Shown here: piece after piece, positions 1-39,965 of the stretch
How the letters are laid out: the number at the start of each line of letters is the position of its first letter
Numbering within the stretch: position 1 is the stretch's first letter
Assembly (NCBI GenBank): GCA_043820105.1
Contig: JBDREC010000089.1
Span: 1-39,965 of the forward strand
Length of the DNA: 39,965 nucleotides
Direction: 5' to 3'
Source: Pseudomonadota bacterium
GTDB taxonomy: Bacteria > Bdellovibrionota_F > JAHFAK01 > JBDREC01
The notes under the pieces: model-generated
What the model saw: only the letters and a program-made list of their open reading frames with translations
What the model was told of the DNA's origin: nothing
Databases searched by the model: none
Translations under genes and position numbers: made by a program

Positions 1-89
1 TTTCATTATTTTTAACATATTAATGTAAGGAGTTTTAATTTATGAGTTGCAATTTTTATAAAAATTTTAGATAAAAATTTTTGGGCTAG

Positions 90-140
90 GTGGACCACTT
101 TTGCGTCCGATTCGTGGACCAGTTTTCAATCCGATTGGCA
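90..140. mobile_element. Probable terminus of an IS21-family insertion sequence (element body lies left of this point, mostly outside the window)
   Basis: Two tandem 23-bp repeats with 24-bp period (GTGGACCACTTTTGCGTCCGATT 90-112; GTGGACCAGTTTTCAATCCGATT 114-136), ending in ...GGCA-3' at 140. Repeated subterminal motifs plus a terminal CA are typical of IS21 ends. No transposase gene is in the window. Confidence 0.55.
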
Positions 141-210
141 TTCAAAAGCAAATGACTTAATATTAAAAAAGGGAAGTCTAAGTCCCAAAAAAAATCAAAA
201 TAAAATTTAC

Positions 211-2325
211 TTATATGCCCCCAAAGAGACCGCTACAGATGACAGCCCTTTCTTCTCGATCCCTAACAACGGGATTCATTTCCTCTGAAATACTATAAAG
301 TCCTCTTAACAAAGATTCTTCATCAGCCATCGATACCTTTGCCCTAAGAAGCATGTTTAATAATTCCAAAGGACTATAAACTCGATCTGCAGGTAAGCCA
401 CCTGATTGTCTCACAATTCTAGGTCCATTTTCATAAAAATATCTAACTTCAGCTTCAAAAAGAGGTACTCTATCTTTCCAGGCATGATTAAGCTTAAGCA
501 TATTAACTCGCATTTCACTTAAATCTTCTGCAGATTCATAAACACCCAAGAATCTTTGAAAACCCTGAAGAAAGGATCTTCGAGTCTTATCAATATCAAG
601 CAGACCTGATTCTTGTTCGTAATGGAGTTTAAAAATTATACCTGTGTGTCCATCCTCAATAGAATCAACTAAACCTCCAACATTTGACCCAATGGGAATA
701 GTAGCAACAGATTGGGCCTTTGTTTGTGTTTGCCCAGATGGTTCAAATGTAGATGGAACTAATGAAGCATCAGCGCCAAATGTTATTACTCGTTCATATG
801 GAGCTCCCCACTGCTCAAATGATCCATAAAAAAACCTGCCTGGATAGGCTTTCATAATTTCTATAAGTTTATCTTTATATTCTTTTTTACCATCACCTAT
901 TATTACAAATTGAGCATTAGTAGTTTCTAAAAGCTCAATAAAGGCTTCTGGTAAAAACTGAAAACCCTTTTGATCTGATAATCTATTGAAAGCGCAAACA
1001 AGTGGAGCTTCTGGGTTAACCTCTATACCATATATTTCTCCATCAATTTCAACTTTTAACAGACCTTGAACATCTAATTTTATCCTTTGTTTTGCAGTAA
1101 GATCGCTAAGGGAAAAATGATTTGCAAAATTTGTTCCAGGAGGAGGAAATGCAGGGTTATAGTCAATAACATCAACACCATTTAAAAGACCAGTATTTCT
1201 ATAATTATCCCTTGCTTCTTGGGCAAATGGATCCATAGACATACCAAACCTGTGGTCCAAAGATTCTCTCATATAATTCAATGATACAGAACTAACCCCT
1301 GTTGACATTGTATAAAGAGCCTTTAAAAAAGCGATTCCATTTCCTTCATATTGACTGAAATGCTCAAAACCGTTATTTGTCCCAAAGCCTCTTGAATAAT
1401 AGCCAGAATCAACACCAAGATATCTAGGAAGCCAAAGTTCTGCGAGGCCTTGAAAAGAATTGTTATGCACCTTTCCAATTGTTCTGATTGGTTTTTGACC
1501 TCTTGCTTCTGCTATTTGCCTTAAAAAAGCAACAAGCATACCAGTTGTCCAGTCATGTGCCATAACAAGATCTGGCTTATCACCATTGGGCATATGATCC
1601 ATAACATATATTGCTTGAGCTTTTCCAAGCAAACCAAAGGCTAGCACGTCAAGCCTTCTATCAATCCATTCATTTGGTTTGTGGGATATTTCAACTAAAG
1701 ATGTATATCTTGGAGAGGTATCCTCAGCTTGAGGATTAATTGTGTTTTCAAAGATATTTACTTCACCACGTTCAGGTAGATGGTTGAAAAACGTAAAAGT
1801 CACACCATCCTTTTGCAGCTTCACTACCTCAAATTTGACTATTGGTCCCCTGGGAACATAATTTCTAAATGATTCTGGGATATCTTCTGTTTTATAATCA
1901 ACAGGCACTTCAATAATAATTCCGGTTCTTTCAAAACTGCTTGGAGCTAAACCATAATCTGCATTAAACCAGGTATAACCAGGCATAAACATTTCACCTG
2001 GAACCGTTTCACTTGAAAGCTTAGTCATTTCAACATAACCTTTGGCAGCATCTGCAAGTCCAGCTACACGATAGATTCCGGTGTACTCAGGAAAAGCCAT
2101 TGAAAGCCTGATTGTTGTGCCTTTCCAGGGAGCTGCTTTTTGTGTAAAAGGCTCATAATAATCAGGATCATTAAAAATAGTATGTGGAGGATTAATTGAA
2201 AAAACACTTGCACTTAGGCTTAAAATAGAAACCAAAACTAAGAGTAAACTGAGAAATTTATCTCTTTTGCCATGTCTTATTAAGAAATTTAGACAAATGT
2301 TCATTTGAATTTTTTGAAGGTTCAT
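211..2325 (-). CDS. Glycogen/starch synthase-like GT-B glycosyltransferase (GT5-like) with N-terminal signal peptide
   Basis: GlgA-like motifs: RVAGLAD (for KTGGLAD), PDLVMAHDW, HNNSFQG, GLLNGVD, RLSDQKG, GADASLVPSTFEPSGQTQ, VGGLVDSI. Hydrophobic N-terminus FLSLLLVLVSILSLSASVFS. RBS AAGGAG upstream. Confidence 0.8.
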   Translation of the reverse strand: MNLQKIQMNICLNFLIRHGKRDKFLSLLLVLVSILSLSASVFSINPPHTIFNDPDYYEPFTQKAAPWKGTTIRLSMAFPEYTGIYRVAGLADAAKGYVEMTKLSSETVPGEMFMPGYTWFNADYGLAPSSFERTGIIIEVPVDYKTEDIPESFRNYVPRGPIVKFEVVKLQKDGVTFTFFNHLPERGEVNIFENTINPQAEDTSPRYTSLVEISHKPNEWIDRRLDVLAFGLLGKAQAIYVMDHMPNGDKPDLVMAHDWTTGMLVAFLRQIAEARGQKPIRTIGKVHNNSFQGLAELWLPRYLGVDSGYYSRGFGTNNGFEHFSQYEGNGIAFLKALYTMSTGVSSVSLNYMRESLDHRFGMSMDPFAQEARDNYRNTGLLNGVDVIDYNPAFPPPGTNFANHFSLSDLTAKQRIKLDVQGLLKVEIDGEIYGIEVNPEAPLVCAFNRLSDQKGFQFLPEAFIELLETTNAQFVIIGDGKKEYKDKLIEIMKAYPGRFFYGSFEQWGAPYERVITFGADASLVPSTFEPSGQTQTKAQSVATIPIGSNVGGLVDSIEDGHTGIIFKLHYEQESGLLDIDKTRRSFLQGFQRFLGVYESAEDLSEMRVNMLKLNHAWKDRVPLFEAEVRYFYENGPRIVRQSGGLPADRVYSPLELLNMLLRAKVSMADEESLLRGLYSISEEMNPVVRDREERAVICSGLFGGI

Positions 2326-2527
2326 TACACTCCTTTTTATCTACCCTAGGTCTACACATGCCACGTCAAACACCTTATATAAAAAATGAATATAATTTGT
2401 CAAGTTAAATTGCGCAACGCATTAGTATTTTTGTTTTTTTTAGTTTTGCTGTGTGCATTGAGCATGGACCCATGAATGTCACATTGCCCCTGATCAAGAC
2501 CTGGAGTGTTATGCTTATATGATTATT

Positions 2528-3519
2528 TTAATCTTTATTAATGTAATCGTCCCAATCTTTATAATGCTCATATGCAATTCCCCTGAGTCTTAAAAATAAA
2601 ATTAATTTTTTCTCCAAGGGGTATGTATCACAATTTGATCCTGTATAAGTAAAAATGCCAAACTTTGATCTGTGCTTTTTCAAAACACTAGCAAGCTCAT
2701 AAACATCTGTTCCATAATCACTAAGTGACAATTTTGGATCTTCATTAATATAATGATAAATGCATTTTATGGCCTGTCTGGATTCTACTGACAATCCCAG
2801 CTCGTCATAGCTTCGTACAATAGTTAGGAAGCCTAAAATTTTATGATCAACGGCCATACATAAAAGCTTGTAATAAGAATCAGTGTCCATATCGAAATCT
2901 TCAAGGGAGAGTTCCTTTCCCAATTTTTCTTGAGCAAGTTCAACTAAAGCATTAAATTTTAGAACAAAATTTAAATTATCAAAATATGTCCTTTTAGCAT
3001 AATCCAAATATACCATAGCAATATTTTTGTAACAAAAACCGAGCATCTGGTTAAATTGACTTTCATCCATTAAATTCAGATCAACCCATGACGATTTAGA
3101 TTTTCTTTTAGTTTTATAAAAAGCATTTAATTTAGCATTAAACCCACTTTCTAAATCTATGTAGCCATGCATATCTTTCCAATTTTTAATTTCATCAATG
3201 TCTAAAGCTACACTTAATTGATGTATTTCTAGTAATTTTTTTTTGCATAAACTCTTATAACTTTCATTTAGATATTTTTTTAATTGTTTATTGGTAATAC
3301 CATAATATTGTAAAGACCTTCCTGATTTATTAACTAATTTTTTAAACTTTTTTATATCGTCAGGAAGTCCTTTTCTGCAAAAGCTTCAAGAGACTCAAAG
3401 TATACCTTAGCTTCTTTTTCATATTCAGCCTGCATATCTTTTTTAAATGACTGTGAAAAAACAGAGGAAAAATTTAAGATTAAAAAAGCAAACAAGAAAT
3501 ATAAGTGATATTGTTTCAT
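2528..3519 (-). pseudogene. Secreted hypothetical protein gene split by a frameshift (or sequencing error) near 3370
   Basis: ATG at 3519 with GAGG RBS encodes a signal peptide (MKQYHLYFLFAFLILNFSSVFS) and stops at 3352. The frame of the 2528..3172 ORF is open back to about 3385. One extra A in GCAGAAAAGGA would fuse the two into about 330 aa. Confidence 0.6.
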
Positions 3520-3559
3520 AACATGACCCTCAAAATAATTTTAACTTACTTAGAAATAA

Positions 3560-3575
3560 AGCGAAAGGCATGCCA
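3560..3575 (-). promoter_or_regulatory. Sigma54 (-24/-12) promoter
   Basis: Minus strand TGGCATGCCTTTCGCT has GG and GC at the exact TGGCAC-N5-TTGC spacing, 40 bp upstream of ATG 3519. Confidence 0.6.
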
Positions 3576-3701
3576 AGCATACAATACCCCTAACTCCCAT
3601 TTGTTTTCAATTAGTTACAGAAGCTAGATGAAAAATTATTTTGTTAAATATATAGTGAAAATTACATCTTTAAAAAAAAAATGAGACAAACTAATCTCAA
3701 G

Positions 3702-3731
3702 CCCTTGACCTTGTGAAAAAGCGATTTATCT
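3702..3731 (+). promoter_or_regulatory. Heat-shock (sigma32-like) promoter of hsp20
   Basis: CCCTTGAC-N15-TTTATCT; the same motif and spacing occur upstream of groES. Confidence 0.6.
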
Positions 3732-3828
3732 TTAGGGCAAGACAAGGGAGCATTGAAAATCATTAATTATTGTTTTTATAATATTATTAATCATTGCTTT
3801 AAACATATAAGAAAGGACGGGTGGTGTT

Positions 3829-4275
3829 ATGACATTACAATTATGGAGACCAAGATATAATTTACAAAAAAGATGGCCATTCACTGATATGTTTGGCGAT
3901 TTTTTGAATGATGATTTTTTGAATGAAACAAAGCAAAAATGCTTTAGTCCATCTATTGATATCAAAGAAAATAAGTCTGATTTTGAACTCGTGGCTGAAC
4001 TTCCAGGGATTGATAAAAAAGATGTGAATATTGAAGTTAAGGATGGAAATCTTACAATTAGCGGCAAAAAAGTATATGGAAATGATGAAGAAAAAGAGGG
4101 ATATCATTACAGAGAAAGATGCTATGGCTCATTTTCAAGAAGCTTTTGCCTTCCTGAAGGTGTTGATGAAAACAAAATTAAGGCTGAGTTTAAAAATGGA
4201 TTATTAAAGCTTAGTATTCCAAAACCAGAGGTGCAGATTCAGAAGGAAACAGTTAAGAAGATTGATATAACTTAA
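3829..4275 (+). CDS. Hsp20/alpha-crystallin small heat shock protein
   Basis: PSIDIKE..AELPGIDKKDV..LTISG..ERCYGSFSRSFCLP..AEFKNGLLKLSIPK, C-terminal I-x-I (KIDIT). Confidence 0.95.
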   Translation: MTLQLWRPRYNLQKRWPFTDMFGDFLNDDFLNETKQKCFSPSIDIKENKSDFELVAELPGIDKKDVNIEVKDGNLTISGKKVYGNDEEKEGYHYRERCYGSFSRSFCLPEGVDENKIKAEFKNGLLKLSIPKPEVQIQKETVKKIDIT

Positions 4276-4284
4276 GGGGGGATG

Positions 4285-4326
4285 GATGCTCGATGCTCGA
4301 TGCTGGATGCTGGATGCGGGATGCTG
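4285..4326 (+). repeat. Heptamer tandem repeat (GATGCTS)x6 between convergent genes
   Basis: gatgctc gatgctc gatgctg gatgctg gatgcgg gatgctg. Confidence 0.9.
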
Positions 4327-4367
4327 GCTGTTGGGGGTGAATCTATTATTTTTTGAGTGAAGGCAAG

Positions 4368-5696
4368 TTATTTATTTATTATATTGAGTAGCATTTCTCT
4401 GAAAGTGCCACTTGCATTGAATTTGCCAAGGTTTCCAAAGTGACCTGCTAAAGTTCTATCTATAAAAACAATGTCTCTTGGAAACTGGAATTTTGAAATT
4501 TCTAAGAAATGTTTGGTTTTGAGCTTTATCATTTGCTGAATTATTTCTTTATTTTCATTAAAAGTGTATTCGCCAGAGGTTGACATCTTTTCAAATGGGG
4601 TAAAAAAATCATTTACTAATTCTTGAGAAACTTCATTGCCCCCATAGATATAAATTCCGATTTTCTTTAAATAAGGTGGCAAAGCTTCAACATCACTTTT
4701 TAAAACGCTAGAAGTAAAATCCTTCAAATGAGGAAGCAGCTTTTCGGGAATGGTTTTTACACATCCAAAATCATAAACAATGATTCGCCCATCTTCTAAA
4801 AAGGCAAAGTTAGCAAGGTTTGGATCTGCGTGCAAAAACCTGTGAACAAAAAAACTTTCAAAAACAAATCTAAAAAGGGCTTTTGACCACTTATTTTTTA
4901 GCTCTTGGCCATAGGCACCTGAGCAGGCATCTTGTCCTGAAATTCCAACAAGGAGTTCCATTGTTAGAACATGCTTTGTTGAAAGCTCTTTAATAACTCT
5001 CGGGATAACAACTTCATGAGAATCTGCAAAAAAGGTGGCAACCTTTTCGACACTTGAAGCTTCCCTTTCATAATCTAATTCTTCAAGAAGCCTTGCCTGC
5101 AGCTCTTTCCAGATTGGTTCAAAATTGACTTTCATAAACAAGCCAATCAAACTTTTAAAAATGCCCTTTAGATTTTTAAGGTCTGCTTTTATTACTTTAT
5201 CAATATCTGGATATTGGATTTTTAAGGCAACTTCTCGGCCATCACGCAGCCTTGCTTTGTGAATTTGGCCAATGCTAGCAGCTGCATAGGCTTCCTCATC
5301 AATCCATTCAATTTCTGAAAACTTTTCTTTCAGATCTTTTTTAACTAAAACTTTCATTTTTTCAAAAGGAACCGCTGGGGCTTGGGATTGTAATAAAGAA
5401 AGAATCTTAGCGACTTCTGGTGGCATTAAACTGTCTTGCAAACTTAGCATTTGACCAACCTTCATTGCTCCACCCTTTAACCTGCCAAGAGTTTCAGCTA
5501 TTCTTTGAGCATTATTCACAAGGTTTTCGATTTTATGCTTTTCAACAGACTCAGAATTCCGAAAAATATCTAGGGTCTTGTTTCCCAGAATAGATAAACC
5601 TACTGTCCCTACTAAAGAAGAAACAGAATAAAGCCGAGATATTGAAGAAGAAACAATGTCTTCCTGCTTTTTTTCTTTTTTTTTATCATTAACCAT
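4368..5696 (-). CDS. ABC1/UbiB/COQ8-family atypical kinase
   Basis: KGGAMKVGQMLS (KxGQ), AAASIGQIHKA, VALKIQYP, EELDY, HADPNLANF, YDFGC. Confidence 0.93.
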   Translation of the reverse strand: MVNDKKKEKKQEDIVSSSISRLYSVSSLVGTVGLSILGNKTLDIFRNSESVEKHKIENLVNNAQRIAETLGRLKGGAMKVGQMLSLQDSLMPPEVAKILSLLQSQAPAVPFEKMKVLVKKDLKEKFSEIEWIDEEAYAAASIGQIHKARLRDGREVALKIQYPDIDKVIKADLKNLKGIFKSLIGLFMKVNFEPIWKELQARLLEELDYEREASSVEKVATFFADSHEVVIPRVIKELSTKHVLTMELLVGISGQDACSGAYGQELKNKWSKALFRFVFESFFVHRFLHADPNLANFAFLEDGRIIVYDFGCVKTIPEKLLPHLKDFTSSVLKSDVEALPPYLKKIGIYIYGGNEVSQELVNDFFTPFEKMSTSGEYTFNENKEIIQQMIKLKTKHFLEISKFQFPRDIVFIDRTLAGHFGNLGKFNASGTFREMLLNIINK

Positions 5697-5907
5697 ATTT
5701 TAATTAACCCTAAATACTATTAAAACACAAGTAAAAGCTGTGTTCGGCCGGATGAGAAATATCCACACATAAGATTAAAAACTTATGTATATCCAATATG
5801 CTATATTTTTTTTATATTGACGATTTTTCAAAGTACCAATACGAACTTATCATATATATTATTCGGTCTTATTTTATTAAATTTACAAAAATGGAGATTG
5901 TAGGAGA

Positions 5908-6258
5908 ATGAATTCAAAACTAGTATATTGTAAGCCGTCTTTATTAAATATCAATCATAAACGACACCAACAGGATTGCGTTGATGGCTCCGGTGCTTCA
6001 TCAAGCACCTTGGACTGTGGCATTGGTAGTATTGACAACCAAAATACAGGGTGTGGAGCGGGACATGTAGCTGAGACATCAAGCAATCCTCAGGCTTGTT
6101 ACAATGGCACTATTGCTCAATCATGGGATTGGGGACTAACTGGCTGTGAAACTGGTACCAGTGCAAATAGCAACGGTGGCACAAATTGTTCAGGTGGCAG
6201 CAAAGCAGATGCTACACGCTCTACATGTGAAACCGGTGGATCTCCTACTAATTGGTAA
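5908..6258 (+). CDS. Putative RiPP precursor peptide with YxxPxL leader and seven CxxG repeats
   Basis: Leader YCKPSL. Core repeats CVDG, CGIG, CGAG, CYNG, CETG, CSGG, CETG in a Gly/Ser/Thr/Asn-rich background. GGAG elements upstream. Confidence 0.7.
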   Translation: MNSKLVYCKPSLLNINHKRHQQDCVDGSGASSSTLDCGIGSIDNQNTGCGAGHVAETSSNPQACYNGTIAQSWDWGLTGCETGTSANSNGGTNCSGGSKADATRSTCETGGSPTNW

Positions 6259-6415
6259 TAACTTGGCAAAGACTGCCCACCTCTCATAAGAAAAAAACTC
6301 GCCCTACCTAAATGCAAATATCTCTTCTCGCTTAATTTATTCAATTGAGTTGAAAAACACATTTTAATTTATTAAAATAAGTTTCAATTAAAAACAACAA
6401 AGTGGATTTAAAAAA

Positions 6416-7483
6416 ATGAGTAAAATCGCATTTAATATCATTTTAATATTATTTTTTATTACACCTGCCTTTGCATCTATTTCAAAATATGCAAAAGACA
6501 TGAAAAGTGGTGACCCAGATGTTAGACGAAAAGCACTTTATGAACTTGCCCAAATAAATACTAAAAAAGGAAATGATTATATAATAAAAGCTTTAGATGA
6601 TAAAAACGGGATGATACGAAGAAATGCAACCTTTATTTTGGGAACCTTAAAAGACAAAAGAGCAATTGCAAAACTTTCTCAAGTTGTTTTTTATGATGAA
6701 TCTCCTGAGGTTTCTTTATTTGCTGCTGAAGCTCTTTATAAACTTGGGATAAAGTCAGGCCTAAAGGTTTTGATTTCAAGCATTGAAAATAAAAATATAT
6801 CTATTGCCTTGCTGGCTATAGATAAACTAGAAGCAATGAAAGAGCAAGAAGCCCTTGTGACACTTGAAAAGAATTCAAAAACAAATGTAAGCGCTGAAGT
6901 CAAAAACAGAGCGGCAAAGGCAGTAAAAGTATTAAAAGGTGAAATTGATTATGATAAAGTTTTAAAGGCGAAAAACATTGTTGAAGATATTTATAGATCC
7001 TTTGATTCTTCACTTCCAGAGGAAATCGAAAAGAAAATTCAAAAAGCCATAAAGCTTGATCCTTTATTACCAGATATCTACATGATACTAGGAACTCTTC
7101 ATAACCAAAACAGCTCAAAGTGGAGTCAAGCTATAGAAGAATTTAAAAAAGCTCAAGATCTTGGCTATACTGACCGTGGTGAACTTTTCTTTTACATGGG
7201 CACTCTGTATTTAAACCTTGGAAAATTTCAGGATGCTATTAAAACTCTTACTAAAGCTGCTAAAGAAAAAAATGATGCTGATTCTTATTATCAACTTGGA
7301 ATTGTTTATTCTCGAATTAACCAAACTCAAAAGGCTATTGAGGTTACAGAAAAAGCAATAAAGATAGATCCAACTTATTCAATTGCCTATTATAATCTTT
7401 CCCAACTTTATAAAAGCATTGGAAACCCGTCAAAGTCTTCACAATATCTTGATCAATATAACTTAATGACTTCAAAAAAATAA
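6416..7483 (+). CDS. Exported HEAT-repeat plus TPR-repeat protein
   Basis: Signal peptide ending PAFA. HEAT motifs (DPDVRRKALYEL, IRRNATFILG). TPR motifs (SYYQLGIVY, AIKIDPTYSIAYYNL). Confidence 0.85.
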   Translation: MSKIAFNIILILFFITPAFASISKYAKDMKSGDPDVRRKALYELAQINTKKGNDYIIKALDDKNGMIRRNATFILGTLKDKRAIAKLSQVVFYDESPEVSLFAAEALYKLGIKSGLKVLISSIENKNISIALLAIDKLEAMKEQEALVTLEKNSKTNVSAEVKNRAAKAVKVLKGEIDYDKVLKAKNIVEDIYRSFDSSLPEEIEKKIQKAIKLDPLLPDIYMILGTLHNQNSSKWSQAIEEFKKAQDLGYTDRGELFFYMGTLYLNLGKFQDAIKTLTKAAKEKNDADSYYQLGIVYSRINQTQKAIEVTEKAIKIDPTYSIAYYNLSQLYKSIGNPSKSSQYLDQYNLMTSKK

Positions 7484-7497
7484 AAGTGGCTGTAATT

Positions 7498-8706
7498 TTA
7501 AGACAAAAAATTAGAAGCTGATACAATATAGCAATTATCTTTACCAGCTTTTATAACATCAGGGTCATGAATCAATTGAACCAGAGGTACATTTAGAATT
7601 TTAGAATGATCAATGTTATGAGATTCAAAGTTCTTAGAGCTCAATTTCGTTTCAATGAGCAAAAATGGTTTTTCGTCTCTTGTTATTATAAAATCAGTTT
7701 CTCGTTTATCTCTTAATCTTATAAAATTAAGATTAAAGGTGTATTTTGTAGCCATATTCCAAAGCTCTATTCTATTTTTTAGTTCACAGGCAACATAATT
7801 TTCAAATCTTGCCGCCTTATCCTTCACTTGTGTCCAATCATAAAAATAGACTTTTTTTTCTTTTTTTACAGCTCTTGAAATCTTTTCTGAATAAGGAGAA
7901 ATATTAAAAATTACATATGTTAGAATAAGAGAATTAACATAATTTTTAATAGCATTAAAACTAACATTTAAATCTTCTCTCAAAGAATTTAAAGACAAGG
8001 GTGAGCCTATCTTTGCAGGTAATAAATGCATTAGGGTAACAATATTCTCAAGCTCTTGAATCTTTGTGAGATCTCTTAGATCAGATCTAACAAGAGTATC
8101 AATGTAATTATTATGCCAATTAGAAGAAAAAACAGCATTCCCTTTAAGCAGTGGTTCTGGAAAGCCACCAAATTTTAATAATTGATCTAATTGTTTTTGA
8201 TTGCAATGGCTTTTAATATTTTCTTCAATATATTCTATAGCATTTCCAGTGGGAAGGACAAAGTTTGATTTCATCAATTCAAATAGCGATACAGGCAATA
8301 ATCGAAACAAGAAAAAACGCCCAGATAAGCTGTCTCCAGCTTTACGAAAAAGATCTAGTCTAGCTGAGCCTGTTACAATAAAATTATACTTTTGCTCAAA
8401 TGAATCAAATCCATCTTTTAAAATATCTTTCCATCTTGGATATTTGTGAATTTCATCAAAACAAATCCATTTTTTCCGACGTGTTTTTATTGTAATAGCA
8501 TCTGAGTGATAAAAATAAGGGTCATCAATGAATCGTCTCTTTATAGTCCTTAAGTCCCAGTTATAGTATAAATCTTCAAAACCGGTATCTTTTAAATATT
8601 TTTTAGCTAGAGTTGTCTTTCCAACTTGCCTTGGACCAGCAACAAACCTCATTTGACGGCCAAAGATTTTTGAAAAACATAGCTTTTCTAAATACCTTTC
8701 AATCAT
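7498..8706 (-). CDS. AAA+ ATPase, AAA_14/DUF4143 family
   Basis: Walker A GPRQVGKTT, Walker B FDEIHK, VTGSA, SLSGR, GGFPE, KVYFYD, FENYV, and a C-terminal ETDF..IETK nuclease-like motif. Confidence 0.92.
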   Translation of the reverse strand: MIERYLEKLCFSKIFGRQMRFVAGPRQVGKTTLAKKYLKDTGFEDLYYNWDLRTIKRRFIDDPYFYHSDAITIKTRRKKWICFDEIHKYPRWKDILKDGFDSFEQKYNFIVTGSARLDLFRKAGDSLSGRFFLFRLLPVSLFELMKSNFVLPTGNAIEYIEENIKSHCNQKQLDQLLKFGGFPEPLLKGNAVFSSNWHNNYIDTLVRSDLRDLTKIQELENIVTLMHLLPAKIGSPLSLNSLREDLNVSFNAIKNYVNSLILTYVIFNISPYSEKISRAVKKEKKVYFYDWTQVKDKAARFENYVACELKNRIELWNMATKYTFNLNFIRLRDKRETDFIITRDEKPFLLIETKLSSKNFESHNIDHSKILNVPLVQLIHDPDVIKAGKDNCYIVSASNFLS

Positions 8707-8710
8707 AACA

Positions 8711-8774
8711 ACATTTTTACCTATAATGGTAATTTTGTCAAGACATTTTTTACACCAATGTTAAATTTGTCAAT
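8711..8774 (-). promoter_or_regulatory. Tandem 32-bp direct repeat, each copy containing TTGACA; probable promoter/operator of the ATPase gene
   Basis: acatttttacctataatggtaattttgtcaag (8711-8742) and acattttttacaccaatgttaaatttgtcaat (8743-8774), ending 4 bp from the ATG; no Shine-Dalgarno visible. Confidence 0.55.
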
Positions 8775-8978
8775 ATCATGCTTTTAGAATGTTAATAGAA
8801 CTAAAAACATAGTTAAAACAACAAAATCGCCAAGACCATAACTTGAAAAACGAATAAAAAGAATCGAAAAGCCTCTCAAAATCGCTTAATTTTAATATTA
8901 ATAATAATTTGCAAAATCTAATTAAATTTCCTAATATGTTTTATAACTTATAATTATTGTTAGGGGAATACGTAACTT

Positions 8979-9614
8979 ATGCACACGCAAACCCTCAAAG
9001 AAGAAATTATAAATACTGTCATTCATGGTGTTGGTTTTTTGTTTGCTATGGCAGCTCTCATTTTAATGATAGTTTACGCTAGCCTTACAAAGGAACTAAT
9101 GCTCATTGCCAGTACAACTGTTTTTGGAATCAGCTTAGTATTTTTATATTATTCATCATCTCTTTATCACGCCTTTTCTTTAACAAACGCCAAATATGTT
9201 TTTCGTAAAATCGATCATTTTAATATTTACATTCTTATTGCAGGTACCTACACGCCGTTTGCACTGTCTGTTGTTGGTGGTGCCTGGGGCTGGACTCTTT
9301 TTGGAATAGAATGGGGGCTTGTTGTAGCTGGAATTGCATGGAAATCTTATTTTGGATATAGATATGATTTTTATGCAACAATGGGTTATGCTGTAATGGG
9401 ATGGATGATGATCATTGTTATAAAGCCACTTCTTGCAAATTTCAATTATTGGGGAATCTTTTGGCTATTCGGAGGAGGTGTTTTCTACACCCTCGGAATT
9501 CCATTTTTTTTATTAGATACCAAGCACAAATATTTTCATAATATCTGGCATGTATTTGTTTTAGCAGGCTCTGTATGTCATTTTTTATCAGTGTTTTTGT
9601 ATATAATTCCTTAA
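8979..9614 (+). CDS. Hemolysin III / PAQR family membrane protein
   Basis: EEIINTVIHG, SSLYHA, KIDHFNIYILIAGTYTP, GGVFYTLG, HNIWHVFVLAGSVCHF. Confidence 0.95.
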   Translation: MHTQTLKEEIINTVIHGVGFLFAMAALILMIVYASLTKELMLIASTTVFGISLVFLYYSSSLYHAFSLTNAKYVFRKIDHFNIYILIAGTYTPFALSVVGGAWGWTLFGIEWGLVVAGIAWKSYFGYRYDFYATMGYAVMGWMMIIVIKPLLANFNYWGIFWLFGGGVFYTLGIPFFLLDTKHKYFHNIWHVFVLAGSVCHFLSVFLYIIP

Positions 9615-9648
9615 TAAGAGAACAAGAGCGCAGGGGAACAAGGGAACA
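9611..9648 (+). repeat. 38-bp dispersed repeat, copy 1 (octamer-based, GAACAAGG-like)
   Basis: 35/38 identical to the reverse complement of 23668-23705. Confidence 0.85.
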
Positions 9649-9993
9649 TGGTGAATATTATTGCTACTTGCTGGCTGCTAGCTGCTGCTTGCTGTTGTAG
9701 ATTGAATTCATTCTTTTGATAAACTTCTTTAAAAGCATTTGCTCTTTTTCTTCTTGTTTCAACATCTAATACCTTATTAAATAGAAGCATAACAAGCGGA
9801 GAAATAAAGGCAGAAAGCGCTATGACTCTCCACATAAGTTCTGTGTTTCTTTCACCTTGCTCTGGACATAGTGTATAAAGTAAGATTCCTGTAGTTGGTC
9901 CCACAAGAAGCCTTCCAAAAAACATTGGTATAGTTGATAATGCCATATATGATACGAGTTGATTATCAGGAGCAACTGAAGCAGTATAATCCT
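9611..9993 (-). pseudogene. C-terminal fragment of an MFS transporter
   Basis: The frame extends upstream of the called Met as DYTASVAPDNQLVSYMALSTIPMFFGRLLVGPTTGILL, resembling the final two MFS helices. It is closed by a stop at about 10010 and the rest of the gene is absent. Confidence 0.55.
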
Positions 9994-10036
9994 GTTTTTT
10001 TAATTTTATTTAGGATCCAAGGTTAAAGCAAGCAAA

Positions 10037-10078
10037 ATAAAAAAAATCCCCGCCAGCTTAAGCCAGCGAGGATTTTTA
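10037..10078 (-). terminator. Intrinsic terminator of groES-groEL
   Basis: Minus-strand hairpin AATCCTCGCTGGC-TTAA-GCTGGCGGGGATT (with G-U pairs) followed by a U-tract. Confidence 0.85.
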
Positions 10079-10107
10079 AATTTCTATATTGTGGGAAAGA
10101 TGGTGGC

Positions 10108-12058
<1,951 letters not shown>

Positions 12059-12133
12059 TAAAACCTCCTATGCAAAAAGTTTAGACCTATTATAGATTAA
12101 ATATAATTTATCCTCCTTAAGTCGCTGGAGTAT

Positions 12134-12163
12134 AGATAAGCATTATATTTTCCATGTCAAGGG
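12134..12163 (-). promoter_or_regulatory. Heat-shock (sigma32-like) promoter of groES-groEL
   Basis: Minus strand CCCTTGAC-N15-CTTATCT, matching the hsp20 upstream motif. Confidence 0.6.
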
Positions 12164-12194
12164 ATGATAGTGGTTTTTTTTAGAGATATAAGTG

Positions 12195-12353
12195 ATTTTG
12201 AATTTTAAATTTTGAATTTTGAATTGAAAGACAGCTCTGCCCAAGCTTTTAGCTAGTTATATCAGTGACTTATATGGCGATGACTTGAAAACATTGTTTT
12301 ATAATCATTTGAAAAAATTATAGGATTCTAATTCGAAATTTAAAATTCAAAAT
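12195..12353. repeat. Inverted pair of TTTTGAA-type heptamer arrays
   Basis: 12195-12218 attttgaattttaaattttgaatt matches the reverse complement of 12330-12353 at 23/24 positions. Confidence 0.7.
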
Positions 12354-12538
12354 TAGATAAAAAGATCCTCATCCATAAAATTCCCATTCTTGTCCCTTTT
12401 CTTTTTAATCCTTTTACTTTGAACTGGATTTTGGGCTGGATCAAACCGGTTTTCAGCAAAAGGTGGATTTAGTAATGGTAAGGAAGTAAAATTTGTGAGA
12501 AAAATGTGAGAGTTGTCTTTTGTTTTTTTTGTTGTCAT
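12353..12538 (-). CDS. Small hypothetical protein (61 aa)
   Basis: AAGGAG RBS 5 nt before the ATG and a sigma54 promoter 85 bp upstream; no recognisable domain. Confidence 0.55.
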   Translation of the reverse strand: MTTKKTKDNSHIFLTNFTSLPLLNPPFAENRFDPAQNPVQSKRIKKKRDKNGNFMDEDLFI

Positions 12539-12551
12539 AATTGCTCCTTTG

Positions 12552-12575
12552 CGTACAACGTACAGCGTACGGCGT
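12552..12575 (+). repeat. Heptamer tandem repeat (CGTACRR)x3.5
   Basis: cgtacaa cgtacag cgtacgg cgt, in the 5' leader of the 61-aa ORF. Confidence 0.75.
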
Positions 12576-12622
12576 AAATTTCATCTATTTATACATCATA
12601 TGTGTATATATAATAAAGCTTT

Positions 12623-12638
12623 TGCAAAAATCATTCCA
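12623..12638 (-). promoter_or_regulatory. Sigma54 (-24/-12) promoter
   Basis: Minus strand TGGAATGATTTTTGCA has GG and TTGCA at the canonical spacing. Confidence 0.6.
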
Positions 12639-12818
12639 GAAACTGCCCCACATAACACACTAATAACACATGACTTTTATTATTTACAATAAAGCTTAAG
12701 CAATTATCGTGAAACATGCAACCCAAAAGACATAGTGGCCTGGGACAGCGATTACTCTTGACACGCTTTGTCATTTTTGTTATGGGTTTCTAGTATTTAT
12801 AAATTGGGAATGCATTTT

Positions 12819-13916
12819 ATGAACAAAAACACCTTAAAATTTTTAGTATTTTATCTTATTATTTCTATTTCTGCCTTTTCTTCTTCAGAGCAAGATATAT
12901 TAAAAAAACTTTTACTCGCGTTAACTGATATGACAGAAACCCAGAGTGCTGGAGTCCAAAATAGATATTTAACCAACATTATTGCTTTTCACAACAACCA
13001 TCCCGGCCTGTCTAAAAATGAAACCGCTTATTCACTGCTAGCTTTAGCTGAAGCTAGACTGCCTTTTCAACTAAGAATAAATGCTTTAATTGCTTTTAAT
13101 AAAATCGAAATTCCTTTTAGATATGATTTTGCAAAAAGACTTGAAGAGATTGCTGATCCATTAACACAAAATCCATATAAAGTAAGTGTAACAGCTGCTC
13201 AAATATTAAACACCTGGAATAGATTACCTGAATATCTGTTTCCATTAATAAACGAGAATGCCACTCGCTTTGATATTGTAATTGCGCAAACAAGGCATCC
13301 TGATCAAATAGCCAGGGCTACGGCTCTTATTGAACTTCATAAAAAGGGATTTTTGGGGCAAGAAGAAAGCAGGCAGATATCAATTAATAGATTATTAGAA
13401 ATAATAGATTTTGAAACAAGAGACGAGAGCTTTCATATTAAGCAAAGGGCAATTTTATTGTTAGCACAATTTCTAGATCAAGAAATTGTTAAATATAGTT
13501 TAATGAAAGTGATAACTACTGAGACTATGGACGAAGATGAAAGAGTTCGCTTAGCAGCTGTAAAGGCTTTGACTAACAATATTGATGACCTCGAAATAAT
13601 AAAGTTTTTGTTTTCAATCGCCACTCGCGATAATTATCTTGATCCAAGTGAAGAAGTCCGAAGCCTTGCCCTGTCTTATTTGCCAGCAAGTGCCAGGCAA
13701 ATATCTGAAACAAGCGACGGGTCAGAAACAGTAAAAGTAGAAGAATATAAAAACAGATCCTTTTTATCTAGATTAAATCCATTTAAGGCAATAGGAACGA
13801 TTTTTAGTAGAAACAGAAATCCACAACCCATGGATGATAAAATCTTGATAGAAGAAGCAGAAGACATAAAATTAGAAGAAAAAACAAAAGTAAATATGTG
13901 CATGAGATTGTTTTAA
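12819..13916 (+). CDS. Secreted HEAT-repeat protein with C-terminal CxxLF motif
   Basis: Likely start MNKNTLKFLVFYLIISISAFS (signal peptide). HEAT motifs DEDERVRLAAVKAL and DPSEEVRSLAL. Ends in MCMRLF. Confidence 0.75.
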   Translation: MNKNTLKFLVFYLIISISAFSSSEQDILKKLLLALTDMTETQSAGVQNRYLTNIIAFHNNHPGLSKNETAYSLLALAEARLPFQLRINALIAFNKIEIPFRYDFAKRLEEIADPLTQNPYKVSVTAAQILNTWNRLPEYLFPLINENATRFDIVIAQTRHPDQIARATALIELHKKGFLGQEESRQISINRLLEIIDFETRDESFHIKQRAILLLAQFLDQEIVKYSLMKVITTETMDEDERVRLAAVKALTNNIDDLEIIKFLFSIATRDNYLDPSEEVRSLALSYLPASARQISETSDGSETVKVEEYKNRSFLSRLNPFKAIGTIFSRNRNPQPMDDKILIEEAEDIKLEEKTKVNMCMRLF

Positions 13917-13940
13917 TTTCGAATTTAGACTTTTTTAAAC

Positions 13941-14038
13941 CTTACCACCTACCACTTACCACTTACCACCTACCACTTACCACTTACCACTTACCACTTA
14001 CCACTTACCACTTACCACTTACCACTTACCACTTACCA
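13941..14038 (-). repeat. Heptamer tandem array, 14 units of (TGGTAAG)/(CTTACCA)
   Basis: 12 CTTACCA plus 2 CCTACCA units. On the minus strand it begins right after the TAG stop of the lipoprotein gene; it lies between convergent genes. Confidence 0.97.
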
Positions 14039-14542
14039 CTATTTCTTCAATATCTCATAAAGCTCTTCCTGGATTTTCTCCAAAACCTTTCGTTCTTTTC
14101 GTGAGGAGCTTTTTGTATCATACCAGCGATATATAGAGCCCTGAAAATCATCACCCTTGGTAATTACATCTGACCAATATTGCTCTTTTGCTTTAACAAT
14201 AATTTCTGTTCGGTCAGGAGATTTTGCAACAACGCCAACAATTATTTTATATCTTATTTTATATGGAACTCTAACTTCGCCATAACCTGAATATAAAAGA
14301 TCTGATTTTGATCCATATACCCAATCGGTTTCAACATAGCCTTCTTTCCTAACTTTTTTGAATATTGGAAAGCGTGACATAACATTTTCAACAGCTGACC
14401 AGGTTTTATCAAAACCCAGTCTGAAGTCAACCTGAGTATCATAACCTGGCCCACTTAAATCACCTGGCTCTTCAAAGTTTTTACCACCGCAGGAAAAAAT
14501 TAAGCTTGTTAAAGTAAGAAAACATAGAATATTTTTAATCAT
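14039..14542 (-). CDS. Lipoprotein, possibly BamC-like fold
   Basis: Likely start MIKNILCFLTLTSLIFSC (lipobox). GYVETDW motif and terminal E-x-x-L-x-x-I helix are reminiscent of BamC/DUF3576-like lipoproteins. Confidence 0.7.
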   Translation of the reverse strand: MIKNILCFLTLTSLIFSCGGKNFEEPGDLSGPGYDTQVDFRLGFDKTWSAVENVMSRFPIFKKVRKEGYVETDWVYGSKSDLLYSGYGEVRVPYKIRYKIIVGVVAKSPDRTEIIVKAKEQYWSDVITKGDDFQGSIYRWYDTKSSSRKERKVLEKIQEELYEILKK

Positions 14543-14650
14543 TATTGGCTCCAACAAAATAGTATCTTTTTCTTTTAATAAGGTAGTTTTTTTGAAATGT
14601 AAAATCAAGCCAGATTTTCTTCTCTTAAACCAAGAAGTGATTTTTATGCT

Positions 14651-15751
14651 TTATTTAGAATTAAATTGAGGATGATATTTCATTATCATGTCATGCAAAA
14701 ATTCATATTCCTTATATTTTTTCAAAACAGTGATCGCATTTTCAAGAGCTGGCTTTATATAAGAAACAAGAGTGTCATTGCCTTTTTCGATTCTAATAAA
14801 TTCAAACCTTCCAGCTGCTTTTAAAGTTCTGTGAATTGCGGTTAGGTCTACAACCTTTCTAAAATGCCTGGCAGATGAGTTTATTTTTGATTCTTTATGA
14901 TAAAGCCAGATCATAGACTCAATAAGGTTTTTGGGAACTTTAACGTAGGCATCAAATAATAAGGATGCTAGATCATAAGTTGCAGGTGCCATTAAAGCAT
15001 CTTGAAAATCAATATTAAAGAGTCTGTTATTTTTTATCATTAAATTTCGTGAATGAAAATCTCTATGTGTAAAAACTACAGGCTCATTGCTTAAAATATT
15101 TGAAATATCGTGATAAATATAATTTAATTTATTTTGCTCGCTTTGGTTTGGGTGTTCATTATCCCTTGAAAGACATCTTGCAGTACACAAACCATATTCA
15201 CTAAAATGCATAAACTCCCAATGAAACAGTTCTTTATCAAAGCGTTTTTGATAAACAATATTCTTGCTTTCATTACAAAGGTCCGTTGCATAATTATGCA
15301 TGCTCAACATTTGCCCGATGCATCTTTCATACCAAAGTTCAATTTCATTATTATTGTTCATGTCCAGATAGAGCTGTAGTGTTGTATCTTGAAGGTCTTC
15401 TAATGTTAAGATCCTTTCATCGGGAATAAATGAATATATCTCTGGCACATAAACAGAAGACTTTTTTAAAACATCTTGAACAATAATAAAGGGCAGCTGA
15501 TAGGTTGTATTAACTTCATCTTCAATTTTATTAGCAACTACGCCTTCATCTGAATTTTGAAAGTTTTCCGGAAGAAGCATAATTATTAAAGAAGAAAAAG
15601 TGTTTTTATCTTGAAGACGATAGTATTGCCGACTTGAAGCATCGCCTTGCAATTTAGAAAGAATAAATCTATCTGAGTCCCTTGTTTGCTGCTTTATTTG
15701 CTCAAAAGAATTAAGACACTCTTTTTGTAAAAAATCTAGTAAGTCGCGCAT
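14651..15751 (-). CDS. amgK: Anomeric MurNAc/GlcNAc kinase AmgK (aminoglycoside phosphotransferase family)
   Basis: GDASSRQYYR, LEDL, HRDFHSRNLM, IDFQDALMAPATYDLASLL, RTLKAAGRF. Confidence 0.8.
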   Translation of the reverse strand: MRDLLDFLQKECLNSFEQIKQQTRDSDRFILSKLQGDASSRQYYRLQDKNTFSSLIIMLLPENFQNSDEGVVANKIEDEVNTTYQLPFIIVQDVLKKSSVYVPEIYSFIPDERILTLEDLQDTTLQLYLDMNNNNEIELWYERCIGQMLSMHNYATDLCNESKNIVYQKRFDKELFHWEFMHFSEYGLCTARCLSRDNEHPNQSEQNKLNYIYHDISNILSNEPVVFTHRDFHSRNLMIKNNRLFNIDFQDALMAPATYDLASLLFDAYVKVPKNLIESMIWLYHKESKINSSARHFRKVVDLTAIHRTLKAAGRFEFIRIEKGNDTLVSYIKPALENAITVLKKYKEYEFLHDMIMKYHPQFNSK

Positions 15752-15907
15752 ATTAGTTTTCCTAAAAATGTTTGAAAGATAATATTAGATTATTTTCCAC
15801 TCTTGTCAAAACAAAAGAATCTATAAACCTGCGAGCCCTTTTTTATTTGACAAATTGCATTATAACATATTACAAGTTTCCAGTCAGTTTAATAAAGGAG
15901 TTGCCCT

Positions 15908-16420
15908 ATGAAAAAGATTACATTTCTTGCATTACTTGTGTTTATTATGTCAAGCCTATGTCTAATGGCAGAAGACACCAGTTTCGAAGATGAAAAATTT
16001 CAAGTTAACAGAACAAAATATTTTGGTGTTGGCGGAGAAATTGTAAATACTACAACCGCGCGTGCAAATACCCTATCATTATTTATTGAACCCCTTTCAT
16101 ATCTAAAGATAGGCGCTAATTTCGGTTTCTTAGATAATTTTGAAAGTTATCTAGTTGGACCAAAATTTCATATAACATATTTAAAACGAAAATATTTTAA
16201 CCTTTTTGTTCAAATTGCTGCTTATTATTCTAAAGGTTTAAGTGAAGGGGATGGCTATCAGGGAAACACTTTATTGGGTGTAGAACTTTTTATTCCTGAT
16301 CAAAAGGAAATTGGCTTTAGTATTGCCCATGGCCTTGTTTGGGAAATAATTGATCCTTATGTAGTTAGTTTTGCAAATACTAGTTTAATTGGGAATATAG
16401 CGTTGCATTTTTATTTCTAG
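15908..16420 (+). CDS. Small outer-membrane beta-barrel protein
   Basis: Signal peptide, alternating amphipathic strands and C-terminal ALHFYF beta-signal. Confidence 0.7.
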   Translation: MKKITFLALLVFIMSSLCLMAEDTSFEDEKFQVNRTKYFGVGGEIVNTTTARANTLSLFIEPLSYLKIGANFGFLDNFESYLVGPKFHITYLKRKYFNLFVQIAAYYSKGLSEGDGYQGNTLLGVELFIPDQKEIGFSIAHGLVWEIIDPYVVSFANTSLIGNIALHFYF

Positions 16421-16507
16421 AAAGCATATCCTTTCTTCAATCTTGACAAGTTTACTTCATAAATATATTTTTCTTATTCTAATAACCTTAAGATAAAAGA
16501 AATTATT

Positions 16508-17476
16508 ATGAAGGCAGTAATTCTAGCAGCAGGTTTTGGAAATCGCTTAAAGCCTATTACTGAAAACCTACCAAAGCCTCTTGTTCCTGTTATAAATGAA
16601 AAGCTAATTACTTATCCTTTAATGTTCCTTTATAAAAATGGAATCAGAGATATTGGGATAAACCTTTATCATCTCGGGGATCAAATAAAGACATACCTTA
16701 CAAAACATTTCAATTCTATGTTTAACTTTTATTTTTCAGAAGAAACTGAACTCTTGGGAACTGGTGGTGGAATTCAAGGCTTTAAAAACTTTATAGATGA
16801 TGAAAATTTCATTGTTATTAATAGTGATACCTTAATTGATTTTAATTTTTTAGATTGCCTGCATCTTCATATAAAAAATAATAGTATCGCGACAATGGTG
16901 CTTAGAAAAAACCCTAGTTCAGAAGGTTATGGTGACTTTTCTGTTAATAAGTATGGCAAAATTGTTCACATGCTTGGCAATGGTAAACTATTCTTCAGAG
17001 ATCCATACATGTATACAGGCGTTCAAATTTTAAACAGGAACGTCTTTGATTATTTACCAGAAGGAAAACCAAGTTGTATAATTAATGACTTTTATATTCC
17101 AGCCTTTGAAGAAGGTGAATTTATTTCAGGCTATAAATATAATGGCTTTTGGGCTGATATTGGAACTATTGATAGATATTTTGATACTTCAATATTTTTC
17201 CTAAAAAAACGCTATGGAAATCAAATTATTGTTGGTCCCTCTACATATGTTTCAGAAAGCTCAAAAATAATTCCCCCTGTAATCATTGCAGAAAACTGTA
17301 AAATAAAAAAGAACTGCGAAATTGGGCCATATGTTATTATTGGGGAAAATTGTAAAATTGAAAAGGGTTCAAAGATTTCTGAAAGCATTATTTTTGAGAA
17401 TGTTATTGTAGCTCAAAAATCAAACCTAAAAAAGGTCATCTTAAATAAATGGAATCAAATTGATGTGACAAGGTAA
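16508..17476 (+). CDS. Sugar-phosphate nucleotidyltransferase with C-terminal hexapeptide repeats (MurU candidate)
   Basis: AVILAAGFGNRLKPIT..PKPLVPV, ETELLGTGGG, INSD, YTGVQIL, WADIGT; left-handed beta-helix tail; close to amgK. Confidence 0.85.
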   Translation: MKAVILAAGFGNRLKPITENLPKPLVPVINEKLITYPLMFLYKNGIRDIGINLYHLGDQIKTYLTKHFNSMFNFYFSEETELLGTGGGIQGFKNFIDDENFIVINSDTLIDFNFLDCLHLHIKNNSIATMVLRKNPSSEGYGDFSVNKYGKIVHMLGNGKLFFRDPYMYTGVQILNRNVFDYLPEGKPSCIINDFYIPAFEEGEFISGYKYNGFWADIGTIDRYFDTSIFFLKKRYGNQIIVGPSTYVSESSKIIPPVIIAENCKIKKNCEIGPYVIIGENCKIEKGSKISESIIFENVIVAQKSNLKKVILNKWNQIDVTR

Positions 17477-17502
17477 AATCTTAAAAACCAGAAAGCTCTA
17501 AA

Positions 17503-17739
17503 TTAATCCAGCTCTCCAGGAATATTAAAAATCTGAAACTCTGAATGAAGTTCAACCTTTTTAACCCTTGTTTTTCTAGGTTTCTTTGCTTTTACAAAAC
17601 CAAGATTATCAAAATCTCGAGAATTATTCACAGCATTTTGAATAGTACTGCACCTAGGACACTCTGGCTGAGACTTATTCAAATCATAGAAAACACAGGC
17701 ACAATCAATACAGATATATTTTTTTCCATACTTGCTCAT
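17503..17739 (-). CDS. FYDLN-family zinc-ribbon protein
   Basis: GKKYICIDCACVFYDLNKSQPECPRC; GGAGG RBS. Confidence 0.85.
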   Translation of the reverse strand: MSKYGKKYICIDCACVFYDLNKSQPECPRCSTIQNAVNNSRDFDNLGFVKAKKPRKTRVKKVELHSEFQIFNIPGELD

Positions 17740-18092
17740 ATATCCCTCCTAAAAAAGCAATAAGCGATCAGTTGAAAGCTGTAAGATATATCAATTTTCT
17801 TTTTAAATGAATTCATAGATACTTTTACCAACCTAAAAGCAATTGAATAACCACTTAAAAAAATTAATGCAAGCAGATTTTAAATTTTTTTCATTTTTTT
17901 ATGGCCTATTCGTAAGCACCTAAAAATGTTGGCTATTATTTTACTGCACGCTTTTCAATCTTGACAAAAATAGGGGCTACGTATAGTTATTTACCTCGTT
18001 AATTTTTAATAATCGATTTAGTTTAAAATATTTTATTTTTTATTCTTTAATGTAAAACAAAATTTTAGTTATGAACTTATAGGAGAAGATCA

Positions 18093-18851
18093 ATGATTGA
18101 GGTAAGTAAACTCACCAAGCGCTATGGCGACTTTGAAGCAGTTGATGACCTGAGCTTCACTGTTAATAAAGGTGAAATTTTAGGTTTTTTGGGACCAAAT
18201 GGTGCCGGCAAAACAACAACCATGCGTATTTTAACCTGCTATATGCCTGCAACTAGTGGTGTTGCAAAGATTGCAGGATTCGACATATATTCTCATTCTT
18301 ATGATGTGAAAAAAAGGATCGGTTACTTGCCAGAAATACCACCCCTATATCCTGACATGACAGTTAAAAAATATTTAAGCTTTGTTATGAAGATCAGACA
18401 AGTTCCAAGAGCTCAAAGAAAAGATCGACTGAGTTTTGCTCTTGATAAATGTGGCCTTGCATCAGTTCAAGATAGAATTATTGAAAACCTTTCCAGGGGA
18501 TATAAGCAAAGATGTGGAATAGCTCAGGCGATTATTCACAATCCAGAGGTTTTAATTCTTGATGAACCTACACAAGGGCTTGACCCTAAGCAGATTGTCG
18601 AAATTCGAGCCCTTATTAAAGGTCTGGCTTCTGACCATACCATAATATTGAGCACACATATTTTACCAGAAGTCACAATGCTTTGTTCAAGAGCTATTAT
18701 AATTAATAAAGGAAAGCTTGTAACTGATAAACACTTAGCTGACTTAGTAGCAGGCAAAGATTTAGAAACAGCATTTCTTGATCTTATTGCAGGTGGTGAG
18801 ATGATAAGTAAACAAAAAGAAGAAGAAAAAAAGGAGGTGGCCAATGACTAG
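18093..18851 (+). CDS. ABC transporter ATP-binding protein (GldA-like)
   Basis: GPNGAGKTT, LSRGYKQR signature, ILDEPT, STH. Confidence 0.95.
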   Translation: MIEVSKLTKRYGDFEAVDDLSFTVNKGEILGFLGPNGAGKTTTMRILTCYMPATSGVAKIAGFDIYSHSYDVKKRIGYLPEIPPLYPDMTVKKYLSFVMKIRQVPRAQRKDRLSFALDKCGLASVQDRIIENLSRGYKQRCGIAQAIIHNPEVLILDEPTQGLDPKQIVEIRALIKGLASDHTIILSTHILPEVTMLCSRAIIINKGKLVTDKHLADLVAGKDLETAFLDLIAGGEMISKQKEEEKKEVAND

Positions 18852-19650
18852 ATTTTTTAGTTTTTTTACAAACCTTTGGCACTTAATGCTTAAAGAGCTT
18901 AAATCATATTTTACCTCACCTGTTGCGTATTTGGTGCTTTCTGTTTTTACAATAATTAGTGGTTTATATTTCTATATAGTTTTATCAAGTTTCTACACCA
19001 GAATAAATCAATATAAGGTTTATTCTCAACTTTACAGAAACCCAGAGTTTCTTGAAAGAATAAATTTAAATGAAATGGTTATTTCTCCCTTGTTTCAGTT
19101 TCTAATAATTGTTTTAATATTCATTGTTCCAGCGCTTACCATGCGATTAATTGCTGATGAGAAAAAAGCGAAAACTGATGAGCTTTTATTAACAACACCT
19201 TTGAGTCTTTATGAAATTGTTTTAGGCAAATTTCTTGGCTCATTTTTATTCTTGCTTATATTGCTTTCAACAACCCTTGTCTTTATTGCAATTTTATTTA
19301 TTTATGGAGCCCCTGAACTTGGACCAGTTATCACTGGTTATTTGGGCCTTATTTTAATAGGAACTGTCTTACTAGCAATTGGAATCTTTGCTTCTTCTCT
19401 TACTGCTAATCAAATTAACAGTTACTTTATTTCTTTCGCCATTGGACTTTTGCTATTGATCACAGGGTGGGCTGGGCAATTAACAAGTGAAAGAATTGGA
19501 GGAGTTCTTAATTACTTATCAATAACATCTCACTATCAGAATCTAGCTAAGGGCCTTATTGATAGCAAGGATATTTGTTATTATTTAAGTTTTATAGTTT
19601 TCTTTTTGTTTATGGCAAAGTCATCAGTTGAATCAATGAGATGGAGGTAG
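18844..19650 (+). CDS. ABC-2 permease (GldF-like)
   Basis: KELKSYFTSPVAY, PALTMRLIADEK, ELLLTTP, IVLGKF, SSLTANQ; six TM segments. Confidence 0.92.
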   Translation: MTRFFSFFTNLWHLMLKELKSYFTSPVAYLVLSVFTIISGLYFYIVLSSFYTRINQYKVYSQLYRNPEFLERINLNEMVISPLFQFLIIVLIFIVPALTMRLIADEKKAKTDELLLTTPLSLYEIVLGKFLGSFLFLLILLSTTLVFIAILFIYGAPELGPVITGYLGLILIGTVLLAIGIFASSLTANQINSYFISFAIGLLLLITGWAGQLTSERIGGVLNYLSITSHYQNLAKGLIDSKDICYYLSFIVFFLFMAKSSVESMRWR

Positions 19651-19656
19651 AATAAA

Positions 19657-21261
19657 ATGATTAAAACTATTACAAAATTTTTCGCGCCAGCAGCTTTTGT
19701 TTTTCTGGGCTTTGGTGTTTTAAGTTTTATATTCGATATCTTACTTGGTAAAGGCACCAAGCTATCATATTATCCGATAATAAACTTCTCCTTAGGTGTT
19801 TTGTGCATTGTACTTTATTTGGTCTTTCATGGATCAAACCTAAAGAGCATGTATAAAGCAAGGGCTACCCGCTATGGTCTTGGGGCTATTTTATATGTAA
19901 TGTTCTTTTTTGGCATTATCATTTTTATAAATGTCATTGTTGTGGTTTATCCTCCTTTTTCCATGAGAGCTGACCTAACTGAAAACAAAGTCTATTCATT
20001 ATCTGATCAGTCAATTAAGCTTTGCAAAAACATAAAAACTGCTGTTGAAATTACTGGCTTTTATGATATTGGCGCGCCTGAAAGAGCCGCCTTAAAGGAC
20101 TTGCTTGATAGATATACATATTATACTAAAAGAATTAAATATAATTTTTTAGATGCTGATTCAAACCCACAACAAGCAAAGGAACTAGAAGTTTCAAATG
20201 GAATGCTAATCTTAAAAGCAGGCAACAACACAACAAAAGTATCTCAAATCTCTGAAAATGAAATCACTAATGCACTAATCCAGATTACAAAAACTGCAAA
20301 CAAGAAGATTTACTTCCTGCAAGGTCATGGAGAGGGTAATTTTGAAGATGAAAAGGAACAGGGTTTTTCAATATTAAAAAATTTCATAGTAAATGAAGGT
20401 TATGAATTTAACACTTTGAATCTTAGTGAGCTTGAACAAGTTCCACAAGATTGCAATGTTCTAGTTGTTTTAGGTCCTAAAGAAAATATTGAAGAAATCG
20501 AAAGATTAAAAGTTGAAGCTTATTTAAAAGAGGGTGGTCAGGCGGTTTTTCTTTTGGATCCTATTTATAATTTTGATCAAACTGCAATAATCAATCTTGG
20601 ATTTAATACAATAATGAACAAATGGGGAATTGAATTAAACAATGATATTATTTTCCATGAATTAGAAATACCAGCTGTTCTTCAAAATCTCGTTGGCAGA
20701 CAATTAAAGCCTCAGGCAGTTGTCGCGAAATATGAAATTCATCCCATCACAAAAGACTTTGATAGAAAATCTACTTTTCAATATGCTCGCTCTCTCAAAC
20801 ATGGTCAAACCCCAGATGGTGTGCTTGTTACAGAGCTTATTAAAACTGAAGCAGATGTTTTTTGGGGTGAAACTAACATAAAAGGTATAAAAGAAAGAGA
20901 TATTATAATTGATGATAAAGATAATAAGGGTGAATTGTTAGTTGCATCTATTATTACTGCAAAAACTCAAGCTGTAAATAAAAGAAATGAAGAAACAAAA
21001 ATTATTGTTTTTGGAAATTCAACCTTTATTACAAATGGATTCATTGCAGGAACAAGCCACTTAGATTTAATCCTAAATTGCTTGAATTTTTTAACGGGTG
21101 AAGAAGAAAAAATTTCCATTAGACCCAAGATGATAAAACATTCAACAATTGTATGGTCAGAAGAACAAGCAGCAAGAATTTTCTATGTTTCAGTTCTTAT
21201 TTTACCTCAAATCATTTTATTGCTTGGACTATTTATTTGGGGATGGAGAAAAAACAAATGA
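19657..21261 (+). CDS. GldG-family ABC auxiliary protein
   Basis: DLTENKVYSLSDQS, IYFLQGHGE, HPITK, ISIRPK; N- and C-terminal TM helices. Confidence 0.9.
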   Translation: MIKTITKFFAPAAFVFLGFGVLSFIFDILLGKGTKLSYYPIINFSLGVLCIVLYLVFHGSNLKSMYKARATRYGLGAILYVMFFFGIIIFINVIVVVYPPFSMRADLTENKVYSLSDQSIKLCKNIKTAVEITGFYDIGAPERAALKDLLDRYTYYTKRIKYNFLDADSNPQQAKELEVSNGMLILKAGNNTTKVSQISENEITNALIQITKTANKKIYFLQGHGEGNFEDEKEQGFSILKNFIVNEGYEFNTLNLSELEQVPQDCNVLVVLGPKENIEEIERLKVEAYLKEGGQAVFLLDPIYNFDQTAIINLGFNTIMNKWGIELNNDIIFHELEIPAVLQNLVGRQLKPQAVVAKYEIHPITKDFDRKSTFQYARSLKHGQTPDGVLVTELIKTEADVFWGETNIKGIKERDIIIDDKDNKGELLVASIITAKTQAVNKRNEETKIIVFGNSTFITNGFIAGTSHLDLILNCLNFLTGEEEKISIRPKMIKHSTIVWSEEQAARIFYVSVLILPQIILLLGLFIWGWRKNK

Positions 21262-23018
21262 AATGGTATCGCTTTTTAATAATGTTTGTTGTTTTTATTG
21301 TACTATTTGCTTTTGCTCATTTTGCCCTCAAAGACAAGGAAGAGGCTGATGTCAAAAAAGCAGCTTCAAATAAAGTTTTTGCAGAAAACATCAGCAGTTC
21401 TGTTGAAATAATTATTTCAAGCCAGAAATGGGGGAAATTATCATTTTTACGGAACGCTGAAAACAACTGGCAAATATCCAGTCCCATAGAATATGAAGCT
21501 GACAATGAAATCATTAATAATATTATTGATACATCTATTAAACTTGAAATAAATAAAGATCTTGGAAAGCATGAAGATATTTCTTCCTTTGGATTAAATG
21601 AAAGTGGAGTGGAACTGACCTTTCGTCTTTCAGGATCCGAAAAAATCTATGTTCTAAAAATTGGTGACGAAAGCCCTGACAAGACTTCTCTATATGCAAA
21701 AAGAAATGACGAAGATAGAATTCTAATGATTCCAACATCTATTAAGACATATCTAGACAAGGACCTTTCTGGGTTTAGGGAAAAAAGTATCCATAAAATA
21801 AAACAAGAGGATATTACTGCTTTAGATATTACTAATGAAAACAACAGTTTCAAATTTGAACTAAGTGACAATACCTGGAAACTTCTTAAGCCTCTTGCAA
21901 TAACAGCTAACGAGACATCTATAAACAATCTTTTAAATGCAATTGCGAGTACAAAGGCAAAGGACTTTCCAAGTAATTCATCTGAAAACCTTTCGAAATA
22001 TGGCCTGGAAAAACCAAAAATCGTTACTTCATTAAAATTAAGTGATAATCGAGATATTGAAACATTGCTTTCCTATAAAGAAGTTCAGGGTATAATAAAA
22101 TACTATTTAAAAACAAATCAGAAACCGAATGTTTTTGAAATCGATGAAGCTACTTTTAATAAGCTTAATATTAAATTCGCGGATATTATTGATAAAAAAA
22201 TGCTTGATCTTAAGCAAGAAGATATTACAAAACTAGCTTTAAAGAAAGCAGCTAAAAAAGAAGTGCTAGAGCTTATCAAAATTGAAAATTCCTGGAAATT
22301 ATCAGGGGATGATAACTTTGCTGTTTCAACAGATGAGTTAACAACAATTTTAAGTCAACTCAGCAATTTATTATTTGATAATATTTTTACTGAAAAGAAT
22401 GCAAAACTTAAATATTTTGCAAGCAAAGAAGAATTTAATATATCTGTTTACAAAAACACAAGCGAAAATGCTCAAACCCTTTATTTTAGTCAGCTATATG
22501 AAGATGATAATGTTAAATTCAGGTATTTATACAAAGACAATTCTGAATTTGTTTATAAGATAAAAGAACCAAAGATTAATAGCTTAAACTTTGATAAAGA
22601 TAAAATACACATGAAAAAGGCTTTCTCAATTAAGAAGTGGAAATTTGATAAAATTATTCTTGCATGCAATGATATTAAGACCACCTATTTCAAGAAAGCA
22701 AGCGGAGATAAAATTATTTGGGTTAAAGATAACAATGGCAAAGAAACCCAAAAACCTGAAGAGATTGATGAATTTAAAAATAACCTTTCAAAAATAGAGG
22801 CCGTTTCATTCGTTCAAGATGGATCAAAAGAGTCTTTTGGTCTGGCAAGTGAATCTTGCAAGATTGAAGCTTTTGACAAAGATGGATTAAAAGAAGTAAT
22901 AGTAATTGGAGATAAAAAAGGAAATCAAAGATACTGCAAGCGATTAAATGACAATGAAATCTGGTTATTTGATGATACAATTTATGATAAAATAATAAAT
23001 TCAACAAAGGGGAAATAA
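21258..23018 (+). CDS. DUF4340 repeat protein
   Basis: Start at ATGA overlap (MKWYRFL), one TM helix, repeated W-x-x-x-x-P...AD/AN...FGL/YGL...IGD units; typical fourth gene of Gld-like operons. Confidence 0.85.
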   Translation: MKWYRFLIMFVVFIVLFAFAHFALKDKEEADVKKAASNKVFAENISSSVEIIISSQKWGKLSFLRNAENNWQISSPIEYEADNEIINNIIDTSIKLEINKDLGKHEDISSFGLNESGVELTFRLSGSEKIYVLKIGDESPDKTSLYAKRNDEDRILMIPTSIKTYLDKDLSGFREKSIHKIKQEDITALDITNENNSFKFELSDNTWKLLKPLAITANETSINNLLNAIASTKAKDFPSNSSENLSKYGLEKPKIVTSLKLSDNRDIETLLSYKEVQGIIKYYLKTNQKPNVFEIDEATFNKLNIKFADIIDKKMLDLKQEDITKLALKKAAKKEVLELIKIENSWKLSGDDNFAVSTDELTTILSQLSNLLFDNIFTEKNAKLKYFASKEEFNISVYKNTSENAQTLYFSQLYEDDNVKFRYLYKDNSEFVYKIKEPKINSLNFDKDKIHMKKAFSIKKWKFDKIILACNDIKTTYFKKASGDKIIWVKDNNGKETQKPEEIDEFKNNLSKIEAVSFVQDGSKESFGLASESCKIEAFDKDGLKEVIVIGDKKGNQRYCKRLNDNEIWLFDDTIYDKIINSTKGK

Positions 23019-23354
23019 TTGAAAAAACTTAACTTTGAAATTATGGATGCTCAATCTCAATCTTTATATTCTCCTCCTGTTGATTTTTATGAAGATCTAG
23101 ATTGCTATTTTTTAATAATTGAATTGCCTGGTTTAAATGAAGAAGAAATAAAGGTTAAAATTGAAAACAATGAACTAACAATATCTGGAACAAAGAAAAC
23201 AGACCAATTTAGTAAGTACAAAACCGTTAGAAGCGAAAGAGCCTTTGGCCCCTTCATTAGAAAAATGAAACTTGGATTTAAATTAAAGGAAAATATGATT
23301 GAAAAAACTTATATCGATGGAATTTTAAAGCTTAAAATTACAAAGAAAGGCTGA
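23019..23354 (+). CDS. Hsp20/alpha-crystallin family protein (short)
   Basis: PPVDFYE, IELPGL, LTISG, ERAFGPFIR, DGILKLKITK; TTG start. Confidence 0.85.
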   Translation: MKKLNFEIMDAQSQSLYSPPVDFYEDLDCYFLIIELPGLNEEEIKVKIENNELTISGTKKTDQFSKYKTVRSERAFGPFIRKMKLGFKLKENMIEKTYIDGILKLKITKKG

Positions 23355-23357
23355 AAA

Positions 23358-23660
23358 ATGAATGATGTCAATTTTACTTTAAAAAAAGAACAAGAAAAGC
23401 AAAAAGAGGAATTAAAAGATAGTGGATTAACCTTTTCATCCTTTATCTTTTCACTATCAAGCTCAGCCCTAATCAGTCTGGGTCAAATGGCAAATCCCCT
23501 GACAAATGAAGTTGAAAAGAATCTTGAACTAGCCAAACAAAACATCGATATTCTAAGTATCATCAAAGATAAAACAAAGAGCAATTTAACAGAAGATGAA
23601 GAAAAACTTCTATCCGACATCCTTTATAATTTGCGAATGAAATATTTAGCAGAGAAGTAA
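23358..23660 (+). CDS. DUF1844 family protein
   Basis: FSSFIFSLSSSALISLGQMANP..LELAKQNIDIL..KTKSNLTEDE..LYNLRMKY. Confidence 0.9.
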   Translation: MNDVNFTLKKEQEKQKEELKDSGLTFSSFIFSLSSSALISLGQMANPLTNEVEKNLELAKQNIDILSIIKDKTKSNLTEDEEKLLSDILYNLRMKYLAEK

Positions 23661-23667
23661 AAATACT

Positions 23668-23705
23668 TGTTCCCTTGTTCCCTTGCGCTTTTGTTCTCTT
23701 CTTAA
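23668..23705 (-). repeat. 38-bp dispersed repeat, copy 2
   Basis: Reverse complement is 35/38 identical to 9611-9648; it follows the epimerase stop codon. Confidence 0.85.
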
Positions 23706-24736
23706 TGCAACAACTCAACAGGCAAAACACCAAGTCCGGTACTCTTTGGAATTATCAACAGATTATTATTAAAATAAGCTCCTTTGAAAGGATCTTCTTC
23801 AATTAAAATTATACTATCAAGATCAACAAAATCAGCAAGAGGCATTATATGGGCAGCTGCTGTTATTCCAAGTGAGCTTTCAATCCTACAACCTAGAAGT
23901 ATCTTTAGGCTGTGCTTTCTGGCTTCTGTGATCATTTCAATTGCTTTGTAAATTCCACCAACTTTTTGGATTTTAATATTAACACCATCAGCAAGCTCTG
24001 CGTATCTAATAATATCATTTAAACACGTGATATCTTCATCAAGTATTATTGGCATTTTACAGTGTTTTTTTATTTCTTTAATGCCTTCTTTTGAACCTGC
24101 TTTTATTGGTTGTTCAATAAATTCAACAAAATCATATTTTTCCAGAGCCTGTATTTTTTTTATGGCCTCATCAACTTCCCAATCTTCATTTACGTCAATC
24201 CAAATTTTTGCTCTTGTTTTTTGGTGAACATGTTGAGCTATATCTAAATCTGTATCTTTGTTATATTTAATTTTTATAATTGGACTATGCTTATATTCTT
24301 CACACATAATATTTAACCGATCAAGCTTGAGCTGATCAATACTAATAGTTTTAGCAGATGGTCTTATGGCTTCTCTATCTAAACCCAATAACTCATATAC
24401 AGGTTTATTCATAAGTTTGCCATTGATATCGTAAAGAGCCATATCAATGGCTGCTTTTGCGGCACGCTGATTTGGGTCAACTTCATCAAGCCTATCCAGT
24501 ATCCCCTTAATATCAAGCGGATCATTTCCAAGTTTGTCTGAAACATTAAATAAAAAATTAACAACAGATTCTATACTTTCACCGAATCTGGCAGATGGAA
24601 CAGCCTCACCCAAACCAAAAAGCCTGCCATATATTACTTCAACAAGCACAATATCCTTTTCTTTTATTGCTTCAGACCTAGAGATCCTCCAGCTTCTTTT
24701 TAATTTTATTTTTGCTTTAGAAACTTTAAGTTGCAT
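23702..24736 (-). CDS. Enolase-superfamily dipeptide epimerase / N-acyl amino acid racemase (L-Ala-D/L-Glu epimerase or DgcA-like)
   Basis: GLGEA, AIDMALYD, KIK, DVNE, EQP, ILDE, GVNIK, GCRIES, DLD. Confidence 0.88.
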   Translation of the reverse strand: MQLKVSKAKIKLKRSWRISRSEAIKEKDIVLVEVIYGRLFGLGEAVPSARFGESIESVVNFLFNVSDKLGNDPLDIKGILDRLDEVDPNQRAAKAAIDMALYDINGKLMNKPVYELLGLDREAIRPSAKTISIDQLKLDRLNIMCEEYKHSPIIKIKYNKDTDLDIAQHVHQKTRAKIWIDVNEDWEVDEAIKKIQALEKYDFVEFIEQPIKAGSKEGIKEIKKHCKMPIILDEDITCLNDIIRYAELADGVNIKIQKVGGIYKAIEMITEARKHSLKILLGCRIESSLGITAAAHIMPLADFVDLDSIILIEEDPFKGAYFNNNLLIIPKSTGLGVLPVELLH

Positions 24737-25778
24737 TTTTTCCTCTTTTATTTATTTGTTTAATAAATGAATCCACAATATTTCCCATTCCAAATTTAAC
24801 CGGGTCATTAGTGGGAAGCCCCGTATATTCTTCTGTTTCCTTAATTACTAATCTCGCTTCATCAATTGAAAGATCTCTACAATTCAAAGCAATTCCTATC
24901 ACTTTTGCTTTCCGATAATATGGAGTAATATCTTCATAGACCCTTATTGCTTCTTTTAAATCAGGTATTTCAAACTTAGATTCTTTAATATATTTTCTTG
25001 AAGGCTCATGGCATAGAATCATATATTGCGGTAAAGCTCCATGAATAAGACCCATTGTCACACCAGAATATCCAATATGAAATAATGAACCTTGACCTTC
25101 AACTGAAATAACATCAGCATCTTTTCCATACTTCATAATTAGTTCTTCTGTTGTCCCAGACATAAAGTCACCAATAACACGATCTATGGCCAGACCATAA
25201 CCTTCTATTAAAATACCAATTTGCCCAGTGGGAATAAAAACTGAATTTATCTTTCTTTTCTTTAATGCTCTGTCAAAGATTATAGAAGCTGTCATTTTTC
25301 CAATCTTACAATCAGTGCCAACTGTAAGGACAATATTGGAATTTAGGTTCATAACCTTTCCGGTTCCAACTGGCCCGTTTTTAGGAACATCCCTAACATC
25401 CCATAGCTTAACCCCACAGCGCTTTGCCTCTTTGCTTAAAAGCTCATCAGAATTTAACATGAAGTGCAGTCCAGAATATATTGATAAACCATATCTAATT
25501 GCAAATAAAAGATCTGATTTCCATTCTTCTGGAAGCATACCACCTTTTGGAGCAATTCCAATTATCATTGCTTCAGGTTTAAATTCAAGCGTGTCTTCAA
25601 TGCTTGCATATATCATTACATCACTGGGCAAGTCAGGAAAATATTTTTTAACTGAATTTCCTCTTATACTAGAATCAACAACTCCTACAATATCATAAGT
25701 AGAAAATCTTAAAACCCCGAGGGCAAGTTTTGAGTACTCGCCAGCGAACTGTCCTTGTGCATAAATGATTACTCTCAA
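24726..25778 (-). CDS. DUF1611 family protein (DgcN-like N-acetyltransferase)
   Basis: GIAPKGG, SGLH, VGTDCKIGKM, TGQIGI, DFMSG, VEGQGSLFH, LIHG, LCH, GLPTNDPV. Confidence 0.9.
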   Translation of the reverse strand: MRVIIYAQGQFAGEYSKLALGVLRFSTYDIVGVVDSSIRGNSVKKYFPDLPSDVMIYASIEDTLEFKPEAMIIGIAPKGGMLPEEWKSDLLFAIRYGLSIYSGLHFMLNSDELLSKEAKRCGVKLWDVRDVPKNGPVGTGKVMNLNSNIVLTVGTDCKIGKMTASIIFDRALKKRKINSVFIPTGQIGILIEGYGLAIDRVIGDFMSGTTEELIMKYGKDADVISVEGQGSLFHIGYSGVTMGLIHGALPQYMILCHEPSRKYIKESKFEIPDLKEAIRVYEDITPYYRKAKVIGIALNCRDLSIDEARLVIKETEEYTGLPTNDPVKFGMGNIVDSFIKQINKRGKNAT

Positions 25779-25782
25779 TTTT

Positions 25783-26655
25783 TTAGTCTCCTGTTAAAAG
25801 CGCTTTTTCTAAATTACCTGCACATGATTTTAATTTTTCAAAGGCCTTTTGTACAGAAATATTTTGCTTTTGAGATAAAATTGATACCTTAAGGTCATCT
25901 TTTGCACTTTTCAAAATAGTATGAGCTTCTTTTTCTGATATATTTAGCTCTTTTGATAAAATATTAAGTTGCCTTTTTCTTAATTTTTCGTTTGTACAGG
26001 CAACGTTGGTCATTAGATTTCCATAGGTTTTGCCTAGTTTTATCATTGAAAGAGTAGAAATCATATTAAGAATTATTTTTTGGCTTGTTCCTGCTTTTAG
26101 CCTGGAAGAACCAAGAATGATTTCTTCGCCCAAGGAGGGGCTAATTACAATGTCATATTTATAAATAAGGTTTTGCTTGTTTTGCCCGGTTGTAACTAAA
26201 ATGGTAAAAGCCTTTTTTCTTTTAGCATAATTCAAGGCTGAAAGGGTAAAGGGTGTTGTTCCACTGGCACTAATGCCAATGCAAATATCGTTTTTATTTA
26301 GCTTTCTTTTTTTAAGTTCTTCAACTGAAGCCTTCTTATCATCTTCAGCGCCTTCCACTGCCTTATAAATCGCCTTTTTACCTCCAGCCATGATTGGAAT
26401 AACCTGATCATCAAACACTGAAAACGTTGGAGCAAGCTCAGCTGCATCTAAATATCCCAATCTTCCTGAAGTCCCAGCACCTATATAAAAAAGCCTGCCA
26501 GCTGTTGATAAAGCATTAACAACTTCTCTTATAGCTTTATTAATTCGGGGAAGTTCTTTTTTAATGGATGAAATGACCTTGATATCATCTTCATTCATTT
26601 TTTTAGATATTTGAGCTATGCTTAAGCTCCTTAGATTCTTTTTACTTTGCTGCAC
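25783..26655 (-). CDS. murQ: N-acetylmuramic acid 6-phosphate etherase
   Basis: GRLFYIGAGTSGRLGYLDAAE..PTF, AVEGAED, GISASGTTP, GSSRLKAGTSQKIILNMIST, GNLM. Confidence 0.95.
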   Translation of the reverse strand: MQQSKKNLRSLSIAQISKKMNEDDIKVISSIKKELPRINKAIREVVNALSTAGRLFYIGAGTSGRLGYLDAAELAPTFSVFDDQVIPIMAGGKKAIYKAVEGAEDDKKASVEELKKRKLNKNDICIGISASGTTPFTLSALNYAKRKKAFTILVTTGQNKQNLIYKYDIVISPSLGEEIILGSSRLKAGTSQKIILNMISTLSMIKLGKTYGNLMTNVACTNEKLRKRQLNILSKELNISEKEAHTILKSAKDDLKVSILSQKQNISVQKAFEKLKSCAGNLEKALLTGD

Positions 26656-27265
26656 TTTTTCTTTTCCTTTTCATGCTAATAAGACCTGATTTAATTAAAT
26701 CATCACTATATTTATAAAAAAGAGTTTCTTCATTTTCAACCATTTTGCTTGTAATGTAAGCTATTTCTGAAAACCTTAATCTGTTTTGCTTGGTTGAAAA
26801 ATCCAATCCATACTGCTCACAATGAGCAGCAATTAGAATTCCTTTTTTAGAGTAATCAAAAACATATGGCCAGGCAAAACACAAAAGAGGTTTAATGCCC
26901 TGAATAGAACATCGATATTTCTCTTTATCCAGCAAATTACAGTGCCCTCTTTTGGGAAGCTTAAGCATACAAACTCCCTGAGAATAATAATTATGATATT
27001 CATCATACAATTGAAAATGTTTTAACAAAGAATTATCAAGAAAGTGAGCAACGTCTACAAGATACAAAGGAATATAAGCCACATTTTTATGCATGCAACA
27101 GCGTGCCTTACATTTAAAGCAGGGATTTTCTTTAAGGACTTTCTTTGGAAGATTGGATTCTTTTTTTAGTATTTTTAAATAGCTTTTATGGTATTTGTCA
27201 TCTGTTTCTTTTTTGTCTTTTAGAATTTTAAGTAGCTTTTCAAAATATGTTGATTCACCTTTCAT
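26642..27265 (-). CDS. YkgJ / CxxCxxCC family cysteine-cluster (Zn/Fe-binding) protein
   Basis: CFKCKARCC, HCNLLD, CSIQGIKPLLCFAWP. Confidence 0.85.
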   Translation of the reverse strand: MKGESTYFEKLLKILKDKKETDDKYHKSYLKILKKESNLPKKVLKENPCFKCKARCCMHKNVAYIPLYLVDVAHFLDNSLLKHFQLYDEYHNYYSQGVCMLKLPKRGHCNLLDKEKYRCSIQGIKPLLCFAWPYVFDYSKKGILIAAHCEQYGLDFSTKQNRLRFSEIAYITSKMVENEETLFYKYSDDLIKSGLISMKRKRKSAAK

Positions 27266-28058
27266 TAATAGCCGCCTCTAAAGTTTTAATAATTTTTTTA
27301 AAATCATCACATCGAAACTTATAAAAATCAATTGATTCCATAAGGCTTACTTTACAATAAGGAAGCATTGAATTCTTTCGTATTAGCCTATTACCTGCTT
27401 CGTGTGATATTTTAGCGAATTCACATGCTTTAACTCTTGCTCTTTTAAAAAAAACAACTTTTTTCAAATAGGTTTTTTCTTTCTGATTTCTCTGGCTTAA
27501 TTTGAATATATAGGGAGCAACTTCTAGTTTTTTATAATTTTTAATGTTTTTTTTAATAACCTCATAGCCTTTATAAGAGCTCACAACCAGGCGAGGCAAA
27601 GGTAAAACTTCATTTGTTTTTACATTTATCAAGGCTATTTCATCTGATAAATACTTATAACCAAGCTCAGCCATTTTAATTGATATTAAAGACTTGCCTG
27701 AGAATTTATTAGCAGAAATCACAATTGCTTTTTCGCCCTTTGCAAATACAGCTGCATGAATTTTTGCATAAGCAGACTCCAGGTGCACAATGTCTTTAAT
27801 TAAATACCATTCAAAATTCGCAAGCAAATCCCAATAATCATTGGCTACATAATCTAGATTTTGATTTTCATAAATTTCATATTCATTATTTTTATTATAA
27901 ATAAGAGTATATATTTTGGATATTTTGCTTGTTTGCTTACTGTTTATAAAGGAAAAAAAATAAGGGCTCAGATCTTTTACAAGATTTTCAAAAAGATCCT
28001 GACTATTTGATTTCACAGAAATTAATTTATTATTTAAGTCAATAATCTTGGAAAACAC
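27255..28058 (-). CDS. HPr-kinase-related P-loop protein
   Basis: IHAAVF..AIVISANKFSGKS..GYKYLSDEIALI..PLPR; GTG start directly after the PqqD stop. Confidence 0.75.
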   Translation of the reverse strand: MFSKIIDLNNKLISVKSNSQDLFENLVKDLSPYFFSFINSKQTSKISKIYTLIYNKNNEYEIYENQNLDYVANDYWDLLANFEWYLIKDIVHLESAYAKIHAAVFAKGEKAIVISANKFSGKSLISIKMAELGYKYLSDEIALINVKTNEVLPLPRLVVSSYKGYEVIKKNIKNYKKLEVAPYIFKLSQRNQKEKTYLKKVVFFKRARVKACEFAKISHEAGNRLIRKNSMLPYCKVSLMESIDFYKFRCDDFKKIIKTLEAAINER

Positions 28059-28331
28059 TTATGCCTTTCTAACAAGATCTTGATTTTCAAGTTCACTTAC
28101 TATTTTTTTAATATCAATTAAAGCTTGTTTCTTATTCACTTCATATCTAGTCTTAAGCTCTTCAGCTATTTCATCCAGGGTATTATTACCAGTGCATGCC
28201 TTCCATATCAAAGTACTTGTTGCATTCAAGGTTAAAACCTTTGAACCATCTTGATTAAACAAAAGAATTTCATCACCAACTGGTCTTTGAATAATTCCCC
28301 TGGATTTTTTAAATTTATCATTATTTTTCAT
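28059..28331 (-). CDS. PqqD-family RiPP recognition element
   Basis: VGDEILLF..LTLNATSTLIWKACTG..TLDEIAEELKTRYEV..ALIDI..L...DLV. Confidence 0.92.
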   Translation of the reverse strand: MKNNDKFKKSRGIIQRPVGDEILLFNQDGSKVLTLNATSTLIWKACTGNNTLDEIAEELKTRYEVNKKQALIDIKKIVSELENQDLVRKA

Positions 28332-29422
28332 TAATTATATTTCTCATAATAAATTAAACTTAGCTTTTTTATCTCATCATACATTTCTTTGCAACCATTA
28401 AAACCAAATGTCTTTGGATAACCATGGTATAAAGGAGCTTGTCTGCACATACCACAAACAGGCTTATATTCGCATTTTAAGCATTCTGAATTTGGGACAT
28501 TAATTTTTAGGATATCTTTTACCTTTTTAATGATATCATCATCTGAACACTCTTCACTTATTATTGAAACAGGCTCATCAAGTTCACATCTTCTCAAATT
28601 TCCATAACAATCAATTTCAAGTAAAGTGCCACCAAAGCACCCATAAAATGCAGACTCAAAACTTAGCATCTTCCTTTGAAAATCCCCTGGAGAGAAGCCT
28701 AAAAACCATATTGGTTCAACATGTGTATACTTTTTCATTATTAGAGAATGGTATTTTGCAGATGCCTCCATATATTCTTCTAAGGTTAAGACCATTTTCA
28801 TAACAGCTGCTTTTGTTGAGTGCCTATGTCCTTTGGGAAAATGTAGGATTGGGTGAACAAAGTGAGATATTTTGCAGCTATTTCTTTGTCCTAGATTATT
28901 TAAATAAATTAAAAGAGGCTCAAGTTCTTTAAAGTTATTCTTTGTTAAGGTTGTTTTAATTGAAGTGCTAATATTGGCGTTAAAATATTTTTCAAAATTA
29001 CCAATTACACTTTTATAGGATTTTCTGGTAAATTCATGAACTTTATCAATACCATCAACACTGACACTTACAGAAAATAAGTTATTATCAACTTTTAGTT
29101 TTTTGTTTGTTAAAATCTTGTCCGGAATATTAAAACCATTTGTAACATATGTAAGGCAAACACCATTATTAACAAGATAATCAATAAAGCTGTAAACAGC
29201 CTTTGAAGTCAATATTTCTCCGCCTGATAGCTGAAGGCGAAGTTGGGCATTTCCTAAGTGCTTTAGCAAGGCATCTATTATTTTTTTTCTGAAACTATAA
29301 GTGATGTATTTTTTCTTGTTTTTTTTTTCGATATAACAATAAGGACATGAAAAATTACAATTCTTGGTAATTTCCATAACAATATTACAAAATTGAAGTT
29401 GCTTTGGTAAGATCTTGGTCAT
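28331..29422 (-). CDS. Radical SAM/SPASM-domain peptide maturase
   Basis: CNFSCPYC (CxxxCxxC), SGGE, VTNG, VSVDG. SPASM cysteines: CFGG..IDCYGNLRRC..CLKCEYKPVCGMC..GC. Confidence 0.92.
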   Translation of the reverse strand: MTKILPKQLQFCNIVMEITKNCNFSCPYCYIEKKNKKKYITYSFRKKIIDALLKHLGNAQLRLQLSGGEILTSKAVYSFIDYLVNNGVCLTYVTNGFNIPDKILTNKKLKVDNNLFSVSVSVDGIDKVHEFTRKSYKSVIGNFEKYFNANISTSIKTTLTKNNFKELEPLLIYLNNLGQRNSCKISHFVHPILHFPKGHRHSTKAAVMKMVLTLEEYMEASAKYHSLIMKKYTHVEPIWFLGFSPGDFQRKMLSFESAFYGCFGGTLLEIDCYGNLRRCELDEPVSIISEECSDDDIIKKVKDILKINVPNSECLKCEYKPVCGMCRQAPLYHGYPKTFGFNGCKEMYDEIKKLSLIYYEKYN

Positions 29423-29445
29423 TTATTTTATAAATTTCTAATAAG

Positions 29446-29952
29446 CTAATTTTTCTTCTTATCATAATCGAAAAGAGAATCTTTTTTGCCTTTATCATCA
29501 TATGGCTGGCCATAGCTTTGATTATAAGTTCCTTCTTGCCCAGGCATTCCACCTCCAGGAGCAGGAACTATAACAGGAGCTGGCTGACCCCATTGTGTTT
29601 TTTGATCTTCGGTTTCTCCTGGCATGCCACCCTTGCCTGATCCACCACCACCTTTAACCTTCTCACAATAAGATCCATTCCAAACATAATTAGCAGGACA
29701 TTTTAGAGTAGTACAAACCCCTTTTCCTGGGTCCCATTTTAAGGCTGGTGGGCAAACACAGCTTTTAACTTTAGTATTAAAAACCTTATTTTTGGGACAA
29801 GAAATACCTTTAATCCATACGGGCTTTGGTGGAGCAAAGGCTTTTTCTATCATCATAGTCTCAATTGTTGGAACAAGATAGGGAAGAAGTAGGGCAGACT
29901 TTGCTGACTTTTTTAAAAAATCTCTTCTTTTATTATCTGTTTTATGTGCCAT
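29446..29952 (-). CDS. Putative precursor/substrate protein: twin-arginine plus YxxP leader, three Cys-pair repeats, Gly/Pro-rich tail
   Basis: RRDFLKK, PYLVPTI, AFA; CPKNKVFNTKVKSC, CPPALKWDPGKGVC, CPANYVWNGSYC; two GGMPG...[WY]GQP repeats. Confidence 0.7.
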   Translation of the reverse strand: MAHKTDNKRRDFLKKSAKSALLLPYLVPTIETMMIEKAFAPPKPVWIKGISCPKNKVFNTKVKSCVCPPALKWDPGKGVCTTLKCPANYVWNGSYCEKVKGGGGSGKGGMPGETEDQKTQWGQPAPVIVPAPGGGMPGQEGTYNQSYGQPYDDKGKKDSLFDYDKKKN

Positions 29953-29997
29953 AAAATTAATTTTCCGAATAAGTTTAAATAGTTACATGAAGCAGTT

Positions 29998-30026
29998 ATT
30001 ATACCATTATATTAATAAAAAAGCAA
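29998..30026 (-). promoter_or_regulatory. Sigma70 promoter with extended -10 for the RiPP-like cassette
   Basis: Minus strand TTGCTT-N17-TATAAT with TG immediately upstream of the -10 box (TGGTATAAT). Confidence 0.7.
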
Positions 30027-30036
30027 TATCAAATAC

Positions 30037-32847
30037 TTAGAAAATTCCCATTGAAAAATGAAAATTCCCAAGAGATTCATTGTCTTGTTTATCAAGTTTG
30101 AAGCCATAATCAAGTTTAATCGGTCCAATGGGTGTAAAATATCTTATACCCAGGCCTGCTGATTTTCTGAAGCTAGTTATATCAAAATCATCAAAATCTG
30201 CATAGACATTTCCGCCATCTGCAAATACTGCAAAATAGAAATCTGAAAAAACAGGGATCATTACTTCTGTCATATAGTTTAGAAAAATATTCCCTCCAAT
30301 AGGCTCTAGTTCGCCAGTAATTTCATCAATTCCAAAGGTCTGACTTGAACCAACAAAATCTTCTGAAAAGCCTCTGACAGAACCTGTGCCACCTAGAAAA
30401 AATCTTTTATCAATGGGTAGTTCACTTGTATCAGAATAAGGATTTGCAAATCCTGCTCTAAGTGAAAAGGCTAGTAGCAATGGTTTAAGAAAAGGCAAAA
30501 AGAAGTCATTTCTAATCATAGACTTATGAAACTCTTCTGCTGAAGCTAAATATTGATTGTATAGCTCATAGTATATAGATCCAAAATATCCACTTGTAGG
30601 TCTAAATCGAGAATCTCTTAAATCTAGTGTTATAATAGGACCAATAGAACCCATGATATATTGTCTTGCTTCAATATCCTCTGATAAAATATTAAAGGTT
30701 TCACTAACTTCAAAAGCATATTTTAAGGCAGTATTTAATATATTTTTATATTTTTTATCTATCTTGAAAGTGACCTTGTTTTCATCACTATCATAGGCTA
30801 TTTCATCTTCAGTTTTATTCAGATAATCAACATTGAAATTGTATCCAGTATTCCAAATATCAGGCTCTCGATAACCAACAGATATACTTCTTTCAGTAAG
30901 ATCAGCGTCCACAATCCTTCTCCTAATCTCACTTCTAAGATATAAAGATTCAGCGCCACCAAAAAAGTTATTGTGGCGAACAAGTGCAAAACCTCTTACA
31001 AAGTTGTCTTTAAAGATAGTATTATCAGCGTCATAAAAGCTACCAACCCCTCCTCCTAACTCTAAGTTAATTGCATTTGATTCTTCTACTTTAATTAAAA
31101 GATCATGATAATTTGAATATTTACCCTTTCCCTTATCTATAATAGAAACTCGCTTAAAAACTCCTAGGCTTTCAATATTGCGTTTGGTTTGAAATAATAG
31201 ATCTGGATTTAAGGGGTCCCCATATTCAAGTTCTATTTTCCTTCTTATAATTCTGTCATTGGTTCTAAAATTTCCTTCTATATTAATATCACCTACAAGT
31301 GCCTTTTCTCCTTCTAAAATATTAAAATCAACTTGAACTGCTGTTTTGTCATCTGAAAAATTAAGCTTTTCAACAACCTTACAATCAATATAACCACTTG
31401 AAAGATATTTTCTTAAAATAAGCCTTTTATCGTTTTCTAGTTCTTCAAGGTTAATGCTAGTATCAACTTTGTTTTTTATTAATTCTTCTATTTCTTTTTT
31501 TGAATAGCTATGAAGTCCTGTTAAATTAATTTTTGTAATAGTAGTTTTAACACCCTCATTAATATTAATATTAAAGCTTCCAGTTTCATTTTCTTTATCT
31601 TGAACAATATTTAAAATTTCACAACTTGCATCTAAATATCCCATACGATTATAAATAGCTTCTATATCAGGGCAAATATATTTAAGCATTTTTTCTTTAT
31701 AATAATACTTATCCTTTGATTTTCCCATTTTTTCTTCAACTATTTTATCAACAGCTTTTTTTGTTAGCTGGGAGGCGCCAATTATATTAAATTCTTTTAT
31801 TGTTGCCACTGGCCCTTTCTCAATATCAAAATCAATAATAAGGTCATTACCTTTCAGATTTGATTCTATTGTAATTTGAGGATTAAAATAACCATTGCTA
31901 TTATAAAAAGCTGTAAGCCCTCTTTTCAGCAATTCAACAAATTTAGGATCATCAACAACAATACTTTCAAAATTCAATTCTGACATTAGCTCTTCTTCTT
32001 TAAAACCTTTATCTCCAGAAAAATCGCTTTTTATCTTATATCCCATTTTAGCTGAAATAAAAATTGTTACATATGAAGAATCAGTATAGGTTTCATATAT
32101 AGGATTGAATACCCTAACTCTATAATAACCTTTTTCCTTATAATACCGAACAAGCCCATCAATTTTAAGTTTAAGGTTTTTGGGGTCAAGGGGCTCATTT
32201 TCTTTTAAAGAAAGTTTTTTTAAAATTTTATTTGTCTCAAGACCAAGAAATCCGTTTAAGTTAACCGTTTTAATTATTGCTTGATTACCTTCATTAATAT
32301 TAAAAACCAAAAGCCTTCCAAAAGTGTTTTCCCTTTGTTTTAACTCAAATTGAATGTTTGTTTTGAAATATCCTTGCTCTCTATACTTATCTAAAGCATT
32401 ATTAATGGCTTCATCTAAATCCAGATCATCAATATACATTCCCTTTTTAATTGAAAGCATGGAAAGAAACTGCTTGTCATTAAAAAGAGCATTTCCATTA
32501 ATTATTAATTCAACTATCTGCTCTTTTTCGACAACTTTAAAGTTTAAATTACATGTTTTTTCAGTCGTTGAACAGGCAGCTGATAAAATAAGATTATTTA
32601 TATTGTTTTCTTTTATGGTTTGTTTAATCAATTTATTAAACAATGATGAATCATAATCTTCTTGAATATTAGTAATAATGTATTCATAAACTCTTTTTTT
32701 ACTCTCCTCATTGTCTGACTGGACAGAAATTTCTCCAATTGCATAGCCAATAACTTGGGCTCGTATATTTCCCTGTAGAAATAAAGAAAGCCCTATAAAT
32801 AAAAACAAAGGGATATTCAAATGTCGTATAATCTTATATAGTCTCAT
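30037..32847 (-). CDS. BamA/TamA (Omp85) family outer-membrane protein with multiple POTRA domains
   Basis: Repeated POTRA signatures (Y...GY...I.EG), RFFLGGTGSVRGF, FADGGNV, GLGIRYFTPIGPIKLDYG, terminal F. Start placed at the ATGA overlap with tamB. Confidence 0.92.
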   Translation of the reverse strand: MRLYKIIRHLNIPLFLFIGLSLFLQGNIRAQVIGYAIGEISVQSDNEESKKRVYEYIITNIQEDYDSSLFNKLIKQTIKENNINNLILSAACSTTEKTCNLNFKVVEKEQIVELIINGNALFNDKQFLSMLSIKKGMYIDDLDLDEAINNALDKYREQGYFKTNIQFELKQRENTFGRLLVFNINEGNQAIIKTVNLNGFLGLETNKILKKLSLKENEPLDPKNLKLKIDGLVRYYKEKGYYRVRVFNPIYETYTDSSYVTIFISAKMGYKIKSDFSGDKGFKEEELMSELNFESIVVDDPKFVELLKRGLTAFYNSNGYFNPQITIESNLKGNDLIIDFDIEKGPVATIKEFNIIGASQLTKKAVDKIVEEKMGKSKDKYYYKEKMLKYICPDIEAIYNRMGYLDASCEILNIVQDKENETGSFNININEGVKTTITKINLTGLHSYSKKEIEELIKNKVDTSINLEELENDKRLILRKYLSSGYIDCKVVEKLNFSDDKTAVQVDFNILEGEKALVGDINIEGNFRTNDRIIRRKIELEYGDPLNPDLLFQTKRNIESLGVFKRVSIIDKGKGKYSNYHDLLIKVEESNAINLELGGGVGSFYDADNTIFKDNFVRGFALVRHNNFFGGAESLYLRSEIRRRIVDADLTERSISVGYREPDIWNTGYNFNVDYLNKTEDEIAYDSDENKVTFKIDKKYKNILNTALKYAFEVSETFNILSEDIEARQYIMGSIGPIITLDLRDSRFRPTSGYFGSIYYELYNQYLASAEEFHKSMIRNDFFLPFLKPLLLAFSLRAGFANPYSDTSELPIDKRFFLGGTGSVRGFSEDFVGSSQTFGIDEITGELEPIGGNIFLNYMTEVMIPVFSDFYFAVFADGGNVYADFDDFDITSFRKSAGLGIRYFTPIGPIKLDYGFKLDKQDNESLGNFHFSMGIF

Positions 32848-35800
32848 TTGAACTCCCATTTAAACTTAAAGCCAACGCCCATTTCACTTGTTTTATTTAT
32901 CCCTCGATCTTTCCAATCAGCAAGCAGTGAAAATGTTTTAATCATTTTATATTCTACATCAGCCGCTTGTTCTCCAATATTCTCCAAAGCTGCCTTATAA
33001 GTGGCTTCTATGTCATCGCTTATTTTTGTGCTTATTAATAAAAAAGGTTGAACTGAGTCAGATACATCTGAATAACTAGGTACAATTTGAAATGTTTTAA
33101 TAAATTTCACTTTTGAGGTAAGCTCATTTTCAATGAACTCCTGGGCTGAACCTGTTAACACTGAAGCTGCTTCCCACTTTCCAACCTCAGCTGACTCAAT
33201 GCTTTTAGCAGTAACGCCAACTTCTATTAATGAAAGAATATCATAGTCATCAAGATATGGTTCTGAAGTAAATGTAGTACTAAAGTTTTGAAGATTGCCT
33301 CCTGCATTAAAATAAATTCTATAAGGAATTTTTTCGACTTTTTCCATTACTTCTGTTTGGGCAATTACCTCAAACATAGGATTAATGCTTGTCGGGTCAC
33401 TAAATTTGAGTGCGCCGATTATAATTTCGAATTCATGTTCTCTGAAAAAGACTTTTCCTTTTTCTGTTTTTATTTGACCAATTACACTAGGTTTATCAAG
33501 ACTTCCTGAAATTTTCAAGTTTCCACCCAATTGAGACCTTGCCACATTGTTATCTATAAGTATTGAATCCTCACTAATAATAACAAGGTTAAGGTTTAGC
33601 TTACTATCATCTGATGTAGACAATCCCTTTGGTTTCTTTTTTTTCTTAATAAAGTTCAAAGTATTTAAAAGATCTGTTTTCCAATTAACTTTTCTTAAGT
33701 ATTTTGCTTCTTTAATATTAATGTTTCCACTGATATCTGGAGATGATAAGGGTCCATTAAAGGCCAAGTCTCCATTTAATATCATTGAAACCTGTGGCAA
33801 AATTTCAAAGGAAATATCATTAAGACTAAAGTTAGTATAAACGCTATCAGGCACAAATCCCCTAAAAGCTAAATAACCCTGGCCACTAATATTACCATCT
33901 CCTAATGTACAAGTAATTTTATCAAAAACCATTTTATCTTGATTAAAATTAAACTCAATAAAAGGATCAACAAAAGGTTGCTTTAAATTTCCTATGCTAA
34001 AATATGATCCAATAATTTTGCCTTTTCCATGGAGAATAGGATTATCAATTTCCCCTCTAATATTTAAAGCAAACTCGATATCTGCATCTATTCCGGATAT
34101 GGCAGGCACTAAAGCAGTCAATGGATTTAATGGTAAAAACCCTTCAAGTTTGAAATCAATATTTTTATTAAAATCGCCCTTTGCAAATATTTTAATTAGC
34201 TTTTCATTAATTTTTGCTTCCCATGGGCTAATTTTATATTTTCCATTTGAGGCCAAAATATTAATAGGGCCGGTATTTGAAATTGAATTTCCCTTAAAAG
34301 TAAAATTTACCCTGGAAATATCAATATCAGCATTCAAATTTTTAATATCATTTGTTTTGGATTTTATAACTCCCTTTGAATCTAGCAATAAAGTTGGCGT
34401 TGAACCATTTCCAATCATTGACAAGCTCTTAAATAAAAATCCGAGATCAAGATTTCTTGTGTCATATCTTAAATTAAGATATTGTTTGTCAATATCAATA
34501 TTAGAAGTGACTTCAATCTTTTCAAGAAGTTTTGCATTCACTGATACAACATTATCTTCCATGTTAAAGTCAATTTGTGAATCAGCAAGAGCCTGTCCAT
34601 CATAATTAGTTTCACCAAGAATTAAGTTCCCCTGGCTTTTTAGTTTATCTTTATAGTTTATTGAAAGCGTTCCTGTCAGCTTACTGTCTAACTTAAAACT
34701 TTCATCATTTATCATCTTTTTAATTGGCAGATCAGCTATCGTAAGCTTTAAATCAGTCTCTTCTGGTGAAACAAAACCACTAGCTACCATTTGACCTTCT
34801 TCACAGGAAAAGTGATCAATAATTAATTTATCATTTTCATATTTCAATGAAATTGTTGGTGATTGAAATGAATTTTCATTAAAATCAAGGCTCCTGCCTC
34901 GTAAGTTTAGATGACCTGATTTTGAACCATTTTTAATTTCAAAAACACCAGATCCACTTAAAAACCCTGATGGCAGATAATCTGCTTTTAAGTTTGGATA
35001 AATTTTTAAAAGATCCTGGGGATTAAATTTTCTAACATAAATATTCGCCTCTGCAGCAAAATCATCGCTAGAAAAATCACTTTTAATATCGATTTGAGCA
35101 GATGAATTATATGCTTTTACACTTAAATCTTTAATTGATATTTTACTGTCTTTTAAGGCAAAGCTTCCATAAAGGTTATTAATATTAAACTTATCATACT
35201 TCAATTTGCTTAGGTTAAAAGATGTCGCGATCTGAAGATTGCTATATTTTCCCCAAACCCTTCCCTCTATTTTTTCAGCAAAGCCCTTTAGTTGCTTAGA
35301 AAAAACCAGGCCCTGAGGGAGGTTTATTTTTTCTGCATTATAGCTAATGTCCATTGAGTCTGTAAAATCAAAAAGGGCTTTTGCGTTTATTTTATTGCCT
35401 TTATATGATATTAAACCCTCTGTAATATCAAGACGATTTTTATTGATGTTCAAGCTTGTTTGTAGTTTAGCATTCGTAATATTAACAAGCTCAGTTGAAC
35501 CATTTATTCTGATATTAGAGCAATCAAGATCTGTTTTTCCTGACAAAGAAAATTCATTTAACCTCCCAGTAAACTGAGCACTTCCATTAATTAAAATATC
35601 TATCCTTTTGGTTGAGGCTTTTACAGATTTTAATATCTCTGATAAAAAAACGTTCTTTGAATTTAGCTTACCAGAAAAATTCAAATCTTTATTGCTAATA
35701 TCTATTGATGAATCTATATGCAATTCACCTTTTTTTTTAGTATTAAATATACCACTGAGCTTAAATACATGTTCTCTGTTAAAGATTTCAAAATTTGCAT

Positions 35801-36716
35801 CATTTATTAAAAATCCATCTAAGTTAACTTTCGACAATAAAAGATTGGATTTTCCATAAACCTTTCCTCTTTTTTTTGAGCCAAGAACGTAGTTGGAAAC
35901 ATATTTTATTTTTCCAGAAAAACCGGAATTAAATTTTAAACATTTTTTATATTGATCAAGATCTATTTTACCCTTCGTGAAAAAGCTAAAAATTCCACTT
36001 TTAAGAATATATTTTCCCTTTAATTTATGCTCATCATTTCCTGTTTTATAATCTAAGGAATCAATAGAGATATATTTATTGCTCATTGTTATTAGCAGTT
36101 TTTCAATCAAAAGAGGTGGGCATTCTATATTGTCTTTATAAACTTTTACTTTCCCATCGCGAAGCAAAATAGGGTCCCCAGTTGATGCCTGATTATCAAA
36201 AGCCAGTCTTCCAACTATATGGGGCACAATTCCTTTTGCATAAATTTTATTTTTTTCATCTGTATAGGAAAAGGATAAGTTAGAAATATTAATTTTTTCG
36301 ATTTTAAATTTTGTTAATGTATTTATTTTTGATTTAATATCGAATTCATCTTGGGTTTTTTCTGAACTTTTAAGGTTTATGGTAACAGACTCCACTTTTA
36401 AAAGACCGATATCAACTTTGCCAACAAATATTTTAAAAACGCTAAATTCCAATAGAAGGTTGTTAATATAAATAGAATAACTATTCTCTTTTTTATCAAT
36501 AAATTGAAGTCCGTTTATTTGAACTTGTGGTGGAAAGAAATTTATAGAAAAATCATTAACTTTTAAATCTATACCTGCATAAGAAGCACCTCTAGAGGCA
36601 AGTTGTTTAACAACATATTCTTTAAAAAAGTCTGTTTTTACAAGAATGACAATAGATGCAGATGAAATCACTACAGCTATTAGAAATCCAAGTAGCAATT
36701 TATGTCTTTTCTTCAT
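32844..36716 (-). CDS. tamB: Translocation and assembly module TamB / AsmA-like protein
   Basis: N-terminal TM anchor, long beta-rich body, C-terminal TamB-like region (GSLDKPSVIG, FTSEPYLDDYDILSLI, FKWEF); adjacent to the Omp85 gene. Confidence 0.85.
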   Translation of the reverse strand: MKKRHKLLLGFLIAVVISSASIVILVKTDFFKEYVVKQLASRGASYAGIDLKVNDFSINFFPPQVQINGLQFIDKKENSYSIYINNLLLEFSVFKIFVGKVDIGLLKVESVTINLKSSEKTQDEFDIKSKINTLTKFKIEKINISNLSFSYTDEKNKIYAKGIVPHIVGRLAFDNQASTGDPILLRDGKVKVYKDNIECPPLLIEKLLITMSNKYISIDSLDYKTGNDEHKLKGKYILKSGIFSFFTKGKIDLDQYKKCLKFNSGFSGKIKYVSNYVLGSKKRGKVYGKSNLLLSKVNLDGFLINDANFEIFNREHVFKLSGIFNTKKKGELHIDSSIDISNKDLNFSGKLNSKNVFLSEILKSVKASTKRIDILINGSAQFTGRLNEFSLSGKTDLDCSNIRINGSTELVNITNAKLQTSLNINKNRLDITEGLISYKGNKINAKALFDFTDSMDISYNAEKINLPQGLVFSKQLKGFAEKIEGRVWGKYSNLQIATSFNLSKLKYDKFNINNLYGSFALKDSKISIKDLSVKAYNSSAQIDIKSDFSSDDFAAEANIYVRKFNPQDLLKIYPNLKADYLPSGFLSGSGVFEIKNGSKSGHLNLRGRSLDFNENSFQSPTISLKYENDKLIIDHFSCEEGQMVASGFVSPEETDLKLTIADLPIKKMINDESFKLDSKLTGTLSINYKDKLKSQGNLILGETNYDGQALADSQIDFNMEDNVVSVNAKLLEKIEVTSNIDIDKQYLNLRYDTRNLDLGFLFKSLSMIGNGSTPTLLLDSKGVIKSKTNDIKNLNADIDISRVNFTFKGNSISNTGPINILASNGKYKISPWEAKINEKLIKIFAKGDFNKNIDFKLEGFLPLNPLTALVPAISGIDADIEFALNIRGEIDNPILHGKGKIIGSYFSIGNLKQPFVDPFIEFNFNQDKMVFDKITCTLGDGNISGQGYLAFRGFVPDSVYTNFSLNDISFEILPQVSMILNGDLAFNGPLSSPDISGNINIKEAKYLRKVNWKTDLLNTLNFIKKKKKPKGLSTSDDSKLNLNLVIISEDSILIDNNVARSQLGGNLKISGSLDKPSVIGQIKTEKGKVFFREHEFEIIIGALKFSDPTSINPMFEVIAQTEVMEKVEKIPYRIYFNAGGNLQNFSTTFTSEPYLDDYDILSLIEVGVTAKSIESAEVGKWEAASVLTGSAQEFIENELTSKVKFIKTFQIVPSYSDVSDSVQPFLLISTKISDDIEATYKAALENIGEQAADVEYKMIKTFSLLADWKDRGINKTSEMGVGFKFKWEFK

Positions 36717-36825
36717 TTTTCCTGCAAACAATTTTGGTTTGCATTTTTATTTTAATTACCATAATAAAAATAATACTAACTTAAAAAGCATTCAAAAATA
36801 AACATTTTTTTTAGGAAAAGTCTAC

Positions 36826-37299
36826 ATGCATGATGATATGAAAATTTTATTTATTTGTACTGCTAATATGTGCAGATCTCCTTTTGCTGAAAATTTGGCC
36901 CGTAAAATTTTTACCCAGTACAATTTGAATGATTTTAGCTTTGATTCTGCTGGAACTGCTGCTGAAAACAACTGTAAAGCTGTCAAGGATGCTGTCTTGT
37001 GGGGATGCAAATTTGACCTTGATTTTAAAGAACATCGCTCAAAACAAGTAAGTAAAGAACTTCTTGATGAGGCTGAAATCGTTTGTGCAATGGAAAAACA
37101 CCATTACGAATATTTAAATGCCTATTTCCCTGAATATAAAAATAAAATAAAACTTCTTTCTGAATATGTAATTGGCGGGGAGCGTGGCTTTGATATTCTT
37201 GATCCTGTGGGAAAAAAATCAGCTTATTATGAAAAATCTTTTACTGATATTGACAGGTGCATAAGAGGTTTAGCAGAATTTTGCTCTGAAGAATACTAA
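36826..37299 (+). CDS. Low-molecular-weight protein tyrosine/arginine phosphatase
   Basis: ILFICTANMCRSPFAE, DSAGT, HRSKQ, AME, DILDP. Confidence 0.92.
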   Translation: MHDDMKILFICTANMCRSPFAENLARKIFTQYNLNDFSFDSAGTAAENNCKAVKDAVLWGCKFDLDFKEHRSKQVSKELLDEAEIVCAMEKHHYEYLNAYFPEYKNKIKLLSEYVIGGERGFDILDPVGKKSAYYEKSFTDIDRCIRGLAEFCSEEY

Positions 37300-39695
37300 T
37301 CTTTTTGAATCACCTTGCCTGTTGCCATATCCCCAATAAGCTTAATTGTTTTGTCTTTTTTAACTTCAATACTTGTTCTAATTGTTGGATAATTTGGGTT
37401 TTGAAGTTCTATTTCATATTTTCCTGTTTTCATTTTAAGCTCAGAATAGGTTGTTTCATTGGTAAAGGTGCCATTAACATATATATAAGCCCAGGGGGTT
37501 GCTTGAAAAGAAATTATTCCATAAGTAGGTGGTTTTACTTTTAGTTTTGCATAAACGGTTTTTGGGAAAATGGTACTAGATATTGATTCAGATGAAGAAA
37601 ATTGATGGTATTCTTTATTATTATTTAAACTAATTTTTATATTATATTTTTGATTAAGCTTGATTCCTGGAACCTCTAAGGGAGTTTTTCCAAAATGTTT
37701 GCCATCAATATAAATATCAGCTCCAACTGGGTCAGATTTAATATTAAATTTACCATACATTTTATCCAAAAGCACCATTAGCCTCTCACCGGCATCTTCT
37801 TGAATCATTACATCTTTTGAATAGTCTTTATAATCTTCCTTAGTAAGCTTAATCTTATATGTTTCTCCAAGAGTCATTTTATTAATTGTTGTAGGAGTAT
37901 TAAGCCCAGTATTCTGATTATTGAGATAAATTCTTGCCCCAGGAGGAGATGATGATATATATAAGGTTGTTTCATTGATTATTTTTTCCAAATTAAATTC
38001 AAGAACCTGAATTTCTTCTTCGATATTTCTTCCTCTTTTAACATCTATTTCCTTTTCAATGGTAGTAAATCCTTCTTTTTGGGCGATAATTTTATAGTGC
38101 CCAATTTTCATAGCATCTGCCTTGATTCCTCCTGAAATACTTTTAACCCTTGTGCCGCTAACATTAAGAATATCAATGCTTGCGTCGGCTGGATTAACAT
38201 TGATTGTAACATATCCCTCATTCATAGGAATCGGTTTAACATCAGGGTTATCTTGTACCTTTTGAGAAATATTCCTGTTTTTTTTATATCTATCTTTGAG
38301 CCTTTCATCTTTTCCGCCATCTTTATAATAGACAGTATATGCACCAAAACCAAAAACTAATAGCCCTATCAAAAGAAGTAATTTTTTAGATTTTAAAATA
38401 AACATTAAAGGTGAAAATAAAAGCTTAAAAATTTTGCCAAGACCTGATTTTGACTTCTTTTCATCCTCTGGAATATCTGAGATATAACTTATTGTTTGAT
38501 AAAAAGTATCATCGCCTCTTGGAATTGAGGGTGGCGGAACATCAGCCTTTGATACACTGTAATTTGATTGGCTAAGAGAATTTTCGTCATAAGTAAAAAA
38601 GGATTCATCAACATTGGAGTTTGAATCCTGGCTTCTTGCCCTTGAAATTTCAGAGTTTTCCTGAGCTGATCTGCTATTCTCGGCTAGCTGCTCATTAATA
38701 AGATCATCTATACGTCTTTGGTTTACAATAGTAGATAATTTTTTTCTATCGTCCCTAATTTCGTCTGCAAATAAGGTTTTCATAAATGAAGTAAGCTTTG
38801 TTGCTGCAAAATCAAGAGATGTTGAATATAAAAACTTGGTTAAATCTAGTTGAAACTCACCAGCTGTTTGATATCTTTTTTGTTGATCTCTTTCTAATAC
38901 TCGCAAGGAAATTCGATCAAGGCTCTCCGGAATCTTATTGTTAAAAGTTGACGGTGGATCAATGTGAATCTCTTTCACTTTCTCAAGTGTATCAAAATCA
39001 GTTTCTCCCAAAAACAGGCGTTTCCCAGCAAGCAATTCCCACATCATAATTCCAACTGAGAAAATATCTGACCTGGAATCAATTTCCTCGCCTCTAGCTT
39101 GCTCAGGAGACATGTAACCAAACTTACCCTTAAGTACCCCTGCTTGTGTTTGGGTAATCTTATTGGCAGCCTTTGCTATTCCAAAATCAACAACCTTAAC
39201 TTCACCTTCATACGAAATCATCACATTTTGAGGACTTATATCCCGATGAATAATATGTAAGCTTTCATTTGTGTCATCTCGTTTTTTTCTGTGAGCATAG
39301 TCAAGTCCCTTACAAACCTCTGAAACAATATAAACAACTTGTTCAATTGAAAGTTTAATTCCCTTTGAAATACACTTCTTTGTAATTTCCCTTAAATTTT
39401 TGCCCTCAATAAATTCCATAGCAATGAAATATGTATTGTCGATCTGCCCCAATTCATAAACTTGAGCGAGATTTGAATGTGACAAAGAAACTGATATCTT
39501 TGCCTCATCAATGAACATATTTACAAACTCTTTATCTTCTGAAAGGTGGGGTAAGATCTTCTTAATAACAAGCATTTTTTCAAAGCCGCCAATTCCATAT
39601 TGCTTGGCCTTATATATTTCAGCCATTCCACCAATGGCAATTCTATCTATTAAAAGGTATTTTCCGAAGGGTTTTGGTTTAAAAGATTCACTCAT
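37296..39695 (-). CDS. Hanks-type Ser/Thr protein kinase with TM helix and PEGA domains
   Basis: FGKYLLIDRIAIGGMAEIY, HRDISPQN, DFGIAKA, GKFGYMSPEQ, SDIFS; TM helix; SSPPGARIYLN and SDPVGADIYIDG..GKTP PEGA motifs. Confidence 0.96.
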   Translation of the reverse strand: MSESFKPKPFGKYLLIDRIAIGGMAEIYKAKQYGIGGFEKMLVIKKILPHLSEDKEFVNMFIDEAKISVSLSHSNLAQVYELGQIDNTYFIAMEFIEGKNLREITKKCISKGIKLSIEQVVYIVSEVCKGLDYAHRKKRDDTNESLHIIHRDISPQNVMISYEGEVKVVDFGIAKAANKITQTQAGVLKGKFGYMSPEQARGEEIDSRSDIFSVGIMMWELLAGKRLFLGETDFDTLEKVKEIHIDPPSTFNNKIPESLDRISLRVLERDQQKRYQTAGEFQLDLTKFLYSTSLDFAATKLTSFMKTLFADEIRDDRKKLSTIVNQRRIDDLINEQLAENSRSAQENSEISRARSQDSNSNVDESFFTYDENSLSQSNYSVSKADVPPPSIPRGDDTFYQTISYISDIPEDEKKSKSGLGKIFKLLFSPLMFILKSKKLLLLIGLLVFGFGAYTVYYKDGGKDERLKDRYKKNRNISQKVQDNPDVKPIPMNEGYVTINVNPADASIDILNVSGTRVKSISGGIKADAMKIGHYKIIAQKEGFTTIEKEIDVKRGRNIEEEIQVLEFNLEKIINETTLYISSSPPGARIYLNNQNTGLNTPTTINKMTLGETYKIKLTKEDYKDYSKDVMIQEDAGERLMVLLDKMYGKFNIKSDPVGADIYIDGKHFGKTPLEVPGIKLNQKYNIKISLNNNKEYHQFSSSESISSTIFPKTVYAKLKVKPPTYGIISFQATPWAYIYVNGTFTNETTYSELKMKTGKYEIELQNPNYPTIRTSIEVKKDKTIKLIGDMATGKVIQKD

Positions 39696-39702
39696 TACTT
39701 TT

Positions 39703-39737
39703 GGTATTCGGTATTTGGTATTCAGTATTCGGTAGTA
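39703..39737 (+). repeat. Heptamer tandem repeat (GGTATTC)x~5
   Basis: ggtattc ggtattt ggtattc agtattc ggtagta, just upstream of the kinase start codon. Confidence 0.8.
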
Positions 39738-39830
39738 TCTTTACCCTGGTAAATATACCGCAGAAGATTGAATACATGGGTTTTTTCGTTGCATGGAAGG
39801 TTATTTAAATTCATGCACAAAGTCAATAGT

Positions 39831-39965
39831 TAAGTGGTAAGTGGTAAGTGGTAAGTGGTAAGTGGTAAGTGGTAAGTGGTAAGTGGTAAGTGGTAAGTGG
39901 TAAGTGGTAAGTGGTAAGTGGTAAGTGGTAAGTGGTAAGTGGTAAGTGGTAAGTGGTAAGTGGTA
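39831..39965 (+). repeat. Perfect heptamer array (TAAGTGG)x19+, truncated by the window end
   Basis: 135 nt of uninterrupted TAAGTGG; reverse complement of the array at 13941-14038. Confidence 0.98.

Follow-up and report, generated by a model that had tools for sequence, protein, structure and literature searches.

The open reading frame (ORF) at 5908..6258 of the window, i.e., the whole stretch of DNA of 39,965 nucleotides that was analysed, probably encodes an ScmA-type precursor for which a dispersed SynChlorMet (SCM) enzyme set provides maturation in trans; on the basis of sequence comparisons, a probability of roughly 0.7 is assigned to this reading. The enzymes are dispersed over contigs C1, C10, and C111 of the source genome, and at least 24 precursor genes are found on 20 contigs; maturation of the window copy would accordingly take place in trans, with the peptide belonging to a whole library of precursors. 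The initial annotation described an orphan, RiPP-precursor-like peptide with an RRE-type leader and proposed its modification in trans, possibly by a radical SAM (rSAM)/PqqD pair encoded in the same window. The precursor-like character and the RRE-type leader are supported, and members of the family show a genetic link to a PqqD protein and to a pair of rSAM/SPASM enzymes. Modification in trans is also supported: Scm genes are absent from the 40-kb window, where the copy does not adjoin a cassette, and ScmC, ScmD, ScmE, and ScmF are encoded on other contigs. By contrast, the term orphan is correct only locally, and synteny and co-occurrence point to ScmC/D/E/F instead of the local pair.

The Window Peptide and Its Surroundings

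The ORF at 5908..6258 (plus strand, stop codon included) starts with ATG and encodes an ScmA-like, precursor-type Cys-repeat peptide of 116 amino acids (aa). The leader, assigned to residues 1–23 (5908..5976), begins with M-x-x-K-L-V-Y-C-K-P-S-L, in which Y-C-K-P-S-L occupies residues 7–12 (nt 5926–5943) and Y7 and P10 are invariant in the paralog alignment described below; Y7-C-K-P10-S-L12 conforms to the [Y/W]xxPx[L/V/I/F/A] definition given for leaders that are bound by discrete RREs (PMC13381572). The core, residues 24–116 (5977..6255), contains seven C-x-x-G units with Cys at residues 24, 37, 49, 64, 80, 94, and 107, corresponding to Cys-to-Cys spacings of 13, 12, 15, 16, 14, and 13, and an additional Cys, residue 8, lies within the leader motif. 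All seven core Cys residues are in the C-x-x-G context and five of the seven in C-x-x-G-x-x-A, and not one out of 200,000 shuffled versions of residues 19–116 reproduced seven C-x-x-G units; residue count and shuffles thereby confirm the architecture that had been read initially.

Two GGAG ribosome-binding-like motifs are read in the sequence upstream of the ATG (5893..5906, plus strand), at 5893–5896 and 5903–5906, i.e., at distances of 11 nt and 1 nt, and scans for sigma-70 promoters and terminators gave no signal above that of shuffles. For sigma-54 promoters, nine of 22 upstream regions were covered, and these shared no consistent site. The GC content of the ORF is 44.8%, versus 31.6% in the 500 nt upstream and 32% in the genome. 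By codon position 1/2/3, it amounts to 0.448/0.595/0.302; the third position is genome-like, and the excess in positions 1 and 2 is what would be expected of a genuine gene with a high content of Gly, Ser, Thr, and Ala. The ORF is flanked by a UbiB/ABC1-type kinase (4368–5696, minus strand) and a HEAT/TPR protein (6416–7483, plus strand), and the locus agrees with the initial annotation in both neighbors and in the lack of an adjacent maturase.

Database searches with the window peptide alone were uninformative. No NCBIfam model, including TIGR04252, matched the peptide even at E ≤ 10; a word-index protein search returned the peptide itself only; comparison with 60 sampled genomes yielded only matches at chance level; and the ESM Atlas returned only clusters of the "hypothetical protein" category at 0.85–0.86, under the bar of 0.9. 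The ESM Atlas model of the peptide has a pLDDT of 0.34. A Pfam Galaxin_repeat match (13.6 bits, cut-off 28) was discarded as compositional.

Paralogs in the Source Genome

The genome examined comprises 3.81 Mb in 113 contigs, from which 36,937 six-frame ORFs were obtained. As checks, the initial annotation had proposed searching it for paralogous C-x-x-G peptides and for further rSAM/PqqD loci. The window peptide alone retrieved a single weak paralog (contig C46, 28% identity, same leader), and a motif scan followed by an HMM built from nine seeds (E < 1e-3) matched 24 of the 36,937 ORFs, to which a second round added none. The leader, M-(K/R)-Y-x-x-P-x-[LIV], is present at the N-terminus of 22 of these 24 copies. 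In an alignment of 21 of the 24 paralogs (A1), to which the window peptide belongs, Y7, P10, C24, G27, and C37 are invariant, and the consensus reads MKYxxPxL, ten residues, CxxGSxAS, and C-x-x-G units thereafter, while identity between the paralogs and the window peptide is only 23–34%. Recurrent neighbors of the paralogs are MFS/RND transporters, sigma-54 activators, pilin-like proteins, and oxidoreductases, with no maturase among them.

Cassette Enzymes in the Source Genome

Further rSAM/PqqD loci comprise ScmD, ScmE, and ScmF on C1 and C10, a PqqD protein on C4, and the lasso B1 protein on C76. ScmF is encoded at C10:152425–153600 (546 bits, cut-off 400), together with the PqqD-type ScmD at C10:153584–153880 (124 bits, cut-off 100); a second ScmF lies at C10:129203–130276 (434 bits, cut-off 400) and adjoins an SpI-like protease, which is of the archaeal-type signal-peptidase-like kind (59.8 bits, cut-off 51.85). 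ScmC (C111:8014–8865; 235 bits, cut-off 125) abuts a family paralog at C111:7788–7994 and is located directly upstream of it. Genome-wide, ScmC, ScmD, and ScmF are over their cut-offs, and ScmE (C1:89815–90993) is just under its own (378 bits, cut-off 400). The source-genome ScmD shares 39–51% identity with nine cassette ScmDs, and together with the PqqD protein of the window, that on C4, and lasso B1 on C76, it makes up the four PqqD proteins of this genome. ScmE and ScmF show weak matches to the PapB, StsB, and AlbA models.

ScmC is characterized by an invariant G-K-[ST]-T P-loop. Its predicted structure (pLDDT 82.4, pTM 0.84) is best matched in Foldseek by PEP carboxykinases (E 7e-6; TMq 0.49, a modest value), and Pfam gives a weak match to Hpr_kinase_C; from these models, ScmC would be a kinase-like P-loop protein with the HprK/PEPCK fold.

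The Family in Public Sequence Data and SCM Cassettes in Other Genomes

The A1 profile was searched against 1.84 billion representative proteins and yielded 460 matches at E ≤ 1e-3, nearly all of 70–120 aa and aligned from profile position 1. Among the best 150 of the 460, which include the source genome's own copies, 144 are of ≤130 aa, and the leader motif is found in 142 of these 144. In the 142 motif carriers, the leader Tyr is conserved at 99%, Pro at 100%, Leu (+5) at 87%, and Met (−2) at 75%, and the first Cys follows 16–17 residues past the Tyr. The repeat logo of the family is C-x-[TSDN]-G(94%)-[STGN]-x-A(45%), with spacing mostly of 10–13 and Ser/Thr at 46% at position +4, and the peptides are mostly 80–116 aa in length with 5–9 repeats. 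Four large matches (P0002, P0031, P0106, and P0091) were rejected as compositional, with no related domains, and a word-index search with A1 returned five proteins, four of which are from the source genome. The family is widespread, with 460 clusters and an occurrence in genomes that bear the labels Kapabacteria, Victivallales, Aminicenantes, Anaerolineales, delta-proteobacteria, or Eubacteriales and in one record of Woesearchaeota, and some genomes multiply the precursors to 16–24 copies. At present, annotation pipelines give all these peptides no name; a broader substrate-family definition would consist of an M-K-Y-x-K-P-x-L leader, a first Cys at Tyr+16–17, and C-x-x-G every 10–13 residues.

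A species-genome collection was scanned with a degenerate DNA pattern covering the leader and the first repeat, which hit 68 stretches, 25 of them in frame; 18 of the 25 are family peptides, and the other seven were discarded as chance matches, having only one C-x-x-G unit or belonging to proteins of 278 aa whose N-terminus is hydrophobic and resembles a signal peptide. By label, the 18 family loci are from Victivallales/Victivallaceae (six), Kapabacteria (three, in one genome), Eubacteriales (two), and delta-proteobacteria (two), with one each from Anaerolineales, Aminicenantes, Desulfatiglandales, "Bacterium BMS3Abin06," and Woesearchaeota. A radical SAM gene lies within 2 kb in six of the 18 loci, and by BLAST five of these six genes are orthologues of the source-genome ScmE or ScmF (43–58% identity). 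At locus L068, the order is peptide, PqqD, and rSAM/SPASM, and the PqqD protein is 48% identical to the source-genome ScmD; at L048, L068, and L094, an ScmC of 288–293 aa, matching C111:8011–8910, adjoins the peptides.

Gene orders were mapped for three cassettes. The best-scoring cassette of the sample (L113) consists of ScmD, ScmE, ScmF, a 55-aa peptide, ScmC, and an SpI-like protease, and its ScmC, ScmD, ScmE, and ScmF are all over cut-off. In Kapabacteria (L121), the order is peptide, ScmD, ScmE, peptide, ScmF, ABC exporter, ScmC, SpI-like protease, and peptide, and in Victivallaceae (L122), ScmF, ScmE, ScmD, and a peptide lie on one strand and a peptide, ScmC, and a further peptide on the other, followed by an SpI-like protease and an ABC exporter; in both, ScmC, ScmE, and ScmF are over cut-off and ScmD is just under (85.8 and 97.4, respectively, versus 100). 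Overall, a small ORF with the leader and at least two C-x-x-G units is found in 11 of 12 SCM loci (nine genomes), and at L115 C-x-x-G repeats are present with a leader of another type. The background of the corresponding regular expression is two non-family matches in 2.89 million residues of the source-genome six-frame ORFs.

Co-occurrence leads to the same enzymes. Of the 11 other genomes that bear the peptide, eight have an ScmF over cut-off and one more carries a split ScmF, located 5 kb from its peptide; in a sample of 400 other genomes, ScmF is over cut-off in five and ScmC in four. Two peptide-bearing genomes (G063 and G065), whose completeness is not given, have few peptide matches but no ScmE or ScmF. 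In the reverse direction, the A1 profile at E ≤ 1e-5 detects peptides in one of the 400 genomes (G330) and in none of four of the five ScmF-positive genomes; peptides at the SCM loci of these four genomes are seen only by local search, with weak E-values, or by the regular expression, their divergence being too great for a profile that draws on the source genome alone. Furthermore, the Kapabacteria genome has 16 copies of the peptide, several of them at a distance of over 100 kb from both of the cassettes that it carries, and trans-encoded copies are therefore not peculiar to the source genome.

Relation to the ScmA Model

The NCBIfam precursor model TIGR04252, "SynChlorMet cassette protein ScmA," has 49 positions and a cut-off of 35 bits, which is reached by none of the 24 copies in the source genome, where the best score is 12.7 bits, and in none of five SCM genomes. 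Nevertheless, the three best TIGR04252 scores in the source genome (12.1–12.7 bits) all belong to family members, and cassette-adjacent peptides score below threshold from model position 1 (29.9 bits at L118, 16.6 at L120, 12 for the C111 paralog, and 11.5). These sub-threshold matches, together with the failure of the five SCM genomes to reach the cut-off, indicate that the kind of precursor is known bioinformatically and that its model is narrow. The same enzymes (ScmC, ScmD, ScmE, and ScmF) adjoin the family peptides as in SynChlorMet, while the 49 positions of the model differ from the length of most family peptides, and the source genome differs from the usual SynChlorMet cassette in its dispersed enzymes and multiplied precursors. 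Judged by its sequence, the window peptide is a divergent, unannotated member of this known precursor kind. Curated enzyme models exist for SynChlorMet; the precursor model misses most real precursors. In the literature collection searched, there was no paper on the SynChlorMet cassette or its TIGR accessions and nothing relevant on ScmE, ScmF, or ScmA with radical SAM, nor on "HPr kinase" combined with PqqD, radical SAM, and SPASM.

Proposed Maturation and Alternative Explanations

ScmD, a discrete recognition protein of the PqqD type, would bind the leader of the window peptide and present the Cys-repeat core to the rSAM/SPASM enzymes ScmE and ScmF. A complex prediction of ScmD with residues 1–45 scored 0.41, versus 0.01 for the best of three controls, with runs agreeing in at least 98% of contacts and a partner pLDDT of at least 52. 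In calibration, 58 of 80 solved complexes attained this mark, as did two of 110 mismatched pairs, and scores of ≤0.60 were obtained for only seven of the 80 solved complexes and for both passing mismatches. The prediction lends weak support to ScmD–leader binding, and likeness to solved RRE–leader complexes may contribute to the score. Two SPASM-type radical SAM enzymes and a Cys-repeat substrate are the usual setting of thioether formation, as in sactipeptides and ranthipeptides; ScmE and ScmF would most likely convert the Cys of each C-x-x-G to an intramolecular cross-link, for which a thioether is the default guess. ScmC, by analogy with LppK of linear polyphosphorylated peptides, would probably phosphorylate a core Ser, and the cassette content suggests that the leader is removed by the SpI-like protease.

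The same cassette might act through another chemistry, in which ScmC phosphorylates core Ser/Thr, the Cys residues react non-radically (elimination/addition, lanthionine-like) or serve as metal or disulfide ligands, and ScmE and ScmF do not form thioethers. The core is indeed rich in Ser/Thr, which account for the 46% at repeat position +4, ScmC is kinase-like in its P-loop and predicted fold, and the HprK-like kinase of LPP clusters phosphorylates a core Ser (PMC13381572). The conserved partner of the Cys is, however, Gly at +3 (94%) and not Ser/Thr, and no lyase or cyclase domain is seen in the mapped cassettes (L113, L121, and L122). Given also the paired SPASM-type enzymes, this chemistry is considered improbable. 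A different objection concerns the dispersed copies themselves, including that in the window, which might be duplicates that mobile DNA has spread and that go unmodified or are decaying, the real substrates being only those adjacent to cassettes. Nine of the 24 copies lie within ~4 kb of a contig end; the copies on C103, C108, C10, and C76 are flanked by a repeated ORF family, with a Y1 transposase domain of the IS200-like type in one of its members; truncation is seen in two copies (C65, 51 aa; C10:44276, 44 aa) and loss of the leader in two (C68 and C12); and a 74-aa radical-SAM fragment adjoins the C10 remnants. The window copy, by contrast, is intact and gene-like in its codon-position GC, and Y7, P10, the first Cys, and all seven C-x-x-G units are kept despite 23–34% identity to the paralogs, which argues for selection on the leader and the Cys register and not for decay. 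Many intact distant copies are likewise kept in the Kapabacteria genome, and decay is an unlikely account of the window copy.

The initial annotation raised the possibility that the local rSAM/PqqD pair (28059–29422) carries out the maturation, in which case one maturase would act on two markedly unlike substrates. The pair is part of a cluster on the minus strand (26642–29952) encoding a 168-aa protein, a radical SAM protein, PqqD, an HprK-related-kinase-A-like protein, and a CxxCxxCC protein. It lies in the same window, 22 kb from the peptide; its PqqD (28059–28331) is a true PqqD (57 bits); the HprK-related kinase A-like gene (56.5 bits) provides the triad logic seen in SCM; the nearest relatives of its rSAM in other genomes are ScmE and ScmF; and the recognition of YxxP leaders by RREs can be promiscuous outside Bacillota (PMC13381572). 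Nonetheless, no orthologue of the local rSAM was found in the 11 peptide-bearing genomes. Its best match there reaches 47 bits (158 aa aligned at 32% identity), among the matches listed most coincide with the ScmE/ScmF genes of those genomes, and the pair is absent from the 18 family loci and the 12 SCM loci. Moreover, the local PqqD shares only 23–32% identity (full or near-full-length) with cassette ScmDs and scores 34 bits on TIGR04248 (cut-off 100), the local rSAM has no Pfam SPASM match, and directly upstream lies a candidate substrate belonging to the cluster itself, the 168-aa protein with an RRDFLKKS twin-arginine-like N-terminus. The local cluster, as far as its sequences tell, follows a logic as in SCM but is a different system, and its role as the maturase of the window peptide is doubtful. 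Since four PqqD proteins are encoded in the source genome, cross-talk between recognition proteins is possible, and with three PqqD-type proteins besides ScmD, one of them in a lasso cluster, this genome would be a natural test case for keeping leaders apart.

Comparison With Known RiPP Systems

For the ScmA-type reading, the closest comparison is with the LPP clusters of Bacillota, which comprise SpI, an RRE, a kinase resembling HprK, a pump of the MsbA-like type, and YxxP leaders; there, YxxP is essential for RRE binding, the kinase phosphorylates a core Ser, and the SpI-like peptidase cuts only with the RRE (PMC13381572). Common to both systems are a Y-x-x-P-x-[LVI] leader at the N-terminus and C-terminal cores that vary, and the LPP core set (SpI-like peptidase, RRE, HprK-like kinase, and MsbA-like pump) is found in full in L121 and L122, while in the source genome three of its four members (the SpI-like protease, ScmD, and ScmC) can be assigned, at dispersed positions. 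The differences are also clear: LPP clusters have no radical SAM enzymes, which PMC13381572 does not mention, versus two rSAM/SPASM genes in SCM cassettes; the extended LPP leader YxxPxVLxHQxIxFETxxS is absent from the family peptides, only Y-x-x-P-x-L being common to both; the family cores differ in consisting of Cys-x-x-Gly repeats; and the LPP NTP transferase was not identified in the mapped SCM cassettes. By analogy, the SCM cassette looks like LPP-type machinery to which two rSAM/SPASM enzymes and Cys-repeat cores are added, and this link to a recently characterized machinery opens to direct testing what ScmC, ScmD, and the SpI-like protease do.

Lasso peptides have the same [Y/W]xxPx[L/V/I/F/A] leader motif, which is bound there by a discrete PqqD-like B1 RRE (PMC13381572), but neither a macrolactam cyclase nor a B2 protease was found in the SCM cassettes L113, L121, and L122. 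The real lasso cluster of the source genome is separate and located at C76. Ranthipeptides, sactipeptides, and SCIFF are alike in their Cys-repeat cores, SPASM-type maturases, and RRE, whereas ScmE and ScmF form a separate family, the RRE is discrete and unfused, and SCM differs by its two maturases, its kinase-like protein, and the C-x-x-G repeat.

In the organization of its genes, the source genome recalls the prochlorosins, in which one maturase, a lanthionine synthetase, acts on many dispersed precursors with a conserved leader and variable cores; the analogy is organizational only, as leader, enzyme class, and phylum differ from the family described here. Extending it, we tentatively propose, with somewhat less than even confidence, that one dispersed SCM set (two rSAM/SPASM enzymes, one RRE, an HprK-like kinase, and an SpI-like protease) may mature at least 24 variable Cys-x-x-Gly "ladder" peptides that are recognized only by the eight-residue M-K-Y-x-K-P-x-L tag. 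If so, the prochlorosin strategy would have a radical-SAM counterpart in this system, and the products of the SCM set would be multiply cross-linked and possibly phosphorylated peptides of a chemistry not yet described.

Genomic surroundings of the family peptides

Two genes close to the window peptide (5908-6258, + strand) have relatives near its paralogs, i.e., the ScmA-like family peptides with a Y-x-x-P leader and C-x-x-G repeats, on other contigs of the same genome. The 111-aa ORF at 9611-9946 (- strand) is apparently an MFS transporter fragment, and full-length relatives are found near family paralogs on contigs C108, C12, and C3. The gene at 7498-8706 (- strand), which adjoins the HEAT/TPR gene, encodes an AAA_14/DUF4143 ATPase, a paralog of which is located near the family peptide on C95. 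Furthermore, RND pumps are encoded close to family paralogs on C108, C10, and C76.

On C10, the segment 43775-44940 (locus L015) is a decayed remnant, comprising a family peptide truncated to 44 aa, a C-x-x-G fragment without a leader, and a 74-aa ORF with 70% identity to the C-terminus of a non-Scm radical SAM gene; in L088, a Eubacteriales locus, the latter gene comes after a pair of family peptides. Elsewhere on this contig, at C10:126542-130276 (L039:3543-7277), two genes of ArsA-family ATPases immediately precede a signal-peptidase-like (SpI-like) protease and a second ScmF, one of the two radical-SAM/SPASM enzymes of the SynChlorMet (Scm) cassette.

Taxonomic distribution

The genome represents a deep lineage, and its relatives among the genomes compared are only two in the same order and one in the same class. 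Neither family peptides (at E<=1e-5) nor ScmC, the HprK-like protein of the Scm cassette, were found in any of these three relatives, and the same-class relative yielded only a sub-threshold ScmF-like match (288 bits). A family peptide of 80 aa is encoded at 1835-2074 (- strand) of locus L066, a record labelled Woesearchaeota, a DPANN archaeon; ScmE and ScmF were not found in the corresponding 1.7-Mb genome, where the sole Scm-type match is ScmC-like (41 bits).

Other PqqD and radical SAM loci

A second cluster based on a discrete PqqD-type leader-recognition protein (RRE) occupies 26642-29952 (- strand) of the window. The cluster comprises a 168-aa Cys/Gly-rich protein with a twin-arginine-like N-terminus (RRDFLKKS), which is probably the substrate, a radical SAM protein without a Pfam SPASM match, PqqD, an HprK-related-kinase-A-like protein (56.5 bits versus a cut-off of 200), and a CxxCxxCC protein, all encoded on the same strand. 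On C102, the segment L035:3006-9867 includes the gene of a 442-aa rSAM/SPASM protein with an N-terminal extension of ~100 aa, adjacent to genes for an ABC exporter, a C25 peptidase, and an HprK-like protein; the rSAM/SPASM protein scores 146 bits with the anSME model and 137 bits with the PapB model. A lasso peptide cluster is located at C76:83743-89691 (L024:743-6691), ~6 kb from the family paralog at C76:95760-96086. Besides an HprK-like kinase, this cluster encodes a lactam cyclase, a PqqD-type B1 protein, and a B2 protease, which score 263, 62, and 84 bits, respectively. Finally, the gene set at C4:44517-47736 (L042:5518-8737) resembles those of linear polyphosphorylated peptides (LPP) and includes no radical SAM gene; it encodes an NTP_transf_5 nucleotidyltransferase, a PRMT-like methyltransferase, PqqD, and HprK-related kinase A.

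Follow-up and report, generated by a model that had tools for sequence, protein, structure and literature searches.

A five-gene cassette on the minus strand of the window (the whole 39,965-nucleotide stretch analysed here) probably encodes a RiPP-like maturation system of the lasso/LPP (linear polyphosphorylated peptide) lineage, with the product of its own first gene as the substrate. Its closest described relative is the LPP family of Bacillota, and the module of HprK, RRE, and YxxP leader is of an already described kind; no published description was found of the whole gene combination. The features are as follows, in the order of transcription.

29998 to 30026, minus strand: promoter-like site (consensus match by eye; TTGCTT at 30026-30021, 17-nt spacer, TGn at 30006-30004, TATAAT at 30003-29998)
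29446 to 29952, minus strand: putative precursor/substrate gene, 168 aa, with leader (residues 1-40) and core (41-168) (ORF; leader profile, 8.2e-21)
29908 to 29928, minus strand: twin-arginine motif R-R-D-F-L-K-K, residues 9-15 (sequence)
29863 to 29880, minus strand: Y-L-V-P-T-I, residues 25-30, lasso-type [Y/W]xxPx[LVIFA] RRE recognition motif (sequence; definition from the available part of PMC13381572)
29833 to 29841, minus strand: A-F-A, residues 38-40, putative signal-peptidase-I-type site, followed by Pro (sequence)
29665 to 29799, minus strand: Cys-rich part of the core, with Cys 52, 65, 67, 80, 85, and 96 in three CP-x(9-12)-C units (sequence)
28331 to 29422, minus strand: radical SAM (rSAM)/SPASM enzyme, 363 aa (Radical_SAM, 4.6e-13; Cys pattern; full-length profile alignment)
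28059 to 28331, minus strand: discrete PqqD-type RRE, 90 aa (PF05402, 2.1e-15)
27255 to 28058, minus strand: HprK/PEPCK-fold P-loop protein, 267 aa, putative peptide Ser/Thr kinase (TIGR04352; predicted fold)
26642 to 27265, minus strand: CxxCxxCC Cys-cluster protein, 207 aa (PF03692, 1.6e-5)

All five open reading frames (26642-29952) were present in the ORF listing, and the co-oriented, abutting or overlapping arrangement described in the earlier note matched in coordinates, strand, and packing. From the first to the fifth gene, the spacings were a 23-nt gap, a 1-nt overlap (the rSAM stop with the PqqD start), direct abutment, and an 11-nt overlap. On its flanks, the cassette has envelope genes (BamA, TamB, and MurQ). 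The same note had described a five-gene unit behind its own extended −10 promoter, and here the data were less kind. The extended −10 (TGgTATAAT, 30006-29998, with TTGCTT 17 nt upstream) is a consensus match read by eye; it was not among the sites listed by the promoter scan, which itself found no excess of promoter-like sites (21 observed versus 20.9 ± 4.0 in shuffles). At the far end, MurQ and the fifth gene share 14 nt, two further genes lie close downstream, and the terminator scan gave no terminator-like site between the fifth gene and MurQ. Because packing is tight into MurQ, no terminator intervenes, and the promoter scan does no better than shuffles, neither the private promoter nor the five-gene unit is established; the operon may extend into MurQ.

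The first 40 residues of the 168-aa protein are the sole part conserved with other precursors (in genomes G009, G249, and G057, among others). The shared N terminus runs from RRxFLKK (K-R-R-D-F-L-K-K, residues 8-15 of the window protein) through [Y/F]xxPx[ILVM], set in a moderately hydrophobic segment, to a small-x-small site, and the C termini are unrelated between lineages, whose cores could not be aligned. Y25 and P28 were invariant in a 5-sequence alignment; in the precursors of eight cassettes, P28 was again invariant, the first motif position was Y, F, or I, and RRxFLKK was retained in every case, as RR or KR. Scanned across the window's own genome (G000), the leader profile found just the 168-aa ORF (8.2e-21) and the precursor of a second locus, C4. 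At E ≤ 10, the leader profile picked out 43 small proteins from 339 candidates as a wider leader family. A permissive pattern (RR...[aromatic]xxP...small-x-small) fitted 37 of the 45 identifiers examined, with short and diverse cores and, in most relatives, the small-x-small site at the same leader position.

Neighbouring genes are conserved along with the leader. Three lineages out of the 13 rSAM clusters were readable (the window, G009 [L013], and G249 [L034-36]), and in all three the genes accompanying the rSAM include PqqD, an HprK-like gene, and one or two same-leader precursors; the neighbourhood with its Tat-like/YxxP precursor is thus kept among these rSAM homologs. In five places, the same leader occurs without this rSAM, beside PqqD, HprK-like, and NTP_transf_5 genes: the C4 locus of G000, G057, G169, G321, and G005. 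G057, one of these, has the LLPY-type leader, which counts against the maturation reading. Of the 401 genomes sampled, 7 had the leader with its YxxP motif beside PqqD and HprK-like genes, as did additional metagenome loci, with differing cores. NTP_transf_5 was found in seven of the eight related cassettes, the window cassette being the sole exception, and is present elsewhere in G000. A PRMT-like methyltransferase gene accompanies some but not all cassettes lacking the rSAM; a link between PRMT and arginine failed in two of four PRMT cassettes, whose cores lack Arg. Pfam and NCBIfam identified no protease, cyclase, or exporter in the window cassette, as claimed earlier, and the seven sister cassettes, the flanks of which were only partly annotated, likewise yielded none. 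The G249 locus adjoins envelope/polysaccharide genes (Poly_export and Wzz-kinase).

The RRE places the cassette near the lasso and LPP pathways. Its best NCBIfam match was a lasso PqqD chaperone (4.1e-9, below cut-off). A profile built from the eight cassette RREs matched TbiB1 (9.5e-13), TfuB1 (6.2e-10), LppB (9x8z; 4.9e-9), and PbaB1 (9x90; 2.8e-7), with PqqD proper (3.5e-5) behind these four B1/LPP RREs. These four best PDB matches are the four solved [Y/W]xxP-binding lasso/LPP RREs. Together, a leader that alone is conserved with precursors beside homologous rSAM, PqqD, and HprK-like genes, a lasso-type motif within it, and RREs resembling lasso/LPP B1 proteins bear out the suggestion that the substrate is probably the 168-aa protein.

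The HprK-like protein had no Pfam match and matched HprK_rel_A (TIGR04352) at 2.3e-15, with 56.5 bits against a cut-off of 200. In Foldseek, the fold predicted for it (pLDDT, 78.4; pTM, 0.74) matched PEPCK (2.9e-5) and HprK/P 1kkl (8.1e-5; TM 0.54 on target). H101, A102, G121, K122, G133, and D139 were invariant in nine homologues, the P-loop pair G121-K122 among them. The fifth protein passed the PF03692 cut-off (25.9 bits versus 23), with a first Cys motif that reads C-x2-C-x3-C-C, and had no relatives in NCBIfam or the PDB. Its gene was not identified among the annotated genes of the seven sister cassettes and is tied to the cassette by adjacency alone; it holds the slot after the HprK-like gene, where other rSAM-linked cassettes have a PRMT-like methyltransferase.

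According to the available part of Popov et al. (Nat Commun 2026, PMC13381572), LPP pathways combine an RRE, an HprK, and a YxxP leader with variable precursors of 35-200 aa, the leader is cut by a signal-peptidase-I-type enzyme, and the family is called restricted to Bacillota. Precursors of that length remove the novelty that the earlier note had seen in a folded-protein-sized substrate. As far as that part of the paper describes LPP, the likenesses to the present cassettes are a discrete lasso-type RRE with an HprK-like kinase, precursors with a conserved YxxPx[hydrophobic] N terminus and a highly variable C terminus, an uncharacterised NTP transferase (in the sister cassettes, not in that of the window), and a tendency to adjoin envelope or polysaccharide genes. 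On the same basis, the window cassette and its neighbours on both sides differ in lacking an SpI-like peptidase and an MsbA-like exporter, its leader carries a twin-arginine n-region, rSAM/SPASM and CxxCxxCC genes are added, and the carriers are diderm candidate phyla, not Bacillota; the term "radical SAM" does not occur in the available part of PMC13381572. Paeninodin-type phosphorylated lasso clusters, described in the same part as having a B1-type RRE, a [Y/W]xxP leader, and tailoring by an HprK-like kinase and an NTP transferase, share the RRE type, motif, and kinase. Pfam and NCBIfam found neither the macrolactam synthetase (C) nor the B2 cysteine protease of those clusters in the window cassette, which therefore cannot make a lasso.

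Other comparisons were more distant, and all cassette scores fell far below the curated cut-offs of the SynChlorMet, HPr-rel-A, and CXXX-repeat models of NCBIfam. SynChlorMet and HPr-rel-A systems also pair PqqD-like with HprK-like proteins, and the former also has rSAM/SPASM enzymes; scores against cut-offs were 48.2/400 (ScmF), 41/400 (ScmE), and 34.4/100 (ScmD) for SynChlorMet and 56.5/200 (HprK_rel_A) and 22.4/35 (PqqD_rel_X) for HPr-rel-A. The target peptide of the CXXX-repeat radical SAM system (TIGR04117/TIGR04114, with TIGR04115) has an RREFLKK-type N terminus and a Cys-rich core, but the window rSAM scored 46.9 bits against the TIGR04115 cut-off of 350 and the window precursor had no TIGR04117 match. 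One protein from the leader search, P0183, which lacks the aromatic-xxP motif, did match TIGR04117 (1.9e-12, residues 2-90, RREFLKK N terminus included) and, by that match, provides an already catalogued example of a Tat-like leader on a predicted rSAM target.

In the pathway that we propose, the discrete PqqD-type RRE would bind the YxxP stretch and present the core to the enzymes. The HprK-like P-loop protein would phosphorylate Ser/Thr in the core, as its relatives do in the paeninodin and LPP pathways (available part of PMC13381572). The rSAM/SPASM enzyme, without an RRE of its own, would depend on PqqD for a radical modification; on the Cys-rich window core, our first guess is an intramolecular crosslink such as a thioether, and epimerisation is an alternative that would also fit Cys-free sister cores. 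The leader would next direct export by Tat, with housekeeping signal peptidase I cleaving after A-F-A; the absence of a peptidase and an exporter from the cassettes would thereby be explained.

That last step has the strongest competitor, namely, the same RiPP-like cassette with a leader that merely resembles a Tat signal and acts as a cytoplasmic recognition sequence, the product staying inside or leaving with the help of a protease and a transporter from another locus. In RiPPs, the leader is normally no more than a recognition element, and a Pro at +1, which A-F-A has here, blocks signal peptidase I. The hydrophobic stretch of the leader is also short, with two prolines inside and a Glu after it. 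In the window protein, neither TAT_signal (PF10518) nor TIGR01409 gave a match, nor did any NCBIfam family at E ≤ 10, and Tat-signal HMMs were subthreshold in the relatives (12.3-15.5 bits versus 16.7). Against a purely cytoplasmic role stand the retention of RRxFLKK in all eight cassettes, the small-x-small site after the leader in most relatives, the absence of a peptidase or exporter from the stretches examined in any of the eight cassettes, and the cutting of LPP leaders by a signal-peptidase-I-type enzyme (available part of PMC13381572). Set beside the Tat layout of an S/T-R-R-x-F-L-K n-region, an h-region, and an A-x-A c-region, the window protein has K-R-R-D-F-L-K-K and A-F-A. The motif also matches the Tat-looking signals of this genome: RR.[FL][LIV]K within the first 70 aa occurred in 8 of 9,411 ORFs of at least 50 aa, four of them resembling ordinary Tat signals and two being RiPP-like precursors, and RRxFLK is otherwise nearly confined to Tat-looking signals there. 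We regard the cytoplasmic leader as rather unlikely. G000 encodes TatC (1.3e-71) and a Peptidase_S26 (2.6e-50); TatC was present in all seven carrier genomes and in 11 of 14 control genomes too.

The core invites a different explanation, in which the 168-aa product would be an ordinary disulfide-rich protein of the envelope, exported by Tat, and the rSAM, PqqD, and HprK-like proteins would act on another, unseen peptide. At 128 residues (19 Lys, 0 Arg, and 6 Cys in the protein core), the core is far longer than those of its relatives, its six regularly spaced Cys could simply form disulfides, it weakly resembles a CBM_14/EGF-like module (CBM_14 in Pfam, subthreshold at 0.002 and 18.6 bits versus 22.1), and envelope genes lie on its flanks. 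We consider this explanation quite improbable, given that the YxxP leader recurs beside PqqD and HprK-like genes in the 7 genomes and the metagenome loci with differing cores, that the cassette gaps (≤23 nt) leave no space for another ORF, and that the genome-wide leader scan yielded only this protein and the C4 precursor. The probable reading remains that the 168-aa protein is modified by its own cassette, and the cores limit what that modification could be. No motif was found common to the three rSAM-linked core types, two of which (G249 and G009) have no Cys; these Cys-free cores rule out a thioether as the conserved, shared chemistry of the rSAM subfamily.

With 13 clusters, the subfamily to which this rSAM belongs is rare and distinct. 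Among 1,835,955,588 representatives, 13 proteins matched at E ≤ 1e-30, with a drop from 144 to 105 bits beyond the 13th member; in a quick tree, the 13 lay on one side of a branch (SH-aLRT, 85), and 3 of the 401 sampled genomes carried the subfamily. The enzyme begins at its CX3CX2C motif (residues 22-29), whereas in CteB, SuiB, and SkfB the aligned part starts at residue 98-135; with the motif so near the start, the enzyme has no N-terminal RRE domain. Its seven Cys (C262-x11-G274-x4-C279 ... C314-x2-C317-x5-C323-x2-C326 ... C344) fit the canonical SPASM pattern; the Pfam SPASM model gave no match at E ≤ 0.01. C26, C29, C262, G274, C279, C314, C317, C323, C326, and C344 were invariant in 12 family members, and C22 was invariant between the window and G009 enzymes, aligned as a pair. 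The family profile aligned at full length to CteB, SuiB, and anSME, and the solved enzymes matched in the order SkfB (5e-25), CteB (5.2e-19), SuiB (7.4e-10), and PqqE (7.9e-10). SkfB, CteB, SuiB, and PqqE/PqqD share with the window system the CX3CX2C motif and the seven-Cys SPASM arrangement, and the separate PqqD is as in PQQ synthesis; they differ in that the window rSAM forms its own subfamily and lacks a fused N-terminal RRE. Its scores reached none of the NCBIfam equivalog cut-offs. The least probable of the alternatives takes the rSAM for a cofactor-type SPASM enzyme (AhbD/NirJ-like) standing in the cassette by chance; this view draws on the best NCBIfam matches of the rSAM (the non-peptide enzyme AhbD, 1.2e-16 and 61 bits against a cut-off of 500, then NirJ2 and NirJ1, all far below cut-offs) and is countered by nearly equal scores for RiPP maturase models (TIGR04463, 1.4e-14; ScmF, 9.6e-13), by SkfB and CteB, both peptide maturases, as the nearest solved relatives, by the PqqD/HprK-like/precursor context in all three readable lineages, and by the 1-nt overlap of the rSAM stop with the PqqD start. 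The worry that the rSAM would cluster with non-peptide enzymes is accordingly eased by its nearest solved relatives.

Returning to the RiPP-like cassette acting on its own first gene product, we tentatively suggest, as one possibility, that the leader is a working Tat signal whose hydrophobic region holds the lasso-type motif for RRE docking. PqqD could then be a chaperone akin to those of Tat proofreading, holding the signal during tailoring by the kinase and the rSAM, with Tat export and cleavage by the housekeeping signal peptidase to follow. If this is true, general secretion machinery would stand in for the ABC exporter and dedicated protease found in other RiPP classes, and the cassettes would represent a Tat-routed family of modified peptides or proteins across several little-known diderm phyla.

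The cassette comprised five minus-strand genes, listed in gene order.

Genes of the cassette in the window.
29446-29952, minus strand: precursor (substrate) gene, 168 aa, called as an open reading frame (ORF)
28331-29422, minus strand: radical SAM (rSAM) enzyme, 363 aa, Pfam Radical_SAM (4.6e-13)
28059-28331, minus strand: PqqD protein, 90 aa, Pfam PqqD (2.1e-15)
27255-28058, minus strand: HprK-like protein, 267 aa, NCBIfam HprK-related kinase A (2.3e-15, far below cut-off)
26642-27265, minus strand: CxxCxxCC protein, 207 aa, Pfam CxxCxxCC (1.6e-5)

The ORFs at these coordinates bore out the description in the earlier note of five co-oriented genes that abut or overlap; the first two genes are 23 nt apart, the second and third overlap by 1 nt, the third and fourth abut, and the last two overlap by 11 nt. 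The extended −10 promoter assigned to them fared less well, as the TGnTATAAT element exists but promoter-like sites were no commoner than in shuffled sequence. Because tight packing also runs on beyond the fifth gene into MurQ, DUF1611, and racemase-like genes, a five-gene transcription unit was not established. This downstream run (23702-26655, minus strand) encodes MurQ (MurNAc-6-P etherase), a DUF1611/DgcN-like protein, and a DgcA-like racemase/epimerase. These genes overlap or lie 4 nt apart and no terminator-like site separates them, so the cassette may be co-transcribed with peptidoglycan-recycling genes. Overlapping BamA and TamB genes lie upstream of the cassette, and at 36826-39695 of the window a low-molecular-weight phosphotyrosine phosphatase gene adjoins one for a 799-aa eukaryotic-type Ser/Thr kinase with PEGA domains. 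Base composition gave no sign of recent transfer of the cassette (GC content, 0.29-0.34, versus 0.28-0.39 across the window). Among sequencing runs, a search listed no RNA data set, and the three DNA data sets it did list had small word shares (0.07-0.13).

Genomic context was readable in three lineages of the rSAM enzyme: that of the window; locus L013, which is sampled genome G009 (a metagenome-assembled contig titled uncultured Nitrospinota); and loci L034-36, L093, and L095 with genome G249, a lineage of three metagenome contigs plus G249. In all three, the rSAM gene was accompanied by genes for a PqqD and an HprK-like protein, together with one or two small ORFs, whose N termini aligned with that of the 168-aa protein (invariant L22, L23, P24, Y25, P28, R10, and K15). 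Beyond the N terminus, the precursors of these lineages were unrelated. The window core (128 residues) was Cys-rich, Lys-only, and Gly/Pro/Gln-rich (19 K, 0 R, 6 C), the G249 cores consisted of Arg-Gly repeats, and the G009 core was an Arg-rich, probably helical segment. No usable look-alike of the window core was found in the protein atlas (model pLDDT, 0.53; TM, ≤0.37). RiPP precursors are typified by a conserved leader joined to a freely varying core, and the leader shared by precursors beside rSAM, PqqD, and HprK-like genes makes the 168-aa protein the well-supported predicted substrate of the cassette, as had been proposed.

The rSAM enzyme carried CX3CX2C at residues 22 to 29 and an invariant SPASM-type cysteine set; its NCBIfam matches were weak (top, AhbD; 1.2e-16; 61 bits against a cut-off of 500). 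The subfamily was rare: when 1.84 billion representatives were searched with a profile, 13 proteins reached E ≤ 1e-30, after which scores fell from 144 to 105 bits. All 13 fell to the same side of one branch when 46 sequences were placed in a quick tree (14 of the first 60 matches were omitted for length). The subfamily occurred in three of the 401 sampled genomes, including that of the window, and in each of the three small phyla concerned it was present in the carrier only (1/4, 1/2, and 1/3 genomes). A word-indexed homology search with the enzyme (E ≤ 1e-20) returned the query alone. A weak match at locus L014 was set aside as a different system, sitting among ketosynthase/ACP genes, and a leader-motif scan of the other weak rSAM loci gave nothing. 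Nearest by sequence were the sactisynthases SkfB and CteB, which have an N-terminal leader-recognition domain of PqqD type (RRE), whereas the window enzyme has none, as would be expected if it relies on the PqqD protein encoded separately.

Scanned with the leader profile, the window's genome (G000) yielded one more precursor, located on contig C4.

Second cassette in the window's genome.
6518-10057 of locus L096 (G000 contig C4, 38000-56000): RiPP-like cassette without an rSAM gene, encoding NTP_transf_5, PqqD, HprK-like, and PRMT-like proteins plus a precursor of 63 aa whose leader contains RREFLKK

It was preceded by a 1,508-aa ORF and followed, on the other strand, by two large ORFs (620 and 730 aa), all without a Pfam match. 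The HprK-like profile matched 38 of the 401 genomes, and 6 of 30 HprK-like loci (flanks, ~1.5 kb) had a leader-profile match; five loci were then widened (G057, G169, G321, G005, and G104). Precursor, PqqD, HprK-like, and NTP_transf_5 genes were found in G057, G169, G321, and G005, the last with a PRMT-like gene too. In G104 (locus L131, contig C4, 6796-9647), a 469-aa rSAM-SPASM-PqqD fusion was encoded next to an HprK-like gene and another ORF with a PqqD domain; this cassette is of a different type, and no leader-profile match was seen in the examined stretch. Across the eight cassettes (window, second G000 cassette, G009, G249, G057, G169, G321, and G005), the leader, PqqD gene, and HprK-like gene were constant (8/8). 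NTP_transf_5 was present in all except the window (7/8), the PRMT-like gene in four, the rare rSAM in three, and the CxxCxxCC gene in the window alone. Methylation of Arg-Gly cores by the PRMT-like enzymes was considered and rejected: it fits G249 and G009 and fails for the second G000 cassette and G005, whose cores lack Arg. The PRMT-like gene was a single 378-aa ORF in L034 and L035 (L035, 2784-3920) and two ORFs of 314 and 65 aa in L036 (4894-5956), a split reflecting a frameshift or a true difference; its C-terminal extension had no Pfam match.

With the leader profile, 43 small, unnamed proteins were also retrieved from a large protein collection (E ≤ 10). A permissive pattern (RR-x-hydrophobic-hydrophobic-K, aromatic-xxP, small-x-small) was present in 37 of 45 identifiers examined (8 failed), and the proteins found had short cores that were basic or rich in Gly/Pro and differed greatly from one another. 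In G000, an HMM scan also found rSAM, PqqD, and/or HprK-like ORFs paired on contigs C102 (8418-10813), C10 (152422-153874), and C76 (84177-86232), with no leader-profile match at these loci; TatC is encoded on C102 as well, ~4 kb away from the pairing there.

The most unusual feature is a Tat-signal-like leader with a built-in RRE motif, recurring in several poorly known phyla. The leader combines K/S-R-R-x-F-L/I-K-K with a moderately hydrophobic stretch of ~15 residues, in which [Y/F/I]xxPx[ILVM] is embedded, followed by a small-x-small site that reads A-F-A in the window protein. According to the available text of PMC13381572, motifs of this type are recognised by discrete lasso RREs. A profile built from the RREs of all eight cassettes matched, in order, TbiB1, TfuB1, LppB, and PbaB1, the four RREs with crystal structures in complex with [Y/W]xxP leaders, and PqqD proper only afterwards; the best NCBIfam match of the window PqqD protein was the lasso PqqD chaperone model (4.1e-9, below cut-off). 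The pattern RR.[FL][LIV]K occurred within the first 70 residues of 8 of 9,411 G000 ORFs, namely, the two precursors, four with ordinary-looking Tat signals (one of which we take, from its motif, to be a hydrogenase small subunit), and two that looked spurious. TatC was present in all seven carriers but likewise in 11 of 14 control genomes, and signal peptidase I was present in G000. Tat-signal HMMs did not match the window protein, its relatives falling just under the cut-offs, and the Pro directly after A-F-A in the window protein was counted against the Tat reading. No description of a Tat-like leader carrying an RRE motif was found in the searched literature, and none of the papers found on HprK and RiPPs appears, mostly from titles and abstract openings, to describe the cassette.

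The 267-aa HprK-like protein matched nothing in Pfam; its structural model (pLDDT, 78.4; pTM, 0.74) matched PEPCK and HprK/P, and H101, A102, G121, K122, G133, and D139 were invariant across nine homologues. The two G000 paralogues (window and C4) were 26% identical. NCBIfam gave no match for the CxxCxxCC protein at E ≤ 10, the PDB search yielded no meaningful relative, and no paper found on it was informative; the protein is a predicted member tied to the cassette by adjacency. FliB is, we assume, a PF03692 member, which together with the Lys-only core raised the idea of a lysine methylase; this was not relied on.

In the proposed mechanism, the RRE would bind the YxxP stretch of the leader, which is likely. 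The HprK-like protein would phosphorylate core Ser/Thr, plausible by analogy with linear polyphosphorylated peptides (LPP) and paeninodin. The rSAM/SPASM enzyme would modify the core, and a thioether or other crosslink would suit the window core, with its three CP-x(9-12)-C units. Thioether formation as chemistry shared by the subfamily was ruled out, since the G249 and G009 cores lack Cys; the chemistry may thus vary among members or be residue independent, such as epimerisation. Finally, Tat would export the product and signal peptidase I would then remove the leader, an attractive explanation for the absent protease and exporter that we consider possible rather than probable.

The closest described system, going by the available text of PMC13381572, is the LPP family of Bacillota, whose precursors (35 to 200 aa) have a conserved YxxP N terminus and variable C termini and whose clusters often lie in capsule loci. 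This association is echoed in the G249 lineage (L093/L034), where genes downstream of the rSAM gene encode a Poly_export/SLBB protein containing FG-GAP repeats and a Wzz/GNVR tyrosine-kinase-type protein. LPP clusters as described there and the window cassette are alike in RRE, kinase-like gene, and precursor architecture, whereas the cassette lacks the peptidase, exporter, and NTP transferase and has in addition a twin-arginine n-region, an rSAM/SPASM enzyme, and a CxxCxxCC protein. In the same text, LPP are called restricted to Bacillota and radical SAM is unmentioned. Scores of the cassette against SynChlorMet, HPr-rel-A, and CXXX-repeat models were below cut-offs. One small, Cys-rich protein from the leader search (P0183) matched TIGR04117, the family of CXXX-repeat radical SAM targets, from end to end, its RREFLKK included (1.9e-12, just under cut-off). 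This places Tat-like N termini on another rSAM-target class, so such an N terminus on an rSAM target is not wholly new. A lasso cluster was ruled out, the cassette having neither cyclase nor B2 protease. The earlier note put the cassette forward as a candidate new system; the combination was not found described in the literature searched, but it belongs among the RRE-dependent lasso/LPP and rSAM-RiPP systems, and we regard it as a novel variant of these, not as categorically new.

The cores that occur with the rare rSAM/SPASM subfamily form a natural panel of strongly differing types (Cys-rich and Lys-only, Arg-Gly repeats, and helical Arg-rich), and the leader motif (RRxFLKK, YxxPx[ILV], small-x-small) offers a simple genome-mining handle for unannotated small ORFs. 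The recently described HprK/RRE "LPP" module would also be extended from Bacillota to diderm candidate phyla. If true, the proposed mechanism would join two fields treated separately, RRE leader recognition in RiPPs and Tat signal-peptide quality control, and would mean that a RiPP pathway can dispense with its own protease and exporter.
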